A stretch of DNA of 63,863 nt, counting the filler, from Globobulimina sp. (taxonomy: Eukaryota), in assembly GCA_003354225.1 (NCBI GenBank). It is 34 parts of 34 records of this genome, joined end to end, with 100 filler letters (N's around TTAATTAATTAA, not from the genome) between each part and the next. Parts side by side here need not be neighbours in the genome. Positions count along the whole stretch, not along the records: positions 48,924 to 50,703 come from PIVH01012025.1; 33 more parts are not named here. One strand, given 5' to 3'. Below, piece by piece: positions 1-63,863 of the stretch; positions within the stretch are counted from its first letter, which is position 1, and every line of letters begins with the position of its first letter. Both the position numbers and the translations under genes were made by a program. Under the pieces are notes generated by a model that was not told the DNA's origin, searched no databases, and worked only from the letters and a program-made list of their open reading frames with translations.

Positions 1-1677
1 TTTCCGGTACAATTTTGATATATGGCTTATCCACCAATTCATAATACTTTATAGGTGATAGCAATGCCTCCGTCGCGTCTGAGTACACCGGCAATACATA
101 ATTCCTATATTTTGGATCAACGCCACCAATCTTACTCAGAGCCTGAATCACATCCAATTTAAAGAATTTATTCGTCAAATAATAATGGTTTGAAGTTAAA
201 ATCCAGCCACTTAGCAATTGGGTAACATCAATACAATCGAATTTATTTTGGGTATCGTTCATAATCAATGCACCCACGCGCTCAGAGGACCAATTCCACA
301 TTTTACTGCTAAATAATTTCCAATCCCACGTATTGACATAAATTGTTATTCTTTTCACAAAGCGATAGATTGCATCCACATATTCCTCCGCAAATACGTG
401 TGAGTCCATATCAGCGGCAATTAAGACTAAATGACTCATGTCAATGACATCTGCTTTCTCATTTTTTAATAATACCATCGCACGCAATAAAATATTACAT
501 CCTTTGCCGTGTGCGACGAAATCAATTCTTTCAAACAATACCCATAATCTACGGATAAATGTTGCCAATTCTATATAAAGATAGCTAGCTCACTTCACAG
601 GAAGCCAAAAAGAAAGATATTGTTTTTTATTTGCAACTTTTACAGTGAAGTCGCTGTCATGATTCAAACTAAGCACTAAAGTCACTAAAAAAAACATTTT
701 TGCGAATGTCAACCATGTCAACATGACGTAAAATGAAAAATAAAGCACACAAACCAGTGGCACAGTACTCTTCTGCAATAATATTGACATCATAGTCCAA
801 TAATTCACCCTCGCATGGCCAAACGAAAGGTATCACCAAATATGGCATATCAGCATAAAAGGCCATACATTCGTTGATTACAAATTGTGCTGCATGTTTC
901 TCATCGGGTGCGTAATTCTGACCATGTATAAATATCACTGCATTCTTATGCTCCATATCTTTAGCAAATCTTAAAACAAATATGTATATCACTTGTAATG
1001 CATATTCAAACACATATAAAAATATTTAACTCCCAATGATCTCGCGGATGAAATGCAGCAAAACGACGCATATCATATTTCTCCTCTTCTTTGCTATCAT
1101 TTTTGACTTCCAACTCTACAGATTTGCTATTCTTTTGATTAATAAATTGCCGTGCATCTTTTTCCTTTTTTAATATTATTTTTTTTAATGATGTAATAAA
1201 CTCTGTAGATAATATGGTGTGGATAGTGAAGGATTTATCAATTTTCATATATAATCCACAGCAATATTTCAAATCTAAATCTTTTAATTCATTGCAATGT
1301 AAATCAATATGATTGATTCTTAGTGGTGCAATGCAACCAAAATATATCGATTCTTGGTCAAATAATTTTGATATGTTTTTAAGTCGCATATTAATGTATG
1401 GTGTACGGGATTTTCTACGTCTTTTAAATCTTACTGTGTCTGTTTTTGTCTCTGTTAGGTTTGGTGTAGTTTCTCTTTCTTCTTTGGGTGGTGATGTTAT
1501 TTTCATTTCAATTTCATGAAAGGGGGTTGTCGGTGATGTGGGAGTTGATGCATTATCTGATAGGTTAATATCAACCAAATTGCATGGTAAGTCGCTCAAT
1601 TTAGGGAATTGTGTATAATCTTCATTATTGTTTAATGTTCCATTTCCTTTTAATTTCTCGTACAGTGGTGCTGACAT
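1..1677 (-). CDS. DUF900-like alpha/beta-hydrolase fold protein, spliced, 3' partial
   Basis: Introns 970-1030 and 571-754 (GT-AG) join the ORFs; motifs AVIFIHGQN, PFVWP, and IDFVAHGKG at the nucleophile elbow. Confidence 0.65.
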
Positions 1678-1783
1678 TATTTAATTACTTAATTCGACTA
1701 TGAATGAAAACTTCACTAGACACTCAAATTTATTTTCGTTTTTTTACATACAAAACACGCTCTAATTTCATCAACAAATCATT

Positions 1784-1883
1784 NNNNNNNNNNNNNNNNN
1801 NNNNNNNNNNNNNNNNNNNNNNNNNNNTTAATTAATTAANNNNNNNNNNNNNNNNNNNNNNNNNNNNNNNNNNNNNNNNNNNN
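1784..1883. other. Artificial contig spacer (N run + TTAATTAATTAA + N run); first of 33 recurring every ~1.88 kb
   Basis: Same spacer with stops in all six frames recurs through the window; flanking contigs shrink steadily from ~1783 to ~1780 nt. Confidence 0.99.
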
Positions 1884-3112
1884 ATATCAATCATATTTAT
1901 GTTGAAAAGGATCATAAAGTTTTTAGAAACCTTGATATCGTTGCTGGGACGAATAAAATTGTACTGAATTAGTGACTTTGCTTTCGATTCAGTTAAATGC
2001 ACTAATTCTATAGAGAATAAAAGAAAACATTACATACCGATGAAACAAAGTAAATGTTCGATGGAGAATTCCTTCAACAAATGCACAGCAAACAATTTTA
2101 ACCATTCATTATCAGCGAGCACATCTCGCAGCGAAATGACAGTCTCATCAATTTGTGTAGTTGCCAGTATATTTAATTGCAATGCATATGGTTTTGCAAT
2201 ATAATCTTTAGCTGAACATATATTTGATGGTAACCGAAGTGTTTTAAATACCCAAAAAAATGAATAATAGCATGCTACGAATAATAGAATAATATGATAT
2301 GTTGTAATTATATTTTGCTCCATTGTCCCTGGCTGTTGATTTAAAATAAATCGAAGAGCAAAAAACAAGATTACCAAAACAACAGTAATGATGCATAATT
2401 TTCGTGTTTCCTCTCGAAGCTTCCAAGCATCTTTGAATTGTGGTAACTTATACGATAAAACAGTTAATATTGTTAATGCAGTCATGGCGGATAATGCAAT
2501 GGCAACGACGCGTAATAGATTCATGTTGAAAATACCCATTGTTGTGCCAAAAACAGTATATATGCTCCAAATCAGTAGCAACACAATGGTTACGTTTTTC
2601 TGGTTGCCGTATATTTTTTTATTTTCTACAAACCAATTTTTTTGCGGGTCAGATGTGTTAATATGTAACATCCCTAAATATTATAAGTGCGCTGCGAGGA
2701 CATTGCTTGCACGCAAAATTATGCAACATTAACATTTTTGGTCTTGTAATGCTTGACAAAATTTCATATCGTAATAAACTAAATATATCCTGAAAATCAA
2801 AATGTACATAGTACTGAGTGTAGTACAATGCAAAGATACATTGACTACGATCTCCTGTCCTGTAAACTGCCCAATGCCGTGATAGATGAATGTCGAAAAT
2901 ATTGGTATTCGTATGAAAAAAGCAATGCATACAGTGATGCCAAATAATAACACAGACTTTGGTCTTCTTGCTTTAATTGCCGCGCAATGCTTCGATAACA
3001 CGTAAAACGTATACGTCCAATTGAATACAATTATTCCCAAAATAACAGACAATATCGCATTGAAACATATTCCAAACAATATTTTGGTTTCCACAGTCAT
3101 AAATGAACTCAT
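1884..3112 (-). CDS. 7TM-RGS protein (multi-pass TM region + RGS domain start), 3' partial
   Basis: Introns 2674-2733 and 2008-2037; hydrophobic helices, KARRPKS after TM1, then RGS-like LRDVLAD...LFAVHLLKEFSIEHLLCFIEL. Confidence 0.75.
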
Positions 3113-3843
3113 TACTACTGCTTTAAAAAAACCCAAGGTTTATTTGACAATGACAGACTGACAGTAATTATGCACTAGCTGTAAGTCAGTGTAAGAGAGC
3201 AAATTAAAAAAATAGTCAATACCAAGCTTTATTATCAACAAAAGTGGTGATCATAGCCAGGCTATTTTCCGGTTGATCATATGGTACAAGATGACCACTA
3301 TCAGAAACGACAAAATATGTTAATAAGCCATCAATAGATTGCTTTGAATAACCAGCCACCATTCTAAACTGCTTTTTTTTGTTACCGTTATCTTTCCAAA
3401 ACTATAAAGAACTCAATAATTACTTTGTAGCATTCATGGGTTATCAATATAGGCTGCGTCACAGACAGTATATACTGGTAATGATGAACAACAATAATCC
3501 AATCAATAACACCATAATAATATAAAACAAATACCGCTCACATTCATAGCTTTTGTTGCAATCCAATTCCTTGTATGTGTAATCTCCAATTTATCCCTTC
3601 ACCGTCATATCTCAACTACCCATCAATAAACCAGTCCTCGTATCACATATGAACGCATCCCACTGANNNNNNNNNNNNNNNNNNNNNNNNNNNNNNNNNN
3701 NNNNNNNNNNTTAATTAATTAANNNNNNNNNNNNNNNNNNNNNNNNNNNNNNNNNNNNNNNNNNNNGTTATGTTTGGAATTTCAATGGCGACCTTAAACA
3801 GTTGAGTTCTCATTAGATAAGAATTTAACACACTAAACATCAC

Positions 3844-5548
3844 ATGTCAACAATTACTACGCACACAGTCATCATACATATCCTTTTATACATTACCATC
3901 ATACATGGCGACGAACAAATGTTTGACAGAGAACAACTACGCCAATCCCTACAAATTAAAGCAGACAATCCTTTATGCGGTTGTTACAACATCTCATTGA
4001 CAAACGTAGCTCCATCAGAAACAAATAATAATCATTTTTGCTACACATATTCCATCCAATATAACGATGATATCAATATATGCCACAACAACGAAGCCAT
4101 AAACATAATACTTGGTATTTGTACTCACGAAAGACCCAAGTTCACCTCTCGCAAACTAAGAAACTCATTCATAAGCATCAACGATGCGAATTATTCTGCA
4201 AACGCTATGAAATTGCATCGTAGTTCAATGTTAGGCATAAAAATAGAAAACGATATCAACCTATTCAACAATGAACAGTCTGAATCGATTACACTATGTA
4301 TGAAAAATATCAATGCTGATGGCGTCACATCACACAGAGTGCAGTATACATTGCAGAGTGGTGATATTATTTCATGTGCAGACCATCCCAATCACAGTGG
4401 ATTGCCCTGTCTCGGCAATCAAGGACCAACTCCCAAACCCACCAAAAGTCCAATCACAATCACAAGTTTTGTAGCAAAAAAACAAACAAAAAATTTGTAT
4501 CCGAATCTGTTGGGAAACTGTTACTAAATTTAAAAACACTTCGCATATAATATATGAATAATAGCCAACAATCCAACAAAAACACCAACAAATACACCAA
4601 CGCCTCAGCCAACACCGCAACCAACAATACCGCCAACAGCGATGCCCAAATCACCAGTAAATGATGATGTGATGCTTGATGAGTATGAGATATGTGTGGA
4701 TGACCTAAGTCTAACACAAGGCGTATGGTTAACAATCAAAAAGCATACAGCATTGGATATGAATGCAATGATACTTGAGATGCGTGGCCCGTATGATGCA
4801 TGGTTTGCATTTGGATTTGGCGAATCTACAATGAAAGATTCGTATGCTATCACTGTGGAAAACACTCAGTTTGATATATTTGAACGTATATTGCCTGCAT
4901 CCAATGATGTAAATAATATGGATATTATACATCCATCCACTTGGAATGTGGATGACTTACAAACGATTGAAATGGACGGACAACGAATAATTACCATAAC
5001 ACGACCATGGAATACTGAAAACACCTATGATTTCACCTCATTCTTTGAGTGTAATATCAATTCATTGCCTGTAATCTCAGCGGTTGGCACTGGACTAAAT
5101 ATGTCCTATCATAAAAATAAAAAACACGGAAATGTATCCAATTTATGCGACTGCCATAGTCCACCAACAACCACTGCGGCAACAACGATATTCCATGCAA
5201 CGCCAGCATTGATATCCGATATTTGCATCGGGTTCGATCAGAGCTGCAATTTAGATGAGGATGAATGTAATGTTTATATTGAGTGGATCGATGAATTTAT
5301 CATCTCAATGGATGATGGAACAGGTAACAGCAGGAAAAGAATCTGTTTATTAGGCATATCGCAGGGCATTCAAGTATTGATATCGTTGTCAGAACACAAT
5401 GATATTATGCTAATCTCGCAAATAATCCGCGAGCAGACCTGCGGTCAAACTACGACTAATTTATACGATGCATTGGAAGCGGCCCAACTCGAATTTGATA
5501 GCATTGAGCCACGGGGAGATATACGGTCGATGGTAATATTTAGTAATT
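3844..5548 (+). CDS. Secreted/surface protein: signal peptide, Pro-Thr repeats, DOMON-like domain, start of vWA-like domain; 3' partial
   Basis: Phase-1 intron 4466-4564 joins two ORFs in frame; WFAFGFG..M (DOMON); ICIGFDQSCN...TNLYDALEAA...MVIFS (vWA-like). Confidence 0.6.
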
Positions 5549-5926
5549 NNNNNNNNNNNNNNNNNNNNNNNNNNNNNNNNNNNNNNNNNNNNTTAATTAA
5601 TTAANNNNNNNNNNNNNNNNNNNNNNNNNNNNNNNNNNNNNNNNNNNNGCATTGGCTGCGTTTTGCGCTTTGGATTCTGTCCTCGTGGGTTTTTCTTTAG
5701 ATTCCTCTGCTTTTTCTTCTTTTTTTTGCTCGTCTTCGGGTGGGAAAATATCTAATTTGTCTAATTGGGCTAATATACAATCTTCGTTTGAGAATTGTAG
5801 TTTGGGCGGTAAGGTTTGTTTCAGTTTTGCTAATTCTAAACTTAAGTCTTTTAATTTTTGTTCAATCTTATATATGCGTTCTTGTGTGGCGTCCATTGGA
5901 ATTAAGAATCAAGTTTTCGTTTTCTA

Positions 5927-6608
5927 GTGTCGATAGACGAGAAAACATGGGTTGTGTTAACGAGACGTCGACGTGTATTTTTTAAACCACTCTTTTGCTT
6001 TGATTCTATCATAAATGGTAGTGATATGTGGAAGAATAATTTAATAAAAAGAGTGAATAAGAAAGATATTGATTTCTTGGAACATTTATTGTGTTATTCA
6101 TTGGATAAAATATCAGATATTAAATATGATGAATATATTTATAAAACATGGCAAATATTTACACAAAATAAAAAAAAAATTATTATAAATACGCATTATT
6201 TAAATAGGGATTTTCCCTCAGAAATATTAGATTTATTGATGTATCCCTTGGAAAGGGGTAAAAATAAAGTCTCAAATAATAATATATTTAAACCAGTCAT
6301 ATTATCATTGTTTACAAACTTAGAAAAAATCTTATTTTATACAACTGCAACATTTCCATTTTTATTATCATCATTTTATTTTATTTTGGGGAGATATTTT
6401 GTTTAAACATAAATCATTGAAAAGTATACAAATAAAAGCAACACATAAATATCAAGGTAATGGAGCTCGTAGTTGGATATATAATGAATATATTTTAATG
6501 AATAAAGAGTTAAATCAATTAAATCAAACACAATTTAAAATATCATTAAATATCACAAGAAATTCAGATAATCAGACAGAAGATACCTTATGTATTGACC
6601 GATTGTAA
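5927..6608 (+). pseudogene. Unknown protein in two overlapping ORFs (frameshifted), no clear start
   Basis: Adjacent ORFs 5927-6406 and 6399-6608 with continuous coding-like composition. Confidence 0.3.
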
Positions 6609-6794
6609 CATTATTAAATTGTTGTTCTGAGTTGTTTGATCCATTGTTTTTTTTGTAAATTTTTAATTTTTGTTTTTTCTTGCATGAAAATCTAAGAAGA
6701 AACAAAGGGAAATAATTAATTCAGTTCATATTTGGCATACACTGTCATCATAAACCAGATTCATTTCATGAAGAAACATTTAATCATCAAAAAA

Positions 6795-7430
6795 TTAAAT
6801 GTCAGCAACTTCATTTCCAGTCACAAACAAATGATTGAAAGCAAATAATTGTGTTAAATATATGGCACCATCAAAATTTTGATACACACCAATACCACAA
6901 TGGGTGAATGCGTCCAACAAATTCTTTCTATGCCCATCCGATTTTATCCATCCATTAACTGCCGTTTCCGAAACACTATTATTTGTATTCATACTCATTG
7001 CTACATTTTCTGCAGATCGCAAAGAATAAAATGGATATTTCTCCACACGATCATGAAAGCCATCATGTCCAATCGGCACTGTTCCTTCTCCCATATTTTT
7101 AGAATGCGTTTTACCAATTTCACAAAGGGCCTGATGCCATTTCAATGCCATTAACCCATTGCTTGCACGGAACTTATTTGTAAGTTGCAAACATTTGAAA
7201 CCAATGGCATCCATCGCACATTTTACTGTCGGTCCAGCTGCTTCGCGGTCAAAATCTATTTTCCTTAATCGAATGATGTCATTCATATTAAAATGTTTTG
7301 ATCTTCGAAATTTTATGTCATTATTGGATTGTTTTTGTGTTTTAGTATTTTTATAATCAGTGCCTAATTTTGGTCCAATTTTGCATTTTGATTTTGATAC
7401 TTTGGTATTTAATGATTTTATATCGCCAAA
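6795..7430 (-). CDS. CAP/SCP domain protein, probably 5' partial
   Basis: LTNKFRASNGL, HSKNM, AENVA, WIKSDGHRKNLL, GIGV...YLTQLF. Confidence 0.9.
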   Translation of the reverse strand, partial: FGDIKSLNTKVSKSKCKIGPKLGTDYKNTKTQKQSNNDIKFRRSKHFNMNDIIRLRKIDFDREAAGPTVKCAMDAIGFKCLQLTNKFRASNGLMALKWHQALCEIGKTHSKNMGEGTVPIGHDGFHDRVEKYPFYSLRSAENVAMSMNTNNSVSETAVNGWIKSDGHRKNLLDAFTHCGIGVYQNFDGAIYLTQLFAFNHLFVTGNEVADI

Positions 7431-8587
7431 NNNNNNNNNNNNNNNNNNNNNNNNNNNNNNNNNNNNNNNNNNNNTTAATTAATTAANNNNNNNNNNNNNN
7501 NNNNNNNNNNNNNNNNNNNNNNNNNNNNNNTTCGGTGGAGAGAGAGAGATTTCATGAATGTTAAAATCTCACCAATGCAACATTTGTCCTATATGATATT
7601 TTGGTATTCAATGTGTGGAATTTCGTGGTTTTATGCATATACGTTTTTTAAAAGTCCAAATGCAAGAACAGTGTTCAAACGAAGATTTCAAAGACCTGTT
7701 TTAAGGCGATCTGATGTTTTAAAACAACCAGAAAGGAATCTCAAACCCTAAACTTGTTTATGGATATCAGTCTTTTGTCAGAGACACATTTCACATAAAG
7801 TTTTTTGGATTATCTTAATCTAACTACACTTTGAGTCTTTGACCTCTAATCTGATTACGCAATAGCACAATGAGTGAAGTATGTTTATTTATTACCTATG
7901 GAACAAAACTAAACCAATATATCAATAGACAATAGTAGATCAATTAAAAAACGATAAACAACAATTATTATCACAAAATATTGACTTATGTCGGGAAATT
8001 ACACAACAAAAATCGGAAATGAATAGTTTACAATTACGGAATAAAAAATTAGAAAAGCAAGTTGCTAAATTATTTTCAAAGCTAAGAGGTTTGGTTTATT
8101 TAATAATGATGATATTGATACTGATGTCGGTTGTGATAATGGTGAAATGTTTGAGTGAATTTATACTAACTCAATTGTGGAAATTGCAGTGGAAAATAAG
8201 TATCAACGAGCAAGACAAAGAGAGATTAAACATTCAAATGAGATTGATATTGATGATACCGCTGATAATCATAATACAAATGAAATTAAATCGGAATAAC
8301 ACTCGTTAACAATTTTTTTAGAATTAATGGAACTGTATATTAGTTTAGCTTATTTGTGGTTTTTCAAAGTGTGCATGTGATTTAATTACTTTTTCAAAGT
8401 GTGTGATTATTTATTTACAGAATAAGTTTTTTTTTTCATTATTACAAAAATATAAACTAGAAATCCGACACACTCCGTCGTTGCACGTCGATTTATATTT
8501 GGTCAAGTGTTAGATCGAAAAAACAGACTGCAAATTCAATGCAAATAAATATGTACAAAAATTGCCACCGTAGAGAGTAAGTGCTTA

Positions 8588-9247
8588 TCATTGCCGAATC
8601 TTCCAAATATATTTTTTTATCTCATTCAATATTTGTATTTTATCGTTTGTTTGGTTATAAATAATATCAAGTACGTGGCTTGCGTACTTACCAAACTTAT
8701 ATTTCTTCCAATCCAGTGACACATTCTGTGGAATTGAATATTTCCGCAATGCAGTTATATTGGAATCCAATTGATGAGGAAAAGGTATCTCAGTATCATT
8801 TATAGACACATTTCCTTTCAGTTTACATCCTAAGAATTTAAATATTGTTTCCCATGGATTTGCTTCACATTCAATACATAATATTAACAAATCATCATTT
8901 ATATTGCCCCCAATCCTATGCTCGCCAAAATAATTGAGAACATTCTCATGCTGTTTTTCATAAACTCGCGCATTTAACATCATAAAATCTTGCAACGATT
9001 CATAATTAATCAACTCGTGTTGCAATGTATTATTCCATGCCACTGTCCCATTGATCTCATTCTCTTTGCTGTACTCATTTATTCTCAACAACAGTTCAAA
9101 CTTAATGGCAGAATTCACTCTCATCTTTGTAGATTTCCGTACTGTATAAATAAACTTACTGTATGGCGACGGATACCATTTATCAAATACAGGGTATAAA
9201 TAAGCCCATGGTTGATCGGAGAATATTTGACTTACATAACTCGTCAA
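8588..9247 (-). CDS. P-loop sulfotransferase-like protein (Sulfotransfer_4-like), partial
   Basis: FSDQPW, SKFIYTVR, YEKQHENVLNYF, WETIFKFLG, PFPH. Confidence 0.65.
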   Translation of the reverse strand: MTSYVSQIFSDQPWAYLYPVFDKWYPSPYSKFIYTVRKSTKMRVNSAIKFELLLRINEYSKENEINGTVAWNNTLQHELINYESLQDFMMLNARVYEKQHENVLNYFGEHRIGGNINDDLLILCIECEANPWETIFKFLGCKLKGNVSINDTEIPFPHQLDSNITALRKYSIPQNVSLDWKKYKFGKYASHVLDIIYNQTNDKIQILNEIKKYIWKIRQ

Positions 9248-9633
9248 ATATAAATCCTTCGTATAATTATCATTTATAAATAAAAAGGATATATCATCGA
9301 CATGGAAGGGTGNNNNNNNNNNNNNNNNNNNNNNNNNNNNNNNNNNNNNNNNNNNNTTAATTAATTAANNNNNNNNNNNNNNNNNNNNNNNNNNNNNNNN
9401 NNNNNNNNNNNNTTTGTTTTTTCGTCGTCATTTTTATTTTTTTCTTCGTCATTTTTATTTGAGCCAAATAGATTTGTTAACGATGAAAACATGTTGAAAA
9501 AATGTGTGTTTTGGGAAATTGTTTGTTAAGGTTTTTGTGTTTTTGGTTTTAGACTGTAACGGGTAGAATGATATATTGCGAGAAGAAGTTGTAAAAATAA
9601 ACTTAGGATATTATATATTTTACTTGCATAGTT

Positions 9634-11084
9634 TTACAACAAAGGATTTGATTGATCAGCAATAGATACATAATCATATGATTCTCGTTTATCTTTAACT
9701 TGATATAATATGGAATAACATGCGAATCCTAAAATATTAGCCACCAACCATATTGCAGATAAAATGTGCAATCCATCCCCATCATACCATAATAATGAAC
9801 TAAATTCAGCACCAATCATCTTTGCAATTGATGCAACTGCAAAATTACTCAGCAATACAATATTTTTGCTTACATTCCTTGGTCCAAATTCAATCATTGC
9901 CAAGACTTGTGTTATAAAAAATATTTCCCATCCTACAAATAAAAAAAAGTTAAGTATGATACAAACCCATAAACCGCCAATATTTGAACCATATATCACT
10001 GATAAATTAAGTATTATTAACGATGCAACGATTTCAATCATAAATGCAATAAATGAGCATACAAAAATACCATATGAATCACTGTGAAAAATATATTTTT
10101 ATTTTCAGATTACATATTGCTTGAATTTGCATTTTATGCATACCTAATTTGTGTCATAACAATCGATCCAACCACTTCTGCTATAAATATTGATAAAGTT
10201 ACCACGCCAACCATTGACGTTTCTAAATCATAAACATCCTCCAACCAAAAAGAAGAGGTTGTAATCAAAAACGAGCCTTGAGCTATCGAGCAAAAAAATA
10301 TTGCACATAAAATTAAATTGATTTGTTTATTAAATACGGTCCTTAGATCGGCAATATTTGATGTGACCTCCTCAGAGAATGCAGTTATACGCTTTCGAAT
10401 TGAATTTTCTTTATCATCCAAAGTAGGTATTAATAGTTGCGATGCTGACTGCGTTTCAAAGGTAAATCCCCAATTTAATATAAACGCAAATAATATTAAT
10501 ATAGAACCAAATATCAAAAACGGTACCCACCAAAATAGATATTGTAGCATAAAACCAATTGGAATGTATAACAATGTGGACACTGACCATGACAATTGTA
10601 GATAGGCGATATTTGCACCTTTGTTGTGAGACGAGGACCATTCATTTGCTAGTCCAACAACAGTGGCATAACAAATAGAAGCTGCATTTTTAAATAAAAA
10701 TGCAATTATTGAACCGTAGAGAACAATAACTATTGCATATATATTTGAATTATTTGAATTTGAATTGCTGTCAAAATATGTTATTAAACAAAATAATAAT
10801 GCTAAGGTACCAGAAATGAATGAAAACACGGATGCAATCCTTTGATATTTCTCTCTGAACAGATTGTTAATATAAACACCGAAAAATAAACTTGTTATGT
10901 TGCCGGCATACAATGCTAACAAGATAATGGAATATTGAAAATTGGTTAAATGTAATGCTAATCTGTAATCCTCGAAATAGATGAATGGATTTTTAAAAAC
11001 TGATATTAAACAAATTAATAAGATTATACCTAATACGGTATGGAAACATTTCCATTTTTCATTGGCCATTATGCAATGGTTCAA
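9634..11084 (-). CDS. Major facilitator superfamily transporter
   Basis: ~12 TM helices with central loop; intron 10082-10143 joins the two ORFs. Confidence 0.75.
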
Positions 11085-11294
11085 TCTGCAGCAAAATGCG
11101 TGGATTCCTTCACCAAGTTCAATTGCACCTGGTTGCTATCCACGATAAATCTACAGCAGTATTAAGTAAAAACGTTTACTCTGTTATAATGTTTNNNNNN
11201 NNNNNNNNNNNNNNNNNNNNNNNNNNNNNNNNNNNNNNTTAATTAATTAANNNNNNNNNNNNNNNNNNNNNNNNNNNNNNNNNNNNNNNNNNNN

Positions 11295-13076
11295 TGCGAT
11301 TTTTACATTATTGAGTCATCTACACATAAAAAAGCATCAAGTGTCTGGTCTGTAAACTGCCCTTTGTCAGGAGGAATATCGATTGTTCACATCAATGAAA
11401 GTGCCAACACTATCACCTGTAGCCGCTGCGGGGGGCTCAGACATTGCCCGCATGTTGAAATTTTAAATGAATATTTGTTTGAAGCATCTGGGGGACGGGT
11501 TGATGTTAAAAAAATGTTTAAAGAACGAAAAGAACAGAAACAGAATATATACAACGCAGAAACAGGATATGTTGGGAGTGCACTGCTTCCTACGATGAGA
11601 CCAAAAGATTTATCATCATTAAGCAAGCAACCTGTTCCTGTTCCATTTTGTTTTTCGATTGACGAAGATTTGAAAGATTTGAAATTAAACGAAGCTGAAG
11701 TGATTAACAAATATTATGAGACAAAGTCAATTGAATTAATAAAATATCCATCAGATCTCCGTCCAGAAATAAGTGAATGTCCGCATTGCAAAACATTATG
11801 TAAATCTATACTCGATGTCGAAGGAGCTCAGTATTTTAGTTCAATAGGATCATATAAAGTGAATATCTATAAAAATGTTTGTGAATCATGCTACAAAGTG
11901 ATAAAATATGATGGCTGTCGAGACAAAATATTTTGGAAAAACAAAGATAAATTATATAGTCATGATTTATTCAATGAGTGGACAATACAGCGGTTGAAAG
12001 GCAAAGTAACTTTGCGTTTATTCCATACAACTAAAGCATGCTCATATTTCAACAATGGATTTGAGTTTCCGTGCGTACCGACGTTTACTGAAGCATACGA
12101 GTCATTTATTGCTCTCCAAAAAATGAAAAAATTATTATTTTGCAGATATTGTGAGCGTTTAGGTGAGATGCCACAAATCATTGGCATGGATTGTACGCAA
12201 TTATTGATGAAATATGAGAAGGTAAAAAATATAATAACTCCGAAAGAAAGCTATAATTTGCGAGCGAATATGGAGATTGTTAAAATGAAGAAGGTGGTTG
12301 AGGAGACTTGCATGGTTTACATTGAGGAGAAAAAGTTAAGAGTCGAAGCACAAAAGTTTATGATTGCAAAAGATGTAAGAATTTATAGTTATGATAAAAA
12401 TGTGAAACGTATAAAGAATTGGAATTGGACTGTGACAAGAACCAATAATTTATATAATAAATTGACCAATTCTGGAGGTTCAGAATTAGTAAAATTATTA
12501 AAATGGTTTTTAGAAAATAAAAACGAGATAAAATCAATAAGATTACAAATATTGATTGGTGATTTATTACGAGCATTAGTCAATTATGTACCATTATATA
12601 AATTATCACCACCTCCAATTAATGATATTGTTACTGAATTTAAATATTCTGATTTAGAAGACGATGCAATACATTGTTTATTATGCAAATTTGCTCCATT
12701 CCACACTTTATTTTATGACGCAATGCTGAAAGAATCAGTGGATGTTCCAGTATGTTATGAAATGTTGATAAGGAAATTAGCAATTGGTTCAAAAAGAGTT
12801 TTAAGTGCTTTGACTAACGCAAGGAAAAAAACAAACAATGGTAAATTAGAGAAATGTAACCATGCTGAAAAAGCGCTATTCTCCAAACCAAATTCATGTG
12901 GAGTCAGCACAAAATATCCACCACGAAATCTAAGACCGCGGTATAATTTTTATTCAGAATCAGATTCATACAAAAGCAACAAAAAAGACAAAAAAAATAA
13001 GAAGAAGATAAAACAAGCAATTGAAAACGAATTGGTGGGTGGATGTAATAAATATTTTGATTCTCATACTGAGAGA
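11295..13076 (+). mobile_element. KDZ (Kyakuja-Dileera-Zisupton)-type transposase with SWIM-like and CxC cysteine clusters, partial at both ends
   Basis: Intronless ORF filling the contig; CSRC...CPH, CPHC...CESC...YDG, FCRYC...PQIIGMD, and CNKYF at the expected start of the catalytic core. Confidence 0.6.
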
Positions 13077-13772
13077 NNNNNNNNNNNNNNNNNNNNNNNN
13101 NNNNNNNNNNNNNNNNNNNNTTAATTAATTAANNNNNNNNNNNNNNNNNNNNNNNNNNNNNNNNNNNNNNNNNNNNTATTATTATAATGTGACAAACAAT
13201 ATTTTTTCAAAAAATAACAAAACACATAATGTAACATTTAACATTCTTTATGATAATGTTAAATGTAGTAGCACATGAACAAAGGCAGTTTGTTTATGTT
13301 CGCTTGGAATTTATTTTTCGGGGCGAGGTGCGGCCCCTTCAATGTCCGATACATTCAAATTAAAATCTGGTTTGCGTTTATTTAAATACTTTCGTGGCGG
13401 TTCATAAATATCTGATGTTCGCAGTATTCGTTGCGGATCTTTTGCTGGGCATTTCAGCCAATTTTCATATGTATTCATTTTATTATATAAAGATATATAA
13501 AAGATTATATTTCAAATTTATAATTATAATTATATGTATGAGTTGCATTTGAGATGGTTTTACGTCAAATAGCCAGATGATGACAGTAAAACATTGTGTA
13601 TCAATTCATCCGAATAAAATATTAATTTCTCTCTCCGCGCATCCAATGCATTTTCAATATCCTCATAACAATTCGAGACAAATAATAATATACAACTTAT
13701 CCTAGCAGGATTCAAGAATTTTTAAGTGAAAAACTTGTCACAACTATATCTTTAAAAATCGTTGACAGAATC

Positions 13773-14063
13773 ATGAGCAATCAAAAGAGAAAGTATCAAC
13801 TACAATGCATAGAATCATCAAGAGGTGGGCCATATCGTGGTGACATAACTTTTAATGTATTGGGTATTGAGGGGATTCTAGCATCATTTACAGCAAAATA
13901 TTTTAATAGATATGAATGTATTAAATTTGAAGATAATTGTTTAATGACAGATTTTGAGTTTGCAAGCAGATTTTTTAAAACATATTCTCATTCAATTGAT
14001 TCAAATTTAAATGAATTTGTGCAAATTGCATTTTGTGAAATAGTAAATTATTTTGTGAAATAG
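13773..14063 (+). CDS. Hypothetical protein
   Basis: ATG-started 96 aa ORF, 6 nt upstream of the next ORF. Confidence 0.4.
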   Translation: MSNQKRKYQLQCIESSRGGPYRGDITFNVLGIEGILASFTAKYFNRYECIKFEDNCLMTDFEFASRFFKTYSHSIDSNLNEFVQIAFCEIVNYFVK

Positions 14064-14069
14064 TAAATA

Positions 14070-14546
14070 ATGGAGTATGTGCCTGGTACAATAATTGAAT
14101 TTCAAAGGCAATGTTACATAGTAAAAAATGGTGAACAAATAACAATTTATTTTGATTTTCCGATAACATTCCTTTCGTTGCCTGTGGATGTTATTTATGA
14201 TATTCATTGTATTCCATTCAAATTGAGAATAAATGGCACCAATATCACAGGACCAGAGTTCTTCTTTTCCAATGATCGCGATGCCAATCGATATCATGAA
14301 TTTACGCTCAATAAATTTGCGGATTCACGTATTGTCCATCTACATCCCGTGTTAGTTTATAATAAATTGCAAACTCGATATGCTGAACGATATTATACTT
14401 CTTTCAAAGATAACATTGAAACTTCTGATTTAGAAATAATAGATGTAATGGATGATGATGGGGATAAATGGGATCGTGAACTGATAACTGCATTGGTCGA
14501 AAGACTGGATGAAGACCAGGATGAAGACCAAGATGAAGAGTATTGA
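14070..14546 (+). CDS. Hypothetical protein with acidic tail
   Basis: ATG-started intronless 158 aa ORF ending DEDQDEDQDEEY. Confidence 0.5.
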   Translation: MEYVPGTIIEFQRQCYIVKNGEQITIYFDFPITFLSLPVDVIYDIHCIPFKLRINGTNITGPEFFFSNDRDANRYHEFTLNKFADSRIVHLHPVLVYNKLQTRYAERYYTSFKDNIETSDLEIIDVMDDDGDKWDRELITALVERLDEDQDEDQDEEY

Positions 14547-14836
14547 AGACAAACAATGAACTGATGTAGTGTCACTTGTAGTATTATTTAAAGTAGCTTT
14601 GATACTGTATTACTAGTACTTGCTAGCTCAACTTAAAACTTTTTCTTACGACCTATAACTTAAAACTTCAATTACATGTCACTTCCGCTTTAGTCTGGCA
14701 ACTTTAAATCGGTTTCCCATTAATGAATTTAACCCAATTTAGTATTAAATTCATATGAAATCGATTCAAAGCAATCTAAAATTCGCCTCTCCAGATTTAC
14801 TTTTTCAAAAATGGAAATGCTACAAATAAGAAAAAT

Positions 14837-14918
14837 GGACACCTAGCTCAATTGGCAGAGCATTGGTTTGAATGGAAAGCAAACCAAATGGATGTAGGTT
14901 CGAATCCTACGGTGATGA
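14837..14918 (+). tRNA. tRNA-like gene or pseudo-tRNA (possibly Phe-GAA with a short insert)
   Basis: D arm GCTC/GAGC, anticodon stem TTGGT/ACCAA around a 15-nt loop, T arm GTAGG-TTCGAAT-CCTAC; acceptor stem only partly paired. Confidence 0.55.
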
Positions 14919-15058
14919 GATGGAATGGATATGGATTATATGGATATTATTATATTATNNNNNNNNNNNNNNNNNNNNNNNNNNNNNNNNNNNNNNNNNN
15001 NNTTAATTAATTAANNNNNNNNNNNNNNNNNNNNNNNNNNNNNNNNNNNNNNNNNNNN

Positions 15059-15534
15059 GCGATCCCTGCCCGGATGACGGAACGTTCTGTAACGGAACGG
15101 AATCGTGCAACGAACCCACTGATCTGTGCTTAAGCTCAGGTGATCCCTGTGCACCGGTACAAATGTGTAATGAGGGTACGGCCCAGTGCGATGACTGCGT
15201 GGTACCGGATGTTGTAGGCGATACCACGGCTGATGCATGCACTGCATTAACGGCTGCAGGTTTTAGTTGTGGCGCAGTAACAGAGTGCTACGATTATACG
15301 GAACCGGCAGGAAATGTATATAATCAGGACCCGGCAGCAACCGCAACACCGGGCTGCGGAACGAGCGTAGACCTTGACGAATCATTAGGTTCGCCATGTG
15401 ACCAGACGATGACGGATGTTGCAGGTGACTATGGACGAACGGACTGTGCTGACAGTACTGACTGTCCGGGCGACTTTGACTGTGACAGTGACGTTGACGG
15501 TTCAGATCTTGATGAGTATTCAGGGTGTTATTAG
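15059..15534 (+). CDS. Bacterial Cys-rich extracellular protein C-terminus: PASTA-like domain + dockerin/EF-hand-like tail, 5' partial
   Basis: VPDVVG..ADA..ALTAAGF...PAGNVYNQDP (PASTA); GDFDCDSDVDGSDL; higher GC; followed by a terminator. Confidence 0.7.
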
Positions 15535-15582
15535 GATATAACAACCTGAAATAACGGATTAGGACAATGTAAGTGAAAAGAG

Positions 15583-15610
15583 GCGGTGCCGGAAACGGCA
15601 CCGCTGCTTT
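15583..15610 (+). terminator. Rho-independent terminator
   Basis: GCGGTGCCG-GAAA-CGGCACCGC hairpin with a short T tail, downstream of the stop. Confidence 0.75.
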
Positions 15611-15672
15611 AAAACCGAAAACAGAGTGAATTTTTTCAAACTAAGATAAAGTTTATACCATGGAGAGGGAAA

Positions 15673-15739
15673 GGAGAGTGGTGTCAGATTTTGAATAAAT
15701 AACGGCTATTTAGTTTATTTAAAATCTGGCACCCTCTCC
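15673..15739. repeat. Intergenic inverted repeat (~28-bp imperfect stem)
   Basis: GGAGAG-TGGTGTCAGATTTTGAATAAA pairs with TTTATTTAAAATCTGGCACC-CTCTCC. Confidence 0.7.
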
Positions 15740-15869
15740 GGCTAACATTAAATTTCCAACCCGTGTTCCTTTGCAACTCTGCATAATACATTCAAGTAAA
15801 GAATTCTGGCCCAAAGGATCAGGCTTTGATTTTACCCCATAGGGGTTTAGTAAAAAAACAAACGTACAT

Positions 15870-16000
15870 ATGGAATATTGGAATAATGGATTGTTGGAAA
15901 ATTGGGTTTAAATATGGAAAATATCTGATTTTTATAGCTGTATTATATAATAATGATTTTATCCTTCTAATCCCATTATTCCAACATTCCAGTATTCCAT
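15870..16000. repeat. TGGAATRN octamer-type inverted-repeat element of the kind seen in deltaproteobacterial intergenic DNA
   Basis: ATGGAATATTGGAATAATGG ... CCATTATTCCAACATTCCAGTATTCCAT. Confidence 0.6.
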
Positions 16001-16168
16001 TGCATATGTTTCAGGCAGAGCCCTTTGACACTGACCTGGCCCTGAGGACCAGGCTTTCTTCGCTCAAGTAAATAAATAGATTGAATGCCAACAAAAAATA
16101 TCCGGTTTCATATGGCAATGTTGCCAACTGGCAATGTATTTGACCAGTTACAGGAGGTCGCTTCAACA

Positions 16169-16396
16169 GACTATGGTCGGTCGGACCGCAGCAGTGACTG
16201 TAACGGAGACTTTGGTTGCGACAGTGATGTGGACGAAATAGACCTTGATGAGCATTCAGGGTGTTATTAGGATATAACAGCTTGAAAAAAATAGGTTAAA
16301 ACTTTAGTGGTAGAATAGGCGGTGTTGGAAGGAGCACTGCCTCTTTTTAACCGATAACAGGGCGCCGTTTTCTGAAAAGTAAGATAAGGTTTACCA
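16169..16396 (+). pseudogene. Diverged duplicate of the dockerin-like tail, stop and terminator (copy of 15427-15660)
   Basis: DYGRSD..DCNGDFGCDSDVDEIDLDEHSGCY*, shared CAGGGTGTTATTAGGATATAACA, similar hairpin at 16317-16348. Confidence 0.7.
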
Positions 16397-16566
16397 AGGC
16401 GGGCAAGTAATTCCTGTAAATAAATTCAACTATCTGTATGCGCATAAAAAAAATCACACAATTCTTATGATTTTCTTGACTTTTTGGCCTTTGGGACATA
16501 TCTAATCAAATGAAATAAATAGTGATTCATATTTTTAAACCTAATAACAAAAGAGAGGAGTTTTCT

Positions 16567-16840
16567 ATGAAGAAATGTTTTTTCTATGTTTTTTCTTTTT
16601 TTATTGCGGTCCCGATTTTTCTGGGTCTTTCGACAAATGTCTACGCTAAAATAATATGGAATATGCAGGATGCTATACCCCTTGAAGACAATCCTTTAAG
16701 CATAGCAGTTTCCAAAGAAGGCACGGCCTATATTTTATGTGAGAAAAGCATTGTCGTTTATTCACCGCGTGAAAAGAAGATTACAGACATCATACCGATT
16801 AAAGAAAAATTTTCTCAGATTGCTCTTACACGTGATGGGG
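16567..16840 (+). CDS. Bacterial exported protein, beta-propeller-like start, 3' partial
   Basis: AGAGGAG Shine-Dalgarno before ATG; signal peptide MKKCFF...VYA; PLSIAVSKEG.AYIL. Confidence 0.65.
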
Positions 16841-17368
16841 NNNNNNNNNNNNNNNNNNNNNNNNNNNNNNNNNNNNNNNNNNNNTTAATTAATTAANNNN
16901 NNNNNNNNNNNNNNNNNNNNNNNNNNNNNNNNNNNNNNNNTCGACTTTTATAGCACGTACAAAAAAGTGTTTTTCGTTTCTATTTTTTGAAACACTAAGA
17001 GTTTGGAGGCTTAGGTTGCTAAGAAATAAAACAGTTTTATAGGCGTTTTTTTTGATAAAGTAGTGAAACCTTCTGTTTCTGCAAAAAACATGGCAAAATA
17101 TAAACAATTCTGACACTTCGAAATTTGGTCAATAATTTGCTTCATTTTTCACATTTGTGAAACTGTAATATGACTTGTTCTATTTTTAAATTCTGACCAA
17201 GACGACACTCGCTTCGCTCGTTTACTACAAATAAAAAACAAGAATATTTTTACAGAACATACAAAGAAATCGGAGTTTTTTTATTATCAAACAATCCAAA
17301 AAAAGCAAAAATTACAACAAAAGAAAAGAATAGAATAATAATACTAAAATAATAAATATTTACATTAC

Positions 17369-18301
17369 TTATTGATGCTTGATGGCGTGAAAGGTGTTGT
17401 CAATAATTCGCCGCTTGTCGTTGAGACAGACTTTGATGATTTTGAGGATGTGTTTGTAGACACAGTCGTTTTTGACGTCGTCGAGATGCAGCTGATTGCG
17501 CAAATAATGGATATGTTTTTTCTGGATCAACTCCGGCATTTGCGACGGCAGCATCAGAATGAACAAATTGATGAGCAGTCGGTGTCTTTGCCGCAGCGCC
17601 AAATAAGCGTTCACCGCAAACTGCACAAACTCGTCGTATTTCTGCGCGTCTTTGTTGCCATTATTGATGCAGTATTTGTAAGCGGGCAGAAAGACGAAAG
17701 GAGCCACTTCGCGCTGCCATTTCACGTAATCGCCGATGATATTTTGCGACTTGAAATTGCCCAAAAAATGGCTGAAATCGATGTGAAACAACTCGCCCTT
17801 TTGGCGCACCATAATATTGGAGGGGTGGCGGTCTCCCAAACCCAGAACGTACGACGCAATGCAATATCCGGCACACGATCTGCTGTAAATGTCCCTCGCT
17901 TTCTTGACGCACACAATCTGCGCATTATTGACATGTCGCAGATATTTGAGATGCGTCGTGATGTCTCGCGCTCCTTTTTGCGACCCGCCGCCGTAATTGG
18001 TATGAATGTACGTCGTGGTCTTGGCGTTGAGCACAATCTCCACCATTCCCTTCCCGTTGCCAGTCGACACCACGTTGTATGGCAAGAGCCGCAGATTCAC
18101 GCCGCGATCCAGCCAGATTTTGTCCATAATTCGCAGGATCTGCAGAGTCAGGATGTCTTGGCGCAGATCGTCGCCCGTCTTGAACATAATGATCGTGTTT
18201 TGGTCGCCCACAGAGTTCAGAGATAACCAGAGCGGTAATTGGGCGCTGTCCATCGTTTTACACTCAGAGATCACGAACGAAGTGCACCTCCAACGCGGGT
18301 A
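17369..18301 (-). CDS. Phosphatidylinositol 3-kinase catalytic domain, 5' truncated (possible pseudogene)
   Basis: MDSAQLPLWL, FKTGDDLRQD, SCAGYCIASYVLGLGDRHPSN, HIDFSHFLGNFK, REVAPF. Confidence 0.9.
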   Translation of the reverse strand, partial: YPRWRCTSFVISECKTMDSAQLPLWLSLNSVGDQNTIIMFKTGDDLRQDILTLQILRIMDKIWLDRGVNLRLLPYNVVSTGNGKGMVEIVLNAKTTTYIHTNYGGGSQKGARDITTHLKYLRHVNNAQIVCVKKARDIYSRSCAGYCIASYVLGLGDRHPSNIMVRQKGELFHIDFSHFLGNFKSQNIIGDYVKWQREVAPFVFLPAYKYCINNGNKDAQKYDEFVQFAVNAYLALRQRHRLLINLFILMLPSQMPELIQKKHIHYLRNQLHLDDVKNDCVYKHILKIIKVCLNDKRRIIDNTFHAIKHQ

Positions 18302-18302
18302 T

Positions 18303-18504
18303 TACGCCATATGGCACCTAAAAATACGCCATATGGCACCGCATAAAATACGCCATACGGCACCGAATATAAGCGGTCGTACGGAGTCAATATTTATTAT
18401 ACGGCCGAGGCGTTGCATAAAATACGCCATATGGCACCGAGGCGTTGCATTATAATGTTTGGTCATTCCTATTGCTAATTAATGCAACGCCTCGGCCGTA
18501 TAAT
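18303..18504. repeat. Cluster of four 16-nt palindrome-cored direct repeats plus a 23-bp inverted repeat
   Basis: TACGCCATAYGGCACC at 18303, 18325, 18349, 18423; ATTATACGGCCGAGGCGTTGCAT at 18396 inverted at 18482-18504. Confidence 0.9.
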
Positions 18505-18822
18505 CTGGGCCACTCTCACTGCCATCCCCCAAAAGGAACAATGCCATCAAACCTTGTAAATGGAATACTTCATCGCCGTGATTGATACTCTTCGCCGATA
18601 TCACACAATGACGGCACCTCATACAGTAGTGTTCCCGATAAGAGATACGCATATTAGTACTAATAAATATATTATACAGCTAATATATTGAATAAATGGT
18701 GGACCTGTCAAGGGATAATATANNNNNNNNNNNNNNNNNNNNNNNNNNNNNNNNNNNNNNNNNNNNTTAATTAATTAANNNNNNNNNNNNNNNNNNNNNN
18801 NNNNNNNNNNNNNNNNNNNNNN

Positions 18823-19513
18823 GATCAGTATAGATTTTGTAATTTATAAGTTCTTCATAAACCCATTTTTGTTTGATTGGCAAAAATAAATATAACAATG
18901 AGATGGAACGAGTATAATAAATATCATTGGCATTGAAATATGGCAGTACTCGATCTAAAATCTGTGCAACTGCTTCTTTTTTGAAATAATGCCTCGAGGC
19001 TTTGATGAGTGCCGCAATTTGCTGAGCATGGTCATCAAAAACGCATTTTTCATCTGTTAAAATAGCACCATTTTTGCAGGAATAATGTACTGAAATTAGT
19101 AAATTATAAAATGGTTTCCAATCTAACTGTAACTGATTAGGGTGAATTAGGTCAGCTTCGTCCTGTTCATTTTCAATTAAATCACATAAAAGAGCCATAA
19201 TATCACTTTGTTGCGATAAATCAGTGGGAATCGCAAATAATAATTTTGAGCATAACTTAAAAATACAAATTCGCATTTTTTTAGTTAAAGGATATTGTAG
19301 GTCCAGATAAGCAGACAATGATCGTACATAATACATTGATCCAACCATATCAATATTGTTAATTGCAATTTGTAAATTATTGTAAATGTTTTGTGAGACA
19401 CAATAAGCAAAATGTTTAAAAGGTGCCACTAGACTTGGTGGAGTATTCAAAAATAAATATTCAAATTCTGGATCATTTTCTTTCGCTTCCAAAGTTAGTG
19501 ACGAAGCCATCAT
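18823..19513 (-). CDS. PSME4: Proteasome activator PA200/Blm10 N-terminal region, 3' partial
   Basis: LSAYLDLQY, LQLDWKPFY, ASRHYF...QILDRVLPY, LYLFLP. Confidence 0.7.
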
Positions 19514-20102
19514 TTGTTGTAAGTAAAGTTTTTAGTGATTGGATATGTTAACTTGCTCCCAATTCAACTCTCTAGATTGTTATTCACAGTATAGCTGATA
19601 TAATTATATTGTGATTATGAATATTTAAGTGCATATAGTCAAATTGTTTCTGACAGTTCAAAAAAAAATGCGATTAAGCCATTAAGCGTCATATTACTCA
19701 TATAGTCAAATTACATACAATCTATTTATATATTTAATATAAAAACTGAAGAATAGTTTATAGTGTGAATTGGTTGAAACTGTGTTGATAAAATCACTGA
19801 GCTTTCGGCTAACGTAAAGTAGCCATTGTCAAAGTGTTTAATTGAATACTTAGAAATGTTCAATCACAAAAAACTACAAACACTCACACAACAACATAAA
19901 GAAAAAGAAAACAAAACACGTGAAAATATACCAATCAATTGAATCAAACATAATATGATTCGTCTTTAAATACAATTGGTTGTCAACAAAAATAAATATG
20001 TAAAACACACAATGTCAACCAATTTAAAACTAAAAATAAAATAAAACAAATCCCTGCAAATCTTCACACAACAATGACTGAATAAAACTAAACCTAATCA
20101 CT

Positions 20103-20604
20103 TTACGCCAGCATCGATTCGAACGGTCTATATTTTTCGCCGCGTTTTAATTTTAATAATTCTGATTTCTCCCACTCTCTCCACCGACTTTCGAATGATT
20201 GCTGTGGCGGTTTAAACTCTAATAAATTTGTCTTTAATTCTTCTTCATTGTCCTCTAATAAACTCGTAATATCTCCCACGTTCTCTACCATATTGAAATC
20301 CAAACTCAGATCCAAATTTGTATCATTTTCATGTCTAATTATTAGATTTTCATCCAATTTGTCATTCCAATTCATATCCAACACCGAATCGTTTGGATTA
20401 AATGATAACTGCGTGTTTTCTGATAAATTTAACCTACGAATTCTATCCACATCTAAATCCAATACATCTTTTAAACTGTTCTTATTATCCATAGTTTCAT
20501 TGGAATGTATCTGACGTTGTTGTTCAAATTGTGATGCTAAAGGTGTTGGTGATGCTTTTTCCTCTGAATTTAATACCAAATGCGATCTCTGTATTTCCTC
20601 CCAA
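20103..20604 (-). CDS. Hypothetical protein C-terminus
   Basis: Open frame from the contig edge to a stop; charged low-complexity composition. Confidence 0.45.
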
Positions 20605-20860
20605 NNNNNNNNNNNNNNNNNNNNNNNNNNNNNNNNNNNNNNNNNNNNTTAATTAATTAANNNNNNNNNNNNNNNNNNNNNNNNNNNNNNNNNNNNNNNN
20701 NNNNCTTGTGTTTCTTCGTAGTTGTCTCATTATTCCTCTATTATGGTAGTTAGACGAGTTGGATCACAAATCCGCTCAATTTTTTATTGTTTTTTTGTTT
20801 GTTCCTTTATATAGTTTAAAATACAAGCTAAAATGGTAATGATTTCGAAAGGAAACATAT

Positions 20861-22168
20861 ATGGTTGATAATAGATCAGAAAAAGTAACATTAACGGTGG
20901 CAGGCTACGCCGATTCATTTTCACACAGTTTCTTATCAATAAAAGAAGCCAACCAATTAAAAGAACATGACACCATTGATTTTCGCAATGATGATGGCAA
21001 ATTCATATTGGTAACAATATCACAGAAAAGAAAGTCGTTTTTAAAACTGCATTGTATCGGAATATGTGACAATGGATATGAAAAATGGTGTGATTATAAA
21101 AAAGAATTAAATCGATTGGCAAAACCTCATTCAATATCAACACGTAAAGCACATAGACTTAAACATCTTAAAATGAATGATTTTATTGATGTATTGTCAC
21201 CATTTCAAATACCAATATATCAATATAATCAATGGAAATATGCACAAATTATCAAATTTGATAATAATTCCGGCCAAATCAAAGTAAAATTGTTTTACGA
21301 TAAACATACATTTTGGAGCCATTTAGATAAATTATCAGAAGTTGCATTATTTCGTAGCAAACCCCGTTCAAAATTCAACATTCCATATCCGCAAACATTT
21401 AAACGTAGCAAACAAATTGTAAATAAATTTGTTATTTTATCGGAAAACAATTCATGTAAACAAATTCCACCACAAATATCTCAACAAATTGCTCTATTTT
21501 ATCATTATTCGAGCTCATTGCGAATATTTACAGTATATTGTATTGGCGATATGTTACAAGTTAAAAAGGAAAATAAATGGATGTTATGTAAAGTAGTCAG
21601 AAAAAATAACAGACAAATTGTTGCTGTAAACAATGATAATCGGAGATATAAAATGGATTTAGTTGATGATAACAAACAATTGAGAAAATGTATGGATTAT
21701 AAACGGAACATTGACAACGAATTTGAGCGTTTGTGGTGGAGTAAACGACATATGACTGACGGCGAAGCAATTTATGGATGTTTTGCAAACGAAATATACG
21801 ATGATAGAAATAAATGTGATATCATAAAGAGAGAATGTGATGAGTATATTAGTGATAATATACTATATTTTGAAACGTTGCCTGAATGGAAAATGATAAT
21901 TATTGCATTATGTGAACTGTATAATGTTCGAATCCGATTGTTTGAATATGATACAATGTCTAAAGAATTATTTATGTCCTTTGAATATGGCGTATGTGAA
22001 CAAACTCTGAATTTACCAATGATTATGTTATTTGAACAAAACGAATATTATCATATTATTAGAGCACCAGCATTGAAATATAATCGTCCATTGAATAAAA
22101 TATATCAAACTCCGCTGGATAAAAAAATAACAATCAATATGGTACAATTTAGAATGAAATACAATTGA
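20861..22168 (+). CDS. Tudor/SH3-like repeat protein with degenerate OTU-like domain
   Basis: DxIDv..W..A.I repeats; MTDGEAIYGCFANEIY...IIKRECDEYI...ALCELYNVRIRLF...EYYHII. Confidence 0.5.
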   Translation: MVDNRSEKVTLTVAGYADSFSHSFLSIKEANQLKEHDTIDFRNDDGKFILVTISQKRKSFLKLHCIGICDNGYEKWCDYKKELNRLAKPHSISTRKAHRLKHLKMNDFIDVLSPFQIPIYQYNQWKYAQIIKFDNNSGQIKVKLFYDKHTFWSHLDKLSEVALFRSKPRSKFNIPYPQTFKRSKQIVNKFVILSENNSCKQIPPQISQQIALFYHYSSSLRIFTVYCIGDMLQVKKENKWMLCKVVRKNNRQIVAVNNDNRRYKMDLVDDNKQLRKCMDYKRNIDNEFERLWWSKRHMTDGEAIYGCFANEIYDDRNKCDIIKRECDEYISDNILYFETLPEWKMIIIALCELYNVRIRLFEYDTMSKELFMSFEYGVCEQTLNLPMIMLFEQNEYYHIIRAPALKYNRPLNKIYQTPLDKKITINMVQFRMKYN

Positions 22169-23170
22169 TATTTATTTATACTTTTTTTTTTCATATATTT
22201 ATTTATTTAAGCTCAAAATTCATATTTTCTGCATTTTACAAATAGTAACAATTACATACACAATGCACAGTTTAGAGTTGGTTGAGCTTCTGCAATAAAA
22301 AGCGAATTTTATATGGAAGGACACAAATAAGCCAAGGTTGTTTCAGCACTCTGTGACCATAGAATAGGACTTACGTTCTGATTGGATTTATGCTAGCATT
22401 GATGTCATATGTCCATCAGTTAAAAAATGTCTCAATTAAAAGTGACAAGAAAATTATATTTAGTGACATGAAATGACAGTTTGCTCNNNNNNNNNNNNNN
22501 NNNNNNNNNNNNNNNNNNNNNNNNNNNNNNTTAATTAATTAANNNNNNNNNNNNNNNNNNNNNNNNNNNNNNNNNNNNNNNNNNNNTATTATATGATTGA
22601 TATGTTTTTTTCCTCACAAAAAAAAAAAATATACAAAGATACAAAAAAAAATTTTAAGAATGCTGGTAAAAGCGTTTTGCCTTGAAATTCAATATTCCAG
22701 CAGCTATTCCAATTTTATTATTTCTCGATTAGTCAATCCTATTTCACAAATCTCAAATTAAGATCCAAGTGAAACATGGGGTACCCAAAAATGTTTTGAT
22801 ATGGCATGTGATACGTTCACCATTTTGCCATTTTACAGCAAGCTAAGGCTGAAGTGGCTGAAACGATATAACTGAACGATGCTATTATAATTAAAAAGAT
22901 AATCCCACACTAAACCGAGATAATCTTTTTAGAAACTTGAAAATCTTTACATTATTAATTAGTCATTAGATATAGTTATAGTACAAAATATAATTATTAT
23001 TTGATTTATCTCTTTAACATTTTTTTAATATACTTTCCCAACGACATGTCGATTGCCAAACATATACCAACACCAAGCAAGAAAAACGACATTCCGATAT
23101 AATAGGCATTATCTGCATCTTTTCCACGTTGATTTAAAGCTGTTAATTTATGTCAATGTCAATGTCAATG

Positions 23171-24118
23171 TCAAATACATATATAATAACTATTAAACAT
23201 ACCCCAATAACCAATTGCACAAATTAGTGTTGCTACAATTAAGACTACGGAACAAATCAAGTAAATAATTGATTTTTTGATTGATAATAATACGATTAAA
23301 TAGAAGAGCATTGCAGCAAATATAAAGAACCAGCCAGCCGCCGTAAATGCGTAATCTTGAGCAGTGTATGCATATTGACTGAGATTCTCTTTATATAAAT
23401 AATTTGCTAAAATTGCATAACCAAAGAAAGTAACCAATGCCGAGAATGCAGTGATGGAACAAAATAATAACATTCTCAATTTGAACTCATTTAAATATTT
23501 ATCTCTCCATAGATCTAAACCTAATAAAATTGTGAAAGATGCAAAAAAAAAGAATTCACCGAAGAATGTGGCGCCGTACCCTCCAAATAAAGAGCCCGAT
23601 GCTCCAACAATACAATAAATATACGGTATCTCACTAACAATAATCCATGAACCAAACATATATATTAATGAACCGAGTAACAACAGGACAAATAATACAA
23701 AACCAAAGATGCGTCTCTTTAATACGGATAAAATGAGTGCAATTAAGCTACAAATTAAGATTACAATTAAAGCAACACCGCATAATGTAAAACCAATGAG
23801 AATAGTCCTATAATCATCATGTCCTTCCGGATAACCGCAATCCGGCGCTGACGACCCTGCAAACATACGGCCAATGCCTAATAAACTAAACAATAATATC
23901 ATACCACTCCAAACTGTTTGTCTGTAAAGGTAATCATCAAAAAATCCCGCACATTCAACTTCATTCTCTGTTACATATGGCTTTGATTTTGCGTATGATT
24001 TTATATGACTACTATGTTGCTCGTCAATTGTTGGTTCATCATCATCTATTCCTGCTTCATCAGCTTCATCGACTTCATCATCTTCTTGAGGCGGCTGTGC
24101 CGTTGGCGCCTCTTCCAT
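23171..24118 (-). CDS. Polytopic membrane protein with acidic N-terminus; probably further 3' exons
   Basis: About 8 hydrophobic helices after MEEAPTAQ; TM-like coding continues near 22860-23140. Confidence 0.55.
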   Translation of the reverse strand: MEEAPTAQPPQEDDEVDEADEAGIDDDEPTIDEQHSSHIKSYAKSKPYVTENEVECAGFFDDYLYRQTVWSGMILLFSLLGIGRMFAGSSAPDCGYPEGHDDYRTILIGFTLCGVALIVILICSLIALILSVLKRRIFGFVLFVLLLLGSLIYMFGSWIIVSEIPYIYCIVGASGSLFGGYGATFFGEFFFFASFTILLGLDLWRDKYLNEFKLRMLLFCSITAFSALVTFFGYAILANYLYKENLSQYAYTAQDYAFTAAGWFFIFAAMLFYLIVLLSIKKSIIYLICSVVLIVATLICAIGYWGMFNSYYICI

Positions 24119-24468
24119 GTTTTTAAGATTTAGAACTAGAAAGTTTTTCTGCAAGGAAAAAAAAAGCATGTCACATGTGAAACCAGGTGATAGTTTCAGA
24201 TGGTGGGTTTTGGGCACTACAGCAATGGGAATGTTTGCCTATGGATATGGTGTGTAATTTATCGATACTAATTTGTCAACTAATAAATTGCATTATTGTT
24301 GATTTTTTTAACATGTAAACAGCATATGATAATCCAGTTGCATTGCAGAGGTATTTTATGCATATATANNNNNNNNNNNNNNNNNNNNNNNNNNNNNNNN
24401 NNNNNNNNNNNNTTAATTAATTAANNNNNNNNNNNNNNNNNNNNNNNNNNNNNNNNNNNNNNNNNNNN

Positions 24469-24908
24469 TCAATCGCTTGCAATAAATTATAATTATTATA
24501 ATAATGTAATAAATATACAATGGTGATAGTAACTGACCTGTTGACACCGGCAAAGCAATGAATCAACATTTTTGCCTTTTTATCTTTGCATTTATCTATA
24601 AATGTTATACATTCCTCTGCATGTTTTTCAATTATTTTATAATCCATACCATCCTCAGCGTTTATTTTGTGTTCTTTAATCTCATTTGAATATTTTGAAT
24701 AATTATGATCCATTCCACAAGAATTTAAAACAAATGTAATTCCTTTTTTAGATATATTTTCATATTTAGAATCTGCCCAATCTCCTAAAAATAGAAAGTC
24801 TTCAATAATTTCATTCATTCCATAATAATCTGGATTTATTGGTTTATAGTTCATTTCAATCACATCCTCGATTTTATCCATCCATTCAAATAACTCAACT
24901 GCATCCAT
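24469..24908 (-). CDS. Dual-specificity protein phosphatase, 3' partial
   Basis: LFLGD, AED acid loop, IHCFAGVNRS catalytic motif. Confidence 0.93.
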
Positions 24909-25049
24909 TTTTTAATTTTAAATGCCAAGTTGTGAAGTTTTTCAGTTAAACTAAAAATAGCGAAAGTAAAAAAAATACATAGTCAAAGAAACCAGTTACG
25001 GTTTGCAAAAATGTTAAATGTTTGTTTGTCTATAAACTAATTTGTGACT

Positions 25050-25838
25050 TTATTTTTTCTTTTTATCTTTATTTTTTTTAGCTTTTTTATTGAGCTCTGA
25101 TAAATTGAAGGTTTGTTCAATTGCTTTAAAACTTAATGGAATCTTTTTAACACCCTTTGATTTATATTTTTTATCTTTAAAGTCTGGCATTCGGGCAATT
25201 TCCACACCATTCGATATTAATAGTAATGTTGGTAACTGTTTGGTTGTCGGCTTAATCGATATATTATATTTATTAGCAATTCCTGCATGTTTCCCAACAT
25301 CAATTTTACCGAATTTTAAATATTTATTTCCATATTTTAATGATAAATTTGCAAAAACTGAACTAAATTGAATACAATTATCCGCCCATGATGCATGACA
25401 ATAAATTAACCACGTTTTTGTCCCGCCATATTTGTCACAAACTGTGTCAAAAAATGTTTGTCTGTCATTAAAAGAAGTTGTTTTATGATCGCCTTTATAT
25501 TCTGGCTGCTTTATAAAAATTGCAAATAATAAAAAGAGCACTAAATATCCAATGAACATTTTAATATCGATCATTATTGAAATTGCAGTTACCACAAATT
25601 TAAAATATAAAAATAGACTGCCAATCCGTGCATCATTTGTGACCATATGCGGGAATTTAACTAAATAAAACATGCCTGCACATGCAAATAATTGTTGTTC
25701 GCGCGTCAAACCAAATGACATCATATCTGATCCTTCTAACGGCGATAAATCAAACATTGTACGCACCGGCAAATATGTCCCCATCAAAGCCACATTAAAC
25801 ATGTAAAATGGATGGAAAAATCGGCTGTTCAGTGCCAT
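25050..25838 (-). CDS. TMX2: Thioredoxin-related transmembrane protein 2-like
   Basis: TM region, PEYKG, WADNC, LKFGKIDVG, KQLPTLLL, C-terminal di-lysine ER motif. Confidence 0.85.
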   Translation of the reverse strand: MALNSRFFHPFYMFNVALMGTYLPVRTMFDLSPLEGSDMMSFGLTREQQLFACAGMFYLVKFPHMVTNDARIGSLFLYFKFVVTAISIMIDIKMFIGYLVLFLLFAIFIKQPEYKGDHKTTSFNDRQTFFDTVCDKYGGTKTWLIYCHASWADNCIQFSSVFANLSLKYGNKYLKFGKIDVGKHAGIANKYNISIKPTTKQLPTLLLISNGVEIARMPDFKDKKYKSKGVKKIPLSFKAIEQTFNLSELNKKAKKNKDKKKK

Positions 25839-25895
25839 CTATTGAAGAGTGTAAGGTATACTGAAAGAAAACCTTGAAATCAAGAAGTTCAACTA

Positions 25896-26213
25896 ATGAT
25901 CGTTTTTGCTTTGATAGCGATATTATGTACATGTATTTGTATAGCGAATGGAAAGGAGAATTATTGTCCAGGTGATGAAGACGAACTGATTCCATCTCAT
26001 TCATCACAAAGCAATTGGCCCGGATGGCATTGTCGAAGACACACAATCTCGTATAAAGGCAATTTGGATGCTTTGAAGTCGATCGATTTTCAAGCCATCG
26101 AAAATGCGAATAAAACCATATTGTATGTTACATATATTTCGCATGCAACACATAGCAACTACAACAAAGAAGGATTCGTTTGCGGAACAGAGAAATTGCA
26201 GAGATTCCATTAA
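25896..26213 (+). CDS. Secreted hypothetical protein, divergent from TMX2
   Basis: Signal-peptide-like start MIVFALIAILCTCICIANG. Confidence 0.4.
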   Translation: MIVFALIAILCTCICIANGKENYCPGDEDELIPSHSSQSNWPGWHCRRHTISYKGNLDALKSIDFQAIENANKTILYVTYISHATHSNYNKEGFVCGTEKLQRFH

Positions 26214-26350
26214 ATATTTTGCAGCCATTACAAAGTTTGAAACAATTAGANNNNNNNNNNNNNNNNNNNNNNNNNNNNNNNNNNNNNNNNNNNNTTAATT
26301 AATTAANNNNNNNNNNNNNNNNNNNNNNNNNNNNNNNNNNNNNNNNNNNN

Positions 26351-27865
26351 TCATACGGATCATTACTAATATTATATAATGGCATCATATTCGTAGCATT
26401 GTCATATCCGACTGACAACATCGGCGGCTTTACCCATCCATTCTCGTCCGGACTCCCTCCGCCTGTCCCATTGAATATTTTGTCCCATCTCTTTCTATAC
26501 GCAGAATTGTTCGAAGTCACTAGATTTTCAATATTGTGGTCATAATAAATATAATCACGAAAATAAAAATATTCATCTTTTGAAGTATCTTCTTTTCCAA
26601 TGATCCCATTCCAATGATTGACTCCATCCAAACTATAATTCAAATCCAGATCAGCAACGGAAATATTTGCTGCTCCCAAAATCAACGTAGGCCACCAATC
26701 GGATACATGCATTAATTGCGAATAATTGCCACCACGCAATTGCAGGCTATCTGCCATGATGTCAGTGGTGGTCCATACAAAGCTGGTTAACCGAGTGCCG
26801 CCTTCCCAGACAGTCCTCTTTCCGCCTCGTAACGGCCAATTTGAAGCGCCGGTATTGCCGCTTCCAGAGTCGTATGCATCCACCACTGGGCCACCTATTT
26901 TTAATTTGGTCACAGCTATTGGCTGCATCACAAAGTTGAAAATGCAGCTCGTTACACATACCGTTATCTGACGTGAATACAATAATTGTATTTTCATCTA
27001 AATATCCAAATTCCCGCAATGTTTTCGTGATATTTCCAATTCCTTCGTCCATGCAAGTCACCATTGCAGCATATTTCTTTCGTTTGGCATCTTGAATGAT
27101 TCCGTCGTAACCATCGATATAAGATTGTGGCACTTCTGTCGGAGCGTGAACACTTTGAAAGGCTAACCATAAAAACAAGGGCTTATTCTTATTGTGTTGT
27201 TCTATAATTTGTATAGAACGGTTTGTAAATAAATAGACCGAATACGTCCCCAATGCCTCAGTTGCCACTCTGCTGCAATTTGGTCCACAGTTTAAACCAA
27301 TGTCCTCTCTGAAATCATAAGCGCCGCCCGTTTTGTGTGTGTAGTAATCCTCTCCGCCACCATATAATCCGTAAAATGATTCGAATCCTCGATATGTCGC
27401 AGTATAACACCATTTAAAATCTCCTAAATGCCATTTGCCTGCATATTCAACATAAATACAAAACAGATATCAATTGATTGTCAATATTAGCTGATACCTA
27501 TTACGTACCCACTGCATGCGTATTGTAATTATTTTGTAATAAAATTGTGGACAGAAATTTAAACTGCAGAGGTGTTCCATAGTTTGCAGTCGGTTTAATT
27601 ATGGCATTAATTCCAGTGTTATACTATATTTTCCTGTTAATATTGAACTTCGTGTTGGAGAACAATTTGGTTGCCCGTAATGCCACTCTAACCCTCTGGC
27701 TTCTGATCTGAATTTGGCTAAATTTGGTGTTTTTATTTGATGAGATGTAGAGTATGATAAATCATCATGTCCTAAATCGTCTGCTACAATAAAAATTACA
27801 TTTGGTGGCTGTTTTGCTTCACCAATTATAGAAAATAACAGCAAAACCAAAAACCAGAAACACAT
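26351..27865 (-). CDS. Arylsulfatase B-like sulfatase, multi-exon, 3' partial
   Basis: PPNVIFIVADDLG, CSPTRSSILTG (formylglycine motif), GKWHLG, FQSVHAP, FTSDNG, NWPLRGGK..WEGG. Confidence 0.93.
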
Positions 27866-28232
27866 TAGGGCTTTCCGATAAGTACTATTTTTTTTTAAAA
27901 CTATTCAAGCTGAAAGGTTTTTTATATTATAAAGCATCAGAAAATAATAAAGCAAGTGAAAAAATAACAAAGCGATGAAAACAATCTGCAGCTAGATTAC
28001 AAAACAAACGGTTAAATAATGGAGGTTCCAATCACATAAACATTGATAGAGTCCAATAGTTACATCCGATTGGAGTAAATAAATGTTTCTTGTTCGTCAA
28101 TAACAGGTTCCATATCGTTTTCAGTTTGGGCANNNNNNNNNNNNNNNNNNNNNNNNNNNNNNNNNNNNNNNNNNNNTTAATTAATTAANNNNNNNNNNNN
28201 NNNNNNNNNNNNNNNNNNNNNNNNNNNNNNNN

Positions 28233-28395
28233 TTAATTTGGGATAGCGTCTTTTCCAAAATATTCCATGCCGTAATTGCCATATTTCATAGCAGTAATAA
28301 AACGCGATCGGACATACAATAATCCAAAATAGCAATAGAACTGAGCAATAAACAAGTTGGATGGTTTGTAATTTAGAATGTGATGCGGAAGCCAT
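28233..28395 (-). CDS. N-terminus (TM1) of a probable 7TM-RGS family protein
   Basis: TM helix followed by FWKRRYPKL, resembling the post-TM1 RRPK motif of the other two 7TM-RGS-type genes. Confidence 0.45.
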
Positions 28396-28455
28396 ACAAT
28401 TTTCACTAAAGCACAGTTTGTATTAATCTTAATTATTAAAGCCTAGTCTAATATA

Positions 28456-30014
28456 ATGGAACTAGAAAAAAATGAGATCCTACAAAAGGCTGCAACAGAA
28501 ATAGGTCGATTGAGTCAACACATGAGCATCATAAACAAAATAAAGCAAAATGCAGATAACAAAAATCGTAGATTTAGTGATTTCGACATCAGCACAACCA
28601 GTAATTTTGATATTTGGTGTTTTCCTCTCGGACTGTTGGAACATACAGAAATAGCAAGATCCTCTGTTATAGCACTTGGTGATGAAATAAAGAGATTACA
28701 AAATGTCATAGTCTCGGCAACAAATGAGATATTATTGGACAATATGTGTATGTACCAATTGCCAAAAAAAAAAGTAATTATGTTAGTATTTGGATTCATT
28801 GGAACAGCCACTTTATTCGTTCCAAATGAAGTGGCAAATCTATGCGTGGAATATTTTTACTGTCCACCAATATCATTAAAGCAATTCCAACTCAAAAATA
28901 CTTTCGAAGCTGGTTTCGCTCTCTCTCGAATCAGATTAGCACTGCACCAGCCATCCAGGAAATATTTTGCATTGAAAATATTGCGTGAAACACGTGTTGT
29001 TGCGATGAAGCAGCAAAATCATATAAAATGGGAACAAAAAATATTACAAAATATTTCACATCCATTCATTGCCAATTTATTTGCTTCATTTCAAGATCAA
29101 TATTTTCTGTACATGGCAATGGAATTAATTCAAGGTAGTTTCATTTAATATATCTGATAAATTAATGAAAAGAGTCCAAAAACGTTATTGTGAATAAATT
29201 TAATAATATATAACTCTCGAAATTATACTGACATTTTTGGATTCTTTTCAGAGCGATTACGGACATTTTTATGTCGTATAAATTATACTTTGAAACGTGG
29301 TGATTGTGCATTTTATGCCTCCCAAATTGTGTTAGTTTTGGAATACTTACACTCGAAACATATTGTTCATAGACACTTAAAAGTAGAGAATCTTCTGATT
29401 GATACAAATGGCTATTTACGAGTGACTGGTTTTAGATTTGCAAAGAAATTGAAATCCTCTCTGGAAAAAACATGGACATTATGTGGAACGCCGGAATATA
29501 TCGCACCAGAAATATTATTAAATCGAGGACATTCATTCCCTGTCGATTTATGGAGTTTAGGCATATTATTATTTGAAATATTGACAGGAACTCCGCCATT
29601 TTATGACGATAATCCGATGAAAACGTATCAGAAAATATTGGATGGAGTAATCGATTGGAATCATGATAATATGGGTCATATTGCAAAGGATTTGATACAG
29701 AAACTATTAAACAGTGATCCGAAGCGACGATATAATGTATCTCAAGTAAAGAAACATTTGTTTTTCGAGAGCATCGATTTTGCAAAGATGTTTGATAGGG
29801 AATATGCCAAAGTGCCTGATACAGAGGATATTGCATTAGATGATGATCGATTTCTTGGTGGTTTTGAGTATGTTAATATGAATATTGCTTATTTTTTAAT
29901 GGGAATAAAAATATCATGGATGGAATCGCAAGCAATCACAAATAATGATTATGAATTATTAAATGATATAATAACTAGGCAAACAACCTCGACATCAAAG
30001 ACAAAGAATGCATT
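28456..30014 (+). CDS. PKA catalytic subunit-like AGC pseudokinase, 3' partial
   Basis: Intron 29135-29251; FALKIL, KQQNHIKWE, TWTLCGTPEYIAPE, DLWSLG, PPFYDDNPMKTYQKIL; HRD is HRH and DFG is GFR. Confidence 0.88.
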
Positions 30015-30555
30015 NNNNNNNNNNNNNNNNNNNNNNNNNNNNNNNNNNNNNNNNNNNNTTAATTAATTAANNNNNNNNNNNNNNNNNNNNNNNNNNNNNN
30101 NNNNNNNNNNNNNNGATTCGCTTCCTGTTTGATCCATCAGAGATTGATGAAAATTCTTAAAATGGATGTCCGACAATAACACTTCCAAAAAGTGATTACC
30201 GAACAATACATGCAGCGAAAATATTAGGATTACTCAACGATCAAACACTCCGTGCTGGAATCATACAGGATGCTGACATTCATGCAGGTAATTCTACATC
30301 GAAACATGGACCTTCTCTCATTTTCGAACAGTCAGAAAGCAGAAGCAAATATGCTGCCAATGTATGTACAGAAGACCTAAAACAGTGATTGGATTACTTA
30401 TTTGCGTGGTTGTTAGCTTCTGGTTAGTTTTATGTTTGCCAGTATTTGTTTTACCACCGTTTTGGTATCTTAGCTTTTGATAATGCTTTGCAACGGTTTT
30501 TGAGTTAATTGAATTAAACGTTTTTGAGCTACTTTGTTAAGTCACATAACCATCG

Positions 30556-31695
30556 ATGTCTGCTGTTTCCGAGTTGATTACAAACGATGAAATCCAACAG
30601 GTTTTACACACAATATACCAATATCTATCCACTGGTATTATTTATTTGAATATTAATATAGTATTTTCAATCTTCGTCAGTTAAAGTAAGTCAAAAGATA
30701 TTCGATTTGAAAGATGAACTAATATCAATACGGCGTCATTTACATCGTAATCCTGAACTAAGTTGGAAAGAATTTGCAACAACAAAATATATTGTAAATT
30801 ATCTTGAATCGGCTTCATCAAAATGTAAACCCGCAACTGTTAAAATTAGCATTGGCACAAGCTATGGAAATAAGAAGCTTCCAACAGGAGTCGCCGCATT
30901 ATTACAAGGAGCATATCCCGGACCATGCATTATGTTAAGAGCAGATATCGATGCGTTACCCATTGAGGAAGAGAGTGGATTACCATTTAAATCATTAAAC
31001 AACGGTATAAGCCATGCCTGCGGCCATGATGTCCATATGTCGATTTTATTGGTAACATTTAAGATATTATGTTCCCTGCAATCAAGGTTGCGGGGTTCCG
31101 TTAAATTTGTGTTTCAGCCGGCTGAGGAAGGAGGAGCTGGCGCATATTTTATGATTGAAGATGGCGTATTGGACACTCCCAAAGTAGATCAAGTTTATGG
31201 TTTGCATGTCATCTCAATGCTGCCCGTTGGTAGAATCGAATTAAATAATTCAACAATGTTGGCTGGATCGTCGGGCTTTGAGCTGACTATAACAGGCAAA
31301 GAGAAATGTGTGATGGAATGAGTCAAATGTATGGTGTACATATAGATATAAATGAACTACGGATTGATTATCCGGCGACAATCAATGCAGATACAGAGAG
31401 TTTTAATTATGTTTGTAATGTGAGTCGGAATGTTGTTGGCGAGAATGGATTGAATGATAAAATGGAAGGGATCTCAGGGAGTGAGGATTTTAGTTATTTT
31501 TTAAATTCTGTGGGTAAAGGAACCTTTTTCTTCCTTGGTGGCAAATATGTGGATAATACAAATTTAAACGCAAATTATTCTCATCATACCTCTACATTCA
31601 AAATTGATGAACGGTGCTTAGTTATTGGTTGTCAAGTAATGACAAATATTGTCACCGGTTTATTGTATGTTGATAAAATGACTGCAAAATTATAA
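30556..31695 (+). pseudogene. M20D amidohydrolase with internal deletion and frameshift
   Basis: Intron 30601-30661; RRHLHRNPELS, RADIDALP, HACGHDVH, FQPAEEG, GSEDFS, HH; dimerisation segment after ITGK is missing. Confidence 0.8.
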
Positions 31696-32165
31696 ATTAT
31701 AGTTAATACTGACTGAAAATCACTGACTGTTAATGTAATGGTAGCTGTCAAATACTTTAAAACCGAGCGCAAATTAGCGTTGAGGATTGACATTACTGAA
31801 AAGGTTTTGTGACACTTGAGATAATTAATTGTATTTTCTTATCATAATATTTAATAGTTTGATCTTTTTCACTTTTTGTGGTGTATTTATTTATTNNNNN
31901 NNNNNNNNNNNNNNNNNNNNNNNNNNNNNNNNNNNNNNNTTAATTAATTAANNNNNNNNNNNNNNNNNNNNNNNNNNNNNNNNNNNNNNNNNNNNCTACA
32001 ATTCTACAATAAATTAATAATTTGAACTATGAATACCTTTTGCTACGGTGCGTGGCTCTTGACATTTAGTGCTGCAGTTCGCACCTCAAAAGGCATTGCT
32101 GTTGCGGCCAGATATTCACAATAGGACCGCTTCGCAAAACTCGAGTGTACGGTCAGATATTCACA

Positions 32166-32486
32166 ATGCCCAAAAGGTCAGGCAGCCATAAAAATGGATA
32201 TCAAAAGAAAAGAGAAACACAGAAAAATAAATCAAAAGTCAAACGAAGAAAAAAAGATTATACATATCGTGGAACATGGAAACATAAGTTGTCGAGAGCA
32301 CGCAATAAAGCAAAGCGTGGTGGTCTCACCAAAAAAGAAATGATTGCAAAATATGGACGATTTCCTCGCCAAAAGGAATGGTGGGGTCCTGAAAAAAATG
32401 AAAAAGAATGGAAACAAAAATGGATCCGAGAAAATCCAAATTATAAAGGCTCTACAACAAAAAAGAAAACTAATAAAAATAAATAA
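32166..32486 (+). CDS. Small highly basic protein (106 aa)
   Basis: ATG-started K/R-rich ORF containing GGLTKKEMIAKYGR. Confidence 0.5.
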   Translation: MPKRSGSHKNGYQKKRETQKNKSKVKRRKKDYTYRGTWKHKLSRARNKAKRGGLTKKEMIAKYGRFPRQKEWWGPEKNEKEWKQKWIRENPNYKGSTTKKKTNKNK

Positions 32487-32882
32487 ATAATCTACAACAG
32501 CAATATTCCGACTCCTTGAGAATTAAGTTAAAAAGCAAATGGGTTTTGTGAGTACCATCGAACAAACGCACTGACTGCAATTCTGACTTAATTTGTTCGT
32601 TAGCAGTAACTGCGAAAGTTCAGTACGAATATCCGATCCGCGACCAAATTGTAAACTAACTATTATACCTTTCTTTCATTTTTCGCAACTTTTGCATGGC
32701 TTTTTTTTTCTTTTTTTTTCAATCCAACAATCTGTACAGTTTCACCTTCGTTAAATTCCATTTCTTGTAATTGTGCCATCCAAGGAGGCATTGCCATTGT
32801 ATTAAACTTCCTAATTAGAGAGTAGCTAAAACTTTTTTTGAAGTGATCTAGTCTCAACAATTAAGCATAAGCGGTACAGATC

Positions 32883-33776
32883 ATGCTTTATCTTACCATC
32901 ACTACGGCAATGATGCTGCAATTGTGTCGAAGCAGAGATACATTTTCCTGCACCAGCACTACAGAAGATACGTGCATTATCGATGTACATATACTTTTCC
33001 CAAATACTTATAACCAGTACATCACCAACCACCCTGCGTTACGTAAAAATATTTACAAAAATAGGAAAAAACAATCCAACATATATGCGTTTCATATTAG
33101 ATCTGATTTAATTTGTGATTCTCAATATCCAAACTGTATTATTAATTGCTTCGGAGAGAATCGATGCGGTGTCGCCAATCAAAACAAGGGTAGTCGTTTG
33201 GCATTATATTGTCAATACGATGAAACAGGAGAGGAAGGATTTGATATTCAGAATCATTACGGAGAAATATTGCAATTTGCACGCACAAATTCACATTTAT
33301 TTGATGTATTTGGTGGATTTCCTCCTCGATCAATGGCCAAACAGTTTGCAAAAAAAACAGATATTAATGAACAAAACATATGGAAACAAACGTTTTCTTT
33401 ATTGGATGTGGATGAGAATGAAATGGAATTAACGCAATTACTGAAACATATGATCTTATATGGAAACGAGAGACATTATCAATACTTTTATTATTTATTA
33501 TCAGATCAAATAATACCATTTGATCAAATAGCGAGAGATGAACAAACTGGTTTGTTTGGTAAATTTGGTAACATCTTCGTGGCGCAATGCTTTAAAGACA
33601 CTGTGATGGCACACAATATCGTGCAACTATGGTTAACTAATAAATACGATAAAATTATCATCATCGCAGGCCACGGACATTTAGATTGTGGATACGGAGT
33701 ATCAGAGAGAGTTGATCAACTATTAAAATTTAACAATGCTGATTTATCCAAAATAACGCAGCTATCATTGTCTGCG
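32883..33776 (+). CDS. ORF joining a secreted Cys-rich N-terminus to a ChaN/haem-uptake (EreA-like fold) domain; 3' partial, possibly chimeric
   Basis: AQCFKDTVMAHNI and IIIAGHGHLDCGYGVSERV; N-terminal signal peptide and DLICDSQYPNCIINC. Confidence 0.55.
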
Positions 33777-33876
33777 NNNNNNNNNNNNNNNNNNNNNNNN
33801 NNNNNNNNNNNNNNNNNNNNTTAATTAATTAANNNNNNNNNNNNNNNNNNNNNNNNNNNNNNNNNNNNNNNNNNNN

Positions 33877-34293
33877 TCCGATCTCGAAAACTTGCAAACA
33901 GGACGCTGTTGAAATTAATAATAATTCGATATTTATGATCCAGTGTTTCATCAAAAGGCAATGTTTGAGCGTCATGAAGGAGAGAAGCGATGCTATTATT
34001 ACACAAATATGAGCAATTAACCATATGTCTAACGAGGATATGAATAAATTATGATTTTTTACAATATCGTCATCGACGAATGAACCATATATATCGTATG
34101 GTAACATTAACAATGCCCAAATAATTAATAGTGTCGACACTGTACACAAACGAATTTCTCGTGATCGCGATTCAAGTTTGCTGATAAATGTGTCTTCCTC
34201 GCTGAATGTTACGTCTTTATCGAGCTGTTGGTTGAGTCGTCTGTCCACGAAATGCATCGTTTTTTGCTCTTCTGGTTCAGTGATAGAAGCCAT
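33877..34293 (-). CDS. Membrane protein N-terminus, 3' partial
   Basis: ATG start, three hydrophobic segments. Confidence 0.45.
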
Positions 34294-34390
34294 GAGCAGC
34301 TAACTGAGCTAAGCTGTAAAATTAAAATTGTTGAAAACATCTCAAAATACTAAAACACTCAATTTTATAATTACAGTATCTTGCTGTCAT

Positions 34391-35541
34391 TTAAATTGCA
34401 TGTACGTACATGTTTGAAAACACAACAACAAATCCAATCAATACTCCCAGTCGATTTCCATTACTTGAACCCGGAAATACCGTCGTTGTACTTGTATTTG
34501 TCTGTTTATCCCCACAAGCTTCAGAAGTTGACAGATTCCATGCAGCACAAGATCCAGATCCATCGCCTGGATCCGTATACCATTCGCCATCACTACAACA
34601 ATAACCACCTTCTAACCATGGTCCTGGGCCAACCTCTGGATCACAACAATCAACTTCGATCAAAACAAAACATATTCCAATCAAAAACATTACAAAATAT
34701 CCATATAAAAAACAATACACAAACCTGCTGCTGTTGTCGTAGTAACATTAACATCGGGACACACCCTCTCTTTTGGTATCATGCCGCTGCACATTAATTC
34801 ACCCAAATCTGTTGCCTCCAACGTACATCCACCACAAGCTCCATATTGGTTGTTATTATACGGACAGTCAACACACGCAGCTCTTAATGCGGCACAGTCC
34901 GTTCCTGGAATGCCACAGTCATCGCCTTGTGAAGGCTTGACAAACTTTTCGCACATCCCGTTGTGGCCAGATATGACTGTATTGCTGGTATATACTTGCA
35001 AGCATTCAAAATGAAATGACTGTCCAGCATCTGCTATGAAAGGACCATAGCCGAGACTTATTGTGGTTGGGTAATATAATATGTCATCGTAGCCAAATGT
35101 AATTGAACCGTTGCAGATTGCGTCTGGGAACTCAGTTGTCTGTGCATTGCAATTTGCAGCTATTCCTCGCTGTGCGTGGTCAATAGCTTTATCATAATAA
35201 GCGCTGATATTGTGATAGGTGGTCGATAATGGACTGGCAATTTCTGTTAATGCTGAACAGGTAAAATAGGAATTTTCAGCTAAATATTCTGCATCGAATT
35301 CAACGTATGTTGGTCGGCCATGTGTAATAAGGATGTATTTAGGAGCAATCCAGCACGGTGGACAGAAACATGATGGTCGTAATTTATGGACGTATTCAGT
35401 GATATCATTGCCTTCCCATAATGCTTTTTTTGCTGTCAATTCAGTACGTGCCTGTTCCCAATTTGAGTAAGTTGTGGCTCTGCCGCCAATAACTGCTGTT
35501 GCTAAGTAATAAGTTAACAATAAAATTGAACAAGTAGCCAT
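34391..35541 (-). CDS. Secreted, probably GPI-anchored protein with DUF6174-like domain and Cys-rich modules
   Basis: Intron 34654-34724; signal peptide; KALWEGNDITEY...SCFCPP...YDDILYYPTTI; hydrophobic C-terminal tail. Confidence 0.6.
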
Positions 35542-35757
35542 TGTTATTGTAGTTGGAGGTTTTTTGTAATAATAATAATTCATAATGCTAAAGTTGGAAT
35601 TAATATTTGCAACCGGAAATATTGGAATGTGTTATTCATGCAAAGAATGTGAGTAGANNNNNNNNNNNNNNNNNNNNNNNNNNNNNNNNNNNNNNNNNNN
35701 NTTAATTAATTAANNNNNNNNNNNNNNNNNNNNNNNNNNNNNNNNNNNNNNNNNNNN

Positions 35758-36549
35758 TATGAAAATACTAATTATTTTTTGGATAAAATAACCGAAATAA
35801 TGGATGAAAGTGATAGTAATGGCTATGTTCCATCGTTTGATGACATATTAAATGCCAGGATGCGGACAACCGGCATTATTGAAAGAAGTTATTTTATTCA
35901 AAATACGCATTTTAATATGTTTGATGTTGGCGGCCAGAGGAATGAGCGAAGAAAATGGATTTCCTTGTTTGATAATGTGAATGTGGTTATTTTCGTGGCG
36001 GCTCTCAATCATTATTGTTTGTTTACATTTATATATTTTTATGTAGCCGGATAAGTTATATTCACTTTGTTTTTTACTGTTTGTGTTTCAGGTTCGGTGT
36101 TATTTGAGGATGAGGCAGTAAATGCGATGCATGAATCGATAAAATTATTTGATGAGACTGTAAATTCGAAATGGTTTTCAAGTGGCGGCACGCAATGGAT
36201 ATTATTCTTAAATAAAAACGATTTATTTATTAATCGATTGAAAATGGATAAGATATCAATCAAAGAATGTTTTCCTGAGTATGCTGGGAATGACTATAAT
36301 GATAAAAAGGAAAATCAATTTAAAAATGGAATGCAGGAAAAAGAATGGTTTGATTTGTGTTATGGTGAATGTGTTACGTTTATTACCAACAAATATTTAG
36401 AAAGAATCCAAAATGTCGAAGCAAGGAAAAGTGTTCGAGTGCATGTAACAGTGGCAACCGACAAAACAAATATAGAAACAGTGTTTGTTGATGTTGTCTG
36501 TGGCATAATGCGAAGAAATTTCGCTCAATCTGGCCAGATACGAATATAA
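35758..36549 (+). CDS. Heterotrimeric G protein alpha subunit, 5' partial
   Basis: RMRTTGI, FDVGGQRNERRKW, LFLNKND, HVTVATD; intron 36017-36091. Confidence 0.95.
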
Positions 36550-36575
36550 CTTACTTACTTACTTACTTACTTACT
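36549..36575. repeat. (ACTT)n microsatellite
   Basis: About 6 tandem ACTT units directly after the stop codon. Confidence 0.9.
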
Positions 36576-36729
36576 TTGTTAACTTTTCTATAATATTCTT
36601 TATCTTTTTTGTGTTGGTACGTATTTCTTAAAGTTTTGAAGACACAGTTTGTACGTTTTTTCTTGTTCAAACTTTAAGAAATCAATTAAAGATTCCACCA
36701 ATGTAATATTATTTATATTATACTTATAA

Positions 36730-36990
36730 TAGAATTAGTGTATTTAACTGAATTGAAAGCAAAGTCGATAATTCAGTTGATTTTATCCGTCTACAGTCTA
36801 TATTTATTAGACTAATCGAATAAATGTTTAATTATAACAATCATATTTATGTTGAAAAGGATATAATACAGAATTACCTACATTTTTTATATCATAAAGT
36901 TTTTAGAAACCTTGATATCGTTGCTGGGACGAATAAAATTGCACTGAATTGGTGATTTTGCTTTCGATTCAGTTAAATGCACGAATTCTA
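36730..36990. repeat. Two inverted fragments homologous to the RGS exon at 1884-2010
   Basis: 36838-36990 matches 1888-2010 with a 30-nt indel; 36730-36791 is a more diverged opposite-strand copy. Confidence 0.85.
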
Positions 36991-37333
36991 ATAAAGAAAT
37001 ACTGTTGAAAATTGCTCAGAAGTGTCTAGTAATTATCAGCTCTTAGTCGATGCTTTTGCATCCACGAGAAGGCTTAAAAATAGCTAGTACTATTTAATAG
37101 TATACAAAAATTAAAAAAAAAAACGCCTCAATGATATATTCAGATAGATAACACCCCATTGTATACCGAATATTTCTTACGTTTTCAACAAAACGTGAAC
37201 AGAGATATTAAATGGTATACGGGAGTTATCTTAATATCATTGTTCAAACGACAAACAAAATAAAAAAGATAGATAACATATATAACACAGCGTATTTACT
37301 ATATTTTGTATTTACAAAATATAAATTTATAGA

Positions 37334-37538
37334 TTAGAATGACATATACTTGGATTCAACCAAATTTCTTCGCATTATGCCACAGACAACATCAACAAAC
37401 ACTGTTTCTATATTTCTTTTGTCGGTTGCCACGGTTACATGCACTCGAACACTTTTCCTTGCTTCGACATTTTGGATTCTTTCTAAATATTTGTTGGTAA
37501 TAAACGTAACACATTCACCATAACACAAATCAAACCAT
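37334..37538 (-). CDS. Second G-alpha gene, 3' end only
   Basis: Near-identical to 36345-36521 but ends RRNLVESKYMSF. Confidence 0.85.
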
Positions 37539-37638
37539 NNNNNNNNNNNNNNNNNNNNNNNNNNNNNNNNNNNNNNNNNNNNTTAATTAATTAANNNNNN
37601 NNNNNNNNNNNNNNNNNNNNNNNNNNNNNNNNNNNNNN

Positions 37639-37846
37639 TATTAATAAAGAAATGGTTATAGTGCAGGAAACAGAGGAGGAGGATCTTATATTTCTTGAAA
37701 ATATTATTGAGCAACATTTACAATATACAAAGTCGTATCAGGCGAAATGTATATTAAATGATTGGGACAGATATAAAAAAATGTTTACCAAGATCATGCC
37801 GCGGGACTACAAAAGAGTATTGTCACAAAAGCAGCAAACTAAATAA
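37639..37846 (+). CDS. gltB: Glutamate synthase large subunit C-terminus, 5' partial
   Basis: IEQHLQYTKS..AKCILNDW...FTKIMPRDYKRVL then stop. Confidence 0.85.
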
Positions 37847-38173
37847 TTTAATTGTAATGTGTTTATGGGGATTATACAGATTGACTGATTGAGTGTGTTT
37901 TTTTTTTAAAGTCCAAAAACCTAAAACCTTGTGGATTACCATATGGTCCGGCAGTTTTGGCTACGGAGGATTTCTGAGTCTGTCTGGCCAGACTGAACTC
38001 CGGAACACACACAACCACCTTGTTTAAGCTACTTTGCCATTGACTTTATGTGTTGACTAAGAGATTGTTTTCTAACTAAGTTTTCTACTTTTACATGCTA
38101 CTCACCTTCGAACTACACTTCCTATTCCTTACAAACTATTAATTAACACGCAAGTCTCTACACACTTGTTCTA

Positions 38174-38881
38174 ATGTCGTTACTCCTTTTACTTGTAACG
38201 TTTTTAGTGTTGCTCGTTTCTTATATTTACTATTTATACTTGAAAAAAAGCAAAGATGTCGCTTCCTATCGTTATGATAAGCATATTGAACGAGTTCTAT
38301 TTACATCGCAGCAAATTGAAAAAAAGGTGGAGGAATTAGGCCGACAAATAAGCAAACATTATGAGGGCAAACCATTACTATTAGTTGGATTAATGAGAGG
38401 ATGTTATCATTTCTTGTCAGATATTTCACGGCATATCACCATTCCGCATGAAATTGATATAATTGGTATTACAACGTATGAAGGAAATAAATCATCAAAT
38501 CGAATTAATTTGTATCATGAATTAAACGTAAATATTTGCGACAAACATGTTTTAGTTATTGAAGATTTAGTTGACACAGCATTTACTTTGCAATGGATAA
38601 TCAATAATTATTTTACAAAAGAACAAATAGGCTACCATTCGTTGAATGTTTGTTGTTTATTAAGCAAAGTGGAAGCAAAGAAAGTGGATAATTATGAGGT
38701 GAATGTAAAGCCATTTATAAAATACATAGGATTTGAGGTGGAAAATGTCTTTGTTGTGGGATACGGAATGGATTACAATCAACATTATAGATCACTACCT
38801 TTTATTGGTGTTTTAAAACCTCAAATTTACAAAACAAACTGGAAGGAGATCGAGAATAATTTGTACAATGTACAGCAATGA
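38174..38881 (+). CDS. HPRT: Hypoxanthine-guanine phosphoribosyltransferase with N-terminal membrane anchor
   Basis: LVGLMRG, VLVIEDLVDT, FVVGYGMDY...YRSLPFIGVL; residues 1-22 hydrophobic. Confidence 0.92.
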   Translation: MSLLLLLVTFLVLLVSYIYYLYLKKSKDVASYRYDKHIERVLFTSQQIEKKVEELGRQISKHYEGKPLLLVGLMRGCYHFLSDISRHITIPHEIDIIGITTYEGNKSSNRINLYHELNVNICDKHVLVIEDLVDTAFTLQWIINNYFTKEQIGYHSLNVCCLLSKVEAKKVDNYEVNVKPFIKYIGFEVENVFVVGYGMDYNQHYRSLPFIGVLKPQIYKTNWKEIENNLYNVQQ

Positions 38882-39053
38882 TTTGTCGTTATTTATTAAA
38901 TTTTGTTATTCCGGATTTGTTGACAAAATATTTTCATAATAATTATTAATAGTTGATCTATTTAAATTTTAATCATCTTTGATTATTCATCAAAAAATGG
39001 CCAGTACACAATTTGAAAAGCGTGTTTTTTTCAAAACCTAAAAACGACGGATA

Positions 39054-39419
39054 ATGGTGCAAGCGCAGAATTGTAAAGGATTTACCGCGTTGTTGCTTGT
39101 TTCATGTCTGTCATTTGGATTTGCAATGTGTAAAAATGTGTTGATAGCAATTCAAGACCCATTGATTGAGCATTTTGCGATAAATGCAGTGGAATATAAT
39201 CTCCTTCAAACATTTTATTCATGGCCAAATTGTTTGACATGTGTTGTGTGTGGCATATTTATCGACAAAATTGGTCCAAATCCAATGATATTTGTTGCAT
39301 TTACAAGCAGCTGGATAGGTTTGCTTATTATGGCAATATCCACTACAATCGACAAACAAATCGGTTATACGCTATTATGTATTAGCAGAACTATCGTAGG
39401 GCCAAGCAACGAAGCCTTA
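39054..39419 (+). CDS. MFSD1-like MFS transporter, 3' partial
   Basis: YNLLQTFYSWPN, GIFIDKIG, SRTIVG..NE. Confidence 0.8.
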
Positions 39420-39646
39420 NNNNNNNNNNNNNNNNNNNNNNNNNNNNNNNNNNNNNNNNNNNNTTAATTAATTAANNNNNNNNNNNNNNNNNNNNNNNNN
39501 NNNNNNNNNNNNNNNNNNNTGATTTGTGTTTTTTTGATAAGTCAAATAAACACAAGATTCACAAAATTAAAATGCGATTTACAACAGGAATAAATAGGCA
39601 TGCCGCGCATAAAAAAAAATGCAATTTGAAGTCAGGTATTACATAT

Positions 39647-39991
39647 TCAATTACGATTTGCTAAATAATCCATTTTTGGTTTAAGATAAGATGGAATGAA
39701 TGGGTTATCTGCTTTGTATATTGTTTTCATTCTATCACTATCAGCTTTAATATCAGTTTTTAATTTGTTTCCAGATTTCAAACTCTTGACACCTCCTAAA
39801 AACTGAGTGTGACTGAATAAGTGGTTAACATTGTCTATTTTTTTAAGCAAATTCGCAACACAAAAATACCTGGTAAACTTAGGTGCTCTTGTTTGGTTTG
39901 CATAAACGAACATGTTCCCCTCAGGACAATATGCCAAAAATGGCTTTGGTTTTCGCGACGGTGTCTCCATTGGGATTGATTCTTTCGGCAT
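39647..39991 (-). CDS. Hypothetical protein
   Basis: ATG-started 114 aa ORF, no recognised motif. Confidence 0.35.
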   Translation of the reverse strand: MPKESIPMETPSRKPKPFLAYCPEGNMFVYANQTRAPKFTRYFCVANLLKKIDNVNHLFSHTQFLGGVKSLKSGNKLKTDIKADSDRMKTIYKADNPFIPSYLKPKMDYLANRN

Positions 39992-40277
39992 GCGTTGCTA
40001 TTTAAATGGGAAAGTTACCGATGCGACGAACATTAGCAACAAAAAGAAGAATAGTTTTTTTTGAAAGATTTAATACCAAAACACTCTAGTTTTGTACTCA
40101 AAAAGAAGTATCGACAACAATCACCAATAGTAATATAATCATGATCACCAATTATTTGGTTATTTCTTATATAATTTATATTTCTTCATTATGTTTTGAC
40201 TGTTCCAGCAAGCAAGATCTAATATCAGTTCATTTATCTTGAAGCAAGGATCCAGCAAAAACTTTGACTATTGTATC

Positions 40278-41300
40278 ATGGGTTCGTTTAGAGATATTGA
40301 AACTGCAGCACTCGTTGGGATATGTTTGAATGCAGCATTTTCTCTTTTATTGGGAATGCTTGTATTGAATTGGACGCTGACATTTTATACGTTAACAAAA
40401 TACAGAGTTGAAGCACTTACTGAAAGAAGACCAAAATCTGTTTTATTTTTCGGCATTATCATTTGCATTGCACTTTTAATTAGAATACCAATATTTGCTA
40501 CATTTATTTATAACGGAATCGGTGCTGTTCCACAAGAAGTGTTAATTATTAATATTAGTTTGCACTGTACCACATTGGCTATGATTTACATCTTAGTGTT
40601 TAGAATATATTTGGTTTATTACGATATGAAGTTTTCCGAAGCATTACAAGACCAAAACTGTTAATTCCATTCAGATATATCTGTACATGACATCTGACTA
40701 TCTGTACATCGATCGCACTCTTTTAAATATGTACATATATAAATTGTATATTCAGGGATGCTGCACATTGATACATCTCAGCAACATAAAAATTGGTTTG
40801 TCCAAAACAAAAACATGTATGGCAATTCCAAAAAAGTAGCAATTGTTTTGATATTGATTTGGGGCATTTTTACGATTTTAGGCGGTGTTCTCACTGATCC
40901 CGATCGAATTTACTTATCACTGATTCCAATCGCATTATCTGTTACGACCTCACTAAGTGTATTAAGTATTTTGTCTTATAAGTTGCCGAAATTTAATGAT
41001 GTTTGGAAACTTGGTGCTGAAACACAGAGGTTATGCATCATTCAGATTATTATGGCACTCTTATATTTTGCGATTAGATTTGTTTTAAAACCAGAGCGTG
41101 GAACAGTTACTCAAAATATTATCACTATGCATCACATCATGATATTATTCATACCGTGTTATTTTTCATTTTTTTGGGTGTTTACAAAGTTTCGTTTACC
41201 AACAAATATATGGCAAGTTAAATATTACAACACCGCAAAATTACAATTGGATGCAATGGCAATTAGTGATACACTTGAGAACAATCCGAAACATGTCAAA
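40278..41300 (+). CDS. 7TM(-RGS) paralog of 1884-3112, 3' partial
   Basis: Clear protein similarity throughout; same phase-1 intron inside the Trp codon (40660-40755). Confidence 0.8.
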
Positions 41301-41400
41301 NNNNNNNNNNNNNNNNNNNNNNNNNNNNNNNNNNNNNNNNNNNNTTAATTAATTAANNNNNNNNNNNNNNNNNNNNNNNNNNNNNNNNNNNNNNNNNNNN

Positions 41401-43181
41401 TATGGACAGCCTCGGTCTCTGCCGTAGTGATTGTGACTGGGATTTTGAAATAGAACACTTGTTTGTGTTCATGTGTATGCGCTGGTTGTGAGGGGATGTA
41501 TATCGCTGCTCCTCCTCTTCCTGGGTTTGGGTGACAGGATCCGTCGGTGAACGCGATTATAGCTTCATCGTTTGTTGGCTGTTGGGGGTTTGCAGCCATT
41601 TCTATTACGGTATAGTTAGTTGGAAGGGATTTCATTTTATACGTAGGGGATGCCGTTATTTGGGATTTATTTAAGTCGGTGATATTTAACGTTAGCGCTT
41701 TTACTGAATGGTCGTTCTGGCAGTGGTTGGTGGCTATAATTAGGGGGTTTCGTTGTAAGTTTATGTATTTATTATTATATTTTGGATTGCCGTTCTTCTT
41801 TTTATTTATATAGCGATATTTGTTGGTTTGGATGGTGTTTATGTATTTTGTGAGAGATTTGAATGTGCGATGGAGTGGGTGGTACGAGTCGTTGTAGTAC
41901 ACTCTGGCGAGTTGTCGCATTGTCAGATAGTGTGCTCTCTGCTCGATTGGCTCTACATTTAGTATGAATTGGATGATATCCATTGGTTGGTCCAGTCTGC
42001 AGGGAATCGCCAATCGAAGGAATTTATTCTGTAATTTGTTGAGGATTTTTGTGGAGTCATATGGATGGTAATGGGTTAATCCATACTCCATTCTGGATCT
42101 TGCGAGGGATTTGTAGAGGATAGCTATGGATGTCGGAGATAACTGGATCCCGGATTTCATTGTAAAAAATAGTCTCCAGAAACATTTAATGGATTTTGCT
42201 TGGACTTTTGCAAGATGGGCCTTGAAATTTAGTCTCTCATCAAACCAGAGGCCTAGATATCGTACGATTTTTTCATATTTAATTGGGGATGATTGGATTG
42301 TGTATTTGCTGATTAATTCTGTTTTATTATTATTTGGATTTGTTATTTGTTTATATTTAGGATGGAATTGGACTGATTTACTATGTGAGAAGTTTATGGA
42401 TGCGCATTTGGACGGATTTATCATAAGTTGCCATTGGTCGCACCACTCACTAAAATGGTTTAATTCCTTCTGCAGACATTTATATCGGAACGGATCCTTC
42501 GTTCCGGGACTAGTCCAAAATGCAGTGTCGTCTGCGAAGCACGCAAAGTGTATATAATTGGGGAATTTTAGTTTATAATCGTTTGTAAAGAGGATATATA
42601 GTATAGGGGATAGCGCAGACCCCTGTGGTACACCAATAGGCTGCGCGACCCAATTGGACTCTGCCTTTTTCGCAGTTACTTTCGTGAATCTTGTTTGTAT
42701 AAATGATGCTAGCACATTCAGTATGTTTCCTTTGATGTTATTTTTTATTAATTTGTAAAGGAGACCATTATGCCACACACTGTCGTACGCCTTGGAGAAG
42801 TCCGTGAAGACTACATCCGTATCGCTGACCATATCAAATGATGTTTGTACATCTGAAATAAAAGTAGTCAGAACGTCATCACAGCAGCGATTAATCTGAA
42901 ATCCACATTGGTAATTGTTGAATATTTTATTTTCAACACAGAAGTGTTGAAGTCTGTTTGCTAGGATTTTTTCAAAAACCCTTCCTAGGCACGAAGATAT
43001 GGCAATGGGCCGGTAGTTTTTCGGGTTGCTATGGTCCTTATTTGGTTTGGGTATGGGGAGGATATTGGCAAAGTTCCAGTATCCCGGGAATACTCCTAAC
43101 GTCATACATTTATTGAATAGCGGAAGGAGGTGACTTATTAGCATCTGGTTATGGATTCTATCCGGTCCATAGGCTTTGTGG
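41401..43181 (-). mobile_element. Non-LTR retrotransposon ORF2: reverse transcriptase + RNase H, partial
   Basis: KAYGPD, NYRPIAISS, QCGF, DFSKAYDSV, GVPQGSALSP, FADD, RYLGLWFD, RNase H AFTDGSC.PNPG.GG. Confidence 0.96.
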
Positions 43182-43281
43182 NNNNNNNNNNNNNNNNNNN
43201 NNNNNNNNNNNNNNNNNNNNNNNNNTTAATTAATTAANNNNNNNNNNNNNNNNNNNNNNNNNNNNNNNNNNNNNNNNNNNN

Positions 43282-44469
43282 CACATAAATATAATGATGT
43301 TTACCAAACTGAATATCAAATCTCGTGGCATTTTGGCGTTGTTTATCGTGTATTATCATTTGTAAATAATCCAAATTAATATCAACATACTTAACATCGC
43401 GAACCGCTCTCCGAAGGTAATACGGCCTCTCTTTACCTTCATGCAGTCGACAAAATTGCACACAGTTCATATTAATATCTTGTTCAACATATCCAACATA
43501 ATTTTTATCATTTAAGAAGTTAAAAAGACGCGCAAAGTACATACAAATATGATTCACACAAAAACAATGCGAATAAGGCGGACATATTTCAATTATAATT
43601 GTCTCAATTTCATAGTCAATAATATTATTTTTAACATCTAAATACAAGAAATTAAATACATTCGATCCATGCGGAGTTATAATATATTTTGGCTCATCCA
43701 TTATTGCCTCAATTTGCTCTCTAACACTTAGCCATTCATTATAAATAATATCCACATTCATATTATTTTTTGTTTCCAACTCATATTTTAATAACTTAAC
43801 GTTTCTGATCTTTCTCTTATTTTTTAAACGATCGATAATCAGCACTTTGTCGCTCATTCTATGTTGAACAGCAAATGTGAGGTTTAATTTATATGTAACA
43901 AATTTGACCCATAATGTCCAAAATTTGGCGTCTTGCCGCTGCATGACATTATAGTCAAAATATTGTTTCTTGCACACTTTATCAGCATAATAATATCGAG
44001 GATGTTCATTCGATTTGGATTTGAAAAATATTTCCTCGACAAATTTAGGCGTTTTGTAACTAGCTCTTGTTATCAATTGTAAATTGTTAGTGCCATTTTC
44101 CACTTTTAAACACGAAGGCTTTGAGAGTAGGGCAGCCAATACACATTCTAATTGATGCCAATATGCTGCGTCACTGTGATCGATCACATAAAACTGACAA
44201 TTGTCTCCTGTAAAATGCAGGAGATCTGTGACGTTATAAACAGTATTCGATCTGAGCAGTTTTTGTTTATCCGACGATATTTCGATTGCTTTAATTGATT
44301 GCGATGGTACACACGTCAGATCGCTCAAGGTGTCGATGAATGTATCCCAGTCCCTTGGAGTTATGCCTATGATTGTAACCAAATAACATATCACTAGCAC
44401 CGATAGAAAGATTAGTGCGTAGATGATATACATATACATGCGGCTTCTTCTGGTTCCACGTAAATCCAT
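43282..44469 (-). CDS. Glycosyltransferase family 61-like type II membrane protein
   Basis: N-terminal TM; IIDR...RKIRN, LSVREQI, TPHGSNVFNFLYL, IIEICP. Confidence 0.8.
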
Positions 44470-44474
44470 GTTTC

Positions 44475-44960
44475 TTGCACGACTTAGAAGAGCAACTTGA
44501 AGAATTTGAATCGATTCAAAGTATTTACGACAAAGATAAACTGACATTTGATCCACAACTTATATCCAAACTAGTTATGATGTGTAGATTTATAGCTTTA
44601 CTATTGATTTATAATCCTATTCAAATATTTACTGCCATAGCGATCCAGCACACAAACAAAAACACTGTAATTTGCCAAATTTAAAATTTACGTTAGCTCT
44701 CTCAAAAGATATTATCATCGATTGTAGTTTACCCCCATTGTATCCATCAGAAAGCTCTCCCATTTTATTCATTCGTTCACTATCATTCAAATATAGTAAA
44801 TCTTCCATTGAAGACGCAAATAATTTATTAAAATCCCGCATTAATATTATAGTAAAATATTATTTTCTCTTTTGAAATATCTACAATATTTCTTTTGCAT
44901 ATTTCTATGCATTTTCTCCTGCAAAAGTTACTATAGTATACCCACGTATTTAGACAAGGA
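44475..44960 (+). CDS. RWD-domain protein fragment, spliced, no ATG visible
   Basis: EEQLEEFESIQSIY and LPPLYPSESSP (YPxxxP) motifs. Confidence 0.6.
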
Positions 44961-45162
44961 ATGATCAATGATCGATAGTAATTTATATTATTTTTTGGGA
45001 CGTTTTAGTCTAAACAAGTCAAACAATAATCGCCTTTGATCTCTATTTAATTTTACAAATTCNNNNNNNNNNNNNNNNNNNNNNNNNNNNNNNNNNNNNN
45101 NNNNNNTTAATTAATTAANNNNNNNNNNNNNNNNNNNNNNNNNNNNNNNNNNNNNNNNNNNN

Positions 45163-46865
45163 CATTGGAACACCCATTTTGTCCACAGAGCCATAATTAT
45201 TGTCAGTTACCTTATTTACATCACTTTTGTGAAAATATTTTCCGATCAAATAACCCAAAATAACGCCAATGACAACTCCGATTACAATCCATAACCATAC
45301 TAACTGTTTGAAAACAGATTCAGCCGCAACAGTTTTACAATCACCATCAAACGGTGGCACATATTCTGTTGGACACTCAAATCCATTTGTTTCTGATGCA
45401 TGGTATCCTATGCAAGACAGTATTTTGTTTGCTGTCTCATTGCCACTGAGCCACGCCGTATGCACAAAACCATAGTCCCAATCATGAACTGCTTCTCCTG
45501 CAAAAAATAATCTTTTTTTAATTGGCCAAGCCATTGCTTTTTTACTCTCATCACTAAATCCAACGGGCCAGCTTGAATACGAGCCTTTAATATATTTATT
45601 TGACCGCCAGGAAGCAACAAATATGTCATCCGGATTTGGTACCTTATCAAAATAATGTGACAACTTCAAATCAACAATTTGTTTTATTGTATCGTTTATA
45701 TTTTCAACAGAAACCATTTGTGCTAAATCCAATGCAATATCAAACCTCCAAATTAAGCTTCCATTGTATAAATGGGGATGATCCAAATTATAAATCCATG
45801 GGAAAAAGCCAAATCTGTCATCATTTAAAAATATAAATTCCGAATCATTCCAAAACTTATACGGCCATTTCACATAAATTGGCACATAATCCACAAAATC
45901 AAAATCTAACAAAGAATCTATTTTCCATAATGGCAATTTCGGAATGAATTGAACCATATCACTTTGTAATACGCCTAATGAAAATGTAACAATTCCATAT
46001 TTTGCAGTATATTGAGTGGTGTTTGCCAATGTTACGTTGACACCATTTTCGTTATATTGGATGGCGCAGTAATTGGCGAATTCAATATAAAGTACTGCGC
46101 AGTAATTGGCGAATTCAATATAATCTTCTCTTCATTCGCAATATTATCCACATCTAAAAATTCATTTGCAAGCGCTTTGAGTAAACCTTGATATCCTCGC
46201 GAATCTGTAATAAATAGGTCCTGTGGACCATACCGGTCATATGTGTCTGCAGTGCCATATGCATCACGAGTTGAGCTGATCCATTTTGTATGCTGACCAT
46301 AATCAAATGCAAAGTTAAGCCATTCCATAGTTTTATCAATTGCATGATCTGTGCTCCATCCACAAAGATGTAATGCTGCAAAATATGACATATAATCATG
46401 TCTTGATACATTTTGCATAATGTCCCAGGCACAATCTTGTGCTTCATACAACTTTTCGTATCGATTATTACTGTTTGTTACATTATGTTGCTTTCCACCA
46501 AAATCTAAAATGACTCCGCCTTCAAAATCACTGATTACAAATGATAGATTGTATTTGTATGCGGCATCTAACATTGGATTTGTTTCATTATAATCCGAGC
46601 AGTTATACAAACATGCACCACTTATCCACGACGCACCAATATTCAGCATATAGTCTGAGAAATGATGAGTGACTACGCGTCCTCCAACATACCATTGTGC
46701 CTCAATCATTAAAATATTGCTTATATTTGCTTCATATAACGTCTTGGCTGCTGCAATGCCACTGGCACCGGCACCCATTATAATTACATCATATTCGTGT
46801 TGGTGCTGCGCATGCGAATGATTCAAAAGTGATGAAACACAGATAATTAGGAACGTAAACATCAA
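45163..46865 (-). pseudogene. Flavin polyamine/amine oxidase with signal peptide and C-terminal TM, frameshifted at ~46060-46125
   Basis: GAGASGIAAA, EA..YVGGRV, TFSLGVL, GSYS, FFAGEA...GFVHTAWLSG; a local duplication breaks the frame. Confidence 0.85.
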
Positions 46866-47043
46866 ACAAATAAAATTTTAGTTCGTCAGCTAGACTCAAT
46901 TTTGTATTACTACCACCCCCCTCGTGATCGATCAACTGCAAAANNNNNNNNNNNNNNNNNNNNNNNNNNNNNNNNNNNNNNNNNNNNTTAATTAATTAAN
47001 NNNNNNNNNNNNNNNNNNNNNNNNNNNNNNNNNNNNNNNNNNN

Positions 47044-47229
47044 TTTGAATAATTTGCCCGAGGTGGCGCTTCCGGCTGCAAATTGACTGCCAGATTCTTC
47101 AACAATTGCAACTGACAGCATTTTGCTTCTCCAATCCACCAAATCCGCTCCGATGTAGGTCAGTGACAGGATGAGCACCAACAGCATGATGCACACACAC
47201 AGACATCTCCATTTTGCATCCACCGACAT
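47044..47229 (-). CDS. Type II membrane protein N-terminus, partial
   Basis: ATG followed by one TM helix, running into the spacer. Confidence 0.4.
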
Positions 47230-47285
47230 TCAATAGTTAATAATTTAATATTTATTTTTACAGTTTTCTAGTGTCAGAATCCAAG

Positions 47286-48524
47286 ATGAGTTACATGGCG
47301 TTTTTTGCATTTTTTCTCTGCCTTTTGCATTTAAATGAAGCAACAAAGGTGAATGTAGCAGTCACGTTGCACGCACAAGATATTTCTTCGATATTCTCAG
47401 AAGATGAAATATGGGGAATGCAGCTCCAAAATCAAACAGAAAACATTGTCCAGCTCAATGTAGTTATTGCTGCCTCCAAATTAAGCAAACTCAAAAAAGA
47501 AGCGATATTGGCATTGCATATAATTCATGGCGACGTCGAGCCAGTTATCGAGAGAGAAAGATTGCGCTTAAACAATCGAACAAAATGGACGGCTGCGATG
47601 CGTCCCGAGTTTTTTTTTTTAGAATATCGAGACTGGATTGAATATGAATTGTTCATTGATTATATATTGGTGACATACCCTTCCATTGCGTCGCGAAGTT
47701 ATACTGGCTCCACAGTGCAAGGCAGAGCTATTCCGGTCGTGACATTATCGACAGGCAACGCTGATGGAGCCGCAAAAAACTTATACATTCAAGCGGCTGC
47801 CCACGCGAGAGAGTGGCTGGCGAATGCCGCTACGATGTGGATATTGCACGCGTTGTGCGAGGGATATGGGAGTAACGAGCGGATCACCTCCGTATTGGAT
47901 ACAATTGACATTTATATTGTGCCTACTGTCAATATCGACGGCTATATCTTTAGCTGGGTTCAGGACAGAATGTGGAGAAAGAACCGGAGGGATAATGGCG
48001 ACGGCACTTTTGGAGTGGATTTGAATCGGAACTATGACGGACCGGCAAATACGTGGTGCACTCTGGGAGCGAGCAGCAATCCTTCGAGCAATAGTTATTG
48101 TGGAACCGCTGCTTACTCGGAGCCAGAGACGCAAGCTTCGAGGAATTTTATTTCCAACGCAGTGCACAACATTGGTGCTGCGGTGGATATGCATACCAGC
48201 GGACCATTGATTTTATGGCCGTGGGGGTCGCCCGATCCGGTGGAGGAGCCCTATTATGAGCAATTTGTGGAAGTGGGCGACGAGATTCAGGCGGCCATTG
48301 CGGCGGTGCATGGCGTGCAATATGTGTCGATGCAAGCGGTGAATTTGTATCCTACGTCGGGTACAATGAGAGACTTTGCTTTTGCGCAAATTGCAGCGTA
48401 TGGCTTTACGTGGGAAGGGAGAGGGCCTGGCTTTGATCCGCCTCCAGGGAATATAATACCTGCCGGCCAAGAACAACTTGCTGGCCATTTGACATTGGCG
48501 GAATATATGATCGATCGACGTTAA
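47286..48524 (+). CDS. Zinc carboxypeptidase (M14A), secreted
   Basis: Signal peptide; HAREW, N.DGY, WRKNR, GVDLNRN, SEPET, DMH, LYPTSG, FTWE. Confidence 0.95.
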   Translation: MSYMAFFAFFLCLLHLNEATKVNVAVTLHAQDISSIFSEDEIWGMQLQNQTENIVQLNVVIAASKLSKLKKEAILALHIIHGDVEPVIERERLRLNNRTKWTAAMRPEFFFLEYRDWIEYELFIDYILVTYPSIASRSYTGSTVQGRAIPVVTLSTGNADGAAKNLYIQAAAHAREWLANAATMWILHALCEGYGSNERITSVLDTIDIYIVPTVNIDGYIFSWVQDRMWRKNRRDNGDGTFGVDLNRNYDGPANTWCTLGASSNPSSNSYCGTAAYSEPETQASRNFISNAVHNIGAAVDMHTSGPLILWPWGSPDPVEEPYYEQFVEVGDEIQAAIAAVHGVQYVSMQAVNLYPTSGTMRDFAFAQIAAYGFTWEGRGPGFDPPPGNIIPAGQEQLAGHLTLAEYMIDRR

Positions 48525-49161
48525 CTTTGTAATATAAGTATTATACACAATGCATTTTTTTTAAGTATTACAACCCCTTTAACGATATAATCCAAAAGAT
48601 ACCCCCCTGCTCGATAAGTTGTATACATTTGATTCAATTATCTGAGAAACGCTTTGCAAATCCAGAAACGGTTTGCTATAGATTTGTCTTGGGTTTGTTC
48701 TGTGTTTGTTATAACTTTGTCATAATTAATATAACAATAGTACTGGACTTATAATCAACTAGTAATTTGTTGTACTCTTCTTTCTACTGAATTTCTACTA
48801 GCTGAAGTTTATAGATTTATTTTNNNNNNNNNNNNNNNNNNNNNNNNNNNNNNNNNNNNNNNNNNNNTTAATTAATTAANNNNNNNNNNNNNNNNNNNNN
48901 NNNNNNNNNNNNNNNNNNNNNNNGTGAGCAACCAACTCTAATTTATTATGGTGAGTTTAACTCCGATCACCGCAATGAAAATTAGCTCAATAGTTGTGTC
49001 TGCAGTGAGGTATTTTTTTTATAGTGTATATTTAAAAAAGGGATTACTGCACTTCAAAAACAGTTTATTGTATTGTTTTTTGGCGATGTGCGACATAATG
49101 ACAGACTCATTATAGTATTTTATGGAATTGCAAGATACACATAAATAATTATATAATCCAT

Positions 49162-50664
49162 TTACAATTTGGATTTAGTATTCCGTTTAAGCAATTTTTT
49201 AATATATTTTTGAAACGGTTTATTCTTCAAAAACCCATCGGTTCGCTCTTGAATGGCCTCCTCCTTAAAATCACTTTCCGTCCTTTCAATACTATTTTGT
49301 CTCGAAGCCATTCTCGATTGTGCTGCACCAAAATATTGTGCATAGAAATATTTCTTTTCTAAAACATCAACACATTTCGCCATCAATTTTACATTATTCC
49401 CATCATCACATTCATCCAAAATCTCATCCAACAAACCAATATCCACAGCCTCTTTTCCTTTAAACGGCACTGCAGTTTGCACAATAAATGTTGCCTTATG
49501 TCCTGAACCAACCACTCTTTCAATCTCAGCCAAAGTCTTACCGCCAGGCCCCAAACCATCCCTTGCTTCGCTCATTTGCATCACAGTCGATGCGAAACCA
49601 ATTCTGTAATCACAGGCAATTGCAAGTAGCGTCCCGCCCGCTGTACAGTAACCATTCAATGCTGCGATGATCGGAATATTTGATTTGTGGAACGCTAAAT
49701 ATGCTCTTCCAATATTTCGAAAATATTCCTTGGTAAATTCTTCATTTCCTGCGGCAAAAGTACGTAAATCAAATCCTGCTGAAAAAACTGCATATTTGTT
49801 TTGTTTTATTCGCTGTTTGGTATTGGCCGTTAATATAATACCACGACAATTTATATTCACACCATCACCATTTTTTCTGTTACTGTTCATATTTGCTGTC
49901 ATTGTTTGATCATTGATGGATTGTACAATATTTCTGACAGCAATCATTACATCGTTTGATAGAGCATGAACCGGCGGAGCATTTAGCAATAATTTAGCAA
50001 TAAAAATATTTCTTTTACTGGTCAATAAATATTCGTATTCAACTTTATTGTAAGGAATGTCTCCAAAATATTTCAATGCTTTGGCAATTACCCAATGGAT
50101 ATCGGCGGATTCTTGAACAAAATGACCAGCATTCGGCACCCATAAAATGGCACCATTTTGCATGGATGTTCCTAGCCTGACATTATCAGAATGCGTCCCA
50201 CTGTTTTTGCACATATATTTGTTCATTTTTAATGCAGTGTCGACTGTAAACACAATATCTAAGCAACCGTGCGCTTGGAATATATTTATTGCGTTCTCAA
50301 AATCACCGTTATTTAATTTAACTTGGTTCTGTTTGTAAAAAAAGTAAGCTTCTCGCTGTACATTCATACCATTGTCATGCGGTGATATTGGAACCATTGC
50401 CGGCCAGGCACGTAATGATAATTTCGATTCAGCGCTAAAAAATGGCGCAGCATATCCATTCAATTCAGATTGGGATAAATTTGGATTGGCTCTGCCCATT
50501 ACTTTCGATACGTTGATGTCAGGGTTTGTGGTGGCATATTTCCTCCAATTTATAAAACCTTTCGTAGGTTGTTGTGTTCCGTCACATATTGATGTGTTGA
50601 AAAATATTATTCGATTGAAAGCATTGCTGAAATGTAATGGCAATGTTAAGCCGATAATGCCACC
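49162..50664 (-). CDS. Haloalkane dehalogenase (DhlA-like) / enoyl-CoA hydratase-isomerase fusion with PTS1; last exon only
   Basis: Exon starts GGIIGLTLP after an AG acceptor; GFINWR, YAAPF, HGCLD, AGHFVQE; then LNAPPVHAL, FSAGFDL, NGYCTAGG..LAIACDYR; ends SKL*. Confidence 0.85.
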   Translation of the reverse strand, partial: GGIIGLTLPLHFSNAFNRIIFFNTSICDGTQQPTKGFINWRKYATTNPDINVSKVMGRANPNLSQSELNGYAAPFFSAESKLSLRAWPAMVPISPHDNGMNVQREAYFFYKQNQVKLNNGDFENAINIFQAHGCLDIVFTVDTALKMNKYMCKNSGTHSDNVRLGTSMQNGAILWVPNAGHFVQESADIHWVIAKALKYFGDIPYNKVEYEYLLTSKRNIFIAKLLLNAPPVHALSNDVMIAVRNIVQSINDQTMTANMNSNRKNGDGVNINCRGIILTANTKQRIKQNKYAVFSAGFDLRTFAAGNEEFTKEYFRNIGRAYLAFHKSNIPIIAALNGYCTAGGTLLAIACDYRIGFASTVMQMSEARDGLGPGGKTLAEIERVVGSGHKATFIVQTAVPFKGKEAVDIGLLDEILDECDDGNNVKLMAKCVDVLEKKYFYAQYFGAAQSRMASRQNSIERTESDFKEEAIQERTDGFLKNKPFQKYIKKLLKRNTKSKL

Positions 50665-50803
50665 CTTTTAATTTGGAAAATACATATGTTTTCTTTTTTT
50701 CAGNNNNNNNNNNNNNNNNNNNNNNNNNNNNNNNNNNNNNNNNNNNNTTAATTAATTAANNNNNNNNNNNNNNNNNNNNNNNNNNNNNNNNNNNNNNNNN
50801 NNN

Positions 50804-51461
50804 ACATATATAGCAAAGTAACAGTAAAAATTGTGTCCAACGCAAACAAAGAAATCTGTGAATATCGCATATATTGAATGTTGTTGTGCAACACCAACGG
50901 TCCGATTGTCCCGGGATCATTCCGGTAGACACATTGTTTGCTATTTGTGTCATGCTCGCTTCGTACCATTATTCCCATTAAAATGCCATATAAAATATAG
51001 ATATTTTGTAATAGCAAATTTGTTTTATAACCACTTGATTTTAAGTACAAAAACGAATGTTCCTCAAATGTACATTTGATTCTGTACAACATAAATGTGA
51101 AAAATCCACATCTGTCGAGGTAAAATGTGACAATTAATACTTTGCCCAATATATTACAAATGGAATTGGTGTGTATGAATGCGGAGAAAAATAGCATTTG
51201 AGAAAAATAAAATTGCGAAAATGAAACACAAGCAAATGAGGACCAGAGCTCCAAATGGCATTTATTTGCATGTGTTTTGACGCTTTGCGATGTCGCCACA
51301 CTGTGTGTTTGAGTCGTTTCTGCAACGTGGCAGCTGGTGTAGTCATTGGATTTATAATGTGCGGTTTGAGCGTGGTATAATAATGGACAGTATAAAACAA
51401 TGCATATAATTATTCCTATTATGCATGAGCAAAGTCGAATAAATATCAGAACTTCAGTCAT
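50804..51461 (-). CDS. GPCR-like multi-pass membrane protein, 3' partial
   Basis: Five TM helices, Cys before TM3 and in the second extracellular loop, MLYRIKCTF at the TM3 end. Confidence 0.55.
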
Positions 51462-51758
51462 ATTATTTTTAGTATGCCATGGTGCTATTTTCTCGGAGCA
51501 TTACAGTTTTTTCAGTCAAACGTTGCGAAAGAATTAAAGGAAAAAAAAAGTTGCGAAAGAAAGGAAAAAAGAAACGAATGGCACAACATGTACATGGAAT
51601 GTTGTAGAATTCTACAAGTTGGGACAACGCTGTGTGTGTTTTAAATGGACATTATATGTGCAACCAAAAACAAATATATATAAAATAAACAACATAAAAA
51701 CAAGAGAAACACTTAATAGTAAACTGAAACAATTAATATTTTATAGTGTCAGCTACAT

Positions 51759-52583
51759 TTACTTGTTTATCCAGATATTAACTCCAACCTTTTCAGAATT
51801 ATTTTGCACCGTATTTGCTCTATGAATTAACATCTCGTCACCTTCAAAAATGTTGTTTGGATTGACATTGCACCACAACACAGCAGTGCCCCTTTGCGGT
51901 CTTACTTTAATCCCAATTTTAGGGAAATAAGTCTCTCCGCCACCATCTAGTGGCAAATCTGTCAAATACACAAAAAATGAAAATATACGTAATGGCAACA
52001 TCAAATCAATCGAATACTCGTTACTTTCAACTGACACTCCTGTTGCTGTCTGAATGTATATACAAAGTCAATTTTTTTACATATCCGAGTTTATTAATTT
52101 TCAGATGCAAGCAAATAGAGAAAAAACTCAACTATATTACTGTTATAATTGTTGCGTAGCTTTGCTTTCAGTGTTTCATTGATTAAAGTGCCTGAATCAT
52201 GATGCAAATCAAACGACTGTCCTTTTGTATAGCGCAATAATTGCAATTCTTCAACGTTTTTATGCGACTTTCCAACAATATTCGCCGCTCGCTTTTCAAT
52301 CGTATATATTATTTTATTCATAGATTTCCGCAGGAAAATGCTCGTTGAGGTTCGTTTGAGAGAATATAGCTGAATATATCAAAAAACAATAGTTAGTTTC
52401 TGACAATCTGACATTATAAATTGCGAATTTTCGCTATTAATTAACTCGTTGGTAAGGTAATAAAGGTGGTGACTGCGTATAGGAACTTTCAAATTTCTGG
52501 CTGTTATTTCGGGCAATATTTAGTAAATGAGTTATTTCGTAGTCATTTAAGAAATTATTGATTAAGAATACATTTGGAGAATG
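51759..52583 (-). CDS. Prolyl 4-hydroxylase alpha-like 2OG-Fe(II) dioxygenase, multi-exon, 5' partial
   Basis: LQLLRY...HHD, FFVYL, GGETYFP, GTAVLW, IHRA, KVGVNIW. Confidence 0.88.
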
Positions 52584-52683
52584 NNNNNNNNNNNNNNNNN
52601 NNNNNNNNNNNNNNNNNNNNNNNNNNNTTAATTAATTAANNNNNNNNNNNNNNNNNNNNNNNNNNNNNNNNNNNNNNNNNNNN

Positions 52684-54463
52684 TGGTGAGGTAGCATCAA
52701 TTCCAATTATTACAAATATAAAACCAGTGACAAAACCAACCCAAGCAATAAAAGCAAAGAATGGATGTATTAAAACGGAGCCAATCTCAAATGAATTGAT
52801 AATGAAACAGGAGAAAGATTTAATTCATAATGCAAACGAGTCGGTCAATGACAGGGATGTAATAATCATCGAAAAAGTAAAAGTGAAATCATATGAACCA
52901 ACATTACAGCTAGATTTTGATGTGCATCATAATGAAATTGCTCAATTACAAATACATAAAACAATTACACACCAAATAAGCCCTACAGCAGATGATGAAT
53001 TGCAACAACACCATTTGCAAAATCACACTCACAAAGCACATATATTGGATGATGAATTAACGGATAAAAGCACACAAAATGTGGATAAAAATAATGCATG
53101 TAATACCATGAATGCATCATCGCCGTCACCGTCACCGTCACCGTCCCCGTCGTCATCCCACTTATCCGAACCATCGGAACTGTCCACAAACACAGAAATG
53201 ACAGAATGTAAGCAACTGGTTCGAATTCAGGAGAAAGACGAGACAGACAACAATGTACATGCACAAAAACGAAATGAGACACAAACACAAATAGAAAGTG
53301 CTCCAATCATTCCTTCTCAACCTCACATCCATAGTCAATCCATGGAATCAATGGAATCAATGGAATCAATACAGCCCAAACCAGCAGATACAAATCCTAA
53401 TCAATCCGAACAATCCCAACAATGTGAAATGGAATTAATGGATCCATTAAACCATGAAACGGATAAAAAAGAAGATATCCATGAATCGGAGGATAAACTA
53501 CAAGACAAACAATGCATTGATGATCCACAACAAAACAACACTGACACACATAATACACACACAATAGACACAGAAACCGAAACCGAAACAGAAATAGAAA
53601 CCGAAAAGACAGACAAAGACAGACAACAAGCTGTAAACCAACACAATTCAGAAAGTGATGGTGACACAGAAGCCGACAATACAAACAATGACAGTGATCA
53701 AACACAGCCGGCCTCCATCCACCAACCAAATCCAAATCAGTGTAAATCTACATTAGATATAAACTGTTCCAATGCAACTACGTCTACCTCGCCACAATCA
53801 TCTCCCTCTCCATCCGCGCCCTCCTCACCGTCCTCTCCCTCTTCGCCTTCATCCAACCAACCATTCGAAGCCCATTTACCCTCATTATCCAACAATCCGT
53901 CCATGAGCACCATGACCGAGAACCTGAATGCAATGAGTTCCATGAATGCGAGCCATGCCATGATAGCCTCGCATTATAATAATCTAAATAACATAAACAA
54001 TATCACCAATATCCGTAAACACCACCAAGTACAACCGGTGCCTGTGGCAACCCCATACGCATTGTTCCAATTAAATGCAATCCACGGACAACAACCGTAT
54101 GATTTACAATCGTTATACATCCCGACCACCACACATATCGACAGTAATATAGACACCAACTCTGAATATAACCATCAAAGCATCAACACGGACTCCACAA
54201 ATTCATCACAAACCATACACTCCGCCTCAAATACCAATAGCGAACAGACTAAAACCATTGCTCCTACCTATACCGATAAACCCATTATTCAAACCAGCCA
54301 CTCCGAAAAGCCCACTGCAAACAATAAAAGCAGTGATAACAACATGGATGTATTACTGCGACAACTTGGACGACAACTACTGGCCAGCATTGCCCGCACC
54401 CAACTCAACCAATTAGAAAGTTTGGGCAACAGGCGGGAAAATAGCATCGATAGACAGGGTCCA
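52684..54463 (+). CDS. Low-complexity, probably disordered protein (S/P/N/Q/T-rich), partial
   Basis: Contig-long open frame with SP, ET and SME repeats. Confidence 0.6.
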
Positions 54464-54678
54464 NNNNNNNNNNNNNNNNNNNNNNNNNNNNNNNNNNNNN
54501 NNNNNNNTTAATTAATTAANNNNNNNNNNNNNNNNNNNNNNNNNNNNNNNNNNNNNNNNNNNNCGTTATTCACAAGTTGAATATGTCCTTCGCTGGTTTT
54601 TTCTTCGGGTATTTGGATCTTAAAGCCTGTATATACACCTAATTTAATATGTACAATATGAGAACAATAGTTTATATT

Positions 54679-55974
54679 TTACTTCGACGCATAATTATTT
54701 GCATTGTCAGGTCCGATATTTGCTCCAACCACACTAGTCTGGCTATCAAATAATGCGAAGCCATCCACAAATCCATCACTAGTATTTTGTACGTCACTGC
54801 TATCACTAGTATCGCTTACATTATTTTCCAACAATAATATGTGTTGACTGATACTTAATTTGTGATGTTTCTGTGCTTTTTTAGCTTTACTTATTTTTTC
54901 TAAAGTAATCAATATGACAGACGCAAACATTGCGAATGCACCGCCCCAATCTACAATATTCGGTTTCGTATCAAAAATAAATATTTGCCATAAAAAACAC
55001 CAAAATATATCAGTACATCGCAACATCGATGCAACTCCGCTCATAATCAATTGACCGCCTTTAGTCAATGTCCACTGTGCAACAAAGCCAATGGTACCAA
55101 TAAAAAATAAACACAAACACTCCATAATTAACTAAATTGTCACTCACTCCATCCGCAAACAAATGAAATGAATTCTGAAATATCAAGGTTTGGAACACAA
55201 AACCAACAATCACCGAAAATATACCTTGGCTCAATATTAAGATGAATACCGCTGACTTCTTGGCATATTTTATGCAAATATACACCACCGATTGGCATAA
55301 TGCCGAGGAAGATGCGATCATATAACCATAATATTCATTGTGTGTATGTGTGCTTGCTTTGTCTGTTGATATTATACCAGTAAATATCATCGGTGGCTGC
55401 GTAATACAAACAACACCAACTAAACACAAAAACAATGCGATAAAATGTTTCTTTGTGATAGATTCTCCAAATAAAACCCACGCCACAAATGATGTAACCA
55501 CAGTTACCAATGCTTTTAATGTCACACAATCACCGATTGGCAGCAATACTGCGCCTTCAAAATAGGTCAAGGTAGAAAAGGCCCCAAATAAACCACGTCC
55601 GAGGATGGCAAATATATTAATTTCTTATTACCTGCTAATGAGGACACGGATTGTTTCATATCATTTACATTACATTTGCATGAGAAGGGTTGTAATGTGT
55701 AACTAAAAACAGAGGAAAATAAACATAAAAGTATTTGTATGGTGGCTCTGTAGATCAATATTTCTGCCGCACTGAAACCTAAGTTTGAGCCCCATTTCAC
55801 TAATGCTGCCAAACCAGAATACATGACACCGGATATCAACATCAAAATTATACCAAATATAACGTCACAGACATCGACTTTTTCCTTTTCATGGTCATCA
55901 TCTAATTCTGGATAATTTGGATGATAATCATCAGGCATATGATCGTACATTGATAAATCGTTTTTGTTTTTCAT
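54679..55974 (-). pseudogene. EamA/DMT (SLC35G-like) transporter with two frame breaks
   Basis: EILIYRA, GRGLFG, LPIGD, LFGESI, GVVCITQP, AQWTLTKG; breaks near 55610 and 55135. Confidence 0.8.
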
Positions 55975-56443
55975 TGTTTCTGCTTGATGGCATGCAAATA
56001 ATTTAAATACTTCAAAAGACTGAAAACGATATCTTATATAAACTATAAAAACCCACTTCTGAACAAAAGTCGCTTCCAGTCCATATATCCAAGTCATTCG
56101 GATATTGCAAATGTGATAGATAGATAGAGTTAAAGTAAAAACGTGTCAAACATACAAATATTGTCACGTTACAGCCTTGTGGATTATTGACGGTGCCACA
56201 CGTTGATTGGCTACATCATCAATGATTCTTTACATCCATTAATTTTGCAATCATTATTTGTGACTACAAAATCATTTTTTAAACTGCTAACTTTTATAGC
56301 CATAGGCCGTGATAAATAGTTTGCTTTTAATTCTTTTAATACANNNNNNNNNNNNNNNNNNNNNNNNNNNNNNNNNNNNNNNNNNNNTTAATTAATTAAN
56401 NNNNNNNNNNNNNNNNNNNNNNNNNNNNNNNNNNNNNNNNNNN

Positions 56444-56790
56444 GAAAATAATGCTCCTCCCAGAAAGCCTTCCCATGTTTTTTTTGGTGAAATTCGCTCA
56501 AATAATTTGTTTTTTCCTATCAAAGAGCCAACAATATATGCACCGGAATCACTGGCCCAGATAAGTACAAAGAAAGCCATTAAAATTGAGCCATTATATG
56601 TAGTGTTAAAAACTGGGCTGTAAACCATATAACTTGTTAAACTAAACGGAACTGCCACATAAAACGCACCAAAAAGAGCATATGAGATATTGGTAAAAGG
56701 GTGTTCAGAGTCTCTAAATAGCTCTATTATCATTAATAGAACAATAATTGGAAGATATAATGCAAACAAATTTAGCCATATACTTTTCAG
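56444..56790 (-). CDS. cdsA: Bacterial (Bacteroidota-like) phosphatidate cytidylyltransferase fragment
   Basis: [34 protein letters not shown]. Confidence 0.88.
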
Positions 56791-58204
56791 CACAGCAACA
56801 AAATTGCAAAAACCCACAACAAAACAAACCTTGGAAACTGCAATTCCAAGCCATCCAAATCATAATAAATCTGTTGGAATCTGGCTACTCTCATGTTCAG
56901 GATTAGTATTTGGAATGGTTGTGATTGGCGGTTTAACTCGATTGACAAAATCTGGTCTAAGCATGGTATGTTTCCATACTCATATAGTTTATTCAAGAAA
57001 TATATAGAAAGAGCATGCGGTCATTTCTCAATAAGTGTTCTATTTTTTGTATCCTCGCACTCAGTGTACAATTTGTTGGAAGATCCCCTTTATGTGCGAG
57101 GATAGAAAAAATAGAACACTTTTGGAGAAATGACCGCATGCTCTTTCTATGCAGACTGACTGGAAGTTCCAAGGTGGATTCCCGCCATTAACACAAGAAA
57201 GTTGGCAAAAAGAGTTTGCAAAATACCAACAATATCCAGAGTTCAACCGTATAAATCAAAATATGTCGTTAGCGGACTTCAAAAACATTTATAAATGGGA
57301 GTATGGGCATAGAATGTATGGCCGATTCATAGGTCTTGCATTCACGCTACCTTTACTATATTATGCCGGCAGACGATATATATCGCCACAGTTATATAAG
57401 CGATTGGGTGTGTTATTTGTTTTAGGTTTTAGCCAAGGAATTGTTGGTTGGTGGATGGTGAAATCCGGTTTGAAGGAAGAAGGTAATGACACATATAACA
57501 ATTTGCCCCGAGTCAGTCCGTACAGATTAGCAACGCATTTGGGATTTGCTTTTGTTTTATATATTGGTTTATTATACAATGGATTGTATGTTTATGCGCA
57601 AAGAAATACGATAAAAGCGTTGCTATCGGGGTTGGAAATAAATTCATTTCACGGAGTGTCTGCAAAATACAGAATGAGTGTGCATGGAATGAGTTTGGTG
57701 GCATTGTTGACTGCTTTGATGGGTGGCTTTGTGGCTGGAAATGAAGCAGGTTTGGTATATAATGATTGGCCGAAGATGGGAGTTGGTTATATTCCAAATG
57801 ATTTATGGAATCCATACATTGAACAAAAATGGAGAAACGTATTTGAAAATTCAACCATGATACAATTTGTTCATCGCAATTTAGCATATTGTACAGTGAT
57901 TGGTAGTGTTTTGTTGTTTGCGTATACGAAGAGGTTGGACAAATTAGGACTTGTTACCAAAAATATATTACATGTTTCCGGGAGTTTGATGGGTTTAACT
58001 TTATTGCAATCAACGTTGGGTGTATTGACGTTGATTAATGAAATTCCGATATCATTGGCGTCTATGCATCAAACTGGTTCGTTAACAGTGTTAGGAGCCA
58101 GTGTTTTGTTGTTATTTCTGACAAGAAAAAAAGGTTATGGCGCATCAAGCAAATTAATCAATCAATTGATGCGAAATGGTAAACCATCATTTCTCATCGT
58201 GTAA
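56785..58204 (+). CDS. COX15: Heme A synthase (type 2), 5' truncated, one intron 56966-57154
   Basis: [59 protein letters not shown]. Confidence 0.95.
57004..57150. repeat. 57-bp inverted repeat with 33-nt loop inside the COX15 intron
   Basis: 57004-57060 vs 57094-57150, 3 mismatches. Confidence 0.95.
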
Positions 58205-58372
58205 GGAAAAGCTTCCTTCTTTANNNNNNNNNNNNNNNNNNNNNNNNNNNNNNNNNNNNNNNNNNNNTTAATTAATTAANNNNNNNNNNNNNNNNNNNNN
58301 NNNNNNNNNNNNNNNNNNNNNNNCTATTTATGGCGGCGGAGCCGCCTCATCAGTCGATATCCATATAAAATA

Positions 58373-58436
58373 GTGATGATAGCTCAATACGAGCATCTTA
58401 TTAAAGAAGATTTGGGTCTAAATCCCAATCATCACA
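58373..58436 (+). ncRNA. Compact 64-nt tRNA-like cloverleaf
   Basis: GTGATGA/TCATCAC, GCTC/GAGC, ATCTT/AAGAT, TTGGG/CCCAA stems; T-rich tract downstream. Confidence 0.55.
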
Positions 58437-58663
58437 TATTTAATTTTTGTTTTTTTGTTTCTATTTGTGATCCCTAGGTACTATAAAAGTGTTTTTCGTT
58501 TCTATTTTATAATTCTTACATACAATAATGATCAAAATAAAGTTACTTTTATAGGCGTTTTTGGGAATAAATTACTTTAATTGCCATTGTTCAATTATGC
58601 ACTGCAGCGAGACCTGGCTAGCAGTGGAGTTTTGAGTGTTAATTTATTGTCACCTTTTGCGGC

Positions 58664-59716
58664 ATGGCAACAGGTTTTCGAGATGAATTTGTCAAATCAA
58701 CAAATTCGAATAGCAGTTTAAAGAATGGGCGTGATGCAAATTACAACACATTTATTCGGTATAATAATATTAATATTGGCGAATACTCTGACGAATATTC
58801 CTCATTTTTGCGAGAAAGAATCGAGTTAACAAATAAGTTCTGTTTTAAAATCATAAATTATTGGATTCGAGTACTAGTGAATGCGCATAATGTGAATGGA
58901 AAGCGAAGCAATTTCAATTTCTTGTTTGTTTTATCCATATCATACTGTATTAAGCCAGAGATGACAGCAAATCATTGGCATTGGGATGGGAATAATAATA
59001 ATAATAACAAAGAGAAAATCATCAAGTTATTAAATACAAAGCAAACGTTTATGGTTCACAGTGACAAATTTCGTTTGGGTAAAAAGAAGAAAATAATCAA
59101 TTTCAAACAATTGACAAAATATCATAATATGAGTTTGTGTCCGCATATTCCAAACATAAATGAATGCAATTTATGTTTTTATGAATTTGAAATTTATCAA
59201 AAATATTTAAATTGGAAAACAAACTTTAAACAGATTTTTGAGAGGAAATATGTTCCATTGTCTGGTTCGCATAAAATTGGTATTTCGAGCAAAAGAAACA
59301 ATTATTTTATTGGCATTTATTCCTATTTCAATCAGTCACTTTGTTTGAACAGCAAATATAAGAAAAATGGGCAAATGTATTCGATCGATATCAATGGAAA
59401 CAAGAAATTGATTAAAAGACAAATTGCATTCAGAAAACATGAGATTATTCATATCAAAATCGACTGGATTCAAAAACAATTAATTTTCCATCGCATTTCA
59501 TTGAAAAATCGCAGCAATAATAAAATAATTATTAATTTAACCAATATTAAACCTAAAAAAAATAAAAATAAAAATAAAACTAAATATTTAAATATCAACA
59601 AATTTGAATGGAATATTTCGTGTTCCATTTGCTTGAATGATATTGATTCATTTATGTGGAATAACAAAGATAAAGATTTTATCACTTATACCATCAATCA
59701 AGCATATATATTGTAA
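58664..59716 (+). CDS. Hypothetical N/K/I-rich protein, possibly SPRY-like C-terminal region
   Basis: 350 aa ATG-started ORF; IIHIKIDWIQKQLIF pattern. Confidence 0.45.
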   Translation: MATGFRDEFVKSTNSNSSLKNGRDANYNTFIRYNNINIGEYSDEYSSFLRERIELTNKFCFKIINYWIRVLVNAHNVNGKRSNFNFLFVLSISYCIKPEMTANHWHWDGNNNNNNKEKIIKLLNTKQTFMVHSDKFRLGKKKKIINFKQLTKYHNMSLCPHIPNINECNLCFYEFEIYQKYLNWKTNFKQIFERKYVPLSGSHKIGISSKRNNYFIGIYSYFNQSLCLNSKYKKNGQMYSIDINGNKKLIKRQIAFRKHEIIHIKIDWIQKQLIFHRISLKNRSNNKIIINLTNIKPKKNKNKNKTKYLNINKFEWNISCSICLNDIDSFMWNNKDKDFITYTINQAYIL

Positions 59717-59845
59717 TTGTGTCATTTGATTTGTGTCATTTGTGTGTCTTGTCTCAAACGTTTCTTTTTCTTTTTCAAGTGTTGACTGTTGAGTGAAATG
59801 CTGGTTATAAATTTAAATATTTTTTGAGAAACGATTCGTCGAACC

Positions 59846-60103
59846 ATGTCGTCTCATAAAACAATTAAAATTGTTGTTTTAGGAGATTTGGCGGTTGGAA
59901 AGTACGTATAATCCATGGCCATACTTGTTTAACATACAAAATATTATTACCAATACAAAAATATACAGGACCAGCCTTCTCGGTATATTCAATTCATTAA
60001 TTACCAAACTACATCATGTTCAATTAAAATACATAATATGCATAGTATCGTTTACAACGGACGGGTTTTCAGAGAAATATGTGCCAACAGAATTTGATAA
60101 TTA
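59846..60103 (+). CDS. Rho/Rac family small GTPase, 3' partial, with 14-nt micro-exon
   Basis: Exons 59846-59901, 59969-59982, 60046-60103 give [42 protein letters not shown]. Confidence 0.9.
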
Positions 60104-60203
60104 NNNNNNNNNNNNNNNNNNNNNNNNNNNNNNNNNNNNNNNNNNNNTTAATTAATTAANNNNNNNNNNNNNNNNNNNNNNNNNNNNNNNNNNNNNNNNN
60201 NNN

Positions 60204-61812
60204 ATTGCATTTCGATTACTTTCAACGGAAGTGCCTATAAAATATATTTGAAATATAAAATACGTTCATTTTTTTATATATAAAATACCTGGAGCCACTC
60301 CAAAAAATCCATTTTCAGGATTGACTGCGTACAATTTGCCATCGTCACATTTGCGAATCCATGCAATATCATCACCGACACACTCAAGTTTCCAATTTTT
60401 GGCATCATCCATGGTACAAAGCGAGGTCTCCAACATGGCTGAAAAGTTGACATGAAAAGATGTTGAAGTAAAGCGGAAAATGACTCAAGTGGAAAAAACC
60501 CAAACCTAAATTCGTTTTGCCACAAGCGGACGGGAAACAGCCTAGAAAATATTTTTTTCGCCCTTCCGGATTGGTGACACCGATAATTAACATATGCTCA
60601 GCTAACCAGCCTTCGTCGTGGGCGATAAATGAACCTAAGCGTAATGCTAAACATTTTTTGCCTAAAATGGCATTCCCGCCGTAGCCGGAACCATAGCTCC
60701 AAATACGTCTTTCTTCCGGGAAATGTACAATATATTTACTGTCTGCGTTGCATGGCCATGAATCGTCCGGTGTGTCGTCGTTAGGTGGCAATGGAGCGCC
60801 GACCGAATGGACGCAGGGCACCCAACTTTGGCCGTGCTCTTCTTCCAATTCTTCCAACACATCGCCACCCATTCGAGTCATGGTACGCATAGAACAGACG
60901 ACATAGGGACTGTCCGTTACCTTTTTTTGAATGTTTTGAGTTTCAAACTGACTGCAAAAATATCGATATTCCATTGGTAAGTTTCAAACTGAAAATAGTG
61001 TAAAAAAAAATCACGCTTTTTTTTTGTGCGTTTGATTTCGAATATTTTCAGTTTCAAACTAAGCGCCAATTGCAAGTTAAACGCAAATATCAATATTAAA
61101 ATTGTTTGTTTTTGAAGCGGAATTATCTTTTTTTCTAAACTTGTACACCATACATAGCAAATGGTGAGTTTTGCGGTCCCATAGCAAATGGCACGACATA
61201 CTATGTATATTTTATATATTTTGCATTGTGATTTTTATTAATTCTTATTTTAATTAAATACCATAGTTCTTCCACGCATGGAGCCAGCAAACAAATTTTC
61301 CATTTTTATATGCATTTTTTCCGGTTCCTCCCAATTACTTTATGCATTTATAGAATAGGGAGGATATGATTTTGTAGTATGATTTTAATTAACTTTGTAG
61401 GCCCGGCGGAAGCTCGCGATTCAGAACAGATAAAAGTGGCATCTTCGACCCTCGCGGTATCAGACTTCGATGAACGTGCAAGATATGAATTTGGTCGTAA
61501 TGCTGGATTCAATTTTATTAACGTTCCCATTTGAATTTGTTTCGAAAGTATATTTTGATTCTCTTCGTCTGAACCATCACATAAATGGACAGATGACGGC
61601 TGAAAGGTTTGTATTCTCTCATTTATCCATTGTTGTAATGTGTTATTTGTGGTCCATCTTTTCACAAAATCTGTATGCACTTGAAATCTGTAATAGGTTC
61701 TTTTTTGGGTATGCCGATGATGTGGCTGTGGGGAAGCTCGTGATATGGCTGACAGTGAGGGTGTGATTGGTGTTCTACACAGACGTGTTAAGCGTGATAA
61801 CATTCTGTTCAT
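60204..61812 (-). CDS. PCK: GTP-dependent phosphoenolpyruvate carboxykinase, mitochondrial-type presequence, multi-exon, 3' partial
   Basis: [84 protein letters not shown]. Confidence 0.96.
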
Positions 61813-62269
61813 TGTTTCATTTGAAAACCTTGAACTATTAAAAATAAGAGAGGAATACTAAAGTACTAAACTAATTTAGTTAACAGACGAATACTTTTTA
61901 GAAATGTTCACCGTCAGATGACAAACATAAACATATCAAAATAATATATTCAGATTAAAAACAGATTAAGTTACGATACGGTGNNNNNNNNNNNNNNNNN
62001 NNNNNNNNNNNNNNNNNNNNNNNNNNNTTAATTAATTAANNNNNNNNNNNNNNNNNNNNNNNNNNNNNNNNNNNNNNNNNNNNAGTTTTATTCCAAAGTG
62101 AATATAAAATGAGATACAAGTTAGATAAGAAAAAAACAAGTCATTACATTAGGAACTGGTAAAATACATAGTATGCAAATAAATATATATTAGGCAATGA
62201 CTAAAGTACAATACTTAGGAAACAACTAAAATGCTTACGATATGTAAATATCGTCAGATGCCATATTAG

Positions 62270-62409
62270 TTTTTTCGCGATTTTGTCACGGAAAAAATGC
62301 TAAATTTCGCGCTAATTCGCGTTAGAAAGACTATTTTTTGCGCTATTTCGCGTCAAGATTCAAAATTTCGCGCTAAAAATCCCGCGAAATAATACTAGCC
62401 CGAGCCCTG
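62270..62409. mobile_element. Probable end of a hAT-type DNA transposon
   Basis: Cluster of TTCGCG subterminal motifs ending in AGCCCTG (reverse complement of CAGGGCT). Confidence 0.45.
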
Positions 62410-62989
62410 TGTAGCTTCAAAGTAAAAAGAACGGTTGTTGATAAAAGAATGAATCGCGACTGCTTCGATATATTTTATTTTAAAATTGAAACATTATTCA
62501 TCAAGTCGTATATCTTGTACATACATGTATATGCTGATTTATTAGCAAAAGATATTGTTTGTTAGCATTGTTTTTAATTGGCAAAACATATTATTCCATA
62601 ACATATAGTACCTATTTGCGACATTATTCGCCATTTCATCCTATTTGAAAAGAAACAAAAAAAAACAAAAATTGTCGATTTGTAAAATAATACCTACTAA
62701 TTAAAAAGTATTTGATAATAAACCTTAAGCTAATCATACATATGTATTATCATTTTAATTGTAAACCAGTTAATGGGAGATTTTAAACCATGATGAGCGG
62801 CTGTTTTTTCATAATCGATATTAGGAAGGCGTAATGGTTTAATAGTCACCTTGTCCGGCGGTCCAAACGACATTCCTAAAGTACGTTGACCAAACGATAA
62901 GCGAAAACCATTGTTTCTTAATTCGACATTACTGTCCAAGGTCTACAAAAAGAAAGTTTTAAAAAATAAGCACATATGTATGCTGGGGG

Positions 62990-63269
62990 GCATAGCCGTG
63001 GTTGGGGGTGGATGCATACATAGGTAGGTGAGGTGCTCAAGCTCGATGGCCCTTGGGGGGTTCCTGGAAATTTCCCAGGGGGAAACTTTTGACCCGACCC
63101 GCCCGACCCGACATGACTCAAGTCGGGTTTCGGGTCATGTTTTTAAGGGGAGGGTCGGGTCGGGTTGACTCTAATTATTGTCTAAAAAAATGAATTTTTC
63201 CTTCCAAAAATGTAGTTTTTAGGACGTTTTGGACGTTTTTCTAAAGTTTAAAGTCAACCACGGCTATGC
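62990..63269. mobile_element. MITE with 15-bp terminal inverted repeats
   Basis: GCATAGCCGTGGTTG ... CAACCACGGCTATGC; internal ACCCG/CGGGT repeats; no clean TSD. Confidence 0.65.
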
Positions 63270-63527
63270 TATGCTGAGCTGGGGGTTACTGTACTTACAA
63301 TTTTCAATTGTCTCTTGTTGTAATACAAACAACCAATAGCCTCTTTATCCTCATTATGACCGTTCCGTGTCCCTTGCATTCCAAGTTGATCACTTGTCAG
63401 TTGTTCGAATTCGGTTTGTCGTTTGGCGTAATATTGTTGTTGATGTTTATGACAAAACTGAAATAAAAATATTAAATGTGAAGGTTTTAAAAATTAATAT
63501 GTTTATTATTACAGTAGTGCTGGCTGG

Positions 63528-63647
63528 CAGAGTTGAAACTTGACCTGACCCGCCCGACCCGGCCCGACTCAGGCTCGGGTTAGCAAAAGAATTTTCGGGT
63601 CGGGACTCTGGTTTCGGGTCAAAAATCATGACCCGCTTTCAACTCTG
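63528..63647. mobile_element. 120-bp hAT-type MITE with 11-bp TIRs and 8-bp TSD
   Basis: CAGAGTTGAAA ... TTTCAACTCTG flanked by CTGGCTGG at 63520-63527 and 63648-63655. Confidence 0.92.
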
Positions 63648-63727
63648 CTGGCTGGACCAATATCGAATCGAACAAATACAATAACCCTATAGCAATAACA
63701 TAACAATAACAAAAACAATAATTCAAT

Positions 63728-63863
63728 CAGAGTTGGAAACGGGTCAGGATTTTTGACCCAAAACCCGACCCAATAATTGATTTGCTGACCCGAACCGAAA
63801 TTATTTGGTACTGACCCGACCCGACCCGGTTATTAAAAATGTGACCCCAAATCCGACCCGACC
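63728..63863. mobile_element. Related hAT-type element in opposite orientation, truncated by the window end
   Basis: Starts CAGAGTTGGAAACGGGTCAGGATTTTTGACCC, matching the reverse complement of the 63647 end; ACCCG repeats. Confidence 0.8.

What the first reader, a model, noticed from the sequence alone, without database searches (positions are those of the whole stretch)
49162..50664. Peroxisome-targeted haloalkane dehalogenase-crotonase fusion in a eukaryote
Seen: one uninterrupted 500-codon exon encodes a hydrolase half, then a crotonase half, and ends in SKL*. It begins at a splice acceptor, so it sits in a eukaryotic gene. Known: the first half follows Xanthobacter DhlA (HLD-I). GGIIGLTLP is what follows the QDW nucleophile motif. 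The halide-binding Trp (FINWR), YAAPF, catalytic Asp (HGCLD) and His (AGHFVQE) are all present. The second half keeps both crotonase oxyanion motifs (FSAGFDL, AGG) and an ECI1-type Glu (MSEARDG). SKL is a canonical PTS1. Inference: a bifunctional peroxisomal enzyme coupling dehalogenation to beta-oxidation, for example of halogenated algal lipids. I know of no described protein with this architecture. The nucleophile exon lies outside the contig.
Basis: partly seen in the sequence, partly recalled or inferred. Interest (0 to 1): 0.82.

Follow-up and report, generated by a model that had tools for sequence, protein, structure and literature searches.

The report
Peroxisomal dehalogenase–isomerase fusion gene, foraminiferal type
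This is a real, spliced protist gene that joins a bacterial-type haloalkane dehalogenase directly to a fatty-acid-breakdown isomerase and ends in a peroxisome address tag, a combination that seems undescribed and hints that these protists handle halogenated lipids in peroxisomes.

Summary
On the minus strand, 50664..49165 is one open 500-codon exon followed by TAA, and every quoted motif is present. It sits alone on a 1780-bp contig; the window is 34 unrelated contigs joined by linkers.

The N half matches only HLD-I haloalkane dehalogenases in the PDB. The C half matches mitochondrial-type 3,2-enoyl-CoA isomerase by sequence and by fold. The protein ends in SKL.

It is not a chimera. Contigs from four sequencing runs of four studies bridge the domain junction. 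All leave the genomic contig exactly at the predicted splice acceptor and continue in frame with ..NITLICQDW, which is the Asp nucleophile motif.

The same fusion occurs in Bolivina argentea, Reticulomyxa filosa and unnamed environmental eukaryotes. Most copies end in SKL, and some paralogues have a dead hydrolase half.

The dehalogenase pentad and the single isomerase Glu are conserved. Enzymatic coupling of dehalogenation to beta-oxidation remains inference. I found no paper describing this architecture or a native peroxisomal HLD. Verdict: a new variant of known kinds, of moderate to high interest.

The parts
50665..50703 (-). 3' end of an intron that runs off the contig; the acceptor AG is at 50666-50665
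   Evidence: An in-frame TAA at 50670-50668 lies directly upstream of the ORF. Contigs of runs X1, X2, X6 and X8 all stop matching at 50665 and continue with other sequence (tables 7 and 8). tblastn alignments of orthologues start at 50664.
50062..50664 (-). C-terminal two thirds of an HLD-I-type haloalkane dehalogenase domain (aa 2-202). It covers the segment after the nucleophile elbow, the cap domain, and the strands carrying the catalytic Asp and His.
   Evidence: NCBIfam NF002043 scores E 2.9e-21, with aa 2-110 on profile positions 125-234 of 302. All 9 PDB hits are haloalkane dehalogenases, the best being 2xt0_A at 5.3e-22.
50545..50547 (-). Cap-domain Trp41 (in FINWR), the candidate second halide-stabilising residue
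   Evidence: It aligns with the Trp of DhlA ..FTAWKY.. and of 2xt0 ..FESWRD... The column is invariant in alignment A2.
50257..50259 (-). Asp137 (in HGCLD), the candidate catalytic acid
   Evidence: The column is invariant in A2, where it aligns with the G-x-x-D-P-V-L-G motif of annotated bacterial HLDs. It is also invariant in A4.
50122..50124 (-). His182 (in AGHFVQE), the candidate catalytic base
   Evidence: It aligns with the DhlA ..DAGHFVQE.. stretch (domain 2). The column is invariant in A2 and A4.
50029..50079 (-). Domain junction ALKYFGDIPYNKVEYEY. The last helix of the hydrolase runs with no flexible linker into the first strand of the crotonase.
   Evidence: It is the most conserved block of the family, kept even in paralogues with an eroded hydrolase half. 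The AF2 model has helix 190-200 and strand 209-215, with block pLDDT 93-97 from residue 191 on. It is bridged by single contigs in runs X1, X2 and X6 (table 8).
49174..50043 (-). Crotonase-fold domain of the 3,2-enoyl-CoA isomerase type (aa 209-498)
   Evidence: Pfam ECH_1 scores 77.7 bits against a cut-off of 27. The best PDB sequence hit is 1xx4_A, mitochondrial 3,2-trans-enoyl-CoA isomerase, at 2.9e-15. Foldseek top hits are 1xx4 (TMt 0.85) and 1sg4 (TMt 0.88).
49765..49785 (-). FSAGFDL, the first oxyanion-hole segment of the crotonase fold
   Evidence: It aligns with FSAGLDL of 1xx4 and F(S/C)AGADL of hydratases.
49567..49569 (-). Glu367 (in MSEARDG), the single candidate catalytic base. 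The other hydratase Glu position is Leu (in AGGTL).
   Evidence: In one search the Glu aligns with the Glu of 1xx4 (..LNES..) and of 5jbw (..LTEV..). In the same alignment, the position of the 5jbw GGGTE Glu holds Leu in the query.
49165..49173 (-). C-terminal Ser-Lys-Leu (PTS1), preceded by a basic stretch KKLLKRNTK
   Evidence: Translation. The tail is low-confidence and hence flexible in the model (last block pLDDT 37). SKL is kept in 9 of 11 family members with a complete C-terminus.
49162..49164 (-). TAA stop codon
49122..49161 (-). Short 3' untranslated stretch, up to where contigs of two runs end
   Evidence: X1 record 5 starts at 49123 with adapter letters directly before it. X2 record 12 starts at 49122 (tables 7 and 8).

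Best explanation
The exon is the last, large exon of an expressed foraminiferal-type nuclear gene. The full protein is about 630 aa. It has three parts: an HLD-I haloalkane dehalogenase domain, a mono-glutamate 3,2-enoyl-CoA isomerase domain of the crotonase fold joined to it without a linker, and a C-terminal SKL that would send the protein to the peroxisome matrix through Pex5.

Shown here:
- the fusion is real and spliced, and recurs in several Foraminifera;
- both halves keep the residues that define catalysis in their families.

Inferred mechanism:
- In the N domain, the Asp of Q-D-W attacks a halogen-bearing sp3 carbon. The departing halide is held by the Trp next to the Asp and by the cap Trp (FINWR). 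The alkyl-enzyme ester is then hydrolysed by water activated by His182/Asp137, giving alcohol plus halide.
- In the C domain, the acyl-CoA thioester sits in the oxyanion hole (FSAGFD / AGG backbone). Glu367 shuttles a proton to move a 3-double bond to the 2-position.
- By analogy with crotonases, the isomerase half probably forms a trimeric disc carrying three dehalogenase domains.

The most likely role is as an auxiliary enzyme of peroxisomal fatty-acid beta-oxidation. It would deal with two kinds of awkward acyl chains: odd-position double bonds, and halogenated carbons. Whether the two sites act on the same molecule is not known.
For: Reality and splicing:
- A 501-codon open frame has a chance probability of about 5e-18.
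- Contigs from 4 runs of 4 studies differ from the window at about 1-5% of positions, so none is the window's own assembly.
- Single contigs bridge the domain junction in three of the four runs: X2 record 12 covers 49122-50665, X1 record 5 covers 49123-50460 and X6 record 15 covers 49252-50430. X8 covers it only in short pieces.
- One contig in each of the four runs leaves the genomic contig at 50665 with the same 30-letter continuation. Its reverse complement reads in frame K-N-I-T-L-I-C-Q-D-W before GGIIGLTLP (my hand translation).

Family:
- P0002 is 39% identical over 94% of the query and ends SKL.
- Junction-spanning relatives are P0122, P0123, P0124, P0125, P0126, P0130, P0131, P0136, P0144 and P0161.
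- Named sources are Bolivina argentea (P0123, P0125, P0135, P0136) and Reticulomyxa filosa ETO08607.1.
- Bolivina P0123 passes the Pfam gathering scores for both Abhydrolase_1 and ECH_1 in one protein.

HLD-I identity:
- For the window's half, 9 of 9 PDB hits are haloalkane dehalogenases.
- For the N-complete orthologue P0126, the top 9 PDB hits are haloalkane dehalogenases at 2e-55 to 1.7e-33, and the next hit falls to 2e-12.
- NF002043 is by far the best NCBIfam family.
- Q-D-W, the cap Trp, the acid Asp and the His are invariant or nearly invariant across family members, a fungal relative and NCBI-named bacterial HLDs.

Isomerase identity:
- The best sequence and fold matches are rat and human mitochondrial enoyl-CoA isomerase.
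- One Glu is kept and the other hydratase Glu position is Leu.

Peroxisome:
- SKL follows a basic stretch.
- 9 of 11 C-terminally complete family members end in SKL.
- Pex5 is reported in foraminiferal transcriptomes (passages of 10.1101/2022.07.20.500910).

Model: AF2 gives mean pLDDT 92.1 and pTM 0.92 for the two-domain chain.
Against: - No activity, substrate or localisation was tested.
- The HLD score is below NCBI's curated cut-off of 265 bits. The window's part scores 76 bits, and the N-complete orthologues score 216 and 218 bits.
- The family has its own insertion of about 16-20 residues between the acid Asp and the His, and two extra residues after the His motif. These could alter the active site.
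- Some paralogues have lost the hydrolase chemistry: P0123 has Q-G-F in place of Q-D-W and lacks the cap Trp, and P0124 and P0125 are heavily eroded. The family can therefore function without dehalogenase chemistry.
- Of the 6 listed sequence variants in the hydrolase half, 5 change the residue, conservatively (V/I, K/R, A/G, S/G). The listing is incomplete (40 rows shown, 29 not shown).
- The R. filosa relative ends AKF, which is not a canonical PTS1.
- The window itself lacks the first ~134 residues. The start codon and about 40 N-terminal residues were not seen even in the run contigs: X2 extends only 282 letters beyond the exon, and I saw only 30 of them.
- The runs are not on record as RNA. 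An intron-less gene copy in related strains would give the same contigs.
Confidence: 0.6

Rival explanations
1. The fusion is real and peroxisomal, but the hydrolase half is not a dehalogenase in vivo. It may use the Asp-His-Asp machinery on another electrophile (an epoxide, ester, or acyl-CoA thioester). Alternatively it may serve mainly as a structural or substrate-binding module for the isomerase.
For: - The score is below the curated HLD cut-off.
- There are lineage-specific insertions next to the His loop.
- Paralogues with a dead or eroded hydrolase half still keep the junction helix and the isomerase.
- Epoxide hydrolases share the Asp-Trp elbow and the mechanism (general knowledge, recalled).
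Against: - Both halide-stabilising Trp positions are conserved, along with the HLD-I position of the acid Asp.
- All 9 PDB hits of the window's half are HLDs. So are the top 9 of the N-complete orthologue P0126, and the next hit falls to 2e-12. No epoxide hydrolase or thioesterase appears among the 9 hits or the 60 rows shown.
Confidence: 0.25
2. The two domains are both active but unrelated in substrate. The fusion then only lets one PTS1 import two enzymes, or keeps their amounts equal, and there is no metabolic coupling.
For: - Standalone forms of both halves with PTS1-like ends exist. Isomerase-type examples are P0129, P0135 and P0155, all ending SKL. HLD-I-type examples are P0148 (SKL), P0139 (SKL), P0172 (AKL) and Gonapodya P0150 (AKI).
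- Each enzyme can therefore evidently work alone in peroxisomes.
Against: - The junction has no linker and is the best conserved block of the family.
- The two-domain model has pTM 0.92.
- Both points suggest a fixed mutual arrangement rather than beads on a string. This is only suggestive.
Confidence: 0.3
3. The ORF is an assembly chimera of two genes, or a dead pseudogene fragment.
For: The contig is short (1780 bp) and the gene is cut at its 5' end.
Against: - Single contigs of three runs from three other studies bridge the junction.
- Ten further proteins from other sources span the same junction.
- The frame is open for 501 codons.
- Catalytic residues are conserved at 39-45% identity.
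- 23 of the 40 listed variants are synonymous.
Confidence: 0.02

Closest known systems
Bacterial HLD-I haloalkane dehalogenases (PDB 2xt0; DhlA entries 1edb/1b6g; 7avr, 6f9o, 4mj3, 5esr)
   Same: Same alpha/beta-hydrolase plus cap organisation. Shared motifs are the HG-x-PTWSYLYR motif in N-complete orthologues, the Q-D-W-G-G nucleophile elbow, the cap Trp, the acid Asp after the seventh strand and the GHF-x-QE His. P0126 matches 2xt0 at 2e-55 over residues 1-287.
   Different: - The gene is eukaryotic and contains an intron.
- The domain is fused at its C-terminus to a crotonase domain and carries a PTS1.
- It has an extra ~16-20-residue insertion between the Asp and the His.
- It scores below the NCBIfam cut-off.
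- Residue numbers and enzyme names for these PDB entries are recalled, not given by a call.
Mitochondrial 3,2-trans-enoyl-CoA isomerase (ECI1/DCI; PDB 1xx4 rat, 1sg4 human)
   Same: It is the best sequence match (2.9e-15 and 1.2e-13) and the best fold match (TMt 0.85 and 0.88, rmsd 3.5-3.7 A) to the C half. The single catalytic Glu aligns, as do the FSAG-x-D and GG oxyanion segments.
   Different: Identity is only about 20-22%. The protein is peroxisomal by its signal, not mitochondrial. It has an N-terminal hydrolase domain, and a window-specific ~17-residue insert (aa ~257-273, pLDDT 66).
Peroxisomal ECI2/PECI of animals (acyl-CoA-binding domain + isomerase + PTS1); recalled, not tested here
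   Same: Same logic of architecture: an accessory N-terminal domain, a crotonase-fold isomerase, and a C-terminal PTS1.
   Different: The accessory domain there is an ACBP fold that binds acyl-CoA. Here it is a catalytic-looking dehalogenase domain. No homology between the N domains was tested or is expected.
Soluble epoxide hydrolase EPHX2 (bifunctional, partly peroxisomal); recalled, plus the search listing of PMC7000630
   Same: It is an alpha/beta hydrolase with the Asp-His-Asp covalent mechanism, related to HLDs. It is fused to a second catalytic domain and can carry a PTS1-like end.
   Different: - The partner domain is a phosphatase, fused at the N-terminus.
- The cap uses Tyr residues for an epoxide rather than two Trp for a halide.
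- sEH did not appear among the PDB hits here.
Standalone eukaryotic HLD-I-like proteins with PTS1-like ends (e.g. Gonapodya prolifera KXS19520.1, ending AKI; unnamed P0148 SKL, P0139 SKL, P0172 AKL)
   Same: They have the same HLD-I motifs. In the quick tree, the 7 foraminiferal domains lie on one side of a 97%-supported branch, together with 5 of these PTS1-ended proteins and two unnamed ones.
   Different: They have no crotonase domain. The origin of most is unknown. The tree is unrooted and was made by the quick method, and 7 of the 11 rows the tool flagged for odd composition are the 7 foraminiferal rows.
Bacterial tRNA-adenosine-deaminase-HLD fusions (e.g. P0008; Pfam PF00383 + PF00561)
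   Same: They show that HLD-I domains occur in two-domain proteins.
   Different: The partner is different and sits on the other (N-terminal) side. They are prokaryotic and have no PTS1.

Membership tests
Haloalkane dehalogenase, subfamily HLD-I | Alpha/beta-hydrolase core with a helical cap, recognised by HLD-specific sequence models | tested here: met
   Window part: NF002043 at E 2.9e-21, and 9 of 9 PDB hits are HLDs. N-complete orthologues: Pfam Abhydrolase_1 scores 62 and 53 bits against a cut-off of 25.8. The top 9 PDB hits of P0126 are HLDs at 2e-55 to 1.7e-33.
Haloalkane dehalogenase, subfamily HLD-I | Nucleophile Asp in the elbow, followed by the first halide-stabilising Trp (Q-D-W-G-G) | tested here: met
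   It is not on the window's contig. The continuation of contigs from 4 runs beyond 50665 encodes ..C-Q-D-W directly before GGIIGLTLP (hand translation). It is present in orthologues P0122, P0126 and P0132.
Haloalkane dehalogenase, subfamily HLD-I | Second halide-stabilising Trp in the cap | tested here: met
   Trp41 aligns with the cap Trp of the DhlA and 2xt0 chains. The column is invariant in A2. That this Trp binds halide in DhlA is recalled.
Haloalkane dehalogenase, subfamily HLD-I | Catalytic His, and catalytic acid Asp at the HLD-I position (after strand 7) | tested here: met
   His182 aligns with the DhlA GHFVQE stretch. Asp137 and His182 are invariant in A2 and A4.
Haloalkane dehalogenase, subfamily HLD-I | Score at or above the curated NCBIfam cut-off (265 bits for NF002043) | tested here: not met
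   The window's partial domain scores 76.2 bits. N-complete orthologues P0132 and P0126 score 216.4 and 218.4 bits. I therefore file it as HLD-I-like, not as an annotated equivalog.
Haloalkane dehalogenase, subfamily HLD-I | Hydrolytic halide release from haloalkanes | not testable with these tools
   This needs an enzyme assay.
3,2-enoyl-CoA isomerase of the crotonase superfamily (mitochondrial ECI type) | Crotonase fold | tested here: met
   Pfam ECH_1 scores 77.7 bits against 27, and ECH_2 scores 42.4 against 27.2. Foldseek against 1sg4 gives TMt 0.88 and against 1xx4 gives TMt 0.85, with model pLDDT 92.
3,2-enoyl-CoA isomerase of the crotonase superfamily (mitochondrial ECI type) | Two backbone oxyanion-hole segments (F-x-A-G-x-D and G-G) | tested here: met
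   FSAGFDL and TAGG align with the matching segments of 1xx4, 5wyb and 5jbw.
3,2-enoyl-CoA isomerase of the crotonase superfamily (mitochondrial ECI type) | One catalytic Glu (at the position of the second hydratase Glu), with the first hydratase Glu absent | tested here: met
   Glu367 aligns with the Glu of 1xx4 and of 5jbw. The 5jbw GGGTE Glu position is Leu in the query. The Glu is kept in 9 of 10 family members that cover the site; P0135 has Gly. The catalytic roles of these positions are recalled.
3,2-enoyl-CoA isomerase of the crotonase superfamily (mitochondrial ECI type) | Isomerase activity on 3-enoyl-CoA | not testable with these tools
   This needs an enzyme assay. Crotonase-fold enzymes change reaction type easily, so the sequence pattern alone is not proof.
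PTS1 cargo of the peroxisomal matrix | C-terminal tripeptide of the [SAC]-[KRH]-[LM] type on an exposed tail | tested here: met
   The protein ends ..KRNTKSKL, and the tail has low pLDDT. SKL is kept in 9 of 11 C-complete family members; the exceptions are P0130 (AKF) and P0127, which has an unrelated tail.
PTS1 cargo of the peroxisomal matrix | A Pex5 receptor in the organism, and actual import | not tested
   Pex5 is reported for foraminiferal transcriptomes (passage of 10.1101/2022.07.20.500910). No genome is held for the window's own organism. Localisation needs an experiment.

The most novel reading that the evidence does not exclude
Foraminifera, and perhaps other eukaryotes that carry PTS1-tagged HLD-I proteins, run a so-far unknown peroxisomal branch of lipid catabolism. 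In it, carbon-halogen bonds of halogenated fatty acyl chains are hydrolysed by a dehalogenase domain that is physically built onto the beta-oxidation isomerase. Such chains could come from algal or bacterial prey, or could form in situ from peroxisomal H2O2 plus seawater halides. The dehalogenated or unsaturated intermediates would then pass straight into the spiral. This would be the first eukaryotic HLD-I pathway, and the first dehalogenase wired into beta-oxidation.
Probability: 0.25. Interest if true: 0.8.

Novelty: new variant of a known kind. Interest (0 to 1): 0.62.

Why it matters
Haloalkane dehalogenases are treated as bacterial xenobiotic enzymes. A 2025 survey placed all the eukaryotic HLD-like sequences it found in subfamily HLD-II (PMC12059646, passages read).

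Here an HLD-I domain with an intact catalytic pentad sits in a spliced eukaryotic gene. It is fused without a linker to a beta-oxidation auxiliary enzyme and tagged for the peroxisome. The arrangement is conserved across distant Foraminifera, from a marine rotaliid-type Bolivina to the freshwater naked Reticulomyxa.

This gives a concrete, testable lead to a natural physiological role for HLDs, namely the turnover of halogenated lipids. It also adds to the unusual peroxisome biology of Foraminifera, which are abundant in halide-rich, low-oxygen sediments. The fixed two-domain arrangement may also interest enzyme engineers who work with HLD scaffolds.

Tried and rejected
- Whole-genome search: no genome is held for this window.
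- Upstream exon elsewhere in the window: tblastn with N-complete orthologues found nothing beyond the exon itself. The other hits had E >= 0.01 and were short.
- Word-indexed search with family alignment A1: it returned only 3 proteins at E <= 1e-20 and missed the known members, so it was no use for a census.
With the narrower A4, 219 pattern matches were found but none was confirmed. I therefore obtained no DNA of any orthologue. The intron positions I suggest for orthologues rest only on where predicted proteins turn into unrelated tails (P0132/P0131 split after GGHFLQ; P0126 cut after FGAGFD..).
- ESM Atlas: the only lead was a bacterial ECH cluster at score 0.76, with no cluster of the same architecture. 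Only clusters of 50 or more members are searched.
- Earlier notes of this scan: none.
- Rfam: one tRNA on another contig and nothing for taxonomy.
- Sequencing runs: no RNA holder is listed. The bins 49044-49103 had no cover in any of the 4 runs. By the tool's own rules I draw no conclusion from either.
- Literature: five searches found no paper on this fusion or on a native peroxisomal haloalkane dehalogenase.
  - Terms: haloalkane dehalogenase / enoyl-CoA hydratase / fusion / peroxisom.
  - Terms: foraminifera / peroxisom / dehalogenase.
  - Terms: haloalkane dehalogenase / HLD-I / eukaryot / domain architecture.
  - Terms: haloalkane dehalogenase / peroxisom. This gave 25 papers; by title and abstract start, the 24 listed mostly concern HaloTag or HLD-based tools, sEH or unrelated topics, and none describes a native peroxisomal HLD.
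  - Terms: hydrolase / enoyl-CoA isomerase / Reticulomyxa.
  - Only open-access papers and bioRxiv are covered. The supplements of the foraminiferal peroxisome paper, which hold lists of predicted peroxisomal proteins, could not be seen and might list members of this family.
- MenH/MenB-type pairing (a hydrolase plus a crotonase of quinone synthesis): rejected, because the best models and structures are HLD and enoyl-CoA isomerase.
- Luciferase of the Renilla type: rejected as unlikely. Those derive from HLD-II, whereas this domain's strong matches are the HLD-I entries.
- 4-chlorobenzoyl-CoA dehalogenase-type crotonase: it is not among the 60 rows shown of 68 hits, so it is not strictly excluded.
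- Selection from variants: 23 synonymous against 17 non-synonymous among the 40 listed rows, with 29 rows not shown. This is only a weak sign of constraint, and I do not lean on it.
Full report
**1. What is in the sequence**

The window is not one locus. It is 34 contigs of 1780-1783 bp joined by N/TTAATTAATTAA/N linkers. The finding occupies one contig, 48924..50703, so nothing else in the window is its genomic neighbour.

On the minus strand, 50664..49165 is 500 sense codons followed by TAA at 49164..49162. One more sense codon (AAG) and then an in-frame TAA at 50670..50668 lie upstream. The minus strand reads ..TTAAAAG|GGTGGC.., so an AG directly precedes the first Gly codon. With the contig's base composition, a 501-codon open frame has a probability of about 5e-18. 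No other frame on the contig is open for more than 107 aa.

**2. What the two halves are**

Pfam finds ECH_1 (77.7 bits, cut-off 27) at aa 293-434. NCBIfam finds enoyl-CoA hydratase/isomerase models for the C half. For aa 2-110 it finds the DhlA-type haloalkane dehalogenase model NF002043 (E 2.9e-21), on profile positions 125-234 of 302.

Against all PDB sequences, the N half (aa 1-209) hits nine distinct sequences at E <= 0.001, and all nine are named haloalkane dehalogenase. The best is 2xt0_A at 5.3e-22. The match starts at chain residue 125, immediately after the nucleophile elbow. The His motif aligns with the DhlA chain's ..DAGHFVQE...

The C half hits 68 crotonase-fold sequences. The best is rat mitochondrial 3,2-trans-enoyl-CoA isomerase (1xx4, 2.9e-15), with the human enzyme (1sg4) close behind. 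In those alignments Glu367 (MSEARDG) pairs with the Glu of the isomerase and with the second Glu of a hydratase. The position of the first hydratase Glu (GGGTE in 5jbw) is Leu in the query. This one-Glu pattern is that of an isomerase. The catalytic roles of these positions are recalled, not computed.

**3. Is it a chimera?**

No. I laid Logan contigs of four runs from four studies on the contig. None is the window's own assembly, since they differ at about 1-5% of positions. Single contigs bridge the domain junction at 49990-50080:
- X2 record 12 covers 49122-50665.
- X1 record 5 covers 49123-50460.
- X6 record 15 covers 49252-50430.

X8 covers the junction only in short pieces, none of which bridges it.

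In all four runs a contig stops matching the window at exactly 50665 and continues with the same 30 letters. Reverse-complemented and read in the exon's frame (my hand translation), these give K-N-I-T-L-I-C-Q-D-W, followed by the exon's GGIIGLTLP. That is the HLD nucleophile elbow, and it matches orthologues (..NITMICQDWGGLIGLTLP in P0126..NITLVVQDWGGLIGLTLP in P0132).

So the acceptor is real and the missing exon carries the Asp. The runs are not on record as RNA. The contigs are what spliced transcripts would give, but an intron-less copy in related strains would look the same. Either way the coding continuity is shown.

**4. A family, and where it lives**

A HMMER scan of 1.84 billion representatives and a word-indexed search gave eleven further proteins that span the same junction:
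- P0002 (39% identical over 94% of the query, ending SKL)
- P0122, P0123, P0124, P0125, P0126, P0130, P0131, P0136, P0144 and P0161

Four proteins from these searches come from Bolivina argentea in EukProt. Three of them span the junction (P0123, P0125, P0136), and the fourth (P0135) is a standalone isomerase-type relative. P0130 is the Reticulomyxa filosa ETO08607.1 'hypothetical protein'. P0144 is from a marine eukaryote transcript catalogue. The rest are unnamed.

The window's organism is therefore most likely a foraminifer or a close relative. This is an inference from homologues only.

Bolivina P0123 passes the Pfam gathering scores for both Abhydrolase_1 and ECH_1 in one protein. P0126 and P0132 have complete N-termini that align from residue 1 with bacterial HLDs, so there is no further upstream domain. 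The full protein should be about 630 aa.

**5. Are the catalytic residues kept?**

I aligned family members with a fungal relative (Gonapodya prolifera KXS19520.1) and NCBI-named bacterial HLDs (A2). The cap Trp, the acid Asp and the His are invariant. Q-D-W is missing only from the truncated window sequence. P0126's nine best PDB hits are the HLD-I-type entries (2e-55 to 1.7e-33), and the next hit drops to 2e-12.

Points against simple membership:
- N-complete orthologues score 216-218 bits on NF002043, below its curated cut-off of 265.
- The family has its own insertion of ~16-20 residues between the Asp and the His.
- Some paralogues are degenerate. Bolivina P0123 has Q-G-F in place of Q-D-W and has lost the cap Trp. 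P0124 and P0125 have an eroded hydrolase half. All of these still keep the junction block (K)ALK-x-FG-x-I....VEYEW and the isomerase.

The isomerase Glu is kept in 9 of the 10 members that cover it.

**6. Targeting**

The protein ends ..KKLLKRNTKSKL. Nine of eleven family members with complete C-termini end in SKL. R. filosa ends AKF, and P0127 has an unrelated tail. Pex5 is reported in foraminiferal transcriptomes (passage of 10.1101/2022.07.20.500910).

**7. Model**

AlphaFold2 was run with a 130-row alignment (A3). It gave mean pLDDT 92.1 and pTM 0.92 for the 501 residues, even though the first five strands of the hydrolase core are absent. The last hydrolase helix (190-200) runs almost directly into the first crotonase strand (209-215). 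Confidence is low only in the two lineage-specific inserts (about 151-160 and 261-270) and in the extreme tail.

Foldseek's best matches are the rat and human mitochondrial isomerases (TMt 0.85 and 0.88). The listed matches were all crotonase-fold chains, so the fold search does not speak to the hydrolase half. I could not inspect coordinates, so I make no claim about distances between the two active sites.

**8. Wider context noticed on the way**

Among the 165 retrieved proteins that match only the hydrolase half, 9 end in a PTS1-like tripeptide. They include Gonapodya KXS19520.1, which ends AKI.

In a quick maximum-likelihood tree of 67 HLD domains, the 7 foraminiferal domains form one group (SH-aLRT 100). 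They lie on one side of a 97%-supported branch with five PTS1-ended proteins and two unnamed ones. The tree is unrooted, and the tool flagged 11 rows for odd composition, including all 7 foraminiferal rows. I take it only as a hint that peroxisome-tagged HLD-I proteins are an older eukaryotic group and that the fusion arose from one of them.

A 2025 survey stated that all the eukaryotic HLD-like sequences it found fall in HLD-II (PMC12059646, passages read). The proteins seen here do not fit that statement.

**9. How it most likely works**

Shown: the architecture, the splicing, the conservation of catalytic residues, and the conserved SKL.

Inferred from the two families:
- The Asp of Q-D-W displaces halide from an sp3 carbon, with the two Trp residues holding the leaving halide.
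- His182/Asp137 activate water to release the alcohol.
- The crotonase half binds an acyl-CoA thioester in its oxyanion hole, and Glu367 shifts a 3-double bond to the 2-position.
- Crotonases are trimers or hexamers, so a disc carrying three hydrolase domains is likely (inference, not tested).

The linker-less, highly conserved junction and the high pTM suggest a fixed arrangement. That is compatible with one acyl-CoA being anchored in the isomerase half while its tail reaches the hydrolase, but this is speculation.

The rivals are:
- a hydrolase half with another substrate or a structural role;
- two unrelated activities sharing one import signal;
- an artefact (rejected).

**10. Novelty**

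Both domains and the PTS1 are well known. The combination is not described in any paper I could find (open-access library only, supplements closed), and the Atlas search of large clusters returned none with this architecture. It exists unannotated in public data. I rate it a new variant of known kinds, with interest 0.62.

Noticed in passing
window 1-63863: The window is a concatenation of 34 contigs of 1780-1783 bp, ordered by length. They are separated by runs of N around TTAATTAATTAA, and GC ranges from 29 to 43%. Adjacent ORFs are therefore not neighbours, and different contigs may even come from different organisms.
   Followed up: yes
window 48962-49008 (+ strand): This 47-base piece is flanked by AG and GT. 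It is covered by contigs of all four runs, which continue on both sides with several different unrelated sequences (tables 7 and 8). It looks like a mini-exon of a convergent neighbouring gene, or of a gene family. One frame is open through it. It is not repeated elsewhere in the window.
   Followed up: partly
proteins P0148, P0139, P0172, P0150 (Gonapodya prolifera KXS19520.1), P0044, P0188, P0221, P0228, P0265: These are standalone HLD-I-like proteins ending in PTS1-like tripeptides (SKL, AKL, AKI). They make up 9 of the 165 hydrolase-only hits. This points to a wider, undescribed group of peroxisome-tagged eukaryotic HLD-I proteins. It is at odds with the statement in PMC12059646 that all the eukaryotic HLD-like sequences found there are HLD-II.
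   Followed up: partly
proteins P0123, P0124, P0125 (two from Bolivina argentea): These paralogues of the fusion have a hydrolase half that has lost the nucleophile (Q-G-F) or is almost wholly eroded. The junction block, the isomerase half and SKL are kept. The same species also has an intact-type copy (P0136).
   Followed up: partly
window 50514: One contig of run X1 lacks 3 bases here, an in-frame one-codon deletion in the cap region, at about a third of the local depth (table 4).
   Followed up: no
window 47244-48524 (+), a different contig: This is an uninterrupted 426-aa ORF on a 43% GC contig. It contains a His-x-x-Glu stretch that reminds me of zinc carboxypeptidases (recalled resemblance, not tested).
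   Followed up: no
window 52640-54511 (+), a different contig: This frame is open across the whole contig (623 aa). It is rich in Ser/Pro/Thr/Asn/Gln repeats such as SPSPSPSPS and TETETE, so it is low-complexity coding sequence or a chance open frame.
   Followed up: no
window 14837-14918 (+), a different contig: The only Rfam match in the window is a tRNA, at 42.5 bits.
   Followed up: no
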